Source of the DNA: Escherichia phage FL12 | Sequence record: PP400786 | DNA length: 64,000 nucleotides | Strand: one strand, 5' to 3' | Part shown: positions 1 through 64,000 of the stretch, one piece after another | How the letters are laid out: every line of letters starts with the position of its first letter | Numbering within the stretch: the stretch's first letter is position 1 | Program-made: the position numbers and the translations under genes | The notes under the pieces: generated by a model | Databases searched by the model: none | What the model was told of the DNA's origin: nothing | Seen by the model: only the letters and a program-made list of their open reading frames with translations

Positions 1-43
1 ATAAATATCTCCTATTTCTAAGAGTATTTATGTTCTCAAAATA

Positions 44-115
44 TGGCCCTGGGTGGAATTGAACCACCATCTGGCGATTATGAGTCGCTTGCTTGAACCT
101 TCCAGCTACAGGGCC
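44..115 (-). tRNA. tRNA-Ile (anticodon CAU)
   Basis: Reverse complement folds as a cloverleaf: acceptor GGCCCTG/CAGGGCC, T-arm GGTGG-TTCAATT-CCACC, anticodon loop CTCATAA, 3' CCA encoded. A CAU anticodon would read Met; assigned Ile (AUA-reading, lysidine-type) from T-even phage knowledge. Confidence 0.8.
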
Positions 116-121
116 TTGATA

Positions 122-194
122 TGCTGATTGACGGAATCGAACCGCCGACGTCCTCATTACAAGTGAGGTGCTCTACCTACTGAGCTAAATCGGC
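122..194 (-). tRNA. tRNA-Thr (anticodon UGU)
   Basis: Cloverleaf on reverse complement: D-arm GCTC-AGTAGGTA-GAGC, anticodon stem CCTCA/TGAGG with loop CTTGTAA, T-loop TTCGATT. One C-A mismatch in acceptor stem; CCA not encoded. Confidence 0.8.
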
Positions 195-201
195 GAAATT
201 A

Positions 202-288
202 CGGAGGCGATAGGATTTGAACCTATGAGTCGCCGGAGCGAATGCCGGTTTTCAAGACCGGTGCATTAAACCACTCTGCCACGCCTCC
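202..288 (-). tRNA. tRNA-Ser (anticodon UGA)
   Basis: 87 nt with long variable arm; acceptor GGAGGCG/CGCCTCC, anticodon stem-loop CCGGT-CTTGAAA-ACCGG, T-loop TTCAAAT. CCA not encoded. Confidence 0.85.
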
Positions 289-290
289 AG

Positions 291-364
291 TCTCCGTGGC
301 AGGATTTGAACCTACGACATTCTGCTCCCAAAGCAGACGCTCTACCAAACTGGGCTACACGGAG
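291..364 (-). tRNA. tRNA-Pro (anticodon UGG)
   Basis: Acceptor CTCCGTG/CACGGAG, anticodon stem TCTGC/GCAGA with loop TTTGGGA, T-arm GTAGGTTCAAATCCTGC. CCA not encoded. Confidence 0.8.
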
Positions 365-376
365 TAAATTAAATTT

Positions 377-448
<72 letters not shown>

Positions 449-454
449 AAACTT

Positions 455-541
455 TGGTACGAGAAGTGGGACTCGAACCCACAAGGAAATCATTCCGCAG
501 CATTTTAAGTGCTGTGCCTTTACCAATTTGACCATTCTCGC
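455..541 (-). tRNA. tRNA-Leu (anticodon UAA)
   Basis: 87 nt with long variable arm; anticodon stem CAGCA/TGCTG with loop CTTAAAA, T-arm GGGTTCGAGTCCC, 3' CCA encoded (plus-strand tgg at 455-457). Confidence 0.85.
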
Positions 542-542
542 G

Positions 543-615
543 CTGGGAATAAAGGACTCGAACCTTTGCATCTAGCAGTCAAAGTGCTATGCCTTACCAA
601 CTTGGCTAATTCCCA
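543..615 (-). tRNA. tRNA-Gln (anticodon UUG)
   Basis: Acceptor TGGGAAT/ATTCCCA, anticodon stem TAGCA/TGCTA with loop CTTTGAC, T-loop TTCGAGT. Separated from tRNA-Leu by 1 nt. CCA not encoded. Confidence 0.8.
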
Positions 616-681
616 ATTATTAACAAAGGCTCTCAAACAAGAACCCTTGATGATAGAGGGTATTAATCAGTGCGGTATGAG

Positions 682-709
682 TTAATAATAACAAATAATT
701 CTTAAAGCA
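682..709 (-). promoter_or_regulatory. Putative MotA-dependent middle promoter upstream of the tRNA cluster
   Basis: Minus-strand TGCTTTAAG (MotA-box-like TGCTT) followed about 12 nt later by TATTAT. The same 28 nt recur at 60639-60666 upstream of gene 31. Confidence 0.55.
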
Positions 710-1217
710 AATTAAACATTTTAACGGTCGGCAAAACAATTTCTTCTTCTATATAAGAGTATTTAACACTCTCAACTACACGCAAAAAATCATAATCATA
801 ATACTCAGAAGCATTACCTAAAATATTAATAAGTCCTTCAAGCACTTTATTACCATTCACAAAGAATAAGTCAAATACGCGTTCTTCGTCTTCTTCGGAT
901 TTATTACCAAGGTCAACTTCTATATCAAAGACCTTTTTAATGAATTCTGGATAAAGTTGTTCTGAGAACAGTCCTTCAACCAAGTATTCATAAATAAAAA
1001 GCGATTGCTCGCTGAACAAGCCATTACCACAATAACGTTCAGCTTTAGTACTAGAATGTCTACTTTTAAACTTCTTTAAAAGATATTGAAATTGTAAGAT
1101 TTCATGCTCTTCTACGCCAAACAGTGTTTTAGTTTTATAGTTGTCACCATCATTTTCCCAGGTAGTGACATCAATTACGTAACCCTGTGGAATTGTAGTA
1201 CCTAAACAAATATTCAT
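702..1217 (-). CDS. Hypothetical early protein, 171 aa
   Basis: ATG-initiated ORF, start overlaps stop of upstream ORF (ATGA). Last gene of a four-ORF operon between the internal-protein genes and the tRNAs. No motif recognised. Confidence 0.6.
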   Translation of the reverse strand: MNICLGTTIPQGYVIDVTTWENDGDNYKTKTLFGVEEHEILQFQYLLKKFKSRHSSTKAERYCGNGLFSEQSLFIYEYLVEGLFSEQLYPEFIKKVFDIEVDLGNKSEEDEERVFDLFFVNGNKVLEGLINILGNASEYYDYDFLRVVESVKYSYIEEEIVLPTVKMFNLL

Positions 1218-1507
1218 TTGCTCACCATATTAATGTAAGTATATTCAATACATTCAAGACCCAAAGGATTCTTGAAAATATCATATTCAAGAGGACCTTT
1301 TTCCGTTTCAATAAAGAAATCAAAATTTACTGTATTAAATTTACGGTCTTCCTTCACTAATTTAACCTGAGAAGATGAACGGTCAATGTAAACCTTTTCA
1401 ACTTCAAAACATGTTAAAATGCCATAATCATCAATCAAGGCTTTAGCCGCGTCTTGATCATATTTATATCCATTTTCAATGGATGATACTTTAGCATAAA
1501 GAATCAT
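1214..1507 (-). CDS. Hypothetical early protein, 97 aa
   Basis: ATG start 2 nt after the stop of the upstream ORF; same operon. No motif recognised. Confidence 0.55.
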   Translation of the reverse strand: MILYAKVSSIENGYKYDQDAAKALIDDYGILTCFEVEKVYIDRSSSQVKLVKEDRKFNTVNFDFFIETEKGPLEYDIFKNPLGLECIEYTYINMVSK

Positions 1508-1509
1508 TA

Positions 1510-1890
1510 TCAGCCTTCATCAACAATAGTATGAGTGTGGGCATTTACAATTTGCCACCAATCAAAGCGATTAGAACCATACATCGGTTTGTTTTCATTT
1601 TCTTTGATAATATCACGGAGTTCATCTTCGGTAGCGGCTTTCGCGATTAAATCAGCATATCCACCACGAGGATAATAATTATCACCTGCAAAAAGTAAAA
1701 AGTTTGGTTTAATATTATTAAACTCTTCAAGAGTAATAACTGTTCCACCAGGTTGAACAATCTCTACATAACTATATCCTAATTTTTGAGCAGCATCTAC
1801 TGCTTCAAGCAGGGTATCATGAGCCCATCCAATTTGGCAATCTGGCTTTTCAGATGGATTAGCCTGATAATCCGCGTACACTTTATACAT
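1510..1890 (-). CDS. Hypothetical early protein, 126 aa (ORF track shows a TTG-extended 137 aa form)
   Basis: First ATG at 1890 is preceded by AAAGGTGA; the track start at 1923 is TTG. Protein begins MYKVYADYQ. Function not recognised. Confidence 0.6.
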   Translation of the reverse strand: MYKVYADYQANPSEKPDCQIGWAHDTLLEAVDAAQKLGYSYVEIVQPGGTVITLEEFNNIKPNFLLFAGDNYYPRGGYADLIAKAATEDELRDIIKENENKPMYGSNRFDWWQIVNAHTHTIVDEG

Positions 1891-1891
1891 T

Positions 1892-2077
1892 CTATTCACC
1901 TTTAGAAATTTTATCCATAACAATAGCGATTAAACCAATTAAAAATGCTACTACAAGTGAAAACGCATTTTCTGCTGTAGTTAATAATCCGCATATAAAT
2001 CCAACAAACATTGAAAAACTAAAAGCGGAAGCAGAAATTGCAATAGCAACATTTCGAATTAATTCACAACGTTTCAT
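1892..2077 (-). CDS. Small predicted membrane protein, 61 aa
   Basis: ATG preceded by GAGGAG; two hydrophobic stretches (VAIAISASAFSFSMFVGFICGLL and FSLVVAFLIGLIAIV). First gene after early-promoter cassette A. Confidence 0.55.
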   Translation of the reverse strand: MKRCELIRNVAIAISASAFSFSMFVGFICGLLTTAENAFSLVVAFLIGLIAIVMDKISKGE

Positions 2078-2100
2078 TTTATTCTCCTCGGCAGTTGATA

Positions 2101-2135
2101 GGGTAATAATATCACTACCCTATTTAAAAGTAAAC
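2101..2135 (-). promoter_or_regulatory. T4-type early promoter (cassette A) with inverted repeat around the -10
   Basis: Minus-strand GTTTAC (-35-like), ~18-nt spacer ending in TG, then TATTAT; inverted repeat AGGGTA...TACCCT brackets the -10. Confidence 0.6.
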
Positions 2136-2147
2136 GGTTTTTATAAA

Positions 2148-2456
2148 CTATTTTATTCCGCGTGATGCAATTGTGTTCTGTCGTTTAACACCAGTTTGTT
2201 TAAAGTCATGGTCGTCAATTTGATCGGTACGAGCAACTCCGAATGATGATTTGATTTTAGCTTTAGATCCTTTAGTTATAGAAATAAACATCTCGGAAGC
2301 CCCTTTCTTAAAGTCCGAGGCGATTACTTCAACGCCGTTCTTAGCAAGTGACTTCAGAATTGCCTCCGCATACTCATCGTCAAGACTCGCCTGAGTATTA
2401 ATAACGAATGTCTTTGGCGCAGCCGCTTCATTGATAAATTCTTTAAATGTTTTCAT
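2148..2456 (-). CDS. Candidate capsid-targeted internal protein, 102 aa
   Basis: N-terminus MKTFKEFINE-AAAP resembles the T4 internal-protein capsid-targeting sequence (MKTYQEFIAE); basic C-terminus; own early promoter and AAGGA Shine-Dalgarno. Confidence 0.65.
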   Translation of the reverse strand: MKTFKEFINEAAAPKTFVINTQASLDDEYAEAILKSLAKNGVEVIASDFKKGASEMFISITKGSKAKIKSSFGVARTDQIDDHDFKQTGVKRQNTIASRGIK

Positions 2457-2485
2457 TTTATTTTCCTTATTTTCCTAATTAATTT

Positions 2486-2525
2486 TGATGAGGTAATAGT
2501 ATCACAACCCTATTTAAAAGTAAAC
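2486..2525 (-). promoter_or_regulatory. T4-type early promoter (cassette B)
   Basis: Minus-strand GTTTAC, ~18-nt spacer ending in TG, then TACTAT; shares a 39-nt identical leader (2467-2505) with cassette C (2800-2838). Confidence 0.6.
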
Positions 2526-2798
2526 TCATTTTAAATAAATTGCGTATTTTTTATAACCCGCTGACTCATGACGAAGACCCTTATCATTAGCAAAACGCTC
2601 AATGTTGTTAATTTGATTCTGATCAAGTTCAGAGATGTCAAACACGAAAAAGTTACGTTTGTTACCAACTGTTATATAGTCAGTTAAATCAATATCATAT
2701 AGGTAATTGATGTCAGCAATCAAAGTCTTGACAGCTTTGCTAATTTTTACTTTTTCGTTAAAAGCAGCTTCAGCAATAAATTCTTGATACGTTTTCAT
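2526..2798 (-). CDS. Candidate capsid-targeted internal protein, 90 aa, at the ipI position next to 57B
   Basis: N-terminus MKTYQEFIAE-AA matches the T4 capsid-targeting sequence exactly; predicted prohead-protease cleavage after Glu10. Whether the body is IPI itself or a variant cannot be decided without alignment. Confidence 0.7.
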   Translation of the reverse strand: MKTYQEFIAEAAFNEKVKISKAVKTLIADINYLYDIDLTDYITVGNKRNFFVFDISELDQNQINNIERFANDKGLRHESAGYKKYAIYLK

Positions 2799-2819
2799 TT
2801 TATTTTCCTAATTAATTTT

Positions 2820-2858
2820 GATGAGGTAATAGTATCACTACCTCATCAGTACGTAAAC
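2820..2858 (-). promoter_or_regulatory. T4-type early promoter (cassette C) with 9-bp inverted repeat
   Basis: Minus-strand GTTTAC, 17-nt spacer ending in TG, then TACTAT; perfect inverted repeat GATGAGGTA...TACCTCATC (2820-2847) brackets the -10. Confidence 0.6.
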
Positions 2859-2870
2859 AACTTTGTGAAA

Positions 2871-3567
<697 letters not shown>

Positions 3568-3568
<1 letters not shown>

Positions 3569-4293
3569 TATAGTACCTTTAGTGTATTTTTAATTTTAGA
3601 AAAAAGTTCTTCAAGAGAACCATCGTTTGTAATTACTAAATCGCCATCACGAATTGGCAATCCAGCTTCTGTAATATGTGTATCATTGGATTTTTGACCA
3701 GGACGAACTACATGAATTACTGTAGCATCCATCGCCCTAGCCGCATCCATTTCATGATCTTGACGAGTATCAGGAACGATATAATAATCATAACCCGAGT
3801 TAAATTTATCAAGATAATCTAAAGCAAATAATTTTACCCAGTACATGCGGTCGAAGTTATTAACAATCAAATCCGTACCTAGGGCTTGCATCAGACGACG
3901 GACTGACCATTGATCTTCAATATTATTTATAACGTCAGCAATTTTGTTAAATGCTACGAAATTAACTGATTCTTTTCCTTCGTCATCAAAAACAAACACA
4001 CCTTTAATTGGGCTTTTACCATTAAGATAGCAAAATGCTTGTTCCATAATCGTGATTACTTCTAATTTAGTCAGATTTAAATTAGTCTCACGATCATAGT
4101 CAATTCCTTCAAACTCTTTACGAGTTAAGCAAGGATAGTCAGTGTTTGCTGCAAATACTCCCCATGCATAAGCCAATGCGTCCTTAATAGGACCAGCAAG
4201 TTGGTATTTAACTGCAGAATAATTGCTCATGATAAAATCAGCAGTAGTATCTTTTCCACTACGCTTTACACCGCTTAAAAAGATTAGTTTCAT
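3568..4293 (-). CDS. 1: Gene 1 deoxynucleoside monophosphate kinase
   Basis: 241 aa from the first ATG (GAGGAG Shine-Dalgarno); P-loop GVKRSGKDT near N-terminus. The track's 254-aa form starts at TTG. Confidence 0.9.
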
Positions 4294-4342
4294 GTGTTTC
4301 TCCTCAAATTTAATTAAGATTATAACACACAAAACTGAAGCA

Positions 4343-4873
4343 TTAAACTTCTGCTATAATTTTTCCATCTTTTTCTACTTGAAAATAGGTGTAAGGAATC
4401 GTAGCTGTACATACTAAAGCCGGGTCTGAATCTTCCGTGTAGCTAAATTCTACTTCAGATAGGTCAGAAACCCAAGGCTTATAAAAATTTATTGACATCA
4501 CGATTTCAGTTTTGCTATTATCTAAGATGTAAAGCGTGATGTACTCAGGACCTGTTTTTTGGGCAGTATTTTCACCTGTAAGATAGTTGCTAGTTCCTAG
4601 CATCCATTCATACATTCCTATCCATGACTTAAGTTCTTCATCAACTATAAATCTCACAATGAGTGGATCATACTCGAATGTAACACCAGGACGTTGTGCT
4701 CGGCCCAGTCCAAACGGCCCAGTCACGGTATCAGTAACAGGTATTCTAATTCCTGGAATAGGAACTGACTGAGCATTTAAAGTAAAAGCAGATGTAGTAT
4801 TACTATGTGGTATTGATACTACAAAGTTAGTTGTATTTGCTTGGTTAAAAATTTGTTGCAGAGCTTGCGACAT
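4343..4873 (-). CDS. 3: Gene 3 tail completion / sheath stabiliser
   Basis: 176 aa from ATG at 4873 (GAGGA Shine-Dalgarno); the 203-aa track ORF is a TTG extension. Synteny 1-3-2-4. Confidence 0.85.
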   Translation of the reverse strand: MSQALQQIFNQANTTNFVVSIPHSNTTSAFTLNAQSVPIPGIRIPVTDTVTGPFGLGRAQRPGVTFEYDPLIVRFIVDEELKSWIGMYEWMLGTSNYLTGENTAQKTGPEYITLYILDNSKTEIVMSINFYKPWVSDLSEVEFSYTEDSDPALVCTATIPYTYFQVEKDGKIIAEV

Positions 4874-4979
4874 ATATTCCTCATAATGCTTTATAACTGT
4901 TGGTGGTATAATGGGTCTAAGTCCCTTCCATTCAATTCCATTTAGAACAAACAACAGAAAAGAATGGAAGATAATAGAA

Positions 4980-5804
4980 TTAGATATTTGACCAGACTTT
5001 GTTTGCAGAGAAACGTTTTCCTTTGGAGTAGAAGCTTTGGAGTGGCATCAACACAACGTTCGCCCAGTCTTTCGGGGCGATTTCAACAAGGCTACCCATA
5101 ATATTACCAGGTATATATGCCTTAATCATTTGGTCTGCACCCCTAAATCCTTTCACTTGACTCCAATCAATTTTTAATTTCGTTTTATTAGTAATAGTAG
5201 GTGTATTTGCATATTGCTTTAAAAGCTCTTCTAGAAATTGCTGGCGAGCTTTAGGTGGAATATAGTGCAAGTTTAATCCGTACATTAAATTATGCTTACC
5301 TAAACCAAGGTAAATTATCAAAGGAAATTTATCCCAGTAAGGAAGAGTTTCCTTGTGTTTAGCATCATAAGCAAAAGCATATATTCGTCCCGGCTGCGGG
5401 CGAACAACTTTATGTCCTTTTACTTGCTTAATAGTTTCAGCAAACCATTTTCTGGTTTTATTATTAATTGCTGCGCCTTCATTACGAATTTTATCACGCA
5501 ATGTTTGCCTGAATGAATTTATCATAAGCAGTTGTCTTTCTTGCTTATTGAGTTTATTCATTGGTTTTGATTCAAGCTTTTGAATCTTTTCAGCTGTTTT
5601 AATTCCTGAAGCATATTTTGACATTGCCGAAGTAAACGTAGAGTATTTGATTCCTCTTTCTTCAGCAAATTGCTTTCCTGTCATTCCTTTTGCTTTGGCC
5701 TTTTTATATTCAAGACCTATCTGAATCCATTTCTTTTCGTTTAATGATTGCTTAACCTTTGGAACTTGGGGAGTGCTTTCATTAATTATTTGAAAAATAG
5801 CCAT
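4980..5804 (-). CDS. 2: Gene 2 DNA end-protector protein
   Basis: 274 aa, basic; ATG preceded by AAGGGGG; position between genes 3 and 4. Confidence 0.85.
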
Positions 5805-6256
5805 TATGCCCCCTTAAAGCCAAGAGCTCGTAATCCATCTTCTGTTAGAATTCTAAATTTTATTCCACGCTTTTCAGCTAAAGATTGTGCTGCTTTCCAT
5901 TTGTCAGTGTTCACAGACCAGGTATAAATTTCATTCATAAATCTTTTCTTCGCTGCGGTTGTTAGATGTGCCGGTTTAACTGGTGGTTGTGTTTCTTTTT
6001 TAGGTTTTATTTCAATAAAAAATTCTTGCCCAGAAGAATCTTTCATCCAAATATCCATGAAGTATCTACGTTTTTTCCCTTCTGCATTACAAAAATAAGG
6101 AATTACTGCTGTTTCACTACCCCATGCAATAATTTCTGGATTTTTATCTAACCATTCAAAAAAGAATTTTTCCCAATTTGATCTATACGTAATTTTTTTA
6201 GGGTCACCTCTATACTTTGATATATTTTTAGGAACCCATTTTCCAGAATATGCCAT
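5804..6256 (-). CDS. 4: Gene 4 head completion protein
   Basis: 150 aa; late promoter TATAAATA about 27 nt upstream on the minus strand; diverges from gene 53. Confidence 0.85.
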
Positions 6257-6267
6257 TGGATTCTCCT

Positions 6268-6290
6268 TATAAATAGATAATATATTTATA
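6268..6290. promoter_or_regulatory. Divergent late promoters for gene 53 (plus) and gene 4 (minus)
   Basis: TATAAATA at 6268-6275 on the plus strand, 28 nt before the gene 53 ATG; reverse-complement TATAAATA at 6283-6290 about 27 nt before the gene 4 ATG. Confidence 0.75.
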
Positions 6291-6303
6291 AACAGGAGGG
6301 CCC

Positions 6304-6894
6304 ATGCTCTTTACATTTTTTGACCCGATTGAATATGCGGCCAAAACGGTGAATAAAAACGCGCCGACTATTCCTATGACAGATATTTTTAGAAACTATA
6401 AAGACTATTTTAAACGCGCTCTTGCGGGATACCGCTTACGTACTTATTATATCAAAGGTTCACCCCGCCCAGAAGAATTAGCAAATGCTATATATGGAAA
6501 TCCGCAGTTGTATTGGGTTTTATTGATGTGTAATGATAATTACGATCCGTATTATGGATGGATTACTTCACAGGAAGCTGCTTATCAAGCATCTATACAA
6601 AAATACAAAAATGTAGGTGGAGACCAGATAGTATATCATGTGAATGAGAACGGTGAAAAATTTTATAATTTAGTATCATACGATGATAATCCATATGTTT
6701 GGTATGATAAAGGCGATAAAGCTAGAAAATATCCTCAATATGAAGGAGCACTTGCTGCGGTCGATACGTATGAAGCGGCTGTTCTTGAAAATGAAAAACT
6801 TCGTCAAATAAAAATAATAGCAAAATCAGACATCAATTCATTTATGAACGACCTTATACGTATAATGGAGAAATCTTATGGAAATGATAAGTAA
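6304..6894 (+). CDS. 53: Gene 53 baseplate wedge protein
   Basis: 196 aa; late promoter upstream; overlaps the gene 5 start by 17 nt. Confidence 0.85.
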   Translation: MLFTFFDPIEYAAKTVNKNAPTIPMTDIFRNYKDYFKRALAGYRLRTYYIKGSPRPEELANAIYGNPQLYWVLLMCNDNYDPYYGWITSQEAAYQASIQKYKNVGGDQIVYHVNENGEKFYNLVSYDDNPYVWYDKGDKARKYPQYEGALAAVDTYEAAVLENEKLRQIKIIAKSDINSFMNDLIRIMEKSYGNDK

Positions 6895-8608
6895 TAACCT
6901 CAACTGGTTTGTTGGTGTTGTTGAAGATAGAATGGACCCATTAAAATTAGGTCGTGTTCGTGTTCGTGTTGTTGGTTTGCATCCACCGCAAAGAGCACAA
7001 GGTGATGTAATGGGTATTCCAACTGAAAAATTACCATGGATGTCAGTTATTCAACCTATAACTTCTGCAGCGATGTCAGGAATTGGAGGTTCTGTTACTG
7101 GACCAGTAGAAGGAACTAGAGTTTATGGTCATTTTTTAGACAAATGGAAAACTAACGGAATTGTCCTTGGCACGTATGGTGGAATAGTTCGCGAAAAACC
7201 GAATAGACTTGAAGGATTTTCTGACCCAACTGGACAGTATCCTAGACGTTTAGGAAATGATACTAACGTACTAAACCAAGGCGGAGAAGTAGGATATGAT
7301 TCCTCTTCTAACGTTATTCAAGATAGTAACTTAGACACCGCAATAAATCCCGATGATAGACCACTATCAGAAATTCCAACTGATGATAATCCAAATATGT
7401 CAATGGCTGAAATGCTTCGCCGTGATGAAGGATTAAGACTAAAAGTTTATTGGGATACCGAAGGATATCCGACAATTGGTATTGGTCATCTTATCATGAA
7501 GCAGCCAGTTCGTGATATGGCTCAAATTAATAAAGTTTTATCAAAACAAGTTGGTCGTGAAATTACTGGAAACCCAGGTTCTATTACAATGGAAGAAGCG
7601 ACGACTTTATTTGAGCGTGATTTGGCTGATATGCAACGTGACATTAAATCACATTCTAAAGTAGGACCAGTCTGGCAAGCTGTCAACCGTTCTCGTCAAA
7701 TGGCGTTAGAAAATATGGCATTTCAGATGGGTGTTGGTGGTGTAGCTAAATTTAACACAATGTTAACTGCTATGTTAGCCGGAGATTGGGAAAAAGCATA
7801 TAAAGCTGGTCGTGATTCATTGTGGTATCAACAAACAAAAGGCCGTGCATCCCGTGTTACTATGATTATTCTTACGGGAAATTTGGAATCATATGGTGTT
7901 GAAGTGAAAACCCCAGCTAGGTCTCTATCAGCAATGGCTGCTACTGTAGCTAAATCTTCTGACCCTGCTGACCCTCCTATTCCAAATGACTCGAGAATTT
8001 TATTCAAAGAACCAGTTTCTTCATATAAAGGCGAATATCCTTATGTGCATACAATGGAAACTGAAAGCGGACATATTCAGGAATTTGATGATACCCCTGG
8101 GCAAGAACGATACAGATTAGTTCATCCAACTGGAACTTATGAAGAAGTATCACCGTCAGGAAGAAGAACAAGAAAAACTGTTGATAATTTGTATGATATA
8201 ACAAATGCTGATGGTAATTTTTTGGTAGCCGGTGATAAAAAGACTAACGTCGGTGGATCAGAAATTTATTACAACATGGATAATCGTCTTCACCAGATAG
8301 ATGGAAGCAATACAATATTTGTACGTGGCGATGAAACTAAGACGGTTGAAGGTAATGGAACTATCCTAGTCAAAGGTAATGTTACTATTGTAGTTGAAGG
8401 TAATGCTGACATTACAGTTAAAGGAGATGCTACCACTTTAGTTGAAGGAAATCAAACTAATACAGTAAATGGAAATCTTTCTTGGAAAGTTGCTGGGACA
8501 GTTGATTGGGACGTTGGTGGTGATTGGACAGAAAAAATGGCATCTATGAGTTCTATTTCATCTGGTCAATACACAATTGATGGTAGCCGTATAGACGTAG
8601 GTTTATAA
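6878..8608 (+). CDS. 5: Gene 5 baseplate hub / cell-puncturing protein with lysozyme domain
   Basis: 575 aa; central T4-lysozyme-like segment (EMLRRDEGLRLKVYWDTEGYPTIGIGHL); C-terminal VxGxxxV beta-helix repeats (e.g. VEGNGTILVKGNVTIVVEGNADITVKGDATTLVEGN). Confidence 0.95.
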   Translation: MEMISNNLNWFVGVVEDRMDPLKLGRVRVRVVGLHPPQRAQGDVMGIPTEKLPWMSVIQPITSAAMSGIGGSVTGPVEGTRVYGHFLDKWKTNGIVLGTYGGIVREKPNRLEGFSDPTGQYPRRLGNDTNVLNQGGEVGYDSSSNVIQDSNLDTAINPDDRPLSEIPTDDNPNMSMAEMLRRDEGLRLKVYWDTEGYPTIGIGHLIMKQPVRDMAQINKVLSKQVGREITGNPGSITMEEATTLFERDLADMQRDIKSHSKVGPVWQAVNRSRQMALENMAFQMGVGGVAKFNTMLTAMLAGDWEKAYKAGRDSLWYQQTKGRASRVTMIILTGNLESYGVEVKTPARSLSAMAATVAKSSDPADPPIPNDSRILFKEPVSSYKGEYPYVHTMETESGHIQEFDDTPGQERYRLVHPTGTYEEVSPSGRRTRKTVDNLYDITNADGNFLVAGDKKTNVGGSEIYYNMDNRLHQIDGSNTIFVRGDETKTVEGNGTILVKGNVTIVVEGNADITVKGDATTLVEGNQTNTVNGNLSWKVAGTVDWDVGGDWTEKMASMSSISSGQYTIDGSRIDVGL

Positions 8609-8627
8609 ATAATTCCAGAGGTGAATT

Positions 8628-9494
8628 ATGAAAAAATCTAACACAGTTCAATTTAGATACATATATAAAACAACCGTTACTAATCCGAAAGGATTAGTAC
8701 GGGTTTATATTGGTAAACATGAATCTAGATATTTTGATTTAGAAAATGATAAGTATAGAGGTTCCGGTGATTATATTAAAAAGATACGTAATAAACCTGG
8801 TTATAAAATAGATTTTGAAATAATTGAATTTGTTTCTACTTATGAAATTCTCAATTCAAGAGAAAGATATTGGATTTCGAAATATAAATCATCTGATATT
8901 CTATGTACCAATATAAAATCCGGCGGTGATGGTTTTTCATCCGAAGATTTGAAGAGAATGTGGTCTAATCCTGAATATAGGAAAGCTCAATTGAAGGCAT
9001 TAGCTAAATCAACGTCAACTAAAGAATTTTCAGAGAAAATATCTAAAATAAACAAAGAAAGATGCGCATCGCCAGAATATCGAAAGAAAATGAGTAATGC
9101 GATGAAAACTGCTTTTGAAAATGATCCAACATTAAAAATTCGTATTTCTAATACCGTTAAATCTTTATGGAAATCCGATGAATATAGAAACAAATTAATC
9201 AATCATCCAGGAAAAATAGAAGGAACGAAACAATCATGGAATGATCCTTTGATAAGAAAATCGAGATTAGATGCTAGAAATAAAAAACTAAGATCAGTTG
9301 AACCTTGGATTAGTATAGAAAAAGTCAAAAAACTTTGGGAGGATTTGGGAAAACCACATCCACAGAAATACAAATGGTTTAGAGAAAAAGCAATTGAACA
9401 CGACCTCCCGGATGTAAGTTATAACGCAATTTTAAAAGCGTTGAAAAAATGTGATTATAAATTTACATCATTAGAGAATTCAACAATTGGCTAA
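8628..9494 (+). mobile_element. segC: Free-standing GIY-YIG homing endonuclease gene (Seg-like, segC position)
   Basis: 288-aa ORF; N-terminal YIY...VYIGK spaced like a GIY-YIG motif; three repeats (NPEYRKAQ, SPEYRKKM, SDEYRNKL) resembling DNA-binding modules of Seg/I-TevI enzymes. Lies between genes 5 and 5.1. Confidence 0.7.
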
Positions 9495-9504
9495 TATACT
9501 TCCA

Positions 9505-10023
9505 ATGAGCGCTGATTTAGGAGAATCCATGGAAGGTTCTTCTATCGACGTCACCTTTACCGCTCAATTAGAAACAGGTGAAACGTTAGTATCTATAAAT
9601 ATAACTAGTTACGAAGAAACTCCTGGGGTTTTAGTAGAAGAAAATCGCTTATATGGAACATATGAATCTGTATTTGGTTTCGGAAATGACGCATTGAAAT
9701 ATCGTTTAGGCGATGAATTTAAAACTGCTGCTTCATGGGAAGAACTTCCTACTGATTCTGATACTCAGTTGTATTTGTGGAAAGCTCCTCAAAACCTCCA
9801 GAAGACATTCACTTACGAAGTAACATTAATATATGACTACCAAGAACAAAGTGAATCTGGGGGTTCTGGTAGTAATTCTAGGTCATCTTCTGATACTACT
9901 GAACCAACAGATCCTCCTGCTCCAGTAAGAAAAACTCTCGTTAAAAATTATACTAAAACTATAGTTGGAAATTGGAGTCGTTGGGCTAATAAATTGAGAA
10001 GCTATGTGTATGAGAGGTCATAA
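9505..10023 (+). CDS. Gene 5.1-like hypothetical protein
   Basis: ORF between the Seg-like gene and 5.4; the track start at 9487 is TTG; first ATG at 9505 has a weak ribosome-binding site, so the start is uncertain. Confidence 0.55.
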
Positions 10024-10317
10024 ATGTCAGGATTAAGTTATGATAAGTGTGTTACTGCTGGCCATGAAGCGTGGCCTCCAACAGTTGTGAATGCTACACA
10101 AAGTAAAGTATTCACTGGAGGAATTGCTGTTCTCGTAGCAGGTGATCCAATTACAGAACATACAGAAATTAAAAAGCCATATGAAACACATGGCGGAGTG
10201 ACACAACCCAGAACTTCTAAGGTATATGTCACTGGAAAGAAAGCTGTTCAAATGGCTGATCCAATATCATGCGGTGATACTGTGGCTCAGGCATCATCTA
10301 AAGTATTCATTAAATAG
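10024..10317 (+). CDS. 5.4: Gene 5.4 PAAR-like spike-tip protein
   Basis: 97 aa, Gly-rich with conserved His and Cys; directly upstream of gene 6 as in T4. Confidence 0.8.
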
Positions 10318-10325
10318 GATTTAAA

Positions 10326-12308
10326 ATGGCAAATACCCCTGTAAATTATCAATTAACAAGAACAGCAAATGCTATTCCCGAGATATTCGTCGGGGGTACG
10401 TTTGCTGAAATAAAACAAAACCTCATTGAATGGCTTAATGGCCAAAATGAATTTTTGGATTATGATTTTGAAGGCTCAAGATTAAACGTTCTGTGTGACC
10501 TTTTAGCTTATAATACATTGTACATTCAACAGTTTGGTAATGCTGCTGTGTATGAAAGCTTTATGCGTACTGCTAACTTACGAAGTTCAGTTGTTCAAGC
10601 TGCACAAGATAACGGATATTTACCTACTTCAAAATCCGCTGCGCAGACCGAAATTATGTTAACATGCACCGACGCATTGAATAGGAATTACATTACTATT
10701 CCTCGCGGAACTCGCTTTTTAGCATATGCAAAAGATACTTCTGTTAATCCATATAACTTCGTTTCTACCGAAGACGTTATTGCCATTCGTGATAAAAATA
10801 ACCAATATTTTCCGCGTTTAAAATTGGCCCAGGGACGTATAGTAAGAACTGAAATCATTTATGATAAATTAACACCTATTATCATTTATGATAAAAATAT
10901 TGATAGAAACCAGGTTAAATTATATGTTGATGGAGCGGAATGGATTAACTGGACGAGAAAGTCAATGGTTCATGCTGGTTCAACATCAACGATTTACTAT
11001 ATGCGTGAAACTATTGATGGAAACACTGAATTCTATTTTGGTGAAGGTGAAATTTCTGTTAATGCTTCTGAAGGAGCTTTGACTGCTAATTATATTGGAG
11101 GTCTTAAACCTACACAGAACTCTACGATTGTTATTGAGTACATCAGTACTAATGGTGCTGACGCGAACGGAGCAGTCGGATTTTCATACGCAGATACATT
11201 AACAAATATAACTGTCATCAATATTAATGAAAATCCAAACGATGACCCAGATTTTGTTGGGGCAGATGGCGGCGGTGATCCAGAAGATATTGAGCGTATC
11301 CGCGAATTGGGTACTATTAAACGCGAAACCCAGCAACGATGCGTAACTGCGACTGATTATGATACATTCGTTTCAGAGAGATTCGGTTCTATTATTCAGG
11401 CAGTTCAGACTTTCACTGATTCTACTAAACCTGGGTATGCATTTATTGCTGCTAAACCTAAATCAGGTCTGTATTTAACTACCGTACAGCGTGAAGATAT
11501 TAAAAATTATCTCAAAGACTATAATTTGGCTCCTATTACACCATCAATTATTTCTCCTAATTATCTTTTTATTAAGACTAATTTAAAAGTCACATATGCT
11601 TTAAATAAACTGCAAGAATCCGAGCAGTGGCTTGAAGGTCAAATAATTGATAAAATTGACCGCTATTATACTGAAGATGTAGAAATTTTTAACTCGTCTT
11701 TTGCCAAGTCTAAGATGTTAACTTATGTAGATGATGCAGATCATTCTATCATTGGTTCATCAGCGACAATTCAAATTGTTCGTGAAGTACAAAACTTCTA
11801 TAAAACGCCTGAAGCAGGTATTAAATACAATAATCAAATAAAAGATCGTTCTATGGAATCTAATACGTTTTCATTTAATTCTGGACGAAAGGTTGTAAAT
11901 CCTGATACTGGTTTAGAAGAAGATGTATTATATGACGTTCGCATAGTATCAACAGACCGAGATTCTAAAGGAATTGGTAAAGTTATTATTGGTCCATTTG
12001 CTTCTGGCGATGTTACAGAAAATGAAAACATTCAGCCATATACAGGCAACGATTTTAACAAATTAGCAAATTCTGATGGACGCGACAAATACTATGTTAT
12101 CGGTGAAATAAATTATCCAGCTGATGTGATTTATTGGAATATCGCTAAAATTAATTTAACATCTGAAAAATTTGAAGTTCAGACTATTGAATTATATTCT
12201 GACCCAACCGATGATGTTATCTTTACTCGCGATGGTTCACTGATTGTATTTGAAAATGACTTACGTCCACAATACTTAACTATCGATTTGGAGCCTATAT
12301 CACAATGA
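10326..12308 (+). CDS. 6: Gene 6 baseplate wedge protein
   Basis: 660 aa; synteny 5-6-7-8. Confidence 0.9.
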   Translation: MANTPVNYQLTRTANAIPEIFVGGTFAEIKQNLIEWLNGQNEFLDYDFEGSRLNVLCDLLAYNTLYIQQFGNAAVYESFMRTANLRSSVVQAAQDNGYLPTSKSAAQTEIMLTCTDALNRNYITIPRGTRFLAYAKDTSVNPYNFVSTEDVIAIRDKNNQYFPRLKLAQGRIVRTEIIYDKLTPIIIYDKNIDRNQVKLYVDGAEWINWTRKSMVHAGSTSTIYYMRETIDGNTEFYFGEGEISVNASEGALTANYIGGLKPTQNSTIVIEYISTNGADANGAVGFSYADTLTNITVININENPNDDPDFVGADGGGDPEDIERIRELGTIKRETQQRCVTATDYDTFVSERFGSIIQAVQTFTDSTKPGYAFIAAKPKSGLYLTTVQREDIKNYLKDYNLAPITPSIISPNYLFIKTNLKVTYALNKLQESEQWLEGQIIDKIDRYYTEDVEIFNSSFAKSKMLTYVDDADHSIIGSSATIQIVREVQNFYKTPEAGIKYNNQIKDRSMESNTFSFNSGRKVVNPDTGLEEDVLYDVRIVSTDRDSKGIGKVIIGPFASGDVTENENIQPYTGNDFNKLANSDGRDKYYVIGEINYPADVIYWNIAKINLTSEKFEVQTIELYSDPTDDVIFTRDGSLIVFENDLRPQYLTIDLEPISQ

Positions 12309-15300
12309 CAGTAAAAGCACCTTCAGTCACTAGTCTCAGAATTTCCAAGTTATCCGCAAATCAGGTGCAAGTACGCTGGGATGACGTTGGTGCTAATTTC
12401 TACTATTTTGTAGAAATCGCTGAGACAAAAACAGACTCGGGGGAAAATCTCCCGAGTAATCAATACAAATGGATTAACTTAGGATATACAGCAAATAATA
12501 GTTTCTTTTTTGATGACGCCGATCCACTGACATCATATGTTATTAGAGTAGCTACGGCGGCTCAAGATTTTGAGCAATCTGACTGGATTTATACCGAAGA
12601 GTTTGAAACTTTTGCTACGAATGCTTACACATTTCAAAATATGATTGAAATGCAATTAGCTAATAAATTCATTCAGGAAAAGTTCACTCTTAATAATTCT
12701 GATTATGTTAATTTTAATAATGACACCATAATGGCTGCATTGATGAATGAATCATTCCAGTTCAGCCCATCGTATGTTGATGTCTCATCAATAAGTAATT
12801 TTATTATTGGTGAAAATGAGTATCATGAAATACAAGGTTCTATTCAGCAAGTATGTAAGGATATTAACCGAGTTTATTTGATGGAATCAGAAGGGATTCT
12901 ATATCTTTTTGAGCGTTATCAGCCTGTAGTTAAAGTATCTAATGATAAAGGACAAACCTGGAAAGCTGTAAAGCTCTTCAATGACCGCGTAGGATATCCT
13001 TTATCTAAGACTGTATATTACCAATCTGCGAACACTACATACGTTCTAGGATACGACAAGATTTTCTATGGCCGTAAATCGACTGACGTTAGATGGTCAG
13101 CAGATGATGTCAGATTCAGTTCACAGGATATAACATTTGCTAAATTAGGAAACCAACTTCATTTAGGATTCGATGTTGAAATCTTCGCTACTTATGCTAC
13201 TTTACCAGCGAATGTATACCGTATAGCTGAGGCTATTACTTGCACGGATGATTATATCTATGTTGTTGCCAGAGATAAAGTTAGATACATAAAAACGAGT
13301 AATGCACCCATAGATTCTGATCCATTATCTCCAACATATTCGGAAAGACTTTTTGAACCTGACACAATGACTATAACCGGAAATCCTAAAGCAGTATGCT
13401 ATAAAATGGATTCTGTTGGTGATAAAGTTTTTGCTCTTATTATTGGTGAAGTTGAAACATTAAATGCTAATCCGAGGACTTCAAAAATAATTGATTCTGC
13501 TGATAAAGGAATATATGTTTTAAATCATGACGAAAAAACATGGAAAAGAGTTTTTGGTAATACTGAAGAAGAAAGAAGACGTATTCAACCCGGATATGCG
13601 AATATGTCAACTGACGGTAAATTAGTTTCTCTGTCTTCGAGTAATTTTAAATTTTTAAGTGATAATGTTGTTAATGACCCTGAAACTGCAGCAAAATATC
13701 AGTTAATTGGTGCTGTCAAATATGAATTTCCTCGTGAATGGTTAGCTGATAAGCATTATCATATGATGGCATTTATAGCGGATGAAAAATCTGATTGGGA
13801 GACTTTTACTCCTCAACCAATGAAATACTACGCAGAACCATTCTTTAACTGGTCTAAAAAATCTAACACACGTTGTTGGATAAACAACTCTGATAGGGTT
13901 GTAGTAGTTTATGCTGATTTAAAATACACTAAAGTTATAGAAAATATTCCTGAAACATCACCAGATAGATTAGTTCATGAATACTGGGATGATGGCGATT
14001 GCACTATAGTAATGCCAAATGTTAAATTCACTGGATTTAAAAAATATGCATCTGGGATGCTTTTCTATAAAGCCTCTGGCGAAATAATTTCTTACTATGA
14101 TTTTAACTATCGTGTTAGAGACACTGTCGAAATTATTTGGAAGCCAACTGAAGTATTTTTAAAAGCATTTTTACAAAACCAAGAGCATGAAACTCCTTGG
14201 TCGCCTGAAGAAGAGCGTGGATTAGCTGACCCTGATTTAAGACCGTTGATTGGCACAATGATGCCTGATTCTTATTTGTTACAGGATTCGAATTTTGAGG
14301 CATTTTGCGAAGCATATATTCAATATCTTTCTGATGGATATGGAACCCAGTATAACAATTTACGAAATTTAATTCGTAACAAATATCCACGAGAAGAGCA
14401 TGCATGGGAATATTTGTGGTCAGAGATATATAAAAGAAACATTTATTTAAATGCTGACAAACGTGATGCTGTTACAAGATTTTTCGAATCACGTAGCTAT
14501 GATTTTTATTCTACTAAAGGAATTGAAGCATCATACAAATTTCTTTTTAAAGTTCTTTATAATGAAGAGGTTGAAATTGAAATTGAATCTGGAGCTGGTA
14601 CTGAATATGATATAATCGTTCAATCTGATTCTTTAACTGAAGATTTAGTAGGACAAACGATTTATACAGCTACAGGAAGATGTAATGTTACTTATATAGA
14701 AAGAAGTTATTCTAACGGTAAATTGCAATGGACCGTAACTATTCATAATCTTTTGGGAAGATTAATTGCCGGTCAAGAAGTTAAAGCAGAAAGACTCCCT
14801 AGTTTTGAAGGCGAAATTATTCGTGGCGTTAAAGGAAAGGATTTGCTTCAAAACAATATAGACTATATTAATAGAAGTAGATCATACTATGTAATGAAAA
14901 TTAAATCCAATTTACCTTCATCCCGCTGGAAATCTGACGTTATTCGTTTTGTTCATCCAGTAGGATTTGGATTTATAGCAATTACTCTTTTAACAATGTT
15001 TATTAATGTTGGTTTAACTCTTAAACATACAGAGACTATAATTAATAAATACAAAAACTATAAATGGGATTCTGGATTGCCTACTGAATATGCCGATAGA
15101 GTAGCTAAATTAACTCCAGCTGGTGAAATTGAACATGATCCAGTAACAGGCGAAGCAATTTATGAGCCTGGTCCAAAGGCTGGTGTAAAATATCCTCTTC
15201 CTGATGACTATAATGCTGAAAATAATAATTCAATATTTCAAGGTCAATTGCCATCTGAACGACGTAAATTAATGAGTCCTGTATTTGATGCATCTGGAAC

Positions 15301-15403
15301 AACATTTGCACAATTTAGGGATTTAGTTAATAAACGTCTAAAAGATAATATAGGAAATCCAAGAGACCCTGAAAATCCAACACAGGTTAAAATAGATGAA
15401 TGA
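12305..15403 (+). CDS. 7: Gene 7 baseplate wedge initiator
   Basis: 1032 aa; ATGA overlap with gene 6. Confidence 0.9.
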   Translation: MTVKAPSVTSLRISKLSANQVQVRWDDVGANFYYFVEIAETKTDSGENLPSNQYKWINLGYTANNSFFFDDADPLTSYVIRVATAAQDFEQSDWIYTEEFETFATNAYTFQNMIEMQLANKFIQEKFTLNNSDYVNFNNDTIMAALMNESFQFSPSYVDVSSISNFIIGENEYHEIQGSIQQVCKDINRVYLMESEGILYLFERYQPVVKVSNDKGQTWKAVKLFNDRVGYPLSKTVYYQSANTTYVLGYDKIFYGRKSTDVRWSADDVRFSSQDITFAKLGNQLHLGFDVEIFATYATLPANVYRIAEAITCTDDYIYVVARDKVRYIKTSNAPIDSDPLSPTYSERLFEPDTMTITGNPKAVCYKMDSVGDKVFALIIGEVETLNANPRTSKIIDSADKGIYVLNHDEKTWKRVFGNTEEERRRIQPGYANMSTDGKLVSLSSSNFKFLSDNVVNDPETAAKYQLIGAVKYEFPREWLADKHYHMMAFIADEKSDWETFTPQPMKYYAEPFFNWSKKSNTRCWINNSDRVVVVYADLKYTKVIENIPETSPDRLVHEYWDDGDCTIVMPNVKFTGFKKYASGMLFYKASGEIISYYDFNYRVRDTVEIIWKPTEVFLKAFLQNQEHETPWSPEEERGLADPDLRPLIGTMMPDSYLLQDSNFEAFCEAYIQYLSDGYGTQYNNLRNLIRNKYPREEHAWEYLWSEIYKRNIYLNADKRDAVTRFFESRSYDFYSTKGIEASYKFLFKVLYNEEVEIEIESGAGTEYDIIVQSDSLTEDLVGQTIYTATGRCNVTYIERSYSNGKLQWTVTIHNLLGRLIAGQEVKAERLPSFEGEIIRGVKGKDLLQNNIDYINRSRSYYVMKIKSNLPSSRWKSDVIRFVHPVGFGFIAITLLTMFINVGLTLKHTETIINKYKNYKWDSGLPTEYADRVAKLTPAGEIEHDPVTGEAIYEPGPKAGVKYPLPDDYNAENNNSIFQGQLPSERRKLMSPVFDASGTTFAQFRDLVNKRLKDNIGNPRDPENPTQVKIDE

Positions 15404-16400
15404 TTCAAGTGTTATCTATCGTGCGATAGTTACTTCAAAATTTAGAACAGAAAAAATGTTGAATTTTTATAATTCAATTGGAAGTGGTCCGGATAAAAAC
15501 ACTATCTTTATCACATTTGGAAGATCAGAACCGTGGTCATCAAATGAAAATGAGGTGGGCTTTGCCCCACCTTATCCTACCGATTCTGTATTAGGCGTAA
15601 CTGACATGTGGACTCATATGATGGGAACTGTAAAGGTTCTTCCATCTATGCTTGATGCAGTTATTCCTCGTAGAGATTGGGGAGATACTAGATATCCTGA
15701 TCCATACACATTTAGAATTAACGATATTGTAGTGTGTAACTCAGCTCCTTACAATGCTACTGAATCAGGCGCAGGCTGGTTAGTATATCGTTGTTTAGAT
15801 GTTCCTGACACAGGAATGTGTTCAATCGCATCTTTAACTGATAAGGATGAATGCCTTAAGTTAGGTGGAAAATGGACTCCTTCTGCTAGGTCAATGACTC
15901 CTCCTGAAGGTCGAGGAGACGCGGAAGGAACAATCGAACCCGGCGACGGATATGTTTGGGAATATCTTTTTGAGATTCCGCCTGATGTATCTATAAATAG
16001 ATGCACGAATGAATACATCGTGGTTCCTTGGCCTGAAGAATTAAAAGAAGACCCGACTAGATGGGGATATGAAGATAATCTCACTTGGCAACAAGATGAT
16101 TTTGGATTAATTTACCGTGTTAAGGCAAATACTATCCGTTTTAAAGCATATTTAGATTCAGTTTATTTTCCTGAAGCTGCATTGCCAGGAAATAAAGGAT
16201 TTAGACAAATATCAATAATCACGAATCCTCTTGAAGCTAAAGCTCATCCAAATGACCCAAACGTTAAAGCTGAAAAGGATTATTATGATCCGGAAGATTT
16301 AATGAGGCATTCGGGCGAAATGATTTATATGGAAAATAGGCCACCTATTATTATGGCAATGGATCAGACAGAAGAAATCAATATTCTGTTTACATTTTAA
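15396..16400 (+). CDS. 8: Gene 8 baseplate wedge protein
   Basis: 334 aa; overlaps the gene 7 end. Confidence 0.9.
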   Translation: MNDSSVIYRAIVTSKFRTEKMLNFYNSIGSGPDKNTIFITFGRSEPWSSNENEVGFAPPYPTDSVLGVTDMWTHMMGTVKVLPSMLDAVIPRRDWGDTRYPDPYTFRINDIVVCNSAPYNATESGAGWLVYRCLDVPDTGMCSIASLTDKDECLKLGGKWTPSARSMTPPEGRGDAEGTIEPGDGYVWEYLFEIPPDVSINRCTNEYIVVPWPEELKEDPTRWGYEDNLTWQQDDFGLIYRVKANTIRFKAYLDSVYFPEAALPGNKGFRQISIITNPLEAKAHPNDPNVKAEKDYYDPEDLMRHSGEMIYMENRPPIIMAMDQTEEINILFTF

Positions 16401-16405
16401 CTTAA

Positions 16406-16428
16406 GGGAGCCCATGGGCTCCCTTTTT
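16406..16428 (+). terminator. Intrinsic terminator after gene 8
   Basis: Perfect hairpin GGGAGCCCATGGGCTCCC followed by TTTTT. Confidence 0.75.
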
Positions 16429-16431
16429 CTT

Positions 16432-16439
16432 TATAAATA
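16432..16439 (+). promoter_or_regulatory. Late promoter for gene 9
   Basis: TATAAATA about 25 nt upstream of the gene 9 ATG. Confidence 0.7.
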
Positions 16440-16463
16440 CTATAAACTCATAAGGAAACCGCT

Positions 16464-17330
16464 ATGTTCATTCAAGAACCAAAGAAATTGATTGATACCG
16501 GCGAAATTGGTAACGCTTCTACTGGTGATATCTTATTCGACGGTGGTAATAAAATTAATAGTGATTTTAACGCAATTTATAATGCGTTTGGCGATCAACG
16601 TAAAATGGCAGTAGCAAATGGCACCGGAGCAGATGGTCAAATTATCCATGCTACTGGATATTATCAAAAACACTCTATTACAGAGTACGCAACTCCAGTG
16701 AAAGTTGGCACTAGACATGATATTGATACCTCTACTGTAGGTGTTAAAGTTATCATTGAAAGAGGCGAACTTGGCGATTGTGTTGAATTTATTAACTCTA
16801 ATGGATCAATATCAGTTACTAATCCTTTGACAATTCAAGCTATTGATTCAATTAAAGGTGTTTCAGGTAATTTAGTAGTAACTAGCCCATATAGTAAAGT
16901 AACTTTACGCTGTATTTCATCTGATAATTCCACGTCGGTTTGGAATTATTCTATTGAAAGTATGTTTGGACAAAAGGAATCACCGGCTGAAGGTACATGG
17001 AATATTTCTACATCTGGATCAGTTGATATTCCACTATTTCATCGCACTGAATACAATATGGCTAAATTGCTAGTTACATGCCAATCGGTAGATGGAAGAA
17101 AAATTAAAACAGCAGAAATAAATATTCTTGTGGATACTGTCAATTCAGAGGTAATTTCTTCTGAATATGCTGTCATGCGAGTTGGGAATGAAACCGAAGA
17201 AGACGAAATCGCTAATATTGCATTTAGTATTAAAGAAAATTATGTAACGGCGACTATAAGTTCTTCAACTGTCGGTATGAGAGCAGCAGTTAAAGTTATC
17301 GCTACGCAGAAAATCGGGGTGGCTCAATAA
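16464..17330 (+). CDS. 9: Gene 9 baseplate wedge / long tail fibre socket
   Basis: 288 aa; synteny. Confidence 0.9.
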   Translation: MFIQEPKKLIDTGEIGNASTGDILFDGGNKINSDFNAIYNAFGDQRKMAVANGTGADGQIIHATGYYQKHSITEYATPVKVGTRHDIDTSTVGVKVIIERGELGDCVEFINSNGSISVTNPLTIQAIDSIKGVSGNLVVTSPYSKVTLRCISSDNSTSVWNYSIESMFGQKESPAEGTWNISTSGSVDIPLFHRTEYNMAKLLVTCQSVDGRKIKTAEINILVDTVNSEVISSEYAVMRVGNETEEDEIANIAFSIKENYVTATISSSTVGMRAAVKVIATQKIGVAQ

Positions 17331-19138
17331 TGAAACAAAATATTAATATCGGTAATGTTGTAGATGATGGTACCGGTGACTACCTGCGTAAAGGTGGTAT
17401 AAAAATAAATGAAAACTTTGATGAGCTTTATTATGAGCTTGGTGATGGAGATGTTCCATATTCAGCCGGTGCCTGGAAAACTTATAATGCTTCATCAGGA
17501 CAAACATTAACAGCAGAATGGGGAAAATCATACGCTATTAATACATCTTCTGGAAGAGTGACTATAAATCTTCCAAAGGGTACAGTTAATGATTACAACA
17601 AGGTAATTAGAGCTAGAGACGTATTTGCTACGTGGAACGTCAACCCAGTTACACTAGTAGCTGCTTCCGGCGATACGATTAAAGGGTCTGCAGTACCAGT
17701 TGAAATTAATGTTCAATTCAGCGATTTAGAACTAGTGTATTGCGCCCCAGGACGTTGGGAATATGTCAAAAATAAACAAATTGACAAAATTACCAGTTCA
17801 GACATTAGTAATGTAGCTCGTAAAGAATTTTTAGTTGAAGTTCAAGGACAAACGGACTTTTTAGATGTTTTCCGTGGAACTAGTTATAATGTAAATAACA
17901 TCAGAGTAAAACATCGTGGTAACGAATTATATTACGGCGATGTGTTTAGCGAAAACAGTGATTTTGGCTCTCCAGGCGAAAATGAAGGAGAACTGGTTCC
18001 TCTTGATGGATTTAATATTCGATTAAGACAGCCTTGTAATATTGGTGACACTGTTCAAATTGAAACATTTATGGATGGTGTATCGCAGTGGAGAAGTTCA
18101 TATACAAGACGTCAAATTAGATTGTTAGATTCAAAATTAACGTCAAAAACTTCTTTAGAAGGAAGCATTTACGTTACTGATTTATCAACAATGAAATCAA
18201 TTCCATTTTCTGCTTTTGGATTAATTCCAGGAGAACCTATTAATCCTAACTCTCTTGAGGTTCGTTTTAATGGAATTTTGCAGGAATTAGCTGGCACAGT
18301 TGGAATGCCATTATTTCATTGTGTTGGTGCCGATTCAGACGATGAAGTAGAATGCTCTGTTTTAGGTGGAACTTGGGAACAATCTCATACCGATTATTCA
18401 GTTGAAACTGATGAAAACGGCATACCGGAAATTTTACATTTCGATAGAGTATTTGAGCATGGTGACATTATCAATATCACCTGGTTTAATAATGATTTAG
18501 GTACATTATTAACAAAAGATGAGATTATTGATGAAACTGATAATCTCTATGTATCGCAAGGACCAGGGGTAGATATTTCTGGCGATGTAAATTTAACAGA
18601 CTTCGATAAAATTGGTTGGCCAAATGTAGAAGCAGTTCAATCTTATCAACGCGAATTTAATGCTGTTTCAAATATCTTTGATACGATTTATCCTATTGGA
18701 ACTATATATGAAAACGCTGTTAATCCAAACAACCCTGTTACATATATGGGATTCGGCTCATGGAAATTATTTGGGCAAGGAAAAGTTTTAGTTGGATGGA
18801 ATGAAGATATTTCGGATCCGAATTTTGCTCTAAATAACAACGATTTAGATTCGGGTGGAAATCCTTCGCATACTGCAGGTGGAACAGGTGGTTCTACTTC
18901 TGTTACATTGGAAAATGCTAATCTTCCTGCAACTGAAACAGATGAAGAAGTTCTAATAGTTGATGAAAATGGATCAGTCATTGTTGGTGGGTGTCAATAC
19001 GATCCAGATGAATCCGGTCCAATTTACACTAAATACCGTGAAGCTAAAGCATCTACTAACTCTACTCACACTCCGCCAACATCAATAACTAACATTCAAC
19101 CATATATTACAGTTTATCGTTGGATAAGGATTGCATAA
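17330..19138 (+). CDS. 10: Gene 10 baseplate wedge / short tail fibre attachment
   Basis: 602 aa; synteny. Confidence 0.9.
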
Positions 19139-19797
19139 TGAGTTTACTTAATAATAAAGCGGGAGTTATTTCCCGCTTAGCCGATTTTCTTGGTTTTAGA
19201 CCTAAAACTGGCGACATCGATGTAATGAATCGTCAATCAGTTGGGTCAGTGACAATTTCTCAATTAGCGAAAGGATTTTATGAACCAAATGTAGAATCAG
19301 CTATTAATGATGTTCATAATTTTTCTATAAAAGACGTTGGTACAATTATTACTAATAAAACTGGTGTTTCTCCTGAGGGTGTTTCTCAAACTGATTATTG
19401 GGCATTTTCAGGAACTGTGACAGATGATTCGCTTCCTCCTGATTCTCCTGTTACTGTATTAGTATTTGGTCTTCCAGTTTCAGCAACAACTGGAATGACA
19501 GCTATTGAGTTTGTCGCCAAAGTTCGTGTTGCGCTACAAGAAGCTATTGCGTCATTTACTGCTATCAATTCATATAAAAACCATCCAACTGACGGTAGTA
19601 AATTAGAAGTTACTTATTTAGATAATCAAAAACATGTATTAAGCACATATTCTACATATGGAATAACTATTTCCCAAGAAATTATTTCCGAATCTAAGCC
19701 TGGATATGGCACATGGAATTTGCTTGGTACACAAACTGTAACTTTAGATAATCAGCAAACTCCAATAGTACTTTATCATTTTGAGAGAACAGCATGA
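19138..19797 (+). CDS. 11: Gene 11 baseplate wedge / short tail fibre connector
   Basis: 219 aa from ATG at 19138 (TAATG overlap with gene 10); the track start at 19120 is TTG. Confidence 0.9.
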
Positions 19798-21377
19798 GTA
19801 ATAATACATACCAACACGTTTCTAATGAATCTCGCTATGTAAAATTTGATCCAACTGGCACAAATTTTCCAGCAGAGATTACTGATGTTCAGGCTGCTAT
19901 AGCAGCCATTTCTCCTGCTGGTGTAAATGGAGTTCCTGATGCATCATCAACAACAAAAGGAATTTTATTTCTTGCCACTGAACAAGAAGTTATCGACGGA
20001 ACTGATAATACCAAAGCAGTTACACCGGCAACGTTGGCAACAAGATTATCATATCCAAATGCTACCGAAGAAGTTTATGGACTTACACGTTATTCAACAG
20101 ACGATGAAGCTGTAGCTGGTGTTAATAATGAATCATCTATAACTCCGGCTAAATTTACTACAGCAATTAATCACATTTTTGATACACGAATTTCTTCTGA
20201 AAGTTCACTTGGTGTTATTAAGTTATCATCTCTACCGCAAGCATTAGCTGGTGCAGATGATACTACTGCAATGACTCCATTAAAAACGCAGCAGTTAGCT
20301 ATTAAATTAATTGCGCAAATTGCTCCTTCTGAAACTGCAGCTACCGAATCGGACCAAGGTGTTGTTCAATTAGCGACAGTAGCTCAAGTTCGTCAAGGAA
20401 CCTTAAGAGAAGGCTATGCAATTTCTCCTTATACGCTAATGAATTCTACTGCTACTGAAGAATATAAAGGCGTAATTAAATTAGGAACACAATCAGAAGT
20501 TAACTCGAATAATGCTTCTGTTGCGGTTACTGGCGCAACTCTTAATGGTCGTGGTTCTACAACGTCAATGAGAGGCGTAGTTAAATTAACTACAACCGCC
20601 GGCTCACAGAGTGGAGGTGATGCTTCATCAGCACTAGCTTGGAATGCTGACGTTATCCATCAAAGAGGTGGTCAAACGATTAATGGAACACTTCGCATTA
20701 ATAATACACTCACAATAGCTTCAGGCGGAGCAAATATTACCGGAACAGTTAACATGACCGGTGGTTATATTCAGGGTAACCGCATCGTAACGCAAAATGA
20801 AATTGATAGAACTATTCCTGTCGGAGCTATTATGATGTGGGCCGCTGATAGTCTTCCTAGTGATGCTTGGCGCTTCTGCCATGGTGGAACTGTTTCAGCG
20901 TCAGATTGTCCATTATATGCTTCTAGAATTGGAACAAGATATGGCGGAAACCCATCAAATCCTGGATTGCCTGACATGCGTGGTCTTTTTGTTCGTGGCG
21001 CTGGCCGTGGCTCTCATTTAACAAATCCAAATGTTAATGGTAATGACCAGTTTGGTAAGCCTAGATTAGGTGTAGGTTGTACCGGTGGATATGTTGGTGA
21101 AGTACAGAAACAACAGATGTCTTATCATAAACATGCTGGCGGATTTGGTGAGCATGATGATTCTGGAGCATTCGGTAATACCCGTAGATCAAATTTTGTT
21201 GGTACACGTAAAGGACTTGACTGGGATAACCGTTCATACTTCACCAATGACGGATATGAAATTGACCCGCCATCACAACGAAATTCCAAATATACATTAA
21301 ATCGTCCTGAATTAATTGGAAATGAAACACGTCCATGGAACATTTCTTTAAACTACATAATTAAGGTAAAAGAATGA
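19794..21377 (+). CDS. 12: Gene 12 short tail fibre
   Basis: 527 aa; repetitive Thr/Ser/Ala-rich fibrous sequence; synteny. Confidence 0.9.
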
Positions 21378-22837
21378 CAGATATTGTACTGAATGACTTA
21401 CCATTCGTTGACGGCCCTCCTGCGGAGGGCCAGAGCCGCATTTCCTGGATTAAAAACGGCGAAGAAATATTAGGAGCTGACACACAGTATGGAAGCGAAG
21501 GTTCAATGAATAGACCTACAGTTTCTGTACTAAGAAATGTTGAAGTTCTTGATAAAAACATTGGAATACTCAAAACATCTTTAGAATCCGCGAATAGTGA
21601 TATTAAAACAATTCAGGGCATCTTAGATGTATCTGGTGATATTGAAGCTTTGGCCCAAATAAGTATCAATAAAAAGGATATTTCTGACCTCAAAACGCTA
21701 ACCAGTGAACACACAGAAATATTAAATGGAACTAATAGCACGGTTGACAGTATTCTTGCCGATATTGGTCCATTTAACGCCGAGGCCAACTCTGTATACA
21801 GAACAATCAGAAATGATTTACTGTGGATAAAGCGTGAACTTGGACAATACCCAGGTCAAGATATTAATGGTCTTCCTGTTGTAGGAAATCCTAGTAGTGG
21901 AATGAAGCATCGCATTATTAATAATACTGATGTCATTACTTCACAGGGAATACGTTTAAGCGAATTAGAAACAAAATTTATTGAATCTGATGTAGGTTCT
22001 TTGACTATTGAAGTTGGTAATCTTCGTGAAGAGCTTGGACCGAAACCACCATCATTTTCACAAAACGTTTATAGTCGTTTAAATGAAATTGACACTAAAC
22101 AGACAACATTTGAATCTGACATTAGTGCTATTAAGACCTCAATAGGATATCCAGGAAATAATTCGATTATCACGAGTGTTAATACAAACACTGATAATAT
22201 TGCATCTATTAATTTAGAGCTAAATCAAAGTGGAGGTATTAAACAGCGTTTAACCGTTATAGAAACTTCTATCGGTTCAGATGATATTCCTTCGAGTATT
22301 AAAGGCCAAATCAAAGATAATACAACTTCAATCGAATCTTTAAATGGAATCGTCGGTGAAAACACTTCATCTGGTTTAAGAGCGAATGTTTCGTGGTTAA
22401 ACCAAATTGTTGGAACTGATTCTAGCGGTGGACAACCTTCTCCTCCTGGGTCTCTTTTAAACCGAGTTTCTACAATTGAAACTTCTGTTTCAGGCTTGAA
22501 TAACGATGTTCAAAACCTACAAGTAGAGATTGGTAATAACAGCACAGGAATTAAAGGACAAGTTGTAGCGTTAAATACTTTAGTAAATGGAACTAATCCA
22601 AACGGTTCAACTGTTGAAGAACGCGGATTAACCAATTCAATAAAAGCTAACGAAACTAACATTGCATCAGTTACACAAGAAGTGAATACAGCTAAAGGCA
22701 ATATATCTTCTTTACAAGACGATGTTCAAGCTCTCCAAGAAGCCGGTTATATTCCTGAAGCTCCAAAAGATGGCCAAGCTTACGTTCGTAAAGACGGCGA
22801 ATGGGTATTGCTTTCTACCTTTTTATCACCAGCATAA
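21374..22837 (+). CDS. wac: Fibritin (whisker) with C-terminal foldon
   Basis: 487 aa; heptad-repeat coiled-coil segments; C-terminus [30 protein letters not shown] is the foldon trimerisation motif. Confidence 0.95.
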
Positions 22838-22840
22838 CAT

Positions 22841-22856
22841 GGGGCCGCAAGGCCCC
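22841..22856 (+). other. GNRA-tetraloop hairpin after wac
   Basis: GGGGCC-GCAA-GGCCCC directly after the wac stop; no T-run follows, so more likely an RNA stability or processing element than a terminator. Confidence 0.5.
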
Positions 22857-22868
22857 AAAGGATTTTAA

Positions 22869-25379
<2,511 letters not shown>

Positions 25380-25420
25380 TAAATATTATAAACTAATTAA
25401 AGCCCAGATTAGGAGAAATC

Positions 25421-28561
<3,141 letters not shown>

Positions 28562-28589
28562 TATTAAAGCATATTAAAGAGGATTAAAA

Positions 28590-30569
28590 ATGACTTTATT
28601 ATCTCCGGGCATTGAGCTCAAAGAAACTACGGTTCAAAGCACCGTGGTTAATAACTCTACTGGTACAGCAGCTTTGGCCGGTAAATTCCAGTGGGGTCCT
28701 GCTTTTCAGATTAAACAGGTTACAAATGAAGTAGATTTAGTTAATACTTTTGGTCAACCAACCGCTGAAACTGCTGACTATTTTATGTCTGCGATGAATT
28801 TCTTGCAGTACGGAAATGACTTACGAGTAGTTCGTGCTGTTGATAGAGATACCGCTAAAAACTCATCACCAATCGCTGGTAATATTGAATACACAATTTC
28901 TACCCCAGGTAGTAACTATGCAGTTGGAGATAAAATCACGGTCAAATATGTTTCAGATGATATTGAAACTGAAGGTAAAATTACTGAAGTAGACGCAGAT
29001 GGAAAAATTAAGAAAATTAATATTCCTACTGCAAAAATTATCGCTAAAGCGAAAGAAGTCGGTGAATATCCAACACTAGGTTCTAACTGGACTGCGGAAA
29101 TTTCTTCATCTTCCTCTGGTTTAGCTGCAGTAATAACTCTTGGAAAAATTATTACTGATTCTGGTATTTTATTAGCTGAAATTGAAAATGCTGAAGCTGC
29201 TATGACAGAGGTTGACTTTCAAGCAAATCTCGAAAAATACGGAATTCCAGGAGTAGTAGCTCTTTATCCAGGCGAATTAGGCGATAAAATTGAAATTGAA
29301 ATCGTATCTAAAGCTGACTACGCAAAAGGGGCTTCTGCATTACTGCCAATTTATCCAGGCGGTGGTACTCGTGCATCTACTGCTAAAGCTGTGTTTGGAT
29401 ATGGACCACAAACTGATTCACAGTACGCTATTATAGTTCGTCGCAATGATGCTATTGTTCAAAGTGTTGTTCTTTCAACTAAGCGTGGTGAAAAAGATAT
29501 TTACGATAGTAACATCTATATCGATGACTTTTTCGCAAAAGGTGGTTCAGAATATATTTTCGCAACTGCACAAAACTGGCCAGAAGGCTTCTCTGGAATT
29601 TTAACTCTGTCTGGTGGATTATCATCAAATGCTGAAGTAACAGCAGGAGATTTGATGGAAGCTTGGGACTTCTTTGCTGACCGTGAATCTGTTGATGTTC
29701 AACTGTTTATTGCGGGTTCTTGTGCCGGTGAATCTTTAGAAACAGCATCTACTGTCCAAAAACACGTCGTTTCAATTGGGGATGCTCGCCAAGATTGCTT
29801 AGTATTGTGCTCACCTCCGCGTGAAACTGTAGTTGGAATTCCTGTAACTCGTGCAGTAGATAATTTAGTTAACTGGAGAACTGCGACAGGTTCATACACT
29901 GATAATAACTTTAATATCAGTTCAACCTACGCAGCAATTGATGGTAACTACAAGTATCAGTATGACAAATATAATGATGTGAATCGTTGGGTTCCATTAG
30001 CAGCTGATATTGCTGGTTTATGCGCAAGAACTGATAACGTATCTCAGACTTGGATGTCTCCAGCTGGTTATAATCGTGGTCAGATTCTTAACGTTATTAA
30101 ACTGGCTATTGAAACTCGCCAGGCTCAGCGCGACCGTTTATACCAAGAAGCTATCAACCCAGTAACTGGTACAGGTGGTGATGGTTACGTATTGTATGGT
30201 GATAAAACAGCTACTTCTGTTCCTTCTCCATTTGATCGTATTAACGTTCGTCGTCTGTTTAATATGTTGAAAACGAATATCGGACGTAGTTCAAAATATC
30301 GTTTGTTCGAATTAAACAACGCGTTTACTCGTTCATCATTCCGCACAGAAACTGCCCAGTACTTGCAGGGAATTAAAGCTCTCGGTGGAATTTATGAATA
30401 TCGTGTAGTTTGCGATACAACAAATAATACTCCGTCAGTAATTGATAGAAATGAGTTTGTTGCAACATTCTACATCCAACCGGCTAGAAGCATTAACTAC
30501 ATTACCTTAAACTTCGTAGCAACTGCTACTGGTGCAGATTTCGATGAGTTGACTGGTCTTGCAGGTTAA
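28590..30569 (+). CDS. 18: Gene 18 contractile tail sheath
   Basis: 659 aa; synteny 17-18-19. Confidence 0.95.
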   Translation: MTLLSPGIELKETTVQSTVVNNSTGTAALAGKFQWGPAFQIKQVTNEVDLVNTFGQPTAETADYFMSAMNFLQYGNDLRVVRAVDRDTAKNSSPIAGNIEYTISTPGSNYAVGDKITVKYVSDDIETEGKITEVDADGKIKKINIPTAKIIAKAKEVGEYPTLGSNWTAEISSSSSGLAAVITLGKIITDSGILLAEIENAEAAMTEVDFQANLEKYGIPGVVALYPGELGDKIEIEIVSKADYAKGASALLPIYPGGGTRASTAKAVFGYGPQTDSQYAIIVRRNDAIVQSVVLSTKRGEKDIYDSNIYIDDFFAKGGSEYIFATAQNWPEGFSGILTLSGGLSSNAEVTAGDLMEAWDFFADRESVDVQLFIAGSCAGESLETASTVQKHVVSIGDARQDCLVLCSPPRETVVGIPVTRAVDNLVNWRTATGSYTDNNFNISSTYAAIDGNYKYQYDKYNDVNRWVPLAADIAGLCARTDNVSQTWMSPAGYNRGQILNVIKLAIETRQAQRDRLYQEAINPVTGTGGDGYVLYGDKTATSVPSPFDRINVRRLFNMLKTNIGRSSKYRLFELNNAFTRSSFRTETAQYLQGIKALGGIYEYRVVCDTTNNTPSVIDRNEFVATFYIQPARSINYITLNFVATATGADFDELTGLAG

Positions 30570-30585
30570 TACGGTGCATTCTAAA

Positions 30586-30603
30586 GGCCTGTTTCGGCAG
30601 GCC
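30586..30603 (+). other. Stem-loop after gene 18
   Basis: GGCCTG-TTTCGG-CAGGCC; no clear T-run. Confidence 0.5.
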
Positions 30604-30604
30604 A

Positions 30605-30671
30605 TATAAATACACTATATCCTTAATTCTTTAATTCTATATGCCCTAGGTTAAACATAGGGATATAAATA
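30605..30671 (+). promoter_or_regulatory. Two late promoters upstream of gene 19
   Basis: TATAAATA at 30605-30612 and again at 30664-30671. Confidence 0.7.
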
Positions 30672-30685
30672 CTACAGAGGCTAAT

Positions 30686-31177
30686 ATGTTTGTAGATGAT
30701 GTAACACGAGCGTTTGAATCTGGTGATTTTGCTCGACCTAACTTATTCCAAGTAGAAATTTCTTATCTTGGACAAAATTTTACGTTTCAATGTAAAGCCA
30801 CTGCTTTACCAGCTGGTATTGTAGAAAAAATTCCAGTCGGATTTATGAACCGTAAAATTAACGTAGCAGGCGATCGTACATTCGATGACTGGACTGTTAC
30901 AGTAATGAACGATGAGGCACATGATGCTCGCCAGAAGTTTGTTGATTGGCAAAGCATTGCTGCTGGGCAAGGGAACGAAATTACTGGTGGAAAACCAGCA
31001 GAGTATAAAAAGAGCGCTGTTGTTCGCCAATATGCTCGTGATGCTAAAACTGTAACAAAAGAAGTCGAAATTAAAGGCCTGTGGCCTACTAACGTGGGTG
31101 AACTTCAATTAGATTGGGATTCAAACAATGAAATCCAAACCTTTGAAGTAACTCTTGCTCTCGATTATTGGGAATAA
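30686..31177 (+). CDS. 19: Gene 19 tail tube
   Basis: 163 aa; synteny. Confidence 0.9.
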   Translation: MFVDDVTRAFESGDFARPNLFQVEISYLGQNFTFQCKATALPAGIVEKIPVGFMNRKINVAGDRTFDDWTVTVMNDEAHDARQKFVDWQSIAAGQGNEITGGKPAEYKKSAVVRQYARDAKTVTKEVEIKGLWPTNVGELQLDWDSNNEIQTFEVTLALDYWE

Positions 31178-31184
31178 AATGAAT

Positions 31185-31198
31185 GGGGAGAAATCCCC
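31185..31198 (+). other. GAAA-tetraloop hairpin after gene 19
   Basis: GGGGA-GAAA-TCCCC. Confidence 0.5.
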
Positions 31199-31209
31199 AT
31201 CCTGCTTAA

Positions 31210-32834
<1,625 letters not shown>

Positions 32835-32835
<1 letters not shown>

Positions 32836-33083
32836 TGGAAGGTTTAATTGAAGCTATTAAATCAAACGACCTCGTAGCCGCTCGTAAATTATTTGCTGAA
32901 GCCATGGCTGCAAGAACGACTGATTTAATTAAAGAAGAAAAAATCGCTATCGCTCGTAATTTCTTAATCGAAGGTGAAGAACCTGATGACGAGGATGATG
33001 ACGAAGACGAAGATAGTGATGATAAAGACGACAAAAAAGACAAAGATTCTGATGAAGATGACGAAGACGAGGATGATGAATAA
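32835..33083 (+). CDS. 67: Gene 67 prohead core protein
   Basis: 82 aa with extremely acidic Asp/Glu C-terminal tract; synteny 20-67-68-21. Confidence 0.85.
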
Positions 33084-33508
33084 TGCTTCTGATCCCTGAA
33101 ACTCATGAATTAGTTCTCGAGAATGTCGAAGCACTTATTCCTGAAGCACAGGGTCGCTTTGACGAATTGTCTTCTGCTTTAAATAAAGACGATATAAATA
33201 CAATTGTCGAGAATATGCTTGATGATGAAACTGATTTAGCGGTTGCATTAGCTTCTATTAATGAAAATATGCCGTTAAATGAATTTATCGTTAAACATGT
33301 TTCTGCCCGTGGTGAAATTACTCGCACTAAAGATCGCAAAACCCGCGAACGTAATGCATTTCAAACTACCGGGTTGTCTAAAGCAAAACGTAGACAAATT
33401 GCTCGTAAAGCTACCAAAACGAAGATTGCCAATCCAGCAGGTCAATCTCGTGCTCAGCGTAAGCGTAAAAAAGCTCTTAAACGCCGTAAAGCATTAGGAT
33501 TAAGCTAA
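33083..33508 (+). CDS. 68: Gene 68 prohead core protein
   Basis: 141 aa, basic C-terminus; synteny. Confidence 0.85.
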
Positions 33509-34146
33509 TGAATGAACCCCAATTACTAATTGAAACTTGGGGTCAACCTGGCGAAATTATTGATGGCGTGCCAATGCTTGAATCTCATGATGGAAAAGAC
33601 TTAGGTTTAAAACCGGGTTTATACATCGAAGGAATATTCATGCAAGCGGAAGTTGTCAATAGAAATAAACGTCTTTATCCAAAACGTATATTAGAAAAAG
33701 CGGTAAAAGACTATATTAATGAGCAAGTTTTAACTAAACAAGCTCTCGGAGAATTAAATCATCCTCCACGCGCTAATGTTGACCCGATGCAAGCCGCTAT
33801 CATTATAGAAGATATGTGGTGGAAAGGAAATGACGTATACGGACGAGCTCGTGTTATTGAAGGTGACCATGGTCCTGGAGATAAATTAGCAGCTAATATT
33901 CGTGCCGGATGGATTCCAGGAGTTTCTTCTCGTGGATTAGGTTCATTGACTGACACAAATAAAGGTTATCGTATCGTAAACGAAGGATTCAAATTAACTG
34001 TAGGTGTTGATGCAGTATGGGGTCCAAGTGCTCCAGATGCATGGGTAACTCCTAAGGAAATTACCGAATCACAGACGGCGGAAGCCGATACAAGTGCCGA
34101 TGACGCCTATATGGCTCTCGCAGAGGCCATGAAAAAAGCGTTATAA
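33508..34146 (+). CDS. 21: Gene 21 prohead core protease
   Basis: 212 aa; synteny between 68 and 22. Confidence 0.9.
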   Translation: MNEPQLLIETWGQPGEIIDGVPMLESHDGKDLGLKPGLYIEGIFMQAEVVNRNKRLYPKRILEKAVKDYINEQVLTKQALGELNHPPRANVDPMQAAIIIEDMWWKGNDVYGRARVIEGDHGPGDKLAANIRAGWIPGVSSRGLGSLTDTNKGYRIVNEGFKLTVGVDAVWGPSAPDAWVTPKEITESQTAEADTSADDAYMALAEAMKKAL

Positions 34147-34176
34147 ATATTATTATCTAAACAACAGGACTACAAA

Positions 34177-34986
34177 ATGCTTAAAGAACAACTGATTGCC
34201 GAAGCGCAGAAAATTGATGCTTCCGTTGCTCTTGATAGTATTTTCGAATCAGTTAATATTTCTCCGGAAGCAAAAGAAACTTTCGGCACTGTATTCGAAG
34301 CTACCGTCAAGCAGCACGCCGTTAAATTAGCTGAATCTCATATCGCTAAAATTGCTGAAAAAGCAGAAGAAGAAGTAGAAAAAAATAAAGAAGAAGCAGA
34401 AGAAAAAGCTGAGAAGAAAATCGCTGAGCAAGCTTCTAAATTCCTTGACCATCTTGCAAAAGAATGGCTCACTGAAAATAAATTAGCAGTAGATAAAGGT
34501 ATCAAAGCCGAACTGTTTGAATCCATGCTTGGTGGATTGAAAGAGCTCTTCATTGAACACAACGTTGTTGTTCCAGAAGAATCAGTTGATGTTGTAGCTG
34601 AAATGGAAGAAGAGCTGCAAGAACATAAAGAAGAATCAGCTCGTCTGTTCGAAGAACTCAATAAGCGTGACGCATATATCAATTATGTGCAGCGTGAAGT
34701 GGCATTGAGCGAAAGTACTAAAGATCTGACTGAGTCTCAAAAAGAAAAAGTCTCTGCTCTGGTCGAAGGTATGGATTATTCAGATGCATTCTCAAGTAAA
34801 TTGAGTGCAATCGTAGAAATGGTGAAGAAATCTAATAAAGATGAAAGCACTATTACTGAGAGTATAAATACTCCTGATACTGAAGCAGCCGGACTGAATT
34901 TCGTCACTGAAGCTGTAGAAGATAAAGCTGCACAGGGTGCAGAAGATATTGTAAGTGTATATGCGAAAGTCGCATCTCGTTTCTAA
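34177..34986 (+). CDS. 22: Gene 22 prohead scaffolding core protein
   Basis: 269 aa; Glu/Lys-rich helical scaffold sequence; synteny. Confidence 0.9.
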   Translation: MLKEQLIAEAQKIDASVALDSIFESVNISPEAKETFGTVFEATVKQHAVKLAESHIAKIAEKAEEEVEKNKEEAEEKAEKKIAEQASKFLDHLAKEWLTENKLAVDKGIKAELFESMLGGLKELFIEHNVVVPEESVDVVAEMEEELQEHKEESARLFEELNKRDAYINYVQREVALSESTKDLTESQKEKVSALVEGMDYSDAFSSKLSAIVEMVKKSNKDESTITESINTPDTEAAGLNFVTEAVEDKAAQGAEDIVSVYAKVASRF

Positions 34987-35004
34987 TTTTAAAGGTTAAC
35001 ACAA

Positions 35005-36570
35005 ATGACTATCAAAACTAAAGCTGAACTTTTGAACAAATGGAAGCCATTACTGGAAGGTGAAGGTTTACCGGAAATTGCTAATAGCAAACAAGCGATT
35101 ATCGCTAAAATCTTTGAAAACCAGGAAAAAGATTTCCAGACAGCTCCGGAATATAAAGACGAAAAAATTGCTCAGGCATTTGGTTCTTTCTTAACAGAAG
35201 CTGAAATCGGTGGTGACCACGGTTACAATGCTACCAACATCGCTGCAGGTCAGACTTCTGGTGCAGTAACTCAGATTGGCCCAGCTGTTATGGGTATGGT
35301 ACGTCGTGCTATTCCTAACCTGATTGCTTTCGATATTTGCGGTGTTCAGCCGATGAACAGCCCGACTGGCCAGGTATTCGCACTGCGTGCAGTATATGGT
35401 AAAGACCCAATTGCTTCCGATGCTAAAGAAGCATTCCACCCAATGTATGGTCCAGATGCAATGTTCTCTGGTCAGGGTGCTGCTAAGAAATTCGCTGCTT
35501 TGAAAGCAAGTGATACTCTTGAAGTTGGAACTATTTACACCCACTTCTTCCAGGACACTGGTACTGTATATCTGCAAGCTACAGAAGTTAAGCAAATTGA
35601 TACTAGTGCATCTGACGCAGCTAAATTAGATGCTGAAATTAAGAAACAAATGGAAGCTGGTGTACTGGTAGAAATCGCTGAAGGTATGGCTACTTCTATC
35701 GCTGAACTCCAGGAAGGTTTCAATGGTTCTACCGATAACCCATGGAATGAAATGGGCTTCCGTATCGATAAGCAAGTTATCGAAGCTAAATCTCGTCAGC
35801 TGAAAGCTGCTTACTCTATTGAATTAGCACAAGACCTTCGCGCTGTTCACGGTATGGATGCTGATGCTGAACTGTCTGGTATTCTGGCTACCGAAATTAT
35901 GCTGGAAATCAACCGCGAAGTTGTTGATTGGATTAACTACTCCGCTCAGGTTGGTAAATCTGGTATGACCCTGACTCCGGGTTCTAAAGCTGGTGTATTT
36001 GACTTCCAGGACCCAATCGATATTCGTGGTGCTCGCTGGGCAGGTGAATCCTTTAAAGCTTTGTTGTTCCAGATTGACAAAGAAGCAGTTGAAATTGCTC
36101 GTCAGACCGGTCGTGGTGAAGGTAACTTCATTATCGCTTCCCGTAACGTAGTTAACGTTCTGGCTTCAGTTGATACTGGCATTTCTTATGCTGCACAGGG
36201 TCTGGCTACCGGCTTTAACACTGATACTACCAAGTCAGTATTTGCTGGTGTTCTGGGTGGTAAATACCGTGTATATATCGACCAGTATGCTAAACAGGAT
36301 TATTTCACTGTAGGTTATAAAGGTCCGAACGAAATGGATGCTGGTATTTACTACGCTCCATATGTAGCTCTGACTCCGCTGCGTGGTTCCGATCCGAAGA
36401 ACTTCCAACCGGTAATGGGATTCAAAACTCGTTACGGTATCGGTATCAACCCATTTGCAGAATCCGCTGCTCAGGCTCCGGCTTCTCGCATCCAGAGCGG
36501 TATGCCTTCTATTCTGAATAGCCTTGGTAAGAACGCTTACTTTAGACGTGTATATGTTAAAGGTATCTAA
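35005..36570 (+). CDS. 23: Gene 23 major capsid protein
   Basis: 521 aa; begins MTIKTKAELLNKWKPLLEGEG; synteny 22-23-24. Confidence 0.97.
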   Translation: MTIKTKAELLNKWKPLLEGEGLPEIANSKQAIIAKIFENQEKDFQTAPEYKDEKIAQAFGSFLTEAEIGGDHGYNATNIAAGQTSGAVTQIGPAVMGMVRRAIPNLIAFDICGVQPMNSPTGQVFALRAVYGKDPIASDAKEAFHPMYGPDAMFSGQGAAKKFAALKASDTLEVGTIYTHFFQDTGTVYLQATEVKQIDTSASDAAKLDAEIKKQMEAGVLVEIAEGMATSIAELQEGFNGSTDNPWNEMGFRIDKQVIEAKSRQLKAAYSIELAQDLRAVHGMDADAELSGILATEIMLEINREVVDWINYSAQVGKSGMTLTPGSKAGVFDFQDPIDIRGARWAGESFKALLFQIDKEAVEIARQTGRGEGNFIIASRNVVNVLASVDTGISYAAQGLATGFNTDTTKSVFAGVLGGKYRVYIDQYAKQDYFTVGYKGPNEMDAGIYYAPYVALTPLRGSDPKNFQPVMGFKTRYGIGINPFAESAAQAPASRIQSGMPSILNSLGKNAYFRRVYVKGI

Positions 36571-36585
36571 TCTTTGACGATTTAA

Positions 36586-36614
36586 GGGACCTTCGGGTCC
36601 CTTTAGTTGTTTTT
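36586..36614 (+). terminator. Intrinsic terminator after gene 23
   Basis: GGGACC-TTCG-GGTCCC followed by TTTAGTTGTTTTTA. Confidence 0.8.
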
Positions 36615-36618
36615 ATGG

Positions 36619-36626
36619 TATAAATA
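36619..36626 (+). promoter_or_regulatory. Late promoter for gene 24
   Basis: TATAAATA about 27 nt before the gene 24 ATG. Confidence 0.7.
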
Positions 36627-36653
36627 AATCATATAAACCAAAAGGAAAGCGCA

Positions 36654-37937
36654 ATGGCTAAAATCAACGAACTTCTGCGCGAATCAACCACAACGAATAG
36701 CAACTCAATCGGTCGCCCAAATCTCGTTGCTTTGACTCGCGCTACCACTAAATTAATATATTCTGACATTGTAGCAACGCAAAGAACTAATCAACCTGTT
36801 GCTGCTTTTTATGGTATCAAATACCTTAACCCAGACAACGAATTTACATTTAAAACTGGTGCTACTTACGCTGGCGAAGCTGGATATGTAGACCGAGAAC
36901 AAATCACAGAATTAACAGAAGAGTCTAAATTAACTCTCAATAAAGGCGATTTATTCAAATATAATAATATCGTCTATAAAGTGTTAGAAGATACACCATT
37001 TGCAGATATTCAAGAAAGTGACTTAGAGCTAGCTCTTCAGATTGCAATTGTTCTTTTAAAGGTTCGTCTATTTTCTGATGCAGCGTCAACAAGCAAATTT
37101 GAAAGCTCTGATAGTGAAATTGCGGATGCTAGATTCCAGATTAATAAATGGCAAACCGCAGTTAAATCTCGTAAACTTAAAACTGGCATTACAGTTGAAT
37201 TAGCACAAGATTTAGAAGCAAATGGATTCGATGCTCCTAATTTCTTGGAAGATTTGCTTGCAACCGAAATGGCAGATGAAATCAATAAAGATATTCTGCA
37301 GTCTTTGATTACAGTGTCAAAACGTTATAAAGTTACAGGAATTACTGATACTGGATTCATTGATTTGAGTTATGCATCTGCACCTGAAGCGGGTCGTTCA
37401 TTATATCGAATGGTATGTGAAATGGTTTCACATATCCAAAAAGAATCAACTTATACAGCAACGTTCTGTGTTGCTTCAGCTCGTGCTGCTGCGATTCTTG
37501 CTGCATCAGGTTGGTTAAAACATAAACCAGAAGATGATAAATATCTTTCACAAAATGCCTACGGGTTCTTAGCTAATGGTTTACCACTTTATTGCGATAC
37601 TAACAGCCCATTAGATTATGTAATCGTTGGTGTAGTAGAAAATATCGGTGAAAAAGAAATCGTTGGATCAATTTTCTATGCTCCATACACTGAAGGAGTA
37701 GATTTAGATGACCCGGAACATGTCGGTGCTTTTAAAGTTGTTGTTGATCCAGAAAGCTTACAACCGTCTATCGGTTTATTAGTTAGATATGCTTTATCAG
37801 CAAATCCTTATACCGTAGCAAAAGATGAAAAAGAAGCAAGAATAATTGATGGTGGAGACATGGATAAAATGGCGGGTCGTTCAGATTTGTCTGTTTTATT
37901 AGGTGTTAAATTACCAAAAATTATTATTGATGAATAA
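36654..37937 (+). CDS. 24: Gene 24 capsid vertex protein
   Basis: 427 aa; synteny. Confidence 0.92.
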   Translation: MAKINELLRESTTTNSNSIGRPNLVALTRATTKLIYSDIVATQRTNQPVAAFYGIKYLNPDNEFTFKTGATYAGEAGYVDREQITELTEESKLTLNKGDLFKYNNIVYKVLEDTPFADIQESDLELALQIAIVLLKVRLFSDAASTSKFESSDSEIADARFQINKWQTAVKSRKLKTGITVELAQDLEANGFDAPNFLEDLLATEMADEINKDILQSLITVSKRYKVTGITDTGFIDLSYASAPEAGRSLYRMVCEMVSHIQKESTYTATFCVASARAAAILAASGWLKHKPEDDKYLSQNAYGFLANGLPLYCDTNSPLDYVIVGVVENIGEKEIVGSIFYAPYTEGVDLDDPEHVGAFKVVVDPESLQPSIGLLVRYALSANPYTVAKDEKEARIIDGGDMDKMAGRSDLSVLLGVKLPKIIIDE

Positions 37938-37943
37938 AACAAA

Positions 37944-37964
37944 GGGACCGAAAGGTCCCTTTTT
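37944..37964. terminator. Bidirectional terminator between gene 24 and rnlB
   Basis: GGGACC-GAAA-GGTCCC flanked by an A-run upstream and TTTTT downstream; convergent gene ends. Confidence 0.8.
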
Positions 37965-37966
37965 AT

Positions 37967-38971
37967 TTAGCTCATTAACTCAATCCAAGCTGGACGAAGT
38001 ACATCTTGCACCATTTTAACTAATTCCTTTTTAATCAAAGAAGGATTATCTGCTTGAGTTAGAGTAATACCTTCACGAGAAGTTTCTTCCAAAATATCTT
38101 GAACAGTTAGCCCCATCACCTTTCCAAAATCCTTTGGACCAATTTCGCCAATTTTAGAAATAACGTTATTTACTCGGTTCAGTGTAACGTAACAAGCTAA
38201 AATCCCCACCAATTTGTTATCAGCTTCTGACAGTTCAACTTTAGCTTTAATAGGCTTATCAGACTTTTTCTTTTCACTAAATTTGGAATTCTTGCATTTA
38301 ATCGCTACACGATTGCGATTAGGCAGCCAAGAAGGATAACAAGGTTTCAATACATATCCTTCAGCAGTAAATACTTCGCCTTTTGCTTCGGCATTCCAGA
38401 CGCATTTATTTGCATCAACTAATCCAGCATGGTCTACTGTAAAATTATAATCTTGGACGACAGAATCTAAATCATTTGGCAATTTAATAAGCTCTTCAAA
38501 TTTACCGCGACCTAAAAGTGGAGCCATTTTAAATTTAAATGTATTACAGAATGATTCCATCATATAATCGTCGACATAAGTCACATCACCACTTTCTGTA
38601 GTGACAATAATGTCAAATACATAAAAATCTTTATCACCATAATCAACATTCTTCTGAATGCCAGGTCCAGCGAATTCGCCAAAGACTTGATAAGATACAA
38701 CCGCTGAGGTTTCCATAATATCTTGTACTGCTTTAATGGAATCAGCGTAATTCTTTAGAATAATTTCATACCCAAAGAAATCTTCAGCGGGAAGAATCGG
38801 TCCAGTACGTTTAGCGCAAGTTACTTTATCACGCTCAATAATCAATGAGAAATTTGTGCCGTGAATCTTTTCACGAGCTACCCATTCGCCGCCAGTCAAT
38901 CCTAAGTTATAAAGTTTTTCAATAAATTTAGAGTTGTAATGATTTTCAAGACTGCTATACTTTTTAAACAT
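37967..38971 (-). CDS. rnlB: RNA ligase 2
   Basis: 334 aa; nucleotidyltransferase motif I KIHGTN near the N-terminus; position after gene 24. Confidence 0.9.
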
Positions 38972-38980
38972 AATTAATCC

Positions 38981-39259
38981 TCAAAATGTAATTTCTAACC
39001 AATCACCATCACGCTGATCACTATTGACTTTAAAGCTGAATCCTTCTTTTCTCAGCCAATCACCAATTTCTTCAGTAATCAATTTATCACGAGCAATACA
39101 ATAATAACTAAAATGCGTTTTACCTTGTTCAGCTGCTTTATTAGCAAGTTCCGAAAAATCTTTAATAAAACACTCTAGCTTAAACTGTTTACTTTTTAAT
39201 GCTTTTTCGCGCAATTGATTAGCAAAAGATTCATTTTCATAAAGATCATACTGTTCCAT
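38981..39259 (-). CDS. Hypothetical protein (gene 24.2 position), 92 aa
   Basis: ATG-initiated ORF downstream of hoc. Confidence 0.6.
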   Translation of the reverse strand: MEQYDLYENESFANQLREKALKSKQFKLECFIKDFSELANKAAEQGKTHFSYYCIARDKLITEEIGDWLRKEGFSFKVNSDQRDGDWLEITF

Positions 39260-39461
39260 TTTTCACCTTTTTATTGATATGTCTTTTTCTATAGACAACT
39301 TTTTCTCGAGTTTCAAATTTATTCTTAGCAGTCATAGCTCGAGCCCATAATACAGCCACTTCTTTTGCCTGTAAGTTCAATTCACGAGCAATTTCAATGA
39401 ATGACTTTCCAGACTCATGAAGAGTAAACACCACAACCTCAGTTCTCATAATCAATCTCAT
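39246..39461 (-). CDS. Hypothetical protein (gene 24.3 position), 71 aa
   Basis: Small ORF with possible helix-turn-helix (SFIEIARELNL); overlaps the 24.2 start. Confidence 0.55.
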   Translation of the reverse strand: MRLIMRTEVVVFTLHESGKSFIEIARELNLQAKEVAVLWARAMTAKNKFETREKVVYRKRHINKKVKNGTV

Positions 39462-39530
39462 GTTATCGAGTTGGTGCCATTATATACATCATTTTCTGAT
39501 TGTGTTTTGTGTGCTTTCAAAATGAAGAAA

Positions 39531-39545
39531 GGGGCCGAAGCCCCC
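39531..39545 (-). terminator. Terminator after hoc
   Basis: On the minus-strand RNA, GGGGC-UUCG-GCCCC followed by a U-rich tract. Confidence 0.7.
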
Positions 39546-39550
39546 TATGA

Positions 39551-40969
39551 TTATGGATAGGTATAGATGATACCAGTTTCTAAAGCAGTTTTATGAATGA
39601 TGTATCCATTACGTGATTCTTGAACATCAACTTCTGGATAGTCTTTCATCATCTTCTGAAGAGTGTAACGATGCAGGTAATATTTACTATCTGGATCGTC
39701 AGTTTTCCAATCTTTACCTTCTTCAGTCATTTTTTGGATTTCATCCATAACCCACCAACCGCACCAGATGTAAGCTGAAGTACGATGTGGAAGAGGATGA
39801 ACATAAGGTAATTCACCTTCTGGTTCTGGAGCAACTTTATCAGTTACCTGAACTTGACCTTCTGCTGTGATAGTTTTGCTATCATAATCAGTAGCAGTAA
39901 CAGTTGCAGTAACTTCAATAGTTTGACTTCCAATAGATGATGTATCAACGGTGTATACATTAGTTGACCCTTCTACAGGAGAAGAATCTTTCTTCCATGA
40001 ATACGCAATTTGTGCTTCTTCTGGAGCATCAGTAACATTAGCAGTAAATGTAGCCGAAGCATCTTGCTGGACGTTAATAGAAGGAGGAGTCAATGTAACC
40101 TGTGGATTCATTGTCTTCTTATTAACTGTCAATGATACTTCATTAGAAGTAACTTCCTTTTCATTGTAATTTTCTGCCGTTACTTGCGCTACGCATTTAA
40201 TTCTTTTTACTCCACTTGTAGTTGGAGTGTAATTGAACGTAGCATTAGTTTCTCCACCAACTTGTGAATCATCTACATACCATTTATATGTAGCAGACGC
40301 TCCAACAGGTTGAGAAACCAAGGCAGCAGTAAATTGAACTGGGGTTCCAATTACTCCAGCTGAAGGACTATCAGGAGTTACGGCTAATGTAGTTGTCTGC
40401 GTCTTTTTATTAACAGTCAGTGACACTTCATTGGAAGTAACTTCCTTTGTATCATAATCTGTCGCGGTTACTTGAGCTACACACTTAATTGTTTTAACTC
40501 CGCTTGTGTCAGGAGTGTAATTGAATGTAGCGTCAGTTGCTTCGCTTACAGGAGAACCGTCAACGTGCCATTGATACGTAGCAGATGCACCTGGCGGCTG
40601 TGAATCTAAGGCAGCGGTAAATTGAACGGCTGTTCCAATCACTCCAGCCGCAGGACTAGCAGGAGTTACAGCTAAGGTAGTCGTTTGTGTCTTATTTTGA
40701 ACTGTGATAGTTGTTGTCGCTTCAGCCGTTTCCGGGCCTCCTTCAGAAAGTGTATTTGTTGCAACAACTTTAATTGTTTTTGTTCCAGCAGGTCCTTTTA
40801 ATACATAATCAAAAGTTGCCGCTGATCCTTCTTGTGGAGCATTATCTACACTCCAAGCATAGGTAATAGTTCCACCTCCAGTTTGACCACTGGGTGCAGC
40901 AGTAAACTGCTGAGTCTGATCTATAACTCCAGTAGGTGTTTTAGGAGTTATATCAACTGTAAAAGTCAT
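39551..40969 (-). CDS. hoc: Highly immunogenic outer capsid protein, four Ig-like domains plus capsid-binding C-terminus
   Basis: 472 aa; N-terminus MTFTVDITPKTPTGVID; conserved C-terminal module ending GIIYTYP; two adjacent near-identical ~95-aa Ig-like units. Confidence 0.92.
   Translation of the reverse strand: MTFTVDITPKTPTGVIDQTQQFTAAPSGQTGGGTITYAWSVDNAPQEGSAATFDYVLKGPAGTKTIKVVATNTLSEGGPETAEATTTITVQNKTQTTTLAVTPASPAAGVIGTAVQFTAALDSQPPGASATYQWHVDGSPVSEATDATFNYTPDTSGVKTIKCVAQVTATDYDTKEVTSNEVSLTVNKKTQTTTLAVTPDSPSAGVIGTPVQFTAALVSQPVGASATYKWYVDDSQVGGETNATFNYTPTTSGVKRIKCVAQVTAENYNEKEVTSNEVSLTVNKKTMNPQVTLTPPSINVQQDASATFTANVTDAPEEAQIAYSWKKDSSPVEGSTNVYTVDTSSIGSQTIEVTATVTATDYDSKTITAEGQVQVTDKVAPEPEGELPYVHPLPHRTSAYIWCGWWVMDEIQKMTEEGKDWKTDDPDSKYYLHRYTLQKMMKDYPEVDVQESRNGYIIHKTALETGIIYTYP
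40124..40696 (-). repeat. Tandem in-frame duplication of a ~288-bp Ig-domain unit within hoc
   Basis: Protein units NKTQTTTLAVTPASPAAGVIGTAVQFTAAL... and NKKTQTTTLAVTPDSPSAGVIGTPVQFTAAL... align residue for residue; DNA at about 40140-40240 and 40428-40530 is visibly similar at a 288-nt offset. Confidence 0.85.
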
Positions 40970-40978
40970 AAGTTATCC

Positions 40979-41659
40979 TTATTTTAATGTTACGAAAGAA
41001 GAATTGCGTGTTTCACGAATTAGAACTGATCCGTCACGATTAATGTAGTAAATTAAACTAAACAAAGTTTGATGCGCAGACGCATGTTCAAAACTGGTTG
41101 GGCGAGATTTCCAATCTGGAGTTTCAGCTATCCATTGATAAATCCACCAAGGAACAGTGCAGAATCCTGGATTTTTTCCAATCAGCTGAAGATTTGGACT
41201 AAAGTTTTCCGGAAGAGTAAATACAGACGGCTTTTCAGATTCAATAATCTCAGCTACAGCCTGTTCGAATTTTTCTTCAACAAAAGGAGTATCTTCAATC
41301 AAAACTGAGGTATTTTCAGGAATTTTATCCGTTTCTACTACTTCAATTTTAATGTCAGATTTAACCGGAGAATCAATCAGAAGTGCTGCTTCTGGATTGA
41401 CTTCTTCATCGTCATATTTTAATCCCTCTGCAGCATCAGCAGCATCAATTAAGTCTTTAATAGATAACCCATCAGTCTCTGGCATAGGTTCACTAGCGAG
41501 CTTCTGGAGGGCTTCTTCAATATCAACAACGATATTATCAAAAGATTTATTCTTTTTGACCTTTATACCAAACTGTTCAGCATATTCAGCTAATTTAGCT
41601 TTAGCTTCTTTGTTATCATCAAGAGCCTTCAGCTCTGCAATATAATCTTTATCTATCAT
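40979..41659 (-). CDS. inh: Inhibitor of prohead protease
   Basis: 226 aa; position between hoc and uvsW. Confidence 0.8.
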   Translation of the reverse strand: MIDKDYIAELKALDDNKEAKAKLAEYAEQFGIKVKKNKSFDNIVVDIEEALQKLASEPMPETDGLSIKDLIDAADAAEGLKYDDEEVNPEAALLIDSPVKSDIKIEVVETDKIPENTSVLIEDTPFVEEKFEQAVAEIIESEKPSVFTLPENFSPNLQLIGKNPGFCTVPWWIYQWIAETPDWKSRPTSFEHASAHQTLFSLIYYINRDGSVLIRETRNSSFVTLK

Positions 41660-41709
41660 AATATTTCCTCAGTATAAATATAGATATATTTATTACATGG
41701 TATTTAGAC

Positions 41710-43221
41710 ATGACTGACATTAAAGTACATTTTTATGATTTTAGTCACGTGAGAATTGATTGTGAAGAAAGTACATTTCATGAACTCCGTGATTTCTTTA
41801 GCTTTGAAGCTGACGGGTATCGTTTTAATCCTCGCTTCAGATATGGCCACTGGGATGGACGAATTCGTCTTTTAGATTATAATCGTCTTCTTCCATTCGG
41901 CTTAGTCGGGCAAATTAAAAAGTTCTGTGATAACTTTGGCTATAAAGCCTGGATTGACCCACAAATTAACGAAAAAGAAGAATTATCAAGAAAAGATTTT
42001 GATGAATGGCTTTCTAAATTAGAAATCTATTCAGGAAATAAAAGAATTGAACCACACTGGTATCAAAAAGATGCAGTGTTCGAAGGATTAGTTAATCGTC
42101 GTAGAATTCTTAATCTTCCAACATCCGCTGGTAAATCTTTAATTCAAGCTTTGCTTGCGCGGTATTATTTGGAAAATTATGAAGGTAAAATTCTTATCAT
42201 TGTTCCAACAACTGCTCTGACAACTCAGATGGCTGATGACTTTGTTGACTATCGTTTATTCAGTCATGCAATGATAAAGAAAATTGGTGGCGGAGCATCA
42301 AAAGATGATAAATATAAAAATGATGCACCAGTCGTTGTTGGTACATGGCAAACTGTAGTTAAACAACCGAAAGAATGGTTCTCACAGTTTGGAATGATGA
42401 TGAATGATGAATGCCATCTTGCTACAGGAAAAAGTATTTCATCTATCATATCAGGTTTAAATAACTGCATGTTTAAATTTGGTCTATCAGGTTCATTACG
42501 TGATGGCAAAGCCAATATCATGCAGTATGTTGGAATGTTTGGTGAAATATTTAAACCAGTAACGACTTCTAAATTAATGGAAGATGGACAAGTAACTGAG
42601 TTAAAAATTAATAGTATTTTTCTTCGCTATCCCGATGAGTTCACTACTAAATTAAAGGGAAAAACTTACCAAGAAGAAATAAAAATTATTACTGGGCTCA
42701 GTAAAAGAAATAAATGGATCGCTAAATTAGCTATTAAGCTTGCGCAAAAAGATGAAAACGCTTTTGTCATGTTTAAACATGTATCACATGGTAAAGCTAT
42801 TTTCGATTTAATTAAAAATGAATACGATAAAGTTTATTACGTATCAGGGGAAGTTGATACCGAAACCCGCAATATAATGAAAACCTTAGCTGAAAATGGT
42901 AAAGGAATAATTATAGTAGCGAGTTATGGCGTATTTTCTACTGGTATTTCAGTTAAAAATCTGCATCACGTTGTTTTAGCGCACGGTGTTAAATCAAAAA
43001 TCATTGTATTACAAACAATCGGTCGTGTATTACGTAAGCATGGTTCTAAGACAATAGCAACAGTCTGGGACCTCATAGATGACGCAGGCGTCAAGCCAAA
43101 ATCTGCTAATACGAAAAAGAAATATGTTCATTTGAACTATCTTTTAAAACACGGCATTGATCGTATTCAGCGCTACGCAGATGAAAAATTTAATTACGTA
43201 ATGAAAACAGTTAATTTATAA
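41710..43221 (+). CDS. uvsW: UvsW RNA-DNA / DNA helicase
   Basis: 503 aa; Walker A LPTSAGKS and DECH box (MMNDECHLA); SF2 helicase motifs. Confidence 0.95.
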   Translation: MTDIKVHFYDFSHVRIDCEESTFHELRDFFSFEADGYRFNPRFRYGHWDGRIRLLDYNRLLPFGLVGQIKKFCDNFGYKAWIDPQINEKEELSRKDFDEWLSKLEIYSGNKRIEPHWYQKDAVFEGLVNRRRILNLPTSAGKSLIQALLARYYLENYEGKILIIVPTTALTTQMADDFVDYRLFSHAMIKKIGGGASKDDKYKNDAPVVVGTWQTVVKQPKEWFSQFGMMMNDECHLATGKSISSIISGLNNCMFKFGLSGSLRDGKANIMQYVGMFGEIFKPVTTSKLMEDGQVTELKINSIFLRYPDEFTTKLKGKTYQEEIKIITGLSKRNKWIAKLAIKLAQKDENAFVMFKHVSHGKAIFDLIKNEYDKVYYVSGEVDTETRNIMKTLAENGKGIIIVASYGVFSTGISVKNLHHVVLAHGVKSKIIVLQTIGRVLRKHGSKTIATVWDLIDDAGVKPKSANTKKKYVHLNYLLKHGIDRIQRYADEKFNYVMKTVNL

Positions 43222-43238
43222 GGGCTTCGGCCCTTTGG
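43222..43238 (+). terminator. Hairpin after uvsW (weak terminator)
   Basis: GGGC-TTCG-GCCC followed by TTTGG. Confidence 0.5.
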
Positions 43239-43246
43239 AGAAAAAG

Positions 43247-43477
43247 ATGTTACTAAAATTTAAACAATTTCTTTATGAAGCTTCTATTGATGAATTTATG
43301 GGTAAAATTGCCTCTTGTCAAACATTAGAAGGTTTAGAAGAACTTGAAGCTTATTATAAGAAAAGAGTCAAAGAAACTGAATTAAAAGATACTGATGACA
43401 TCTCTGTAAGAGATGCTTTGGCAGGAAAAAGAGCTGAATTAGAAGATTCAGACGATGAAGTAGAAGAAAGCTTTTAA
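43247..43477 (+). CDS. uvsW.1: UvsW.1 small acidic protein
   Basis: 76 aa from ATG at 43247 preceded by GGAGAAAAAG; the track start at 43235 is TTG. Confidence 0.75.
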   Translation: MLLKFKQFLYEASIDEFMGKIASCQTLEGLEELEAYYKKRVKETELKDTDDISVRDALAGKRAELEDSDDEVEESF

Positions 43478-43532
43478 ATTAAAAAAGGCCCAACCAAAAA
43501 GGAAGGGCCAAAACTATAGACTAAAGGTCACA

Positions 43533-43700
43533 CTATAGCAAAAGTTGTGTTTCATTTAATTGTTCTTCCGAACTTTCTGAAACTGGTAGTTCTTTAATGT
43601 AATTATAGCAAGGCCCAGGATGTACAGGACCTTTGTCTGTTTCAACAACCAATGCAGAATCGATTGGAGTTTTACAGACAACACAAATCTTATCTGACAT
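43533..43700 (-). CDS. Small Cys-containing protein, 55 aa, second ORF downstream of uvsY (not in the ORF track)
   Basis: Translated by hand: MSDKICVVCKTPIDSALVVETDKGPVHPGPCYNYIKELPVSESSEEQLNETQLLL; ATG preceded by GAGGAG; CxxC...HPGPC suggests a metal-binding ribbon. Confidence 0.6.
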   Translation of the reverse strand: MSDKICVVCKTPIDSALVVETDKGPVHPGPCYNYIKELPVSESSEEQLNETQLLL

Positions 43701-43728
43701 GATTGTCTCCTCTGAATTATATATCTAT

Positions 43729-43953
43729 TTATACAACTCTCATATGCATATCAATGCCCATATCTTTAGAATAAAAATATTCATCAAGATATCCGGCAAA
43801 TTTTCCTTTAATATAAAGGACATCTTCACCACACGGGTGGTCGGCCAGGATACGAATATCCTGACGCTTAAGATTATGCTTTTTCATTAAGAATTGAATT
43901 TCCGTTTCAAATTCTTCTTCATAATTAAAAGCATCATCAATGCTATATCTCAT
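43729..43953 (-). CDS. Hypothetical protein, 74 aa, immediately downstream of uvsY
   Basis: ATGA overlap with the uvsY stop. Confidence 0.65.
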   Translation of the reverse strand: MRYSIDDAFNYEEEFETEIQFLMKKHNLKRQDIRILADHPCGEDVLYIKGKFAGYLDEYFYSKDMGIDMHMRVV

Positions 43954-44366
43954 TATTTTCCAACCTCAAATGCTCGCATGTCTTGAATATGCTTAATAGC
44001 AAATCCGCGTGATTTAATAGCATCAAGAGCTCCGCTACAGAAATCCAATAAAATTCCCCAATACTGTAACGAGGTATCAACTTTTAAAACATCCTTATCA
44101 GCTGATAGAACTGTCTTCATTTCTGATTTCTCATAACGGTCCATACTAAATTCATCACCATCTCCTCGTCCCGAGTAGTAGTCTAATCTAGCTTTAAGAG
44201 CAACTTTTTTCTGTGCGTCAATTCTAAGCATTTCCTTTTTAATACTTGAATGCTTATTAAGCCATTTACTATATAACATCACATTATTAGCTGCTTCATA
44301 CTGTAATTTAGTCGAATCTATAAACACATCTTTCTTCAATTCTTCTTGAAGATCTTCTAATCTCAT
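43953..44366 (-). CDS. uvsY: UvsY recombination mediator
   Basis: 137 aa, begins MRLEDLQEELKKDVFIDSTKLQYEAANN; middle promoter upstream. Confidence 0.95.
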   Translation of the reverse strand: MRLEDLQEELKKDVFIDSTKLQYEAANNVMLYSKWLNKHSSIKKEMLRIDAQKKVALKARLDYYSGRGDGDEFSMDRYEKSEMKTVLSADKDVLKVDTSLQYWGILLDFCSGALDAIKSRGFAIKHIQDMRAFEVGK

Positions 44367-44404
44367 ATTGTTCTCTATTCAATTGTTATTGGATGGACTT
44401 AGAT

Positions 44405-44434
44405 TCATTATACCACGTTTTAACGTGAAGCATT
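44405..44434 (-). promoter_or_regulatory. uvsY middle promoter (MotA box plus -10), corresponding by synteny to the oriF region
   Basis: Minus strand ATGCTTCA (MotA-box-like), 13 nt, then TATAAT in the 66-nt gene 25-uvsY spacer. The oriF assignment is from T4 knowledge, not from the sequence. Confidence 0.65.
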
Positions 44435-44831
44435 ATACCCTATTACTCGAAGCCAGTTGCAGTTTTATCTGCTCAATATCATCAGGGTTATCGATGACCG
44501 AAAAGCGTATTTCTACTATCAGAGTATAATCATCATAAACTGGTATCACATTAACTGATAATTTATCAATACGTGGCTCATAGTTTCTTACTGCGCTTTC
44601 AATATTGCGCTCAACTGTGTCAGCAGTAAGAGGAGTCATATTTTCAAAAAGCTGGTCTGATAAATCACATCCAAATTCAGGGTCAAACGGTCTTGAACCT
44701 TTTCTTGTTGTAATAATTCCCAAAAGACTGTTTTTAATTGACCTTAATCCAAGTGATCTGGAAACATCTTTGTTCCAATCCATTTTCATTTCCGGGTCAA
44801 TATCAGAATAAAGCTTATTAATATTTGCCAT
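44433..44831 (-). CDS. 25: Gene 25 baseplate wedge protein
   Basis: 132 aa, begins [19 protein letters not shown]; synteny 26-25-uvsY. Confidence 0.92.
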   Translation of the reverse strand: MANINKLYSDIDPEMKMDWNKDVSRSLGLRSIKNSLLGIITTRKGSRPFDPEFGCDLSDQLFENMTPLTADTVERNIESAVRNYEPRIDKLSVNVIPVYDDYTLIVEIRFSVIDNPDDIEQIKLQLASSNRV

Positions 44832-45457
44832 TATAGTAACTCAAAGAACTCTTTGAGGCCTCTTAATACGTGAGCATGGGTTTTTCCACACTCTGGACAC
44901 TTAATTGGAACAGCCAAATAAACGGTAGGTTTTAAAAGCATATCTTTTATAGCTACAATATCTGACTCTGTGATGATAGAATATAAATCTTCCAACTCTT
45001 TTTCATTTAAGTCTTCAATTGGAATGCTTTCACCGTTAGCATGAATCGTTTCTATACATGATACTATCATGTGGGCTATATTTTTATCATCAAAAATTTT
45101 AGGGTAATGGAACTTAATTTTAATGTCACCCAGTGTATACCAGAGGTCTTCTGATGCATCTATTTGTGTATGTAATAGATTTATATGGGTTGGTATTTCA
45201 GTTCCACAGGTGCACTTCCAGGAGTTTTCGTGATTAACTTCACCGAGAGAATGTGCCCATAAATGAATCAGCAGTAGTTCTGATTCTTGGCGGTTTAAAT
45301 CTTTTGCATTTGTGCAGTCTTTGATTAGCTTTTTAACAATTACTTCTACAGAACCATTATTTTTGGCAGTAATAAGTTCTAGATATTCTTTAAGCGTGAA
45401 TGCGCGACAATTGATTATTTTAGAACCAACTCTCACATCAAATTTGTATTCATACAT
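44831..45457 (-). CDS. 26: Gene 26 baseplate hub protein
   Basis: 208 aa; synteny; diverges from gene 51. Confidence 0.85.
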
Positions 45458-45478
45458 ATTTAGCTCCTTTATTTATCA

Positions 45479-45490
45479 TATTTATAAATA
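45479..45490. promoter_or_regulatory. Divergent late promoters for genes 26 and 51 sharing a palindromic TATTTATAAATA
   Basis: TATAAATA on the plus strand at 45483-45490 and its reverse complement at 45479-45486 on the minus strand. Confidence 0.7.
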
Positions 45491-45507
45491 GAATAAAAGG
45501 AGCATCT

Positions 45508-46257
45508 ATGGCAAACATTATTCGTTGTAAATTACCAGATGGTGTTCATCGTTTTAAACCATTTACGGTAGAAGATTATCGAGATTTTTTGTTAGTTCGA
45601 AACGATATAGAACATCGGTCACCACAAGAACAAAAAGAAATAATTACTGATTTAATTGATGATTATTTTGGAGACTATCCAAAGACTTGGCAACCATTTA
45701 TATTTTTGCAGGTATTTGTAGGGTCTATAGGTAAAACAAAAGTACCAGTCACATTTGTATGTCCAAAATGTAAAAAAGAAAAGACAGTTCCATTTGAAAT
45801 ATATCAAAAAGAATTAAAGGAACCTATTTTTGATGTAGCTAATGTTAAAATTAAATTAAAGTTTCCTTCTGAGTTTTATGAAAATAAAGCAAAGATGATT
45901 ACTGAAAATATTCATTCTGTTCAAGTAGATGAAATTTGGTATGATTGGAAGGAAATTAGCGAGTCTAGTCAAATAGAACTCGTTGACGCCATCGAGATAG
46001 AAACATTAGAACAAATTCTCGATGCAATGAATCCTATTAATTTAACTCTACATATGTCATGCTGTAATAAGTACATTAAAAAATACACTGATATAGTAGA
46101 TGTGTTTAAGCTATTAGTTAACCCAGATGAGATATTTACTTTTTATCAAATTAATCACACACTTGTAAAAAGTAATTATAGCTTAAATTCAATAATGAAA
46201 ATGATTCCTGCTGAGCGCGGATTCGTATTAAAACTGATTGAGAAGGATAAACAATAA
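45508..46257 (+). CDS. 51: Gene 51 baseplate hub assembly catalyst
   Basis: 249 aa; synteny 51-27-28-29. Confidence 0.85.
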
Positions 46258-47432
46258 TGAGTATGTTGCAACGCCCCGGATATCCAAATCTCAGCGTTAA
46301 ATTATTTGATAGCTACGACGCTTGGAGTAATAATAGATTTGTTGAATTAGCTGCTACTATTACCACATTAACTATGCGGGATTCTCTTTATGGCCGAAAT
46401 GAAGGAATGCTGCAGTTTTATGATTCTAAAAATATCCATACAAAAATGGATGGAAATGAAATAATTCAGATTTCTGTAGCTAATGCAAATGATATTAATA
46501 ATGTTAAAACACGAATTTATGGATGTAAGCATTTTTCAGTGTCAGTAGATTCAAAGGGTGATAACATCATTGCTATTGAATTGGGAACTATTCATTCTAT
46601 AGAAAATCTTAAATTTGGCAGACCGTTTTTCTCTGATGCAGGTGAATCTATAAAAGAAATGCTTGGTGTCATTTATCAGGATCGCACGTTATTAATTCCA
46701 GCAATAAATGCTATAAATGCTTATGTTCCTGATATTCCATGGACTAGCACATTTGAAAACTATTTGTCGTATGTCAGGGAAGTTGCTCTAGCTGTAGGAA
46801 GTGACAAATTTGTATTTGTGTGGCAAGACATCATGGGAGTTAACATGATGGACTATGATATGATGATAAATCAAGAACCGTATCCAATGATTGTCGGTGA
46901 GCCATCTTTAATAGGTCAATTCATCCAAGAATTAAAATATCCATTAGCATATGATTTCGTTTGGTTGACTAAATCGAATCCTCATAAACGCGACCCAATG
47001 AAAAACGCTACTATCTATGCTCATTCATTTTTAGATTCTTCATTGCCAATGATTACTACAGGAAAGGGAGAAAACTCTATTGTAGTGTCAAGGTCAGGTG
47101 CTTATTCTGAAATGACTTATAGGAATGGATATGAAGAAGCTATTCGTCTTCAAACTATGGCACAATACGATGGCTATGCTAAATGTTCTACTGTCGGTAA
47201 TTTTAACTTGACTCCTGGCGTTAAAATTATTTTTAATGATAGTAAAAACCAATTTAAAACAGAATTTTACGTTGATGAAGTTATCCACGAATTATCCAAT
47301 AATAATTCAGTAACTCATCTATATATGTTCACTAATGCAACGAAACTGGAAACAATAGACCCAGTTAAGGTTAAAAATGAATTTAAATCTGATACTACCA
47401 CTGAAGAAAGTAGTTCTTCCAATAAGCAATAA
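46257..47432 (+). CDS. 27: Gene 27 baseplate hub protein
   Basis: 391 aa; synteny. Confidence 0.9.
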
Positions 47433-47910
47433 AGAAGTTTCTATTCCTAAAATGGGTCTTAAACATTATAACATTTTAAAAGATGTTAAAGGTCCTGATG
47501 AAAATTTAAAACTTCTTATTGATTCTATTTGTCCGAATTTATCACCAGCAGAAGTTGATTTCGTTTCCATTCATTTATTAGAATTTAATGGAAAGATTAA
47601 ATCTCGTAAAGAAATAGATGGTTATACTTATGACATTAATGATGTTTATGTATGCCAAAGATTGGAATTTCAATACCAAGGAAATACATTTTATTTTAGA
47701 CCGCCTGGAAAATTTGAACAATTTTTAACTGTGAGCGATATGTTATCCAAATGCTTGCTTAAGGTCAATGATGAAGTTAAAGAAATTAATTTTCTTGAGA
47801 TGCCAGCATTCGTTTTAAAATGGGCAAATGATATTTTTACAACTTTAGCAATTCCTGGCCCTAATGGTCCAATAACCGGAATTGGCAATATTATTGGATT
47901 ATTTGAATGA
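47377..47910 (+). CDS. 28: Gene 28 baseplate hub distal subunit
   Basis: 177 aa; overlaps the gene 27 3' end in another frame. Confidence 0.8.
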
Positions 47911-49679
47911 AAAAGCCACAAGAAATGCAAACGATGCGTAGAAAAGTTATTTCAGATAATAAACCAACACAGGAAGCGGCTAAATCCGCTTCTAACACTT
48001 TATCTGGACTTAACGATATATCTACGAAATTGGATGATGCTCAAGCTGCTTCTGAATTAATTGCTCAAACTGTCGAAGAAAAATCGAATGAAATAATTGG
48101 AGCAATTGACAATGTAGAAAGCGCAGTGAGTGATACTACTGCTGGTTCTGAGTTAATTGCTGAAACTGTCGAAATTGGCAATAATATTAATAAAGAAATC
48201 GGTGAATCGCTCGGAAGTAAATTAGATAAATTAACGAGTTTACTCGAGCAAAAAATCCAGACAGCCGGAATTCAACAAACAGGAACTAGTTTAGCTACGG
48301 TTGAAAGCGCTATTCCTGTTAAAGTTGTTGAGGACGATACAGCTGAATCTGTGGGTCCTTTATTACCGGCTCCTGAAGCAGTTAATAATGATCCTGATGC
48401 TGATTTTTTCCCTACCCCTCAGCCAGTTGAACCTAAACAAGAATCGCCAGAAGAAAAACAGAAAAAAGACGCATTTAACTTAAAATTATCTCAAGCTTTA
48501 GATAAATTAACAAAGACTGTTGATTTTGGATTTAAGAAATCCATTTCAATTACTGATAAAATATCAAGCATGCTATTTAAGTATACCGTTAGTGCTGCTA
48601 TTGAAGCTGCTAAAATGACTGCAATGATATTGGCTGTTGTTGTTGGAATAGATCTGCTGATGGTTCATTTCAAATATTGGTCAGATAAATTTTCGCAGGC
48701 TTGGGATTTGTTTAGTACAGACTTTACTAAATTCTCTAGCGAAACCGGAACATGGGGTCCTTTATTACAGAGCATCTTTAGTTCTATTGATGAAATTAAA
48801 AAATTCTGGGAAGAGGGAGATTGGGGCGGTTTGACGGTAGCTATTGTAGAAGGGCTTGGAAAGGTTCTTTATAATTTAGGAGAACTTATTCAGCTTGGAA
48901 TGGCTAAATTATCTGCTGCAATTCTTCGAGTTATTCCTGGTATGAAAGATACTGCTGATGAAGTAGAAGGAAGAGCATTAGAAAATTTCCAAAATTCTAC
49001 TGGAGCATCTCTCAATAAAGAAGACCAGGAAAAAGTTGCAAATTATCAAGATAAACGAATGAATGGAGACCTTGGTCCGATAGCAAAAGGATTAGATAAA
49101 ATTGCTAATTGGAAAACTCGTGCATCTAATTGGATTCGTGGGGTTGATAATAAAGAAGCACTAACTACCGACGAAGAACGCGCAGCAGAAGAAGAAAAAT
49201 TAAAGCAACTTTCACCGGAAGAAAGAAAAAATGCTTTAATGAAGGCTAATGAAGCCCGTGCCGCAATGATTCGCTTTGAAAAATATGCTGATTCAGCTGA
49301 TATGAGTAAAGACTCAACGGTTAAATCAGTTGAATCTGCCTATGAAGACCTTAAAAAACGGATGGATGACCCGGATTTAAACAATTCACCGGCAGTTAAA
49401 AAAGAACTTGCTGCTAGATTTTCTAAAATTGATGCTACTTATCAAGAGCTCAAGAAAAATCAGCCTAATGCCAAACCTGAAACTTCTGCTAAATCGCCAG
49501 AAGCGAAACAGGTCCAGGTTATTGAAAAGAACAAAGCACAGCAAGCTCCTGTTCAGCAAGCATCTCCTTCAATCAATAATACTAATAATGTTATTAAGAA
49601 AAATACTGTCGTTCATAATATGACACCTGTCACAAGCACAACTGCTCCTGGTGTATTTGATGCGACTGGAGTTAATTAA
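47907..49679 (+). CDS. 29: Gene 29 tail length tape-measure / hub protein
   Basis: 590 aa; long predicted helical regions; synteny. Confidence 0.9.
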   Translation: MKKPQEMQTMRRKVISDNKPTQEAAKSASNTLSGLNDISTKLDDAQAASELIAQTVEEKSNEIIGAIDNVESAVSDTTAGSELIAETVEIGNNINKEIGESLGSKLDKLTSLLEQKIQTAGIQQTGTSLATVESAIPVKVVEDDTAESVGPLLPAPEAVNNDPDADFFPTPQPVEPKQESPEEKQKKDAFNLKLSQALDKLTKTVDFGFKKSISITDKISSMLFKYTVSAAIEAAKMTAMILAVVVGIDLLMVHFKYWSDKFSQAWDLFSTDFTKFSSETGTWGPLLQSIFSSIDEIKKFWEEGDWGGLTVAIVEGLGKVLYNLGELIQLGMAKLSAAILRVIPGMKDTADEVEGRALENFQNSTGASLNKEDQEKVANYQDKRMNGDLGPIAKGLDKIANWKTRASNWIRGVDNKEALTTDEERAAEEEKLKQLSPEERKNALMKANEARAAMIRFEKYADSADMSKDSTVKSVESAYEDLKKRMDDPDLNNSPAVKKELAARFSKIDATYQELKKNQPNAKPETSAKSPEAKQVQVIEKNKAQQAPVQQASPSINNTNNVIKKNTVVHNMTPVTSTTAPGVFDATGVN

Positions 49680-49687
49680 GGAATAAT

Positions 49688-50782
49688 ATGGCAATTGTTA
49701 AAGAAATAACTACTGATTTAATTAAAAAGTCCGGTGAGAAAATTTCAGCCGGACAGAGCACTAAATCAGAAGTAGCAACTAAAACATACACTGCCCAGTT
49801 TCCAACTGGACGTGCTAGTGGTAATGACACTACAGGGGACTTCCAGGTAACAGATCTATATAAGAATGGATTATTATTTACTGCATACAATATGTCATCT
49901 AGGGATTCTGGAAGTCTTAGATCGATGAGATCTAACTACTCTTCTTCATCTTCGAGTATTTTAAGTACAGCTAGAAACACTATTAGTAGTACAGTATCAA
50001 AACTATCAAATGGATTAATATCAAACAATAATTCAGGAACAATAAGTAAAGCTCCTGTCGCAAACATTCTTTTACCGAGATCTAAATCTGACGTTGATAC
50101 ATCATCACATAGATTTAATGATGTTCAAGAAAGTCTTATCAGCAGAGGCGGAGGTACTGCTACTGGTGTGTTAAGTAATATTGCTTCAACTGCAGTATTT
50201 GGGGCACTGGAAAGTATAACACAAGGTATAATGGCTGATAATAATGAACAGATTTATACGACAGCCAGAAGTATGTACGGTGGTGCTGAAAATAGAACTA
50301 AAGTGTTTACATGGGATTTGACTCCACGTTCAACAGAAGATTTAATGGCTATTATTAATATCTATCAATATTTTAACTATTTTTCTTATGGTGAAACAGG
50401 TAAATCTCAATATGCTGCTGAAATAAAGGGGTATTTAGATGATTGGTATCGTTCTACGTTAATTGAACCTTTATCTCCGGAAGACGCAGCTAAAAATAAA
50501 ACACTATTTGAGAAAATGACAGCAAGTTTAACGAACGTTCTTGTAGTTTCAAACCCGACAGTTTGGATGGTGAAAAACTTTGGTGCAACATCTAAGTTTG
50601 ATGGAAAAACGGAAATATTTGGTCCATGCCAAATACAGAGCATTAGATTTGATAAAACACCTAATGGTAACTTTAACGGATTAGCTATTGCTCCAAACCT
50701 CCCTAGTACATTTACTCTCGAGATTACTATGAGAGAAATTATCACGTTAAACCGTGCTTCTTTATATGCGGGGACTTTTTAA
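49688..50782 (+). CDS. 48: Gene 48 baseplate tail-tube junction protein
   Basis: 364 aa; synteny. Confidence 0.9.
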   Translation: MAIVKEITTDLIKKSGEKISAGQSTKSEVATKTYTAQFPTGRASGNDTTGDFQVTDLYKNGLLFTAYNMSSRDSGSLRSMRSNYSSSSSSILSTARNTISSTVSKLSNGLISNNNSGTISKAPVANILLPRSKSDVDTSSHRFNDVQESLISRGGGTATGVLSNIASTAVFGALESITQGIMADNNEQIYTTARSMYGGAENRTKVFTWDLTPRSTEDLMAIINIYQYFNYFSYGETGKSQYAAEIKGYLDDWYRSTLIEPLSPEDAAKNKTLFEKMTASLTNVLVVSNPTVWMVKNFGATSKFDGKTEIFGPCQIQSIRFDKTPNGNFNGLAIAPNLPSTFTLEITMREIITLNRASLYAGTF

Positions 50783-51747
50783 TGTATTCTTTAGAGGAAT
50801 TTAATAATCAAGCAATAAACGCAGATTTCCAACGTAATAATATGTTTAGCTGCGTTTTTGCGACAACTCCATCAACTAAAAGCTCTTCGTTGATAAGTTC
50901 AATTAGCAACTTTTCTTATAATAACTTGGGCCTAAATTCAAATTGGTTAGGATTAACTCAAGGTGATATTAATCAGGGAATTACCACGCTAATTACAGCT
51001 GGCACACAAAAACTAATAAGAAAATCAGGAGTCAGTAAATATCTTATTGGTGCCATGAGTCAACGTACTGTCCAGAGTTTATTAGGCTCATTTACAGTTG
51101 GTACATATTTAATTGACTTCTTTAACATGGCATATAACTCATCTGGATTGATGATATATTCTGTAAAAATGCCAGAGAATAGATTATCTTATGAAACTGA
51201 CTGGAACTATAATTCCCCTAATATTCGTATAACTGGGAGAGAATTAGACCCTTTGGTTATTTCATTTAGAATGGATTCAGAAGCTTGTAACTATCGTGCA
51301 ATGCAAGACTGGGTTAACTCTGTTCAAGACCCAGTAACTGGACTACGTGCTTTGCCGCAAGATGTCGAGGCAGATATTCAGGTTAATCTTCATTCTCGTA
51401 ATGGATTGCCTCATACTGCGGTGATGTTCACCGGATGCATTCCAATATCAGTGAGCGCTCCTGAGCTATCATATGATGGAGATAACCAAATAACTACATT
51501 TGATGTTACTTTTGCGTATAGAGTGATGCAGGCTGGAGCAGTTGATAGGCAAGCTGCGCTTGAATGGCTTGAATCTGCTGCTATAAATGGTATTCAAAGC
51601 GTTCTCGGAAATAGTGGAGGTGTTACTGGACTATCTAATTCGCTTTCACGACTCAGTAGATTAGGGGGAACTGCAGGAAGCATTTCAAACATTAATACTA
51701 TGACAGGAATTGTCAATTCGCAAAGTAAAATATTAGGAGCAATATAA
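50782..51747 (+). CDS. 54: Gene 54 baseplate tail-tube initiator
   Basis: 321 aa; synteny. Confidence 0.9.
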   Translation: MYSLEEFNNQAINADFQRNNMFSCVFATTPSTKSSSLISSISNFSYNNLGLNSNWLGLTQGDINQGITTLITAGTQKLIRKSGVSKYLIGAMSQRTVQSLLGSFTVGTYLIDFFNMAYNSSGLMIYSVKMPENRLSYETDWNYNSPNIRITGRELDPLVISFRMDSEACNYRAMQDWVNSVQDPVTGLRALPQDVEADIQVNLHSRNGLPHTAVMFTGCIPISVSAPELSYDGDNQITTFDVTFAYRVMQAGAVDRQAALEWLESAAINGIQSVLGNSGGVTGLSNSLSRLSRLGGTAGSISNINTMTGIVNSQSKILGAI

Positions 51748-51751
51748 CAAC

Positions 51752-51780
51752 GGGGACCTTTCGGTCCCCATATTTTTATT
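51752..51780. terminator. Bidirectional terminator between gene 54 and the minus-strand alt block
   Basis: GGGGACC-TTTC-GGTCCCC followed by ATATTTTTATTT; convergent gene ends. Confidence 0.8.
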
Positions 51781-52066
51781 TACGGAATGAAATGAAAGCA
51801 GCAACTGAAGCAACTAAACCGTCTTCAATATAAACCTCAATTTTTACCGGAGCTTCTGACTCAAATTTACCTGTTACTACACCTTGGAAAATACTTTCAG
51901 TCTGTTCTGGCTTTGAAAAATTTTCAGAAGGAAAAATTCCGAACTTTTTATCTGTTCCAAAAATTTTGATAAATTCATCGTAAACTGCTTCATTAAAAGC
52001 ATTATCAGCAGGAATAACGCCTTCAACTACAAGTTCTTGACCTAAAAAGCGCAAAGAAGATTTCAT
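51776..52066 (-). CDS. Hypothetical protein, 96 aa (alt-downstream position)
   Basis: ATG-initiated ORF; no motif recognised. Confidence 0.55.
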   Translation of the reverse strand: MKSSLRFLGQELVVEGVIPADNAFNEAVYDEFIKIFGTDKKFGIFPSENFSKPEQTESIFQGVVTGKFESEAPVKIEVYIEDGLVASVAAFISFRK

Positions 52067-52098
52067 TTTGTGTTCCTCATGTTATGTCAGTAAGACTA

Positions 52099-52485
52099 CT
52101 ATAACACAACACGAGGGACTTGTAAACTACATTTTGAACTTTTTAGTACGCGGAATAGGCATGCGTCAATTTTATACTGCTTCATTGTTTGAAGAGCAGT
52201 ATCAAAAACAGCGTTAATGACGCCAATTGGATTTCCACCCAAGTTTCTAAGTTTAACCAGTGATAATTTCTCGTTGACACCTATCATTACGATATGCATC
52301 ATTTTATCGCCCGGCTTAACGTTTTTATTCGTATCACCGCCAGAGGTGTATGTACAAAATCTAAATCCAGGAAGCACGCTTTCTTCGCCGGCTTGAATAG
52401 CAAAAATTTGTGGTATTTTATGCTTAGGATTTAAGTTAACAACCGGCGCCGAAGCGCCGTCAAATAATTATGTAATAAGTTCCAT
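52099..52485 (-). pseudogene. Truncated paralogue of the alt 5' region with an in-frame TAA at codon 6
   Basis: Immediately after the alt stop: ATG GAA CTT ATT ACA TAA, then the same frame continues ...KIPQIFAIQAGEESVLPGFRFCTYTSGGDTN..., paralleling Alt residues 1-110. Only a GTG at 52377 could restart translation. Confidence 0.6.
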
Positions 52486-52488
52486 GAT

Positions 52489-54579
52489 TTATCCTTGAAC
52501 GAACTTGTAAGGCATGTTTGCAATATCTATGCAAGACGCAATAATTCCAAGAGATGATTCTACTTTCTGTTTAACATTTGATGAAACAAATGATGCAAAG
52601 TCAACTCTGTCTTCTATATCACCTGTCATTGTAACCAATTCACCAGTTTCCATTAAATGGTCTCCGTCATAGATTACCGATTCGGTGAGTTCTTCTGTGG
52701 TCATGACTTCAGCTTGAATGAGTTTTGTATTATTAGATGTTGTTCCGTCATTATTAGAAGCATCAGTTATTTTATTAACTTTGACCATTAATCCGCGCGG
52801 TAGAATAACTTCAGCTTCTGTTGCTATTCCGAGACTTCCTGGATATACAACATTAACTTTATGTGCGCCGTCAATTGCCCATCCTATTTGAACTTTAACG
52901 TATTCAGGATTTTCTTTATACGCTCTTATTTCGTTTGGATTAATAGTTATTCCTTCTTCATTTTTATCAACTGTCAATTCATTACGAGCTTCTGGTTCTA
53001 AAAGACCAATACCAGCATGTGTAATTCCAAAACGCCCAAAAATGATAGGAGTTAAAGAAGTAGATACAAAATTTCTGAAATAGAACACTTTATTTTTAAC
53101 TAACGCTTCATATATAGGAGCAGTCATACTTTGAGCACGATAAACTGTAATGCCTTCTGGTATACGGTCACCATTTTCAAAAGCTGAATCTAAGTTATTT
53201 ATAGCAGATTCAATTTCTTTTTCACTCATTACATCATATCGTTCTGGATTGTAACGACCTAAAAGAAGATTATTGATGTCAGTATATCCTGAACCGCAAT
53301 ATTCTCTAATGCCACGCTTTTGTGATGGAGTATATTTAGAACCATCGCGGGCAATAGTAATATCAATCATTGGACCAGCACCAATTCCAGAAAAACTGTA
53401 AATCATTCGTTTGAGGAATTTAGTTTTTGCTGCGTTCCAGGAATTTTTAGTTATTTCTTCCCAGACTTCATCTGGTTGTCCTTTACGATTTTTATTATGA
53501 TTAGCAAGCCATTTATCTTTATAATCTTCAAAGAATTGATTTACAGCTGCTGCGTATTTCTCTAAACATTTTATTGAAGTAGTTGGTTCATTTTTAATTG
53601 CATTAAAAATTACTTCTTTAATTTTTTCTGAAACTTCACCGACTTGACTCATTGGAAAGAATTTATAATCATAGTGAAGTTCATCTGCCGTTCCTTCAGC
53701 AATAATTTTTGCTGCCTTTGTTTTAGAAGCTAATGAATTAATTCCAATTTTCATTTCTTCTGCTTCGGGAATTAAAGGTGCAGTAGCTGGTTTATTAAAA
53801 TTAGCTGCTGTAGATTCATACTTCTGGAATAATTCACTTTCAAATCTAGAAGATTCCAATGACTGACTTTGTGCAATTGCTCTACGGGAAATTTTAACTT
53901 TAACAATTACGGCTTGGTCAGAACGTTTATCATTTTCTTGTGCAATAGATGCTGCAATTGCCTCATTTTTAGTTACTTGAGCTCCAGTATCTTTATTGAT
54001 ATAAACATCACCGACCTTCGATTCAACTTTAGTAAAGAGCTCGGTACTAATTTCCGGAACCCCTGGAATGTCTTCTAGTGATACATTTTTGCGATGTATA
54101 AGAATATATGCATACTTTTTATCATAATCCCAGAGTTCCTTAAGAAGGACGTATCTGCCACCTGAACGACTACGGATAAGTCTATCAGCAATAACTTGAA
54201 TTTGTCGAGCTTGACCAGCAGTTTTAGACTTAAGAATACGGAGCATACAGGCATCAATTTTATACTGACGCATTGTTTGCATTGCAACAGTAAAAACTGA
54301 ATTGATATAATTAATTGGGCTTGGACCAAGACCTTTTAATTTAGCAATTGAACCTTTAGCGGTTAATGTAAAAGGAACAATATGCATCATTTTGTCGCCC
54401 ATTTTTAAATCACGATTAGTATCACCTCCAGATGTATAGGTACATAAACGAAAGCCTGGTTGTTCAATTGCATCATCAACGTGAACTGAAAAAATTTGCG
54501 GTATTTTCTTCTTTGGATGTAAGTTTGTAATTGGAAGAGTAGTATCTTCGTCAAATAATTCTGTAATAAGTTCCATCAT
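52489..54579 (-). CDS. alt: Alt ADP-ribosyltransferase (packaged, modifies host RNA polymerase)
   Basis: 696 aa; ADP-ribosyltransferase signature R...STS...ExE (YRAQS, FVSTSL, EAEVILP); position next to gene 30. Confidence 0.9.
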   Translation of the reverse strand: MMELITELFDEDTTLPITNLHPKKKIPQIFSVHVDDAIEQPGFRLCTYTSGGDTNRDLKMGDKMMHIVPFTLTAKGSIAKLKGLGPSPINYINSVFTVAMQTMRQYKIDACMLRILKSKTAGQARQIQVIADRLIRSRSGGRYVLLKELWDYDKKYAYILIHRKNVSLEDIPGVPEISTELFTKVESKVGDVYINKDTGAQVTKNEAIAASIAQENDKRSDQAVIVKVKISRRAIAQSQSLESSRFESELFQKYESTAANFNKPATAPLIPEAEEMKIGINSLASKTKAAKIIAEGTADELHYDYKFFPMSQVGEVSEKIKEVIFNAIKNEPTTSIKCLEKYAAAVNQFFEDYKDKWLANHNKNRKGQPDEVWEEITKNSWNAAKTKFLKRMIYSFSGIGAGPMIDITIARDGSKYTPSQKRGIREYCGSGYTDINNLLLGRYNPERYDVMSEKEIESAINNLDSAFENGDRIPEGITVYRAQSMTAPIYEALVKNKVFYFRNFVSTSLTPIIFGRFGITHAGIGLLEPEARNELTVDKNEEGITINPNEIRAYKENPEYVKVQIGWAIDGAHKVNVVYPGSLGIATEAEVILPRGLMVKVNKITDASNNDGTTSNNTKLIQAEVMTTEELTESVIYDGDHLMETGELVTMTGDIEDRVDFASFVSSNVKQKVESSLGIIASCIDIANMPYKFVQG

Positions 54580-54615
54580 ATCCTCTCTAGTGTTTATTCT
54601 ATTTATAAAATTAAA

Positions 54616-54627
54616 GGCCCGAAGGCC
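54616..54627 (-). terminator. Terminator between the 62-aa ORF and alt
   Basis: Minus-strand RNA GGCC-UUCG-GGCC followed by UUUAAUUUUAU, directly after the stop at 54629. Confidence 0.7.
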
Positions 54628-54628
54628 T

Positions 54629-54817
54629 TTAGTAATCTAGTGGTAAGAGAGTACGATATATTTCAAACTTTGGTCCTTTTTCATAGGCATCAAATGTTTC
54701 TGTAAATTTATTATAAGCGTATGCATCTACAAATTCGAGAATGACTTGTGATACAGAAGTAGAAACATCTCCACCTTCTTTTTGAGCAATGACAATTGTT
54801 TCTAAGTAAGCTTTCAT
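54629..54817 (-). CDS. Hypothetical protein, 62 aa (alt.1 position)
   Basis: Small ORF overlapping the gene 30 stop. Confidence 0.55.
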   Translation of the reverse strand: MKAYLETIVIAQKEGGDVSTSVSQVILEFVDAYAYNKFTETFDAYEKGPKFEIYRTLLPLDY

Positions 54818-56277
54818 AGACCAGTTACCTCATGAAAATCGCCAAATACATCTTCGAACGTATTAGCTTTAGTTTTATCTTCACGTAAACGAATCGCAAT
54901 CGGAAGAAATAATTTAACGTAATCAGTGCGGCCATCAGATTTTAACCAACCGTTGCATTCGCACTCTAGAATTTTTCCAATATAATAATTTTGGTTTTCC
55001 ATAATGCGAGTACGGTCAAGTTCATGTGATTTTACACCGGCTTTATCTTTTAAGCCTGAGCCAGCATTTACCTTAATTTTTCCACACTCTGACTCAAGAA
55101 TAAATCCACCCGCTTTAGTAGGGTCTTTACGGTGAGGATAAATTCCTACAATTTTTAAATCAACATCAATTACTTCTTTAAATTTATAGAGATTTTTTGA
55201 ACGAGCATTTTCCCATAATCCATCGATATTTTTGAGAATAATACCTTCAAGACCTTGGTCAATATACTTTTTATAAATTACCTTAGCTTCATCTAGGTTA
55301 TTTACTATCTGGTTTTCAATTAAAATTACTTTATCATAGCCTGATGTCATTTGTTCTAGTTTAGAAAAACGTACATCATATTTTAAACGAAATGCTGGAA
55401 GACCATATATTTCTACTAATGGAACATAGTCCCAGACCTGAAACTTCATGCATTGAGCTTCTTTTTCAGAAATGGTTCCCTTTAAAGATTTATTAGCGAT
55501 TCCATTAGAAGTAGTACGTGATTCAGCTACTTCGGCGAATTCTTTGGCTTTACTAATTTCAGGATGAGCATCAAAAAGAAAATCTAGGCCTTCTGGCTCC
55601 TTTTTAACTTGCTCATGGTATACCAATTCGCCATCAATTAACACGCCTTCTGGATGAATCTTGCGGGCTTCAGCGGTCATTTTAATTAACTCTTCCTTAA
55701 GAAGATCTAATCCTAGATATTCATTACCAGCTCGTGATAAAAGACGAACATCATCTAATTCATCACCTCTGACTTCAGCAAAGCACCGAGCTCCATCAGC
55801 TTTTAACTGGGCAAAAGCTGGAAATTTGATATTCTTATTAATGCCTTTTTCATCATAAGAACTTGCCAGCATTTGAGGTTGTTCAGGAATTAAACCTGGC
55901 CAAACTTTGTTCGCAATAGATACTGATGCACCGCATTCAAGGTCTCGCATCATCACCCGACGCAAAACTTCAACATCATCTTTTTTACCATCAGTGATAT
56001 ATCCAGTTAATTCCTCAATTGCTGCATTTCCAGTCAATTTCCGAGTAGCTAACGTGAATTCAATGAAGTCAAGCATATCGGTAATAGTCAACATTCCAAA
56101 ACTCTGGGTAGCAATACCCGGTTTAGGCCATTTCTTGATATAATACTGTAACCCACGAGAATAAGTCAGACGATATACTCGTTTAAGCAATTCATTATCT
56201 TTATTCTTTTCAAGAATTGCTTGCTTCTGCTTAGTTGATCCAATAGATGCTATTTCATTCAGAATTTTAAGAATCAT
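54814..56277 (-). CDS. 30: Gene 30 ATP-dependent DNA ligase
   Basis: 487 aa; adenylation motif KADGAR; begins MILKILNEIASIGSTKQKQ. Confidence 0.97.
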   Translation of the reverse strand: MILKILNEIASIGSTKQKQAILEKNKDNELLKRVYRLTYSRGLQYYIKKWPKPGIATQSFGMLTITDMLDFIEFTLATRKLTGNAAIEELTGYITDGKKDDVEVLRRVMMRDLECGASVSIANKVWPGLIPEQPQMLASSYDEKGINKNIKFPAFAQLKADGARCFAEVRGDELDDVRLLSRAGNEYLGLDLLKEELIKMTAEARKIHPEGVLIDGELVYHEQVKKEPEGLDFLFDAHPEISKAKEFAEVAESRTTSNGIANKSLKGTISEKEAQCMKFQVWDYVPLVEIYGLPAFRLKYDVRFSKLEQMTSGYDKVILIENQIVNNLDEAKVIYKKYIDQGLEGIILKNIDGLWENARSKNLYKFKEVIDVDLKIVGIYPHRKDPTKAGGFILESECGKIKVNAGSGLKDKAGVKSHELDRTRIMENQNYYIGKILECECNGWLKSDGRTDYVKLFLPIAIRLREDKTKANTFEDVFGDFHEVTGL

Positions 56278-56543
56278 TGTTCATCCTTTAGAGTTTGGTT
56301 TACAGCTCTATTATAAATCAATTCATCATTAAGCTCAGTCAAAGACCTGTGGTACGTGGTTCTAACTTTATTTCCTTGCATCCAGTGCTTGATATAAATG
56401 AAACCTTGCTCTACACATTTTTTAAAAATTCGTTCGTCTTTTTGAGCTCGGAATTCTGGATTGCATCTAAAAAATTGATTTACGTGACCGTAATCACGTG
56501 TAGTATTACCTTCATTTTCATAAATAGTGTGAACAACAAACAT
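56274..56543 (-). CDS. Hypothetical protein (30.1 position), 89 aa
   Basis: ATG-initiated; ATGA overlap with gene 30. Confidence 0.6.
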   Translation of the reverse strand: MFVVHTIYENEGNTTRDYGHVNQFFRCNPEFRAQKDERIFKKCVEQGFIYIKHWMQGNKVRTTYHRSLTELNDELIYNRAVNQTLKDEQ

Positions 56544-56554
56544 TAGAATGCTCC

Positions 56555-57406
56555 TTAGAAAATATTATCACCACTAGTAAGTCTATTAAAATACCCTGCG
56601 TCGCCAGGCTTAATATAACTCCACGTGTGGAATGGATTCATATGATACGGGTGTGTATAATATGGATTATATGGATGTGTATAATATGGATGATATGGAT
56701 TTAATCCAGGCGTTCTCCAGGTAGTGTTCCAAGGAAAAGAATCGTTTTTAACCATCTTCTCAATTACATCTTTTATAACTTTTTCACTATCAAAACTTTC
56801 TTTATTTTCCTTTGGTGAAAAAAGCTTATTTTCTACATCATTCCATGTATAAACTCGCTGCGCAGTTTTTGGAATATTGTCACGCTCTCCTCGAGCCATC
56901 CAATAAACCGGAACATTTAATATTTCACTCGCATGATCGCAATGGTGAGCGAGATCGTCAATATAACAAATTACGTTATATTTCTCTTTTGCCTTTTTGA
57001 ACAACTCTTCTTTTGAAGAATCATGACTACACATCAGTACTTCTGAGAAGGCACCAGGAAAAAGAGCATTCAAATTAAATTGACGATTCAGCAGAGCGTC
57101 AATAGAATCACCCAGCGCTGTAACAGCTACAAAATTATAATCTTCTTTTAATTTGTTAATTACACACAGAGCATCTTTATATGGAGACAAGTAACGAATA
57201 AAATCCGAACGATTGTATTTTTCAATTAACTTGACGCCAAGTTCTTCATCACAATTAAAAAGTTTACCTGGAGAGATAAATTTCTCATCTTGGATCATTT
57301 TTAAAATATGTTCCAATGGAAGATTATATTTCTGAGCAAAATAAGGAAGGCCTGATTGCCAGCTTAAACATACTCCATCAATATCAGTTAAAATAGTAGG
57401 CTTCAT
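56555..57406 (-). CDS. HAD-like phosphatase-fold protein with Pro/Tyr/His-rich C-terminal repeat (30.2 position)
   Basis: 283 aa; N-terminal DIDGV (HAD motif I-like) and YIDD (motif IV-like); C-terminal NPYHPYYTHPYNPYYTHPYHMNPF. Confidence 0.6.
   Translation of the reverse strand: MKPTILTDIDGVCLSWQSGLPYFAQKYNLPLEHILKMIQDEKFISPGKLFNCDEELGVKLIEKYNRSDFIRYLSPYKDALCVINKLKEDYNFVAVTALGDSIDALLNRQFNLNALFPGAFSEVLMCSHDSSKEELFKKAKEKYNVICYIDDLAHHCDHASEILNVPVYWMARGERDNIPKTAQRVYTWNDVENKLFSPKENKESFDSEKVIKDVIEKMVKNDSFPWNTTWRTPGLNPYHPYYTHPYNPYYTHPYHMNPFHTWSYIKPGDAGYFNRLTSGDNIF
56641..56700 (-). repeat. Short tandem coding repeat inside the 30.2-position gene
   Basis: Plus-strand tatgatacgggtgtgtataatatggattatatggatgtgtataatatggatgatatggat shows the reiterated unit encoding the HPYYTHPY repeats. 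Confidence 0.6.
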
Positions 57407-57861
57407 AGAGAGTCTCTTAATAGGTTTAACACATCAATAAATTCAGCTTCGGTTAGTATTGTATCATCTTTTGTTAGACCACTAGCCATGCTGTGCTTCA
57501 AAACTTTTCCTTTCGAGGCTTGTAATGCATCGCGAAAGCCCTTGTTTTGGATCGCTGCTTCAAAATATGCATTTGTGTATAATTCTTTCCACGCCGGGGA
57601 GTATCTTGAAAACGGAACTCCAAGCCAGAAGAGGGTCCCACGGTCCTGAGCTCTAGCATAAGACCTTCCAGCTTGTTGAGCGGCAAGCCCGGATAACCCA
57701 AATATACGGCGTTGTTGTTCAACATTTTTCACCTTGCATCCTTGGAGGAATCCTTCGAGACCTCCAAATTGAATGCCATCCATAACGAAAGGCCATTGGG
57801 CGAAATTACTTAATGCACATGATGGCCATTTAAAATTGCTTCTTATCTCTAGCTCAGACAT
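57403..57861 (-). CDS. NADAR / YbiA-like (DUF1768) domain protein (30.3 position)
   Basis: 152 aa from ATG at 57861 (track start is TTG). Motif run LSNFAQWPFVMDGIQFGGLEGFLQGCKV matches my memory of the NADAR signature SNF..P..DG.....E...Q..K; not verified by search. Confidence 0.55.
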   Translation of the reverse strand: MSELEIRSNFKWPSCALSNFAQWPFVMDGIQFGGLEGFLQGCKVKNVEQQRRIFGLSGLAAQQAGRSYARAQDRGTLFWLGVPFSRYSPAWKELYTNAYFEAAIQNKGFRDALQASKGKVLKHSMASGLTKDDTILTEAEFIDVLNLLRDSL

Positions 57862-58060
57862 TTTCAATACTTATAATTTCAACATCAGCCCAATGACCAT
57901 AGCAAGGAAGACGAAATTCAACTGGCCAGTTAGGGTCCTTTTCTAATATAATAGACTCAACTTGTGGTTCTTCATGTTCATCAGTATATGGATTTTTATC
58001 TGTTACTTTATATGTGACCTTAATGTACTGAATTCCAAAAATCTTATTAATTATATTCAT
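57854..58060 (-). CDS. Hypothetical protein (30.4 position), 68 aa
   Basis: ATG-initiated small ORF in a tightly packed early operon. Confidence 0.5.
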   Translation of the reverse strand: MNIINKIFGIQYIKVTYKVTDKNPYTDEHEEPQVESIILEKDPNWPVEFRLPCYGHWADVEIISIENV

Positions 58061-58254
58061 ACTAATTCCTTTAATCCGTAAATAGGAGATAATTCATCAC
58101 CCATACGAAGGTCTTCATTTCCATCTACCCAGGAAACAATATAAGCCTCTTTTATTTGAATACCACTCCATTTAAATGGAGGTAGAACCTTAGAAATTAA
58201 TCCAGGTATACCAACTCCCTTTAATTCAACAGTTTGACCTAAAAAGAATTTCAT
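58057..58254 (-). CDS. Hypothetical protein (30.5 position), 65 aa
   Basis: ATG-initiated small ORF. Confidence 0.5.
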   Translation of the reverse strand: MKFFLGQTVELKGVGIPGLISKVLPPFKWSGIQIKEAYIVSWVDGNEDLRMGDELSPIYGLKELV

Positions 58255-58541
58255 TAGAACCTCATCTGAAAACCGTGTGATTTAACATTACCGCCGCCAA
58301 TGTCAGAAATGTTAATTTCACGCGCAATTGAAGGGTCAATGTCAATTTCACGATTGAGTTTAGTGATAGCTAGAGTATCACGCCCATTTACAGTACGGAA
58401 CTCTAAAGGGCAGACTACATTAACGTAGTTTTTAATTGATTCACTGGTAGGTTGCAAATGAGCAGGAAGGTCTTTAGGCGCCTTAGAGAAAACTACTTCA
58501 CAGAAGTTTTTGCGGGTATCAAAATAAGTAGTCATAAACAT
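58254..58541 (-). CDS. Hypothetical protein (30.6 position), 95 aa
   Basis: ATG-initiated ORF. Confidence 0.55.
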   Translation of the reverse strand: MFMTTYFDTRKNFCEVVFSKAPKDLPAHLQPTSESIKNYVNVVCPLEFRTVNGRDTLAITKLNREIDIDPSIAREINISDIGGGNVKSHGFQMRF

Positions 58542-58558
58542 AGTATTTTCCTCAGTAA

Positions 58559-58572
58559 GGGGCCGAAGCCCC
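58559..58572 (-). other. UUCG-tetraloop hairpin between the 30.7 and 30.6 ORFs
   Basis: Minus-strand RNA GGGGC-UUCG-GCCCC with no following U-run; likely an RNA stability or processing element. Confidence 0.5.
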
Positions 58573-58582
58573 TCATTTTATT

Positions 58583-58948
58583 TTAAATATCAAATTCGTT
58601 AAGAACTACATCAAAGATCGCTTCAAGATGCTCAGGTTTAGCTCTGTTACTCAGAATATGACGAATCCAAGTTTTAACCAGAAGCTTGCGATTAACACCA
58701 TTCCAACAAGGATGAGTCCCTAAATCACGTTGACGAAAATCATCATCTAATGCGATTTTAAAAGAAGAGCCTTCTTTTGTGATTGAAACCGTGATGCCAT
58801 TTTCAAATCGCATATAAACGTAGTTAGGAGTCATATACTGTTCAATTTCGCATACTGATCCATTTTGATGTTTCCAAAGGCAAATAGTATCAATAGAACC
58901 TGCAATACCGTTAGAAACATATTTACGTTCAAAGTTGATGTAGTTCAT
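58583..58948 (-). CDS. Hypothetical protein (30.7 position), 121 aa
   Basis: ATG at 58948 preceded by GGAGA; the track start at 58960 is TTG. Confidence 0.55.
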   Translation of the reverse strand: MNYINFERKYVSNGIAGSIDTICLWKHQNGSVCEIEQYMTPNYVYMRFENGITVSITKEGSSFKIALDDDFRQRDLGTHPCWNGVNRKLLVKTWIRHILSNRAKPEHLEAIFDVVLNEFDI

Positions 58949-59015
58949 TTTATTCTCCAAGATGTTTAATTGTGGTACAGGTATATAATATCATATCCTG
59001 TACCAAAGTAAACAA

Positions 59016-59348
59016 TTATTTTACTACTTTCCAATGTTGCATGTCAAGTTTACCAACTTTTTTCATCTTCTCAATTAAACGTTCGGCACGTTGGCGAGCT
59101 GTAACATAATACCATTCACCTAATTCATTTTGTTCAATTTTTCCAACGATTACTGTATTCAATTCATAAATCCAACCAGTAAAGAAATTATGAACTTGAA
59201 TTGTAAAGGTGAAATCTGTTCCCATACCTTCTGTCGTTTCTACTTCAATAATATCACCTTCAACTGCCATTAAGAACCACATAGTTTCATTATATTTACC
59301 ATTGAAGCATTTAGTTTTAACTGCAGCGTTCAGATTAATCGTTTTCAT
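59016..59348 (-). CDS. Hypothetical protein (30.8 position), 110 aa
   Basis: ATG preceded by AAGGAGA; early promoter upstream. Confidence 0.6.
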   Translation of the reverse strand: MKTINLNAAVKTKCFNGKYNETMWFLMAVEGDIIEVETTEGMGTDFTFTIQVHNFFTGWIYELNTVIVGKIEQNELGEWYYVTARQRAERLIEKMKKVGKLDMQHWKVVK

Positions 59349-59365
59349 TTTATTCTCCTTTGTTT

Positions 59366-59405
59366 GTGTAAGATAATACTATCACAAAGGAACCATGCTG
59401 TAAAC
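59366..59405 (-). promoter_or_regulatory. T4-type early promoter upstream of the 30.8 ORF
   Basis: Minus strand GTTTAC, ~17-nt spacer ending in TG, then TAGTAT. Confidence 0.55.
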
Positions 59406-59435
59406 AACTTTATGCAATCTTTGGAAAATAAAAAA

Positions 59436-59458
59436 GGACTCCCGAAGGAGTCCTCAAC
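59436..59458 (-). terminator. Intrinsic terminator after the 30.9 ORF
   Basis: Minus-strand RNA GGACUCC-UUCG-GGAGUCC followed by UUUUUUAUUUU. Confidence 0.8.
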
Positions 59459-59635
59459 TTATGCTTTCTGCTTACCAAAACGAGAAGCATCATCTCGAAG
59501 AACCGCACGTGCTCGGCGCATGATCTTCTCAACAGTTTGATTGATACGAGAGTTCGACCCACGCTTGTAACCAGCGCGTTTAGAATCACCAACTTTCTTT
59601 TCAACTGCTTTCTTTGCTTTAGCTTGTTTTGCCAT
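59459..59635 (-). CDS. Small highly basic protein (30.9 position), 58 aa
   Basis: MAKQAKAKKAVEKKVGDSKRAGYKRGSNSR..., Lys/Arg-rich; an upstream in-frame ATG at 59677 would give the 72-aa form shown in the track. Confidence 0.55.
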   Translation of the reverse strand: MAKQAKAKKAVEKKVGDSKRAGYKRGSNSRINQTVEKIMRRARAVLRDDASRFGKQKA

Positions 59636-59771
59636 TATAAATTCTCTTTTAAATGAAAATGCAGGACTTATTGGCATTGCCTGCGCAAGCCCTCAAGGGG
59701 AACATAGGTTTTTGGATATTTAACGACCAGGATAACCATAAACCCGTCATCATTCACATTCAAGAGGTACA

Positions 59772-59836
59772 CCGTAAAACTGTCGGGGTCTTAAAACTAT
59801 AATGATTCGCAAATCATTAATCAGACAGTTCGACGG
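59772..59836. other. Nested inverted-repeat element in the rIII - 30.9 gap
   Basis: Perfect palindrome TAATGATT-CGCA-AATCATTA (59800-59819) nested inside imperfect 13-bp inverted arms CCGTAAAACTGTC (59772-59784) and GACAGTTCGACGG (59824-59836). Confidence 0.6.
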
Positions 59837-59879
59837 CTCCTCGATTTAGCTCACACTAAGGCAGTGAATCTCCAATAAA

Positions 59880-60128
59880 TTACTTCAATGTTACCACAAA
59901 GTGACGAACTGCTTTTCGTGCAGCAGAAGCCAGAGGCTTAGCATATTTAAGTTCATCTTTTTCCTGAAGCTCAGCAGCTAATGCAGTTTGAGCAGGATTC
60001 AGATGTTTGAAATAACGCAGGATTTCAAGAGCTTCGGCTTCAACATCAATAGATGCGCCATAGTTTTCGTGACCATTATTCCATGCGTTTCGTTGCAGTT
60101 CAAGAGCGTGTTGTAATTGTTTAATCAT
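59880..60128 (-). CDS. rIII: rIII lysis-inhibition accessory protein
   Basis: 82 aa, begins MIKQLQHALELQRNAWNNGHENYG; position next to gene 31. Confidence 0.85.
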   Translation of the reverse strand: MIKQLQHALELQRNAWNNGHENYGASIDVEAEALEILRYFKHLNPAQTALAAELQEKDELKYAKPLASAARKAVRHFVVTLK

Positions 60129-60275
60129 TTAAAAATTCTCGTTAGAGATTAAAACTCGGTAGTCACGTTCTTCTGAATTTCATCTTCTTTCGACAGATCT
60201 CTCAGTTGTAGACTACCACGTAGAATTGTTCGGTTAACTTATTATTCCGACACCCAATTCATATTATTATTTATA

Positions 60276-60611
60276 TCACTTATAAAGACACGGAATAGCT
60301 TTATAGTGACAGGTAACGAATTTTTGTTTAATTTCTTTTGGCTGCTTAAGACCCAGAGCTACAAAAGGGTGTGGAACGTTTCGAATTTGACCAACTGGAA
60401 GAGAAGTCAAATCACCAACTTCACAGAAACCTTCAGGAACATCAGGACCAACAGAGTGAACTACACACAGTTCAGGAACTTCACCTTGAACACGTTTACC
60501 GATAATAAGTCCTGATTCTGTAACTTCTTCATCACCGGCTTGTGCAGGTTCAGAAACTAAAATAACATATTCACCGACAGCACGAATTGGTAGCTGTTGT
60601 ACTTCAGACAT
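60276..60611 (-). CDS. 31: Gene 31 co-chaperonin (GroES-like)
   Basis: 111 aa, begins [22 protein letters not shown]; middle promoter upstream. Confidence 0.9.
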
Positions 60612-60638
60612 CGTTTTTCCTTTTTGTTAACAGATGAA

Positions 60639-60666
60639 TTAATAATAACAAATAATTCTTAAAGCA
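60639..60666 (-). promoter_or_regulatory. Putative MotA-dependent middle promoter upstream of gene 31
   Basis: Same 28-nt sequence as 682-709: TGCTTTAAG, about 12 nt, then TATTAT. Confidence 0.55.
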
Positions 60667-60667
60667 T

Positions 60668-60976
60668 TTATTTACCAATAAATTGGAGCAAATGCTCAAC
60701 TTTCATACCATTAACAGAAATCAATTTGTCAATAGAAAAACCTCGCCATGCACCAAGCTCAACATCAAATACTGGAATCATATCCGTAGATTCTTTCCGA
60801 GTAGATTCAGTCAATTTACCAGTTTGCATGGTTGGCATAAAGTCTGCATCACGAGTACCTTTCATAGTACGAATAGTACCATCAGACTTTTCAAAAACTA
60901 CGTTTGAAACACCCATGGACAGTTTAGTTTTCAAAATTTCACGAATTGCTACTTTCTGCTCAGTTGTCAGTTTCAT
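60668..60976 (-). CDS. Hypothetical protein (31.1 position), 102 aa
   Basis: ATG-initiated ORF. Confidence 0.55.
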   Translation of the reverse strand: MKLTTEQKVAIREILKTKLSMGVSNVVFEKSDGTIRTMKGTRDADFMPTMQTGKLTESTRKESTDMIPVFDVELGAWRGFSIDKLISVNGMKVEHLLQFIGK

Positions 60977-61213
60977 TTATTTACCTATCACAGTTTTAAT
61001 ATGAGTTGTTCCACGTTCTTTAAGGGTGGAAAGCAATTTTTGGCATTTTTCTAAATCAGATTTCCAACTATATGGTCTATCAATACTAGTCCAATCAGTT
61101 TTATAATACTGTTTCCATTTAGAGAAAAAATATTTCTTATACTCTACAGCAAATGAGATGTTCTCATTAGAATAAGAACTAATTGCTGTGAGCTTTACCA
61201 AACGAAATTTCAT
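60977..61213 (-). CDS. Hypothetical protein (31.2 position), 78 aa
   Basis: ATG-initiated ORF abutting 31.1 and cd. Confidence 0.5.
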   Translation of the reverse strand: MKFRLVKLTAISSYSNENISFAVEYKKYFFSKWKQYYKTDWTSIDRPYSWKSDLEKCQKLLSTLKERGTTHIKTVIGK

Positions 61214-61794
61214 TATTCACCGCAGAATTCGTTGATATTTTCCCAGTTTAACTTATTCAAGTTTTTCTTAGGAACATTAAACACTTCAATACCTGCATTT
61301 CGCAGAATATCATCCCAGCCAGGTTTATTTTTATCGTATGTTTCGCAATAAACCAGCTTTTTAATACCAGATTGAGCTATCGCTTTTGCACAATCTGGGC
61401 AAGGAGAAAGTGTTACATACATAGTAGCACCTTCAATTGAAGAACCATTTCGTGCAGCAAACAAAATTGCATTTAGCTCAGCATGAATTTCATTTTTAGA
61501 CGACCATTCAGAGTGAGCGCTGCGGTGTTCTTTCGCTAAGACAAAACGATCAGTTGAACCAAACGATACACATTCGGGCTTATGACCTTGAATGATAGTA
61601 TGTTTAGGTTTATTCAACAACCAACCTTGCTCGGCAGCATAATCACAACAGTTCACACCACCAGCAGGTGAACCATTATATCCGGTAGAAATAATACGTC
61701 CATTCTTTTCAATTACTGCTCCTACCTTCCAGGAGCAACATTTTGATTCTTGTGATACTAAATATGCAATTTGAAGTACTGTACTCGCTTTCAT
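61213..61794 (-). CDS. cd: dCMP deaminase
   Basis: 193 aa; zinc-binding cytidine/dCMP deaminase motifs HAELNA and PCPDCA. Confidence 0.95.
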   Translation of the reverse strand: MKASTVLQIAYLVSQESKCCSWKVGAVIEKNGRIISTGYNGSPAGGVNCCDYAAEQGWLLNKPKHTIIQGHKPECVSFGSTDRFVLAKEHRSAHSEWSSKNEIHAELNAILFAARNGSSIEGATMYVTLSPCPDCAKAIAQSGIKKLVYCETYDKNKPGWDDILRNAGIEVFNVPKKNLNKLNWENINEFCGE

Positions 61795-62129
61795 TTCATA
61801 ATCACCAAATAAGCAGATTTAGCAGTTTCAACACGATAAATTTCGTGACGAAGTTTAGTTATACTTTTAATAACAGAACTAATTATATTCTGCCCATCTT
61901 TAAAGCGGTTTTTCTTATCAATAAAAATTGCGCCAACCATCTTTTTGTGAAGCTCAACTGGATACTTCGTCACAATAATAGCATCATACACAGAAGGATG
62001 AATACTATTCACCAGAGTATCATTCATTAAAGTTATTCTAATGAACTTTGCTGTTTCAGAGTCAAGCGCTCTATGACCACCAGTATCATTTTCAAGACAA
62101 TTATCAATTATATCAGTTAAATTCATCAT
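61791..62129 (-). CDS. Hypothetical protein (cd.1 position), 112 aa
   Basis: ATG-initiated; ATGA overlap with cd. Confidence 0.55.
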   Translation of the reverse strand: MMNLTDIIDNCLENDTGGHRALDSETAKFIRITLMNDTLVNSIHPSVYDAIIVTKYPVELHKKMVGAIFIDKKNRFKDGQNIISSVIKSITKLRHEIYRVETAKSAYLVIMK

Positions 62130-62362
62130 AGTACGCCATACACCCTTTGTGCTTCAACTAATCCATCAAAATCCAGTTTAAGATGCGATATTTGATCGCC
62201 ATCGCCTGGATTCACAATTACTAATACTGAACGAGGAGTTTCGGTAATAACACGAACCGATGTTTCAGGAAATCTTTCAGAAACCTTATTTACCAATTCC
62301 TGCGCAAATAGCTTAACTTTTTCTTGGAATTCTTTAACAGTAATCGGTTTTTCACTTAGCAT
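62126..62362 (-). CDS. Hypothetical protein (cd.2 position), 78 aa
   Basis: ATG-initiated; early promoter upstream. Confidence 0.55.
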   Translation of the reverse strand: MLSEKPITVKEFQEKVKLFAQELVNKVSERFPETSVRVITETPRSVLVIVNPGDGDQISHLKLDFDGLVEAQRVYGVL

Positions 62363-62382
62363 TTTGTTTTCCTCATTTGTTT

Positions 62383-62421
62383 GGTAGAGCTATAATATCA
62401 CAACTCTACCGTAAAGTAAAC
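62383..62421 (-). promoter_or_regulatory. T4-type early promoter with inverted repeat, upstream of the cd.2 ORF
   Basis: Minus strand GTTTAC, ~18-nt spacer ending in TG, then TATTAT; inverted repeat GGTAGAG...CTCTACC brackets the -10. Confidence 0.55.
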
Positions 62422-62423
62422 TA

Positions 62424-62699
62424 TTAAATCGCTTTGAATTCCGCAGTTTGAGATTCAAAGCGAATGTCGCCTTTGATAACTAACTCAGCATCAAGACCGA
62501 ATACAACAATGATATGCGCGGAACCTGGATACAACGTAATTGCAATAGAATCCACTTGGTCTGGAAGCAAAGTGTTCAATACATGAGTCACTTGAGCATG
62601 AATTCGAAGCTCGGCTGCGTTATCAAGCTTTTCAAACATATTATTAGCGATAATTTGACTAAACACTACTTCTACGATTTTAGAATAAGTCGGAAACAT
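62424..62699 (-). CDS. Hypothetical protein (cd.3 position), 91 aa
   Basis: ATG-initiated ORF. Confidence 0.5.
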   Translation of the reverse strand: MFPTYSKIVEVVFSQIIANNMFEKLDNAAELRIHAQVTHVLNTLLPDQVDSIAITLYPGSAHIIVVFGLDAELVIKGDIRFESQTAEFKAI

Positions 62700-62763
62700 A
62701 TTTACCTCACATAATTTTCTTCAAGCCAATCAATAATATCACAAGTTTCATGGTGCAAAGCCA

Positions 62764-63968
<1,205 letters not shown>

Positions 63969-64000
63969 TTATTTTTCTCAACTAATGATTGAATATAATC

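Follow-up and report, generated by a model that had tools for sequence, protein, structure and literature searches.

The open reading frame (ORF) at 57403–57861 of the window (the whole stretch of 64,000 nucleotides that was analysed) is, with high confidence, an orthologue of adfN (T4 gene 30.3), and would encode a minimal, core-only NADAR-fold ADP-ribosylglycohydrolase that counters DarTG1 by guanine-ADP-ribose (guanine-ADPr) hydrolysis. The gene is an already characterised one. An earlier sequence-only reading of this DNA had guessed its nature rightly, yet no new biology follows from it. The features discussed below are collected in Table 1.

Table 1. Features of the adfN region, in window coordinates
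Feature	Position	Strand	Remarks
adfN (T4 gene 30.3) CDS	57403–57861	−	152 aa + TGA stop, ATG start at 57861; phage-type NADAR DNA ADP-ribosylglycohydrolase
NADAR signature block, residues 17–44	57730–57813	−	LSNFAQWPFVMDGIQFGGLEGFLQGCKV; translation, family-profile alignment to YbiA residues 29–56
Glu36 codon GAA	57754–57756	−	catalytic; read from sequence, invariant in family
Lys43 codon AAG	57733–57735	−	catalytic; read from sequence, invariant in family
His123 codon CAC	57493–57495	−	phage-NADAR-specific, end of last beta-strand; sequence, invariant in 66 homologues
C-terminal alpha-helix, residues 138–151	57409–57450	−	structure model; lost in RB69
Internal ORF 30.3'	57498–57725	−	75 aa, +1 frame; in T4 annotated 'internal translation within gene 30.3'
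30.4	57854–58060	−	68 aa, PHROG 2042
30.2	56555–57406	−	HAD-superfamily hydrolase
30.1	56274–56543	−	DUF3045
Gene 30	54814–56277	−	ligase
alt.1	54629–54817	−	62 aa
alt	52489–54579	−	
Best sigma-70-like site	59047–59018	−	TTGACA-18-TAAAAT, upstream of 30.7
Terminator-like hairpin	59455–59434	−	
Terminator-like hairpin	54631–54612	−	

The ORF is an orthologue of T4 gene 30.3

The T4 counterpart of the ORF, gene 30.3 (NC_000866, 128307–128765), has equal length and boundaries, and its product is identical to the window protein at 150 of 152 positions (differences K11R and M125I, with Lys11 and Met125 in the window). The ORF called by the sequence-only reading is a real gene, found at the same place in T4. 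An alternative in-frame start, TTG, lies two codons upstream of the ATG, at 57867. The gp30.3 of phage AR1 is 100% identical to the window protein. A Pfam scan returned PF08010 (Phage_30_3) with an E-value of 3.5e-70 and 234.6 bits (cut-off 36) over profile positions 1–138 of 138, and PHROG 652 was matched with an E-value of 1.4e-51. The match to the gp30.3 family is far beyond chance. The NCBIfam search gave no family for gp30.3, gp30.2 or 30.3'. A 1.6-kb query around adfN matched 658 phage records with identities of up to 97%, most of them from T4-like phages of Escherichia and Shigella. The window is a genome segment of a T4-like phage (Tequatrovirus).

The window protein belongs to the NADAR superfamily

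The sequence-only reading had called the product NADAR/YbiA-like and had named the absence of a significant NADAR hit as a ground for refutation. Taken literally, that is what the direct scan gave: PF08719 (NADAR) did not match the window protein in Pfam even at E ≤ 1, and a single-sequence phmmer search against the PDB found no NADAR chain, just one spurious match (E 0.59). As both searches were negative, the case for membership is built on profile, transitive and structural evidence. A family profile built from an alignment of 66 homologues (identity down to about 35%) matched Escherichia coli YbiA (2b3w) with an E-value of 0.0072 across the SNF...E..FQ..K motif. In this alignment (LSNFaphEF..DG....smEGFLQslKf against FSNFAAWPIKVDGKTWPTSEHYFQAQKF), S18-N19-F20 and E36, F38, Q40 and K43 fall on F29-S-N-F and E48-H-Y-F-Q-A-Q-K55 of YbiA, and the motif string quoted in the sequence-only reading is the NADAR signature block itself. 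PF08719 was matched directly by 9 of the 66 PF08010 relatives (best E 1.5e-7), and several relatives are labelled YbiA (DUF1768 family) by JGI. The structural comparison that the sequence-only reading had proposed also came out in its favour, the protein having the helical core and small flanking sheets of the NADAR fold. Since these three lines of evidence agree, the missing PF08719 match was not taken as a refutation. It is a sensitivity limit arising from the split of the models, not evidence against homology, and the window protein is a real member of the NADAR superfamily (PF08719, DUF1768/COG3236). The split between PF08010 and PF08719 conceals this relationship from routine domain scans.

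The residues that are invariant among the 66 homologues include S18, N19, F20, F25, E36, G37, F38, Q40, K43 and H123. Among them is the active-site motif SNF ... E-x-[FY]-x-Q-x-x-K with its catalytic Glu and Lys, and the E36A and K43A mutants of T4 AdfN are impaired in rescue from DarTG1 (PMC11257639/PMC11825919). The third catalytic position is His in phage NADARs, Glu in the YbiA type and Asp in the DarG1 type (PMC11125620, PMC12945103). In the window protein this position is H123, which directly follows the predicted last beta-strand (residues 120–122 of the structure model), and the protein is accordingly of the phage subfamily.

Gene neighbourhood of adfN

The minus-strand order alt, alt.1, 30 (ligase), 30.1, 30.2, 30.3, 30.4 is the same in the window, T4 and RB69. 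The sequence-only reading had placed the ORF three genes from Alt; Alt is indeed a neighbour, but four ORFs lie between the two, and the count is three only if the small alt.1 is left out. At its stop, 30.4 runs 8 nt into the start of adfN (ATGTCTGA), and the 30.2 start overlaps the adfN stop (ATGA), an arrangement of stop and start codons that fits coupled translation of 30.4, 30.3 and 30.2. An 11-nt gap separates 30.1 from 30.2.

The product of 30.2 carries an N-terminal HAD motif, DxDGV, with D8 and D10 invariant. With the family profile of gp30.2 a weak match to mouse 5'(3')-deoxyribonucleotidase was obtained (E 0.035), and its structure model, confident for residues 1–200, resembles HAD hydrolases, most compactly deoxyribonucleotidases (3bwv, TM 0.71 on target length). 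By motif, profile and model, gp30.2 is a phosphatase of the HAD superfamily that resembles 5'(3')-deoxyribonucleotidases. The model is poor over the last ~80 residues (pLDDT <50 from residue 251), and the tail contains a His/Pro/Tyr-rich repeat (NPYHPYYTHPYNPYYTHPYHMNPFH) whose length differs among phages. The protein is annotated as hypothetical in most records.

The Alt protein of the window is 71% identical to T4 Alt overall, with indels. The allele is a mosaic: residues 1–247 and about 600–696 are identical or nearly so, and strong divergence is seen in the central 350 residues, to which the ADP-ribosyltransferase catalytic region belongs. This pattern suggests recombinational exchange of the catalytic module, and the target specificity of this Alt is possibly altered.

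A scan of 54.5–62 kb for promoters and terminators returned 30 and 5 sites, against 26.3 and 4.7 in shuffled sequences, that is, no excess. Terminator-like hairpins flank the block from 30.7 to alt.1. As the site counts are no higher than in the shuffles, any statement on transcription units is a guess; adfN may perhaps lie in one early unit running from 30.7 to alt.1.

Predicted anti-DarTG1 function

The function of T4 gp30.3 has been described in several studies (Nat Commun 2025 16:1598; Toxins 2024 16:208; Toxins 2026 18:82; HIDEN-SEQ preprint). The protein was renamed AdfN, for anti-DarT factor NADAR (Johannesman et al., Nat Commun 2025 16:1598; PMC11825919, earlier version PMC11257639). 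In that work, resistance to DarTG1 was mapped to gene 30.3 by phage crosses, deletion of adfN made T4 and T2 about 10^4-fold more sensitive to DarTG1, and RB69 was fully rescued by ectopic AdfN. No binding of AdfN to DarT1 was seen in a two-hybrid assay, and the purified protein stripped ADP-ribose from DarT1-modified DNA (PMC11257639/PMC11825919). AdfN is reported, for T4 gp30.3, as necessary and sufficient for T-even phages to resist DarTG1 (Nat Commun 2025 16:1598). An independent laboratory found that T4 gp30.3 hydrolyses guanosine-ADPr and not thymidine-ADPr in vitro (PMC11125620), and a 2026 study that it does not remove cytidine-ADPr and consists of the bare NADAR core (PMC12945103). 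In a T4 transposon screen all insertions in 30.3/adfN were lost, specifically on DarTG1 hosts; in hosts without DarTG1 the gene was dispensable (HIDEN-SEQ preprint). For T4 and T2, the resistance to DarTG1 during infection has deletion, complementation and transposon sequencing behind it.

On this basis, the following course of events may be proposed for the window phage. In an infected DarTG1 host, the DarT1 toxin would ADP-ribosylate guanines of the phage DNA and block replication. AdfN would then cleave the guanine-ADP-ribose bond by means of Glu36, Lys43 and His123, restoring replicable DNA, and unlike AdfA it would do so without binding the toxin. We infer that the window copy, with Lys11 and Met125, behaves like T4 AdfN in both guanine-ADPr hydrolysis and anti-DarTG1 phenotype. 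Because its adfN is intact and 99% identical to the T4 protein, the phage of the window is predicted to be resistant to DarTG1. Two points of the sequence-only reading, the reversal of guanine ADP-ribosylation in DNA by some NADAR members and a possible defence of the phage against host ADP-ribosylating toxins, agree with what has been published for the 99%-identical T4 protein, the former in vitro and the latter in the DarTG1 work. AdfN is an orphan antitoxin-like phage enzyme that undoes a bacterial immune modification of phage DNA. For the window, the assigned function bears on the prediction of host range among DarTG1-carrying E. coli and adds no biology beyond that.

The enzyme alone does not explain the specificity observed in vivo, since T4 gp30.3 leaves uninfected cells unprotected against DarT1 (PMC11125620, PMC11825919) and barely rescues T5 or Bas25 (PMC11825919). 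The T4 protein still works in T4-GT7, a phage without the DNA modifications (hmC, glucosyl), and these are thereby excluded as the reason; the authors suggested that AdfN may require a further T-even protein for its full activity (PMC11825919). Following this suggestion, we examined the structure and distribution of the product of the coupled neighbour 30.2, and found a HAD phosphatase with no specific link to AdfN. That gp30.2 or gp30.4 is the partner of AdfN during T-even infection is improbable. Both genes are present in RB69, which ectopic AdfN rescues, and gp30.2 occurs in nearly as many phage records as gp30.3 (1,452 against 1,510). However, such co-occurrence is already predicted by backbone synteny, and in the T4 transposon screen on DarTG1 hosts 30.3/adfN was the only conditionally essential gene of the region. 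With no specific tie to AdfN and a screen that highlights adfN alone, gp30.2 stays a low-probability lead.

It is very improbable that the window protein is instead a YbiA-type N-glycosidase acting on small molecules, such as riboflavin-pathway intermediates, and not on damaged DNA. COG3236 proteins of bacteria and plants do act on intermediates of that pathway. Against this reading, the residue that marks the subfamily is His123, where the YbiA family has Glu, the T4 orthologue cleaves guanine-ADPr in DNA and has a clear DarTG1 phenotype, and riboflavin damage control is not an evident need of a lytic phage.

Distribution of the family and the proximity to alt

A tblastn search with the window protein matched 1,510 phage records. 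In about 730 of them (T4-like coliphages) the identity was 80% or higher, and in 780 it was below 60%. The hosts of these phages include Klebsiella, Aeromonas, Acinetobacter and Vibrio, and a few of the phages lie outside the T4 family. Among the matches listed, the gene is annotated 'hypothetical protein' in nearly all records. PF08010/gp30.3-family genes do occur outside Straboviridae. The gene of Rhizobium phage RHph_I1_9 (Pootjesviridae; locus L003, 5001–5465) bears the annotation 'swarming motility YbiA-like protein' and has helicase, endonuclease V and RNase H genes close by; that of Ralstonia phage RSP15 (locus L005, 4995–5513) lies within a tRNA gene cluster. Neither locus has alt nearby.

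These loci bear on the idea, also put forward by the sequence-only reading, that the enzyme balances the Alt and Mod enzymes of the phage, in that AdfN would moderate or reverse ADP-ribosylation by Alt, ModA or ModB. In the window ~2.8 kb separate adfN from alt within a single block of genes on the same strand, and this arrangement is kept in Acinetobacter phage Acj61. The arrangement, however, is part of the Straboviridae backbone synteny, which includes the ligase gene, rIII and gene 31 in T4, RB69 and Acj61. We therefore rejected a functional link drawn from proximity, for which conserved backbone gene order accounts, and no alt lies within 5 kb of the family members in RHph_I1_9 and RSP15. 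The target of Alt and Mod is protein arginine. The T4 NADAR, by contrast, cleaved guanine-ADPr but neither thymidine- nor cytidine-ADPr (PMC11125620, PMC12945103), and adfN is dispensable when the host lacks DarTG1 (HIDEN-SEQ preprint). The AdfN paper makes no mention of Alt or Mod (PMC11257639/PMC11825919), and we found no direct test on arginine-ADPr proteins in the papers cited here. The balancing role is therefore unsupported rather than disproved, and we regard it as very doubtful.

Integrity of the window gene

The adfN gene of the window is intact and full-length, with its catalytic residues conserved. This matters in view of RB69, in whose gene an additional T behind codon 137 gives rise to a TGA and leaves a 137-aa product (reproduced here from the RB69 record), a C-terminal truncation tied to DarTG1 sensitivity (PMC11257639). 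The extra T is absent from the window and T4; residues 138–152 are kept and helix 138–151 is predicted. Relative to the Dhakavirus genes of WG01 and CLB_P2 (81% identical), 26 of 40 and 25 of 40 differences fall on third codon positions, an excess consistent with purifying selection on the AdfN frame. RB69 shows how a single-base frameshift can cost a phage this gene, and truncated or fused fragments exist in several deposited T4-like genomes (P0007, P0016, P0017, P0052), but it is hardly credible that the window copy is such an inactive remnant, as it has the full 152 aa with all invariant residues, its two differences from the functional T4 protein are conservative and at variable positions, and the third-position bias fits purifying selection.

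The internal ORF 30.3' was considered as a second product of the region. The frame stays open in the window, T4, WG01 and CLB_P2, and in RB69 a stop interrupts it. Over the same nucleotides its translation is 63% identical to those of the Dhakavirus copies, compared with 84–86% for the AdfN frame, and the substitutions sit on third codon positions of AdfN. We saw no sign of selection on 30.3', which evolves like an unconstrained frame and is probably not a conserved protein.

Comparison with known systems

The closest relative of known function is T4 AdfN, which shares with the window protein 99% identity, length, position, the overlaps with 30.4 and 30.2, E36/K43/H123 and the C-terminal helix, and differs in having Arg11 and Ile125. 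The flanking genes are more diverged from T4, and no deposited phage exceeds 97% identity over the 1.6-kb region.

DarG1-type antitoxins (BC4488 family; the NADAR of Geobacter/Trichlorobacter lovleyi, 8BAT, and DarG1 of E. coli C7) are linked to a DarT, whereas AdfN is an orphan: no DarT-like gene was found near adfN, all flanking genes being T4 backbone genes. DarG1 has an N-terminal helix and sheets that form a positively charged channel, while AdfN is the core domain alone (PMC12945103), and the catalytic Asp of DarG1 is replaced by His in AdfN. Nor can T4 AdfN take over the antitoxin role of DarG1 in uninfected cells (PMC11125620, PMC11825919). With no adjacent DarT1, His in place of Asp and this failure of the T4 protein, we rejected the window protein as a DarG1 antitoxin; AdfN acts as a DarG1 does without being one.

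Of the more distant NADARs, E. coli YbiA (PDB 2B3W; YbiA family, COG3236) has Glu where AdfN has His, and its gene is cellular and part of an operon under LexA control (PMC11125620). YbiA-type enzymes also remove cytidine-ADPr, which the T4 NADAR does not (PMC12945103). The NADAR of Phytophthora nicotianae (PDB 8BAU, ADP-ribose complex) is eukaryotic, 18% identical and longer (189 aa, compared with 152 aa), and its third catalytic position has Glu-type chemistry.

Among phage factors, AdfA (gp61.2), NADAR-Bas32, NADAR-Bas60 and AdfM all counter DarTG, as does AdfN. AdfA, unlike AdfN, binds DarT1 and does not repair DNA (PMC11257639). AdfM (Tk.4) is a macrodomain directed against DarTG2, which modifies thymidine (HIDEN-SEQ preprint). 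NADAR-Bas32 and NADAR-Bas60 share the chemistry of AdfN but belong to other NADAR branches, and they work outside their own phage (PMC11257639).

Follow-up and report, generated by a model that had tools for sequence, protein, structure and literature searches.

The interval between rIII and 30.9 of phage T4 (244 nt, 59636-59879), featureless in the reference record AF158101.6, is a mosaic of separable, conserved RNA modules that fold on the strand of the flanking genes. One of these, an 89-nt hairpin termed module B, is very probably (about 0.9) a sense-strand RNA structure under selection. As an accessory RNA cassette, B has also spread among unrelated virulent coliphages by illegitimate recombination. 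Taken as a whole, the interval does not represent a decayed gene or a DNA cruciform, nor is it a promoter or a canonical terminator.

A chain of modules between rIII and 30.9

The window, that is the whole 64,000-nt stretch of DNA analysed here, corresponds to phage T4, with 100% identity across the gap. The limits that the sequence-only reading had assigned to the gap are exact, as the AF158101.6 equivalents of the 30.9 and rIII limits fall at window positions 59635 and 59880, respectively. Its description of the gap as the longest stretch in the window without a convincing open reading frame does not stand, since the tRNA cluster at 44-615, likewise free of protein ORFs, exceeds it in length. 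A repeat search recovered both of the inverted repeats that it had nested within each other, the perfect 8-nt arms (59800-59807 and 59812-59819) around a 4-nt centre and the outer 13-nt arms (59772-59784 and 59824-59836, 85%). A GC-rich near-palindrome noted by the same reading is present as well (59679-59690), but as a palindrome it is not conserved and is incidental; a different structure, A2 hairpin 2, has its 5' arm in the 3' half of this near-palindrome.

Homologues of the gap occur in approximately 770 phage records, and the variants found among relatives are whole-block differences, not scattered decay. Read on the minus strand, which is the sense strand of rIII and 30.9, the T4 gap contains in order Z, B, an indel hot spot, A1 and A2 (Table 1), and the minus strand of the entire gap folds with z = -2.65. 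An alternative, longer start of 30.9 (72 aa, at 59677) lies in a frame that is not retained in RPN187 or UTK0003. The gp30.9 protein has no Pfam family and PHROG matches only to families of unknown function, and was rejected on these grounds as a known RNA-binding partner.

Table 1. Features of the rIII-30.9 locus, in the direction of transcription (window coordinates)
Feature	Position	Strand	Sequence or remark
gp31	60276-60611	minus	
rIII	59880-60128	minus	
Module Z	59849-59879	minus	spacer right after the rIII stop codon
Module B	59760-59848	minus	89-nt four-helix rod hairpin holding the nested inverted repeat
B P1	59839-59842 with 59764-59767	minus	GAGG with CCUC
B internal loop 1 x 3	between P1 and P2	minus	A opposite GUA
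B P2	59833-59837 with 59771-59775	minus	GCCGU with ACGGU
B C.U mismatch	between P2 and P3	minus	
B P3	59824-59831 with 59777-59784	minus	8-10 bp across homologues
B internal loop 4 x 15	3' side 59785-59799	minus	UGAU opposite conserved 15-nt UAGUUUUAAGACCCC
B P4	59812-59819 with 59800-59807	minus	8 bp; T4 tetraloop UGCG
Indel hot spot	59753-59759	minus	between B and A1, from alignments; empty in T4
Module A1 hairpin	~59700-59755, stem ~59721-59752	minus	UGAUGAC/GUCGUUA plus GG/CU
Module A2	59636-59700	minus	
A2 hairpin 1	59690-59700	minus	CCC-UUGA-GGG; conserved throughout the Tevenvirinae compared, Klebsiella, Citrobacter and Serratia phages among them
A2 hairpin 2	59651-59684	minus	GCAGG (59680-59684) with CCUGC (59661-59665), 14-nt loop; covarying
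30.9 ribosome-binding site and start codon	59644-59648 and 59633-59635	minus	AAGAG; AF158101.6
30.9	59459-59635	minus	reference AF158101.6
Intrinsic terminator	59434-59455	minus	UUCG loop; 3' of 30.9
30.8	59016-59348	minus	

Compensatory change in module B

The rod formed by B consists of 17-20 stacked pairs (P1-P3), followed by the 4 x 15 internal loop and the 8-bp P4, which homologues cap with UGCG, UACG, UAAG and similar tetraloops. There is almost no sequence variation in the basal half (GGAGCYGUCGAA ... UUUUACRGUGUACC), which contains two invariant G.U pairs, the C.U mismatch and the 1 x 3 internal loop, and the loops are nearly invariant as well. In the distal half, covariation is free. 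Departures from this plan are a 5-nt insertion in the conserved loop of the RPN187/C6 subtype and a 45-nt deletion derivative, mini-B, in KBNP1711 and the Salmonella S16-like phage UTK0003, in which the basal helix alone is kept and the loop is gone.

Folding of the minus-strand transcript, proposed as a check by the sequence-only reading, gave a minimum free energy of -26.5 kcal/mol for B, as compared to -15.5 +/- 2.8 kcal/mol for 200 dinucleotide shuffles, none of which folded as well (z = -3.97). The thermodynamic signal is present in four lineages, and the sequence of each lineage reaches the same shape alone. We aligned 31 matches comprising 24 distinct sequences from T4-likes, rV5-like and phi92-like phages, Kuraviruses and metagenomes, all of which fit one architecture. 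In the hand alignment, 12 of the 28 pairs show double, compensatory changes and 97.9% of the cells are paired, versus 26-66% in control registers with the 3' partners displaced by 1-3 columns; a model-based alignment agrees (slid controls, 22-63%). The individual changes include A-U to G-C in P1, G-C to A-U among T4-likes and C-G to U-A in Kuravirus in P2, two extra base pairs formed by both strands of P3 in rV5-like and Kuravirus copies, and replacement of UAAUGAUU/AAUCAUUA by UAACAAUC/GGUUGUUA or UAUCGAUU/AAUCGGUA in P4. Compensatory change also continues within recipient lineages, for example between 172-1 and the gut Kuravirus L040. The earlier proposal had been made contingent on conservation of the paired arms, and these arms are kept, with compensatory changes, across four phage lineages.

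Inverted repeats are by nature present on both strands, and the plus strand of B also folds well (z = -3.63), as a cruciform or a protein-binding palindrome serving replication, recombination or packaging might require. However, G.U cells outnumber A.C cells by 73 to 7, which points to selection on the minus-strand RNA, or at least on the sense strand, and argues against a DNA cruciform: on the other strand, the 73 G.U cells and the two invariant G.U pairs become C.A mismatches, and the paired fraction drops from 97.9% to 86.4%. A cruciform would furthermore have no need of the large asymmetric loop and the bulges, both of which are conserved, and the orientation of B to transcription is fixed in every genome. 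A DNA-level site is thus very improbable. Among the options that the sequence-only reading had listed, a structured 3' UTR or a small RNA gains support from the compensatory changes, whereas a DNA-level site is disfavoured by the strand asymmetry.

Conservation of the primary sequence is in line with these results. In Mosigvirus and Dhakavirus relatives, identity to T4 amounts to 92-99% for B, 96-100% for A1 and 93-100% for A2, as compared to 77-95% (mostly 77-89%) for gp31, rIII and 30.9. No other part of the locus is as well conserved at the level of nucleotide identity as these non-coding blocks. Local gene conversion could explain part of this high conservation, since 30.9 is visibly mosaic.

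The modules around B

The first 13 nt of Z, TTTATTGGAGATT (59867-59879), are the microhomology for insertion of a T4-type segment in phi92 (see below). T4, wV7, Mosigvirus and S16-like phages carry Z, the fold of which is not significant (z = +0.57). A long-range helix between Z and A2, which closes the minimum free energy structure of the whole gap, was rejected: changes in Mosigvirus break it, and Z is missing from RPN187, C6 and EcNP1. The hot spot between B and A1 accommodates inserts of ~45-51 nt in wV7 and Mosigvirus, while G3F7 and many other Tevenvirinae carry a structured module of ~155 nt, I155, that displays neither 3-periodicity nor a conserved ORF.

A1 combines an unremarkable folding energy (z = +0.33) with a nearly invariant 11-nt loop, UUUAUGGUUAU, a conserved A-rich tail and compensatory changes in its stem. 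GAC/GUC is replaced by GGC/GCC, KpV477 and Muldoon (Klebsiella and Serratia phages) have GUGG/CCAC, and a one-nucleotide bulge switches strand by subtype (GACG-GG/CCUGGUC versus GACGAGG/CCU-GUC).

The stem of A2 hairpin 2 is exchanged for GAACUGG/CCAGUUC in the S16-like phage UTK0003 and for GGGAGC/GCUCCC in KpV477 and Merlin, each time with a U-rich tail; in T4 the tail is AUUUUCAUUU (59651-59660). In each version the tail lies shortly before the ribosome-binding site of 30.9. GCAGG/CCUGC was preferred to the minimum free energy alternative for A2, AGGGCUUG with UAAGUCCU, since the changes in UTK0003 are compensatory in the former but disrupt the latter. With its 5-bp stem and 14-nt loop the hairpin was not called by our terminator scan, since the loop exceeds 8 nt. 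The covarying stem and its U-rich tail suggest that A2 hairpin 2 is a weak terminator or a 3'-end hairpin.

Transcription signals, reading frames and RNA families

T4 late and middle promoters were scored on the transcribed strand as TATAAATA, or as a MotA box TGCTTNA located 11-13 nt upstream of a -10 element. The gap contains no TATAAATA, the sole near match being a 7/8 TATAAATT on the plus strand at the gap edge (59636-59643); there is no MotA box on its sense strand and no sigma-70-like site in it. In T4, B is therefore read through from upstream promoters. No U-run, as expected of an intrinsic terminator, lies directly 3' of the B stem, and the true terminator of the unit is located 3' of 30.9 (59434-59455). 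These scans bear out two earlier observations: that a late box and a clean MotA box are absent, and that the nested hairpin, lacking a U-run, resembles neither a standard promoter nor a standard terminator.

ORFs of 34-72 aa have been annotated across the gap modules in wV7, G3F7 and phage 132, and T4 itself has ORFs of 34 and 49 aa in the gap, which might indicate a decayed or overlooked small protein gene. The annotated ORFs, however, use TTG or GTG starts in frames that differ between records; stop codons interrupt all six frames of module B in T4, and none of the frames stays open across the families; the frame of the A1/A2 ORFs is shifted by 1-nt indels; and the 34-aa ORF of T4 lacks a Shine-Dalgarno sequence. 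We rejected a protein gene for the missing conserved frame and the frame-shifting indels and, of all readings considered here, give it the least credence.

Searches with Rfam 15 returned nothing inside the T4 gap even at E <= 10, and nothing over B, A1 or I155 at 12 related loci (E <= 1-5). ARAGORN and the Rfam tRNA model detected no tRNA in the gaps of T4 or its relatives, and a tRNA or pseudo-tRNA was rejected for lack of an ARAGORN cloverleaf. Comparison by blastn of B, and likewise of A1 and I155, with the T4 RNAs rnaC and rnaD yielded only chance words of 8-10 nt. Inspection by eye for a k-turn, a loop-E/sarcin-ricin motif, a hammerhead (CUGAUGA...GAAA), a hairpin ribozyme, a CRISPR-repeat mimic or an anti-Shine-Dalgarno mimic gave no fit, or none conserved across families. 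Literature searches, which covered T4 transcriptome papers and one supplement, likewise yielded no described transcript, processing site or motif for the rIII-30.9 locus. PMC9409239 cites Driukas and Nivinskas 2003 (Biologija) on the expression of rIII and 30.9.

Distribution and mobility of module B

Model R1 detects a single copy of B in the 64-kb window (116 bits). Outside the T4-likes, copies with ~80% identity are found in three unrelated groups, namely rV5-like phages, phi92-like phages and Kuraviruses, and in every genome B is co-oriented with its neighbours. In the T4-likes examined, B starts 8-36 nt past a stop codon; EcNP1-type members lack both Z and B. The Vequintavirinae carriers are a small subgroup (W70, A73, A5-4 and LTH01), with only 6 records covering at least 80% of the W70 operon. 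In W70, A73 and LTH01, B is part of a non-coding operon driven by a sigma-70 promoter (TTGACA-17-TAAGAT) and composed of a ~130-nt leader, B, a non-canonical tRNA (35.8 bits with the Rfam tRNA model) 13 nt downstream of it, tRNA-Met and a homologue of T4 rnaD; A1 is found beside B in LTH01 and is absent from W70. In phi92 and two phi92-like contigs, B is located between tRNA-Gly and tRNA-Gln. In part of the Kuravirus group (172-1, SU10 and others), B starts at a distance of ~7 nt from the stop codon of the gene upstream, and directly 3' of B lies an intrinsic terminator, followed by the terminase gene; Kuraviruses without B have the same arrangement of terminator and terminase, and B is cleanly absent from phiEco32. 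Presence and absence thus alternate within groups, as seen for EcNP1 among T4-likes, phiEco32 among Kuraviruses and the few rV5-like carriers. In Klebsiella and Serratia T4-likes Z adjoins I155 directly, which suggests that B was inserted in the lineage of E. coli phages. No match to B was obtained in 5,426 E. coli genomes (E <= 1) and none in 185,579 bacterial and archaeal species genomes, where three relaxed-pattern matches failed the model and are chance; on this basis a host origin or host mimicry was rejected.

The phi92 copy is a T4-type segment of ~98% identity that is circularly permuted. Its layout is TTTATTGGAGATT - Z-B-A1-A2 - ATGG, then AAAAAGATGAA ... (the last 85 nt of rIII) ... 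TAA - TTTATTGGAGATT - tRNA-Gln, and the second copy of TTTATTGGAGATT provides the first 8 nt of tRNA-Gln. At the internal junction, the 30.9 start codon is joined to the 3' end of rIII at a GG.AAAA microhomology, a fusion that is annotated there as a 42-aa 'rIII' protein. Judged from the sequence, this is the footprint that would be expected if a small circle or tandem duplication from a T4-like phage had integrated at the 13-nt microhomology; small circles of this sort are known from experiments on T4-type phages (PMC2839356). In Kuravirus, the presence/absence junction displays microhomology only (AGGGAG versus AGGGGAG), with no terminal repeats or target duplication beyond it.

The clean gain and loss of B at such junctions, in Kuravirus as at the 13-nt repeat of phi92, the permutation of phi92, which fits a mini-circle intermediate (PMC2839356), and the existence of natural T4-likes that live without B (EcNP1-type) are all compatible with a selfish or neutral palindromic DNA cassette, the hairpin of which is kept for the mobility or recombination machinery and brings the phage no benefit. 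Such an element is unlikely: each genome has one B and host genomes have none, terminal repeats and target duplications beyond the microhomology are lacking, pairing is maintained by compensatory change inside recipients (172-1 versus L040), the G.U asymmetry indicates RNA, and B is conserved above its neighbouring genes.

Discussion

Our preferred model, to be taken as tentative and short of even odds, is that B acts in cis. The rIII-30.9 gap is transcribed together with rIII, on the minus strand, and according to this model B would be bound by a host factor common to all carrier phages, combining double-strand-specific, RNase III-type processing with a hairpin that stabilises the 3' end. B could thereby uncouple an upstream RNA (rIII, the gene before the Kuravirus terminase, or the rV5-like leader) from the RNA downstream (30.9, terminase or tRNAs), while the A2 hairpin would end or attenuate the unit shortly ahead of the ribosome-binding site of 30.9. 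We favour processing in cis because of the rod architecture of B, its fixed sense orientation, its position close behind stop codons or ahead of tRNAs, and its restriction to phages of enterobacteria. B is an irregular, approximately two-turn hairpin with an internal loop, in sense and intercistronic, and its ~17-20 stacked pairs below an asymmetric loop and a capped 8-bp helix form an architecture that we take to be shared with lambda sib and the RNase III sites of T7. All carriers, we presume, infect enterobacteria and use the host RNA polymerase and host RNases. Three points speak against the model. The invariance of the basal helix and loops goes beyond what RNase III normally needs and fits better with a sequence-specific protein or a tertiary fold; in rV5-like phages, B resides in a promoter-driven operon of stable RNAs with no upstream mRNA to stabilise, which an RNA gene explains at least as well; and R1 recovers nothing B-like at any T7 site.

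Almost as likely as processing in cis, and to be held with similar reserve, is that B, alone or with A1 and A2, constitutes an RNA gene: a stable small non-coding RNA cut from the rIII 3' UTR or from tRNA operons and acting in trans. It might titrate a host protein or RNA, for instance as a decoy for an RNase or a defence system, or regulate by base-pairing through the conserved UAUAGUUUUA loop, although the 5-nt loop insertion of the RPN187/C6 subtype would be awkward for a fixed seed and mini-B copies lack the loop altogether. The company that B keeps in the sigma-70-driven operons of W70, A73 and LTH01, with tRNAs and the rnaD homologue, agrees with an RNA gene, as does its location in phi92, where processing of tRNA-Gly and tRNA-Gln would free B. 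In Kuravirus, the terminator right after B would supply a 3' end, but neither there nor in T4 has B a promoter of its own, and literature searches turned up no discrete transcript at the T4 locus. The nearly invariant loops and basal helix and a conservation exceeding that of the flanking genes are also explained by this model, and the accessory, laterally transferred distribution resembles that of anti-defence genes; the E. coli and species genomes, on the other hand, yielded no B-like host sequence.

A broader proposal, which we consider possible but somewhat unlikely, is that B represents a new class of laterally mobile, protein-free and self-contained structured RNA (an 'RNA moron') that is exchanged between virulent coliphages for its binding to a conserved host factor, and that Z-B-I155-A1-A2 forms an unrecognised island of non-coding RNA genes in Tevenvirinae, partly kept in T4. 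Examples of such a host factor are a titrated ribonuclease or an RNA-sensing defence system.

Position would also allow B to be a put-like element for processive antitermination or pausing, in which the nascent hairpin binds host RNA polymerase to read through the next terminator. B lies in sense upstream of the Kuravirus terminator that precedes terminase, and in T4 A2 hairpin 2 follows before 30.9; the presumed dependence of all carriers on host RNA polymerase and a sequence-specific basal helix, compatible with recognition by a protein, are in keeping with this idea. We regard it as improbable, position being its only basis: rV5-like B is followed by tRNAs and no terminator, the arrangement of terminator and terminase is unchanged in Kuraviruses that lack B, and B has no Rfam similarity to known antiterminator RNA.

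Comparison with known systems places B close to several and inside none. The RNase III hairpins of T7 (R0.3 to R18.5) and lambda sib are irregular sense-strand hairpins with an internal loop in intercistronic or 3'-untranslated positions, which are recognised by the host enzyme and separate or stabilise neighbouring RNAs. B shares with them its irregular form, internal loop, strand and intercistronic or 3'-untranslated location in E. coli phages. However, B has no sequence or structure similarity to the T7 sites (across the whole T7 genome, with filters off, the best R1 match scores 11.6 bits, E = 0.74, and none falls at a known RNase III site), its asymmetric loop is much larger (4 x 15), its basal helix is invariant in sequence, and it is common to unrelated phage families. 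REP/BIME, ERIC and Correia elements and the intervening sequences of rRNA are transcribed mobile hairpins of ~90-150 nt that occur sporadically within operons or structured RNAs and modulate mRNA stability or are excised by RNase III. B is likewise a transcribed mobile hairpin insert of sporadic distribution; in contrast to the multi-copy, chromosomal REP, ERIC and Correia elements, it is single-copy, confined to phages, absent from the bacterial genomes searched and bounded by junction microhomology only, whereas a MITE- or REP-like element would be expected to have many copies, terminal inverted repeats and a target-site duplication.

The T4 RNAs rnaC and rnaD (species 1 and 2) have been described as RNAs 'of yet unknown functions' (PMC9697503). 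Like these, B is a small structured phage RNA predicted to be co-transcribed with other genes, and in rV5-like phages it shares an operon with an rnaD homologue; unlike these, it lies outside the T4 tRNA operon, has no tRNA-like 3' end and shows no sequence similarity to either. The PeSL of T4-type phages consist of a sigma-70 early promoter and a terminator stem-loop, are present many times per genome, and are short intergenic non-coding cassettes that mark points of insertion, deletion or swapping, with recombination between short repeats giving rise to small circles (PMC2839356, PMC4122927). B is a short intergenic cassette, too, and mini-circles would account for the permuted T4 segment in phi92, but it has no promoter, no U-tract and one copy in 64 kb. 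B lacks a defining feature of each of these four systems, and the most fitting description is that of a new RNA family belonging to a familiar general kind, the structured intergenic phage RNA.

Although no phage has been annotated more thoroughly than T4, its reference record leaves this interval blank, and our results suggest that constraint at the nucleotide level is stronger there than in the genes on either side. In many related genomes, spurious small ORFs have been called over these RNA modules. With 24 distinct sequences, four helices and 12 covarying pairs, B offers RNA databases a well-supported new family, and its candidate functions, i.e. RNase III processing, decoy of a host factor and antitermination, are directly testable. 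The property that sets B apart is that a naked RNA module should be common to unrelated virulent phages. B provides a concrete example of the transfer of a non-coding RNA cassette between such phages, and its phi92 copy would preserve the footprint of a circular intermediate.

An rnaD homologue and a tRNA-like gene accompany module B in rV5-like phages

In the rV5-like phages W70, LTH01, and A73, tRNA-Met is directly followed by a homologue of T4 rnaD (species 2 RNA). The homologue shares its promoter-driven operon with module B, the four-helix hairpin of the rIII-30.9 gap. The 5' part of rnaD is matched by blastn at 87-89% identity (nucleotides 10-53 in W70 and A73, 1-53 in LTH01), and nucleotides 95-119 are matched at 92-96%. 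The operon also holds a 79-nt tRNA-like gene, located 13 nt downstream of module B, which reaches 35.8 bits against a gathering score of 29; at the two loci tabulated, it was called neither by ARAGORN nor by the annotators. Felix O1-like, Klebsiella, and jumbo phages have sequences resembling this gene, sometimes under the annotation 'tRNA-OTHER'.

Features located in the window and in related phages. L numbers denote loci of related phages in their own coordinates; L001 is the phi92 locus.
Feature	Location	Strand	Basis or description
T4 rnaD (species 2 RNA) homologue	L006 2223-2314; L005 2198-2298; L025 1216-1307	-	blastn
tRNA-like gene, 79 nt	L006 2417-2495; L005 2394-2472	-	Rfam tRNA model
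Circularly permuted T4 segment	L001 3001-3345; also L012, L018	-	phi92 lineage
Atu_C8 (Rhizobiales sRNA), sub-threshold Rfam match	window 59420-59503	-	31.4 bits, gathering score 50, E = 3.7e-4
I155	L002 about 880-1020	-	structured non-coding module
I155	L043 701-823; L044 701-819; L045 701-830; also L034, L037, L039		

A permuted T4 segment in the phi92 lineage

In the phi92 lineage, the circularly permuted T4 segment is bordered on both sides by the 13-nt repeat TTTATTGGAGATT. PHI92_gene_113, annotated as a 42-aa 'rIII' protein, is the start codon of 30.9 fused to the last 26 codons of rIII. When module Z (window 59849-59879, minus strand; GCCTTAGTGTGAG) is compared by eye with the minus strand of the phi92 locus (L001 2934-3008), it loosely resembles the D-arm region of tRNA-Gln (GCCTAGTGGGAAG), past a common TGGAGATT. 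Module Z could be what remains of the 5' half of a tRNA, or its likeness to tRNA-Gln could be due to chance.

Start and 3' end of gene 30.9

An in-frame ATG at 59677 would lengthen 30.9 to 72 aa (window 59459-59677, minus strand), and some relatives are annotated with the longer start. We prefer the 58-aa reference start because the upstream extension is out of frame in RPN187 and UTK0003. The product, gp30.9, is very basic and matches no Pfam family. The Atu_C8 match spans the 3' end of 30.9 together with the UUCG-loop terminator and recurs in relatives; it is most likely due to the terminator.

Reference coordinates and database records

The offset between the window and the T4 reference record AF158101.6 varies across the 59 kb from the tRNA cluster to rIII (window 1-615 versus 70908-71918); the T4 isolate behind the window therefore differs from this record by at least one indel, about 1 kb long. 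Some 'Campylobacter' and 'Pseudomonas' phage records (H273, H300, and others) are at least 97% identical to T4-like or rV5-like coliphage sequence and are probably mislabelled or contaminated deposits.

A structured module at the B/A1 hot spot

The indel hot spot between modules B and A1 is the site of I155, a module of about 135-155 nt that T4 lacks and that is 82-93% conserved among Tevenvirinae of Klebsiella, Enterobacter, Citrobacter, and Serratia (402 records). Neither 3-periodicity nor a conserved ORF was found in I155, and it had no Rfam match. Its helices display compensatory changes, for example from CCCGA/UCGGG to CUCUA/UAGAG and from UAUACA/UGUAUA to UAUUCA/UGAAUA. I155 probably represents a separate, previously undescribed RNA family.
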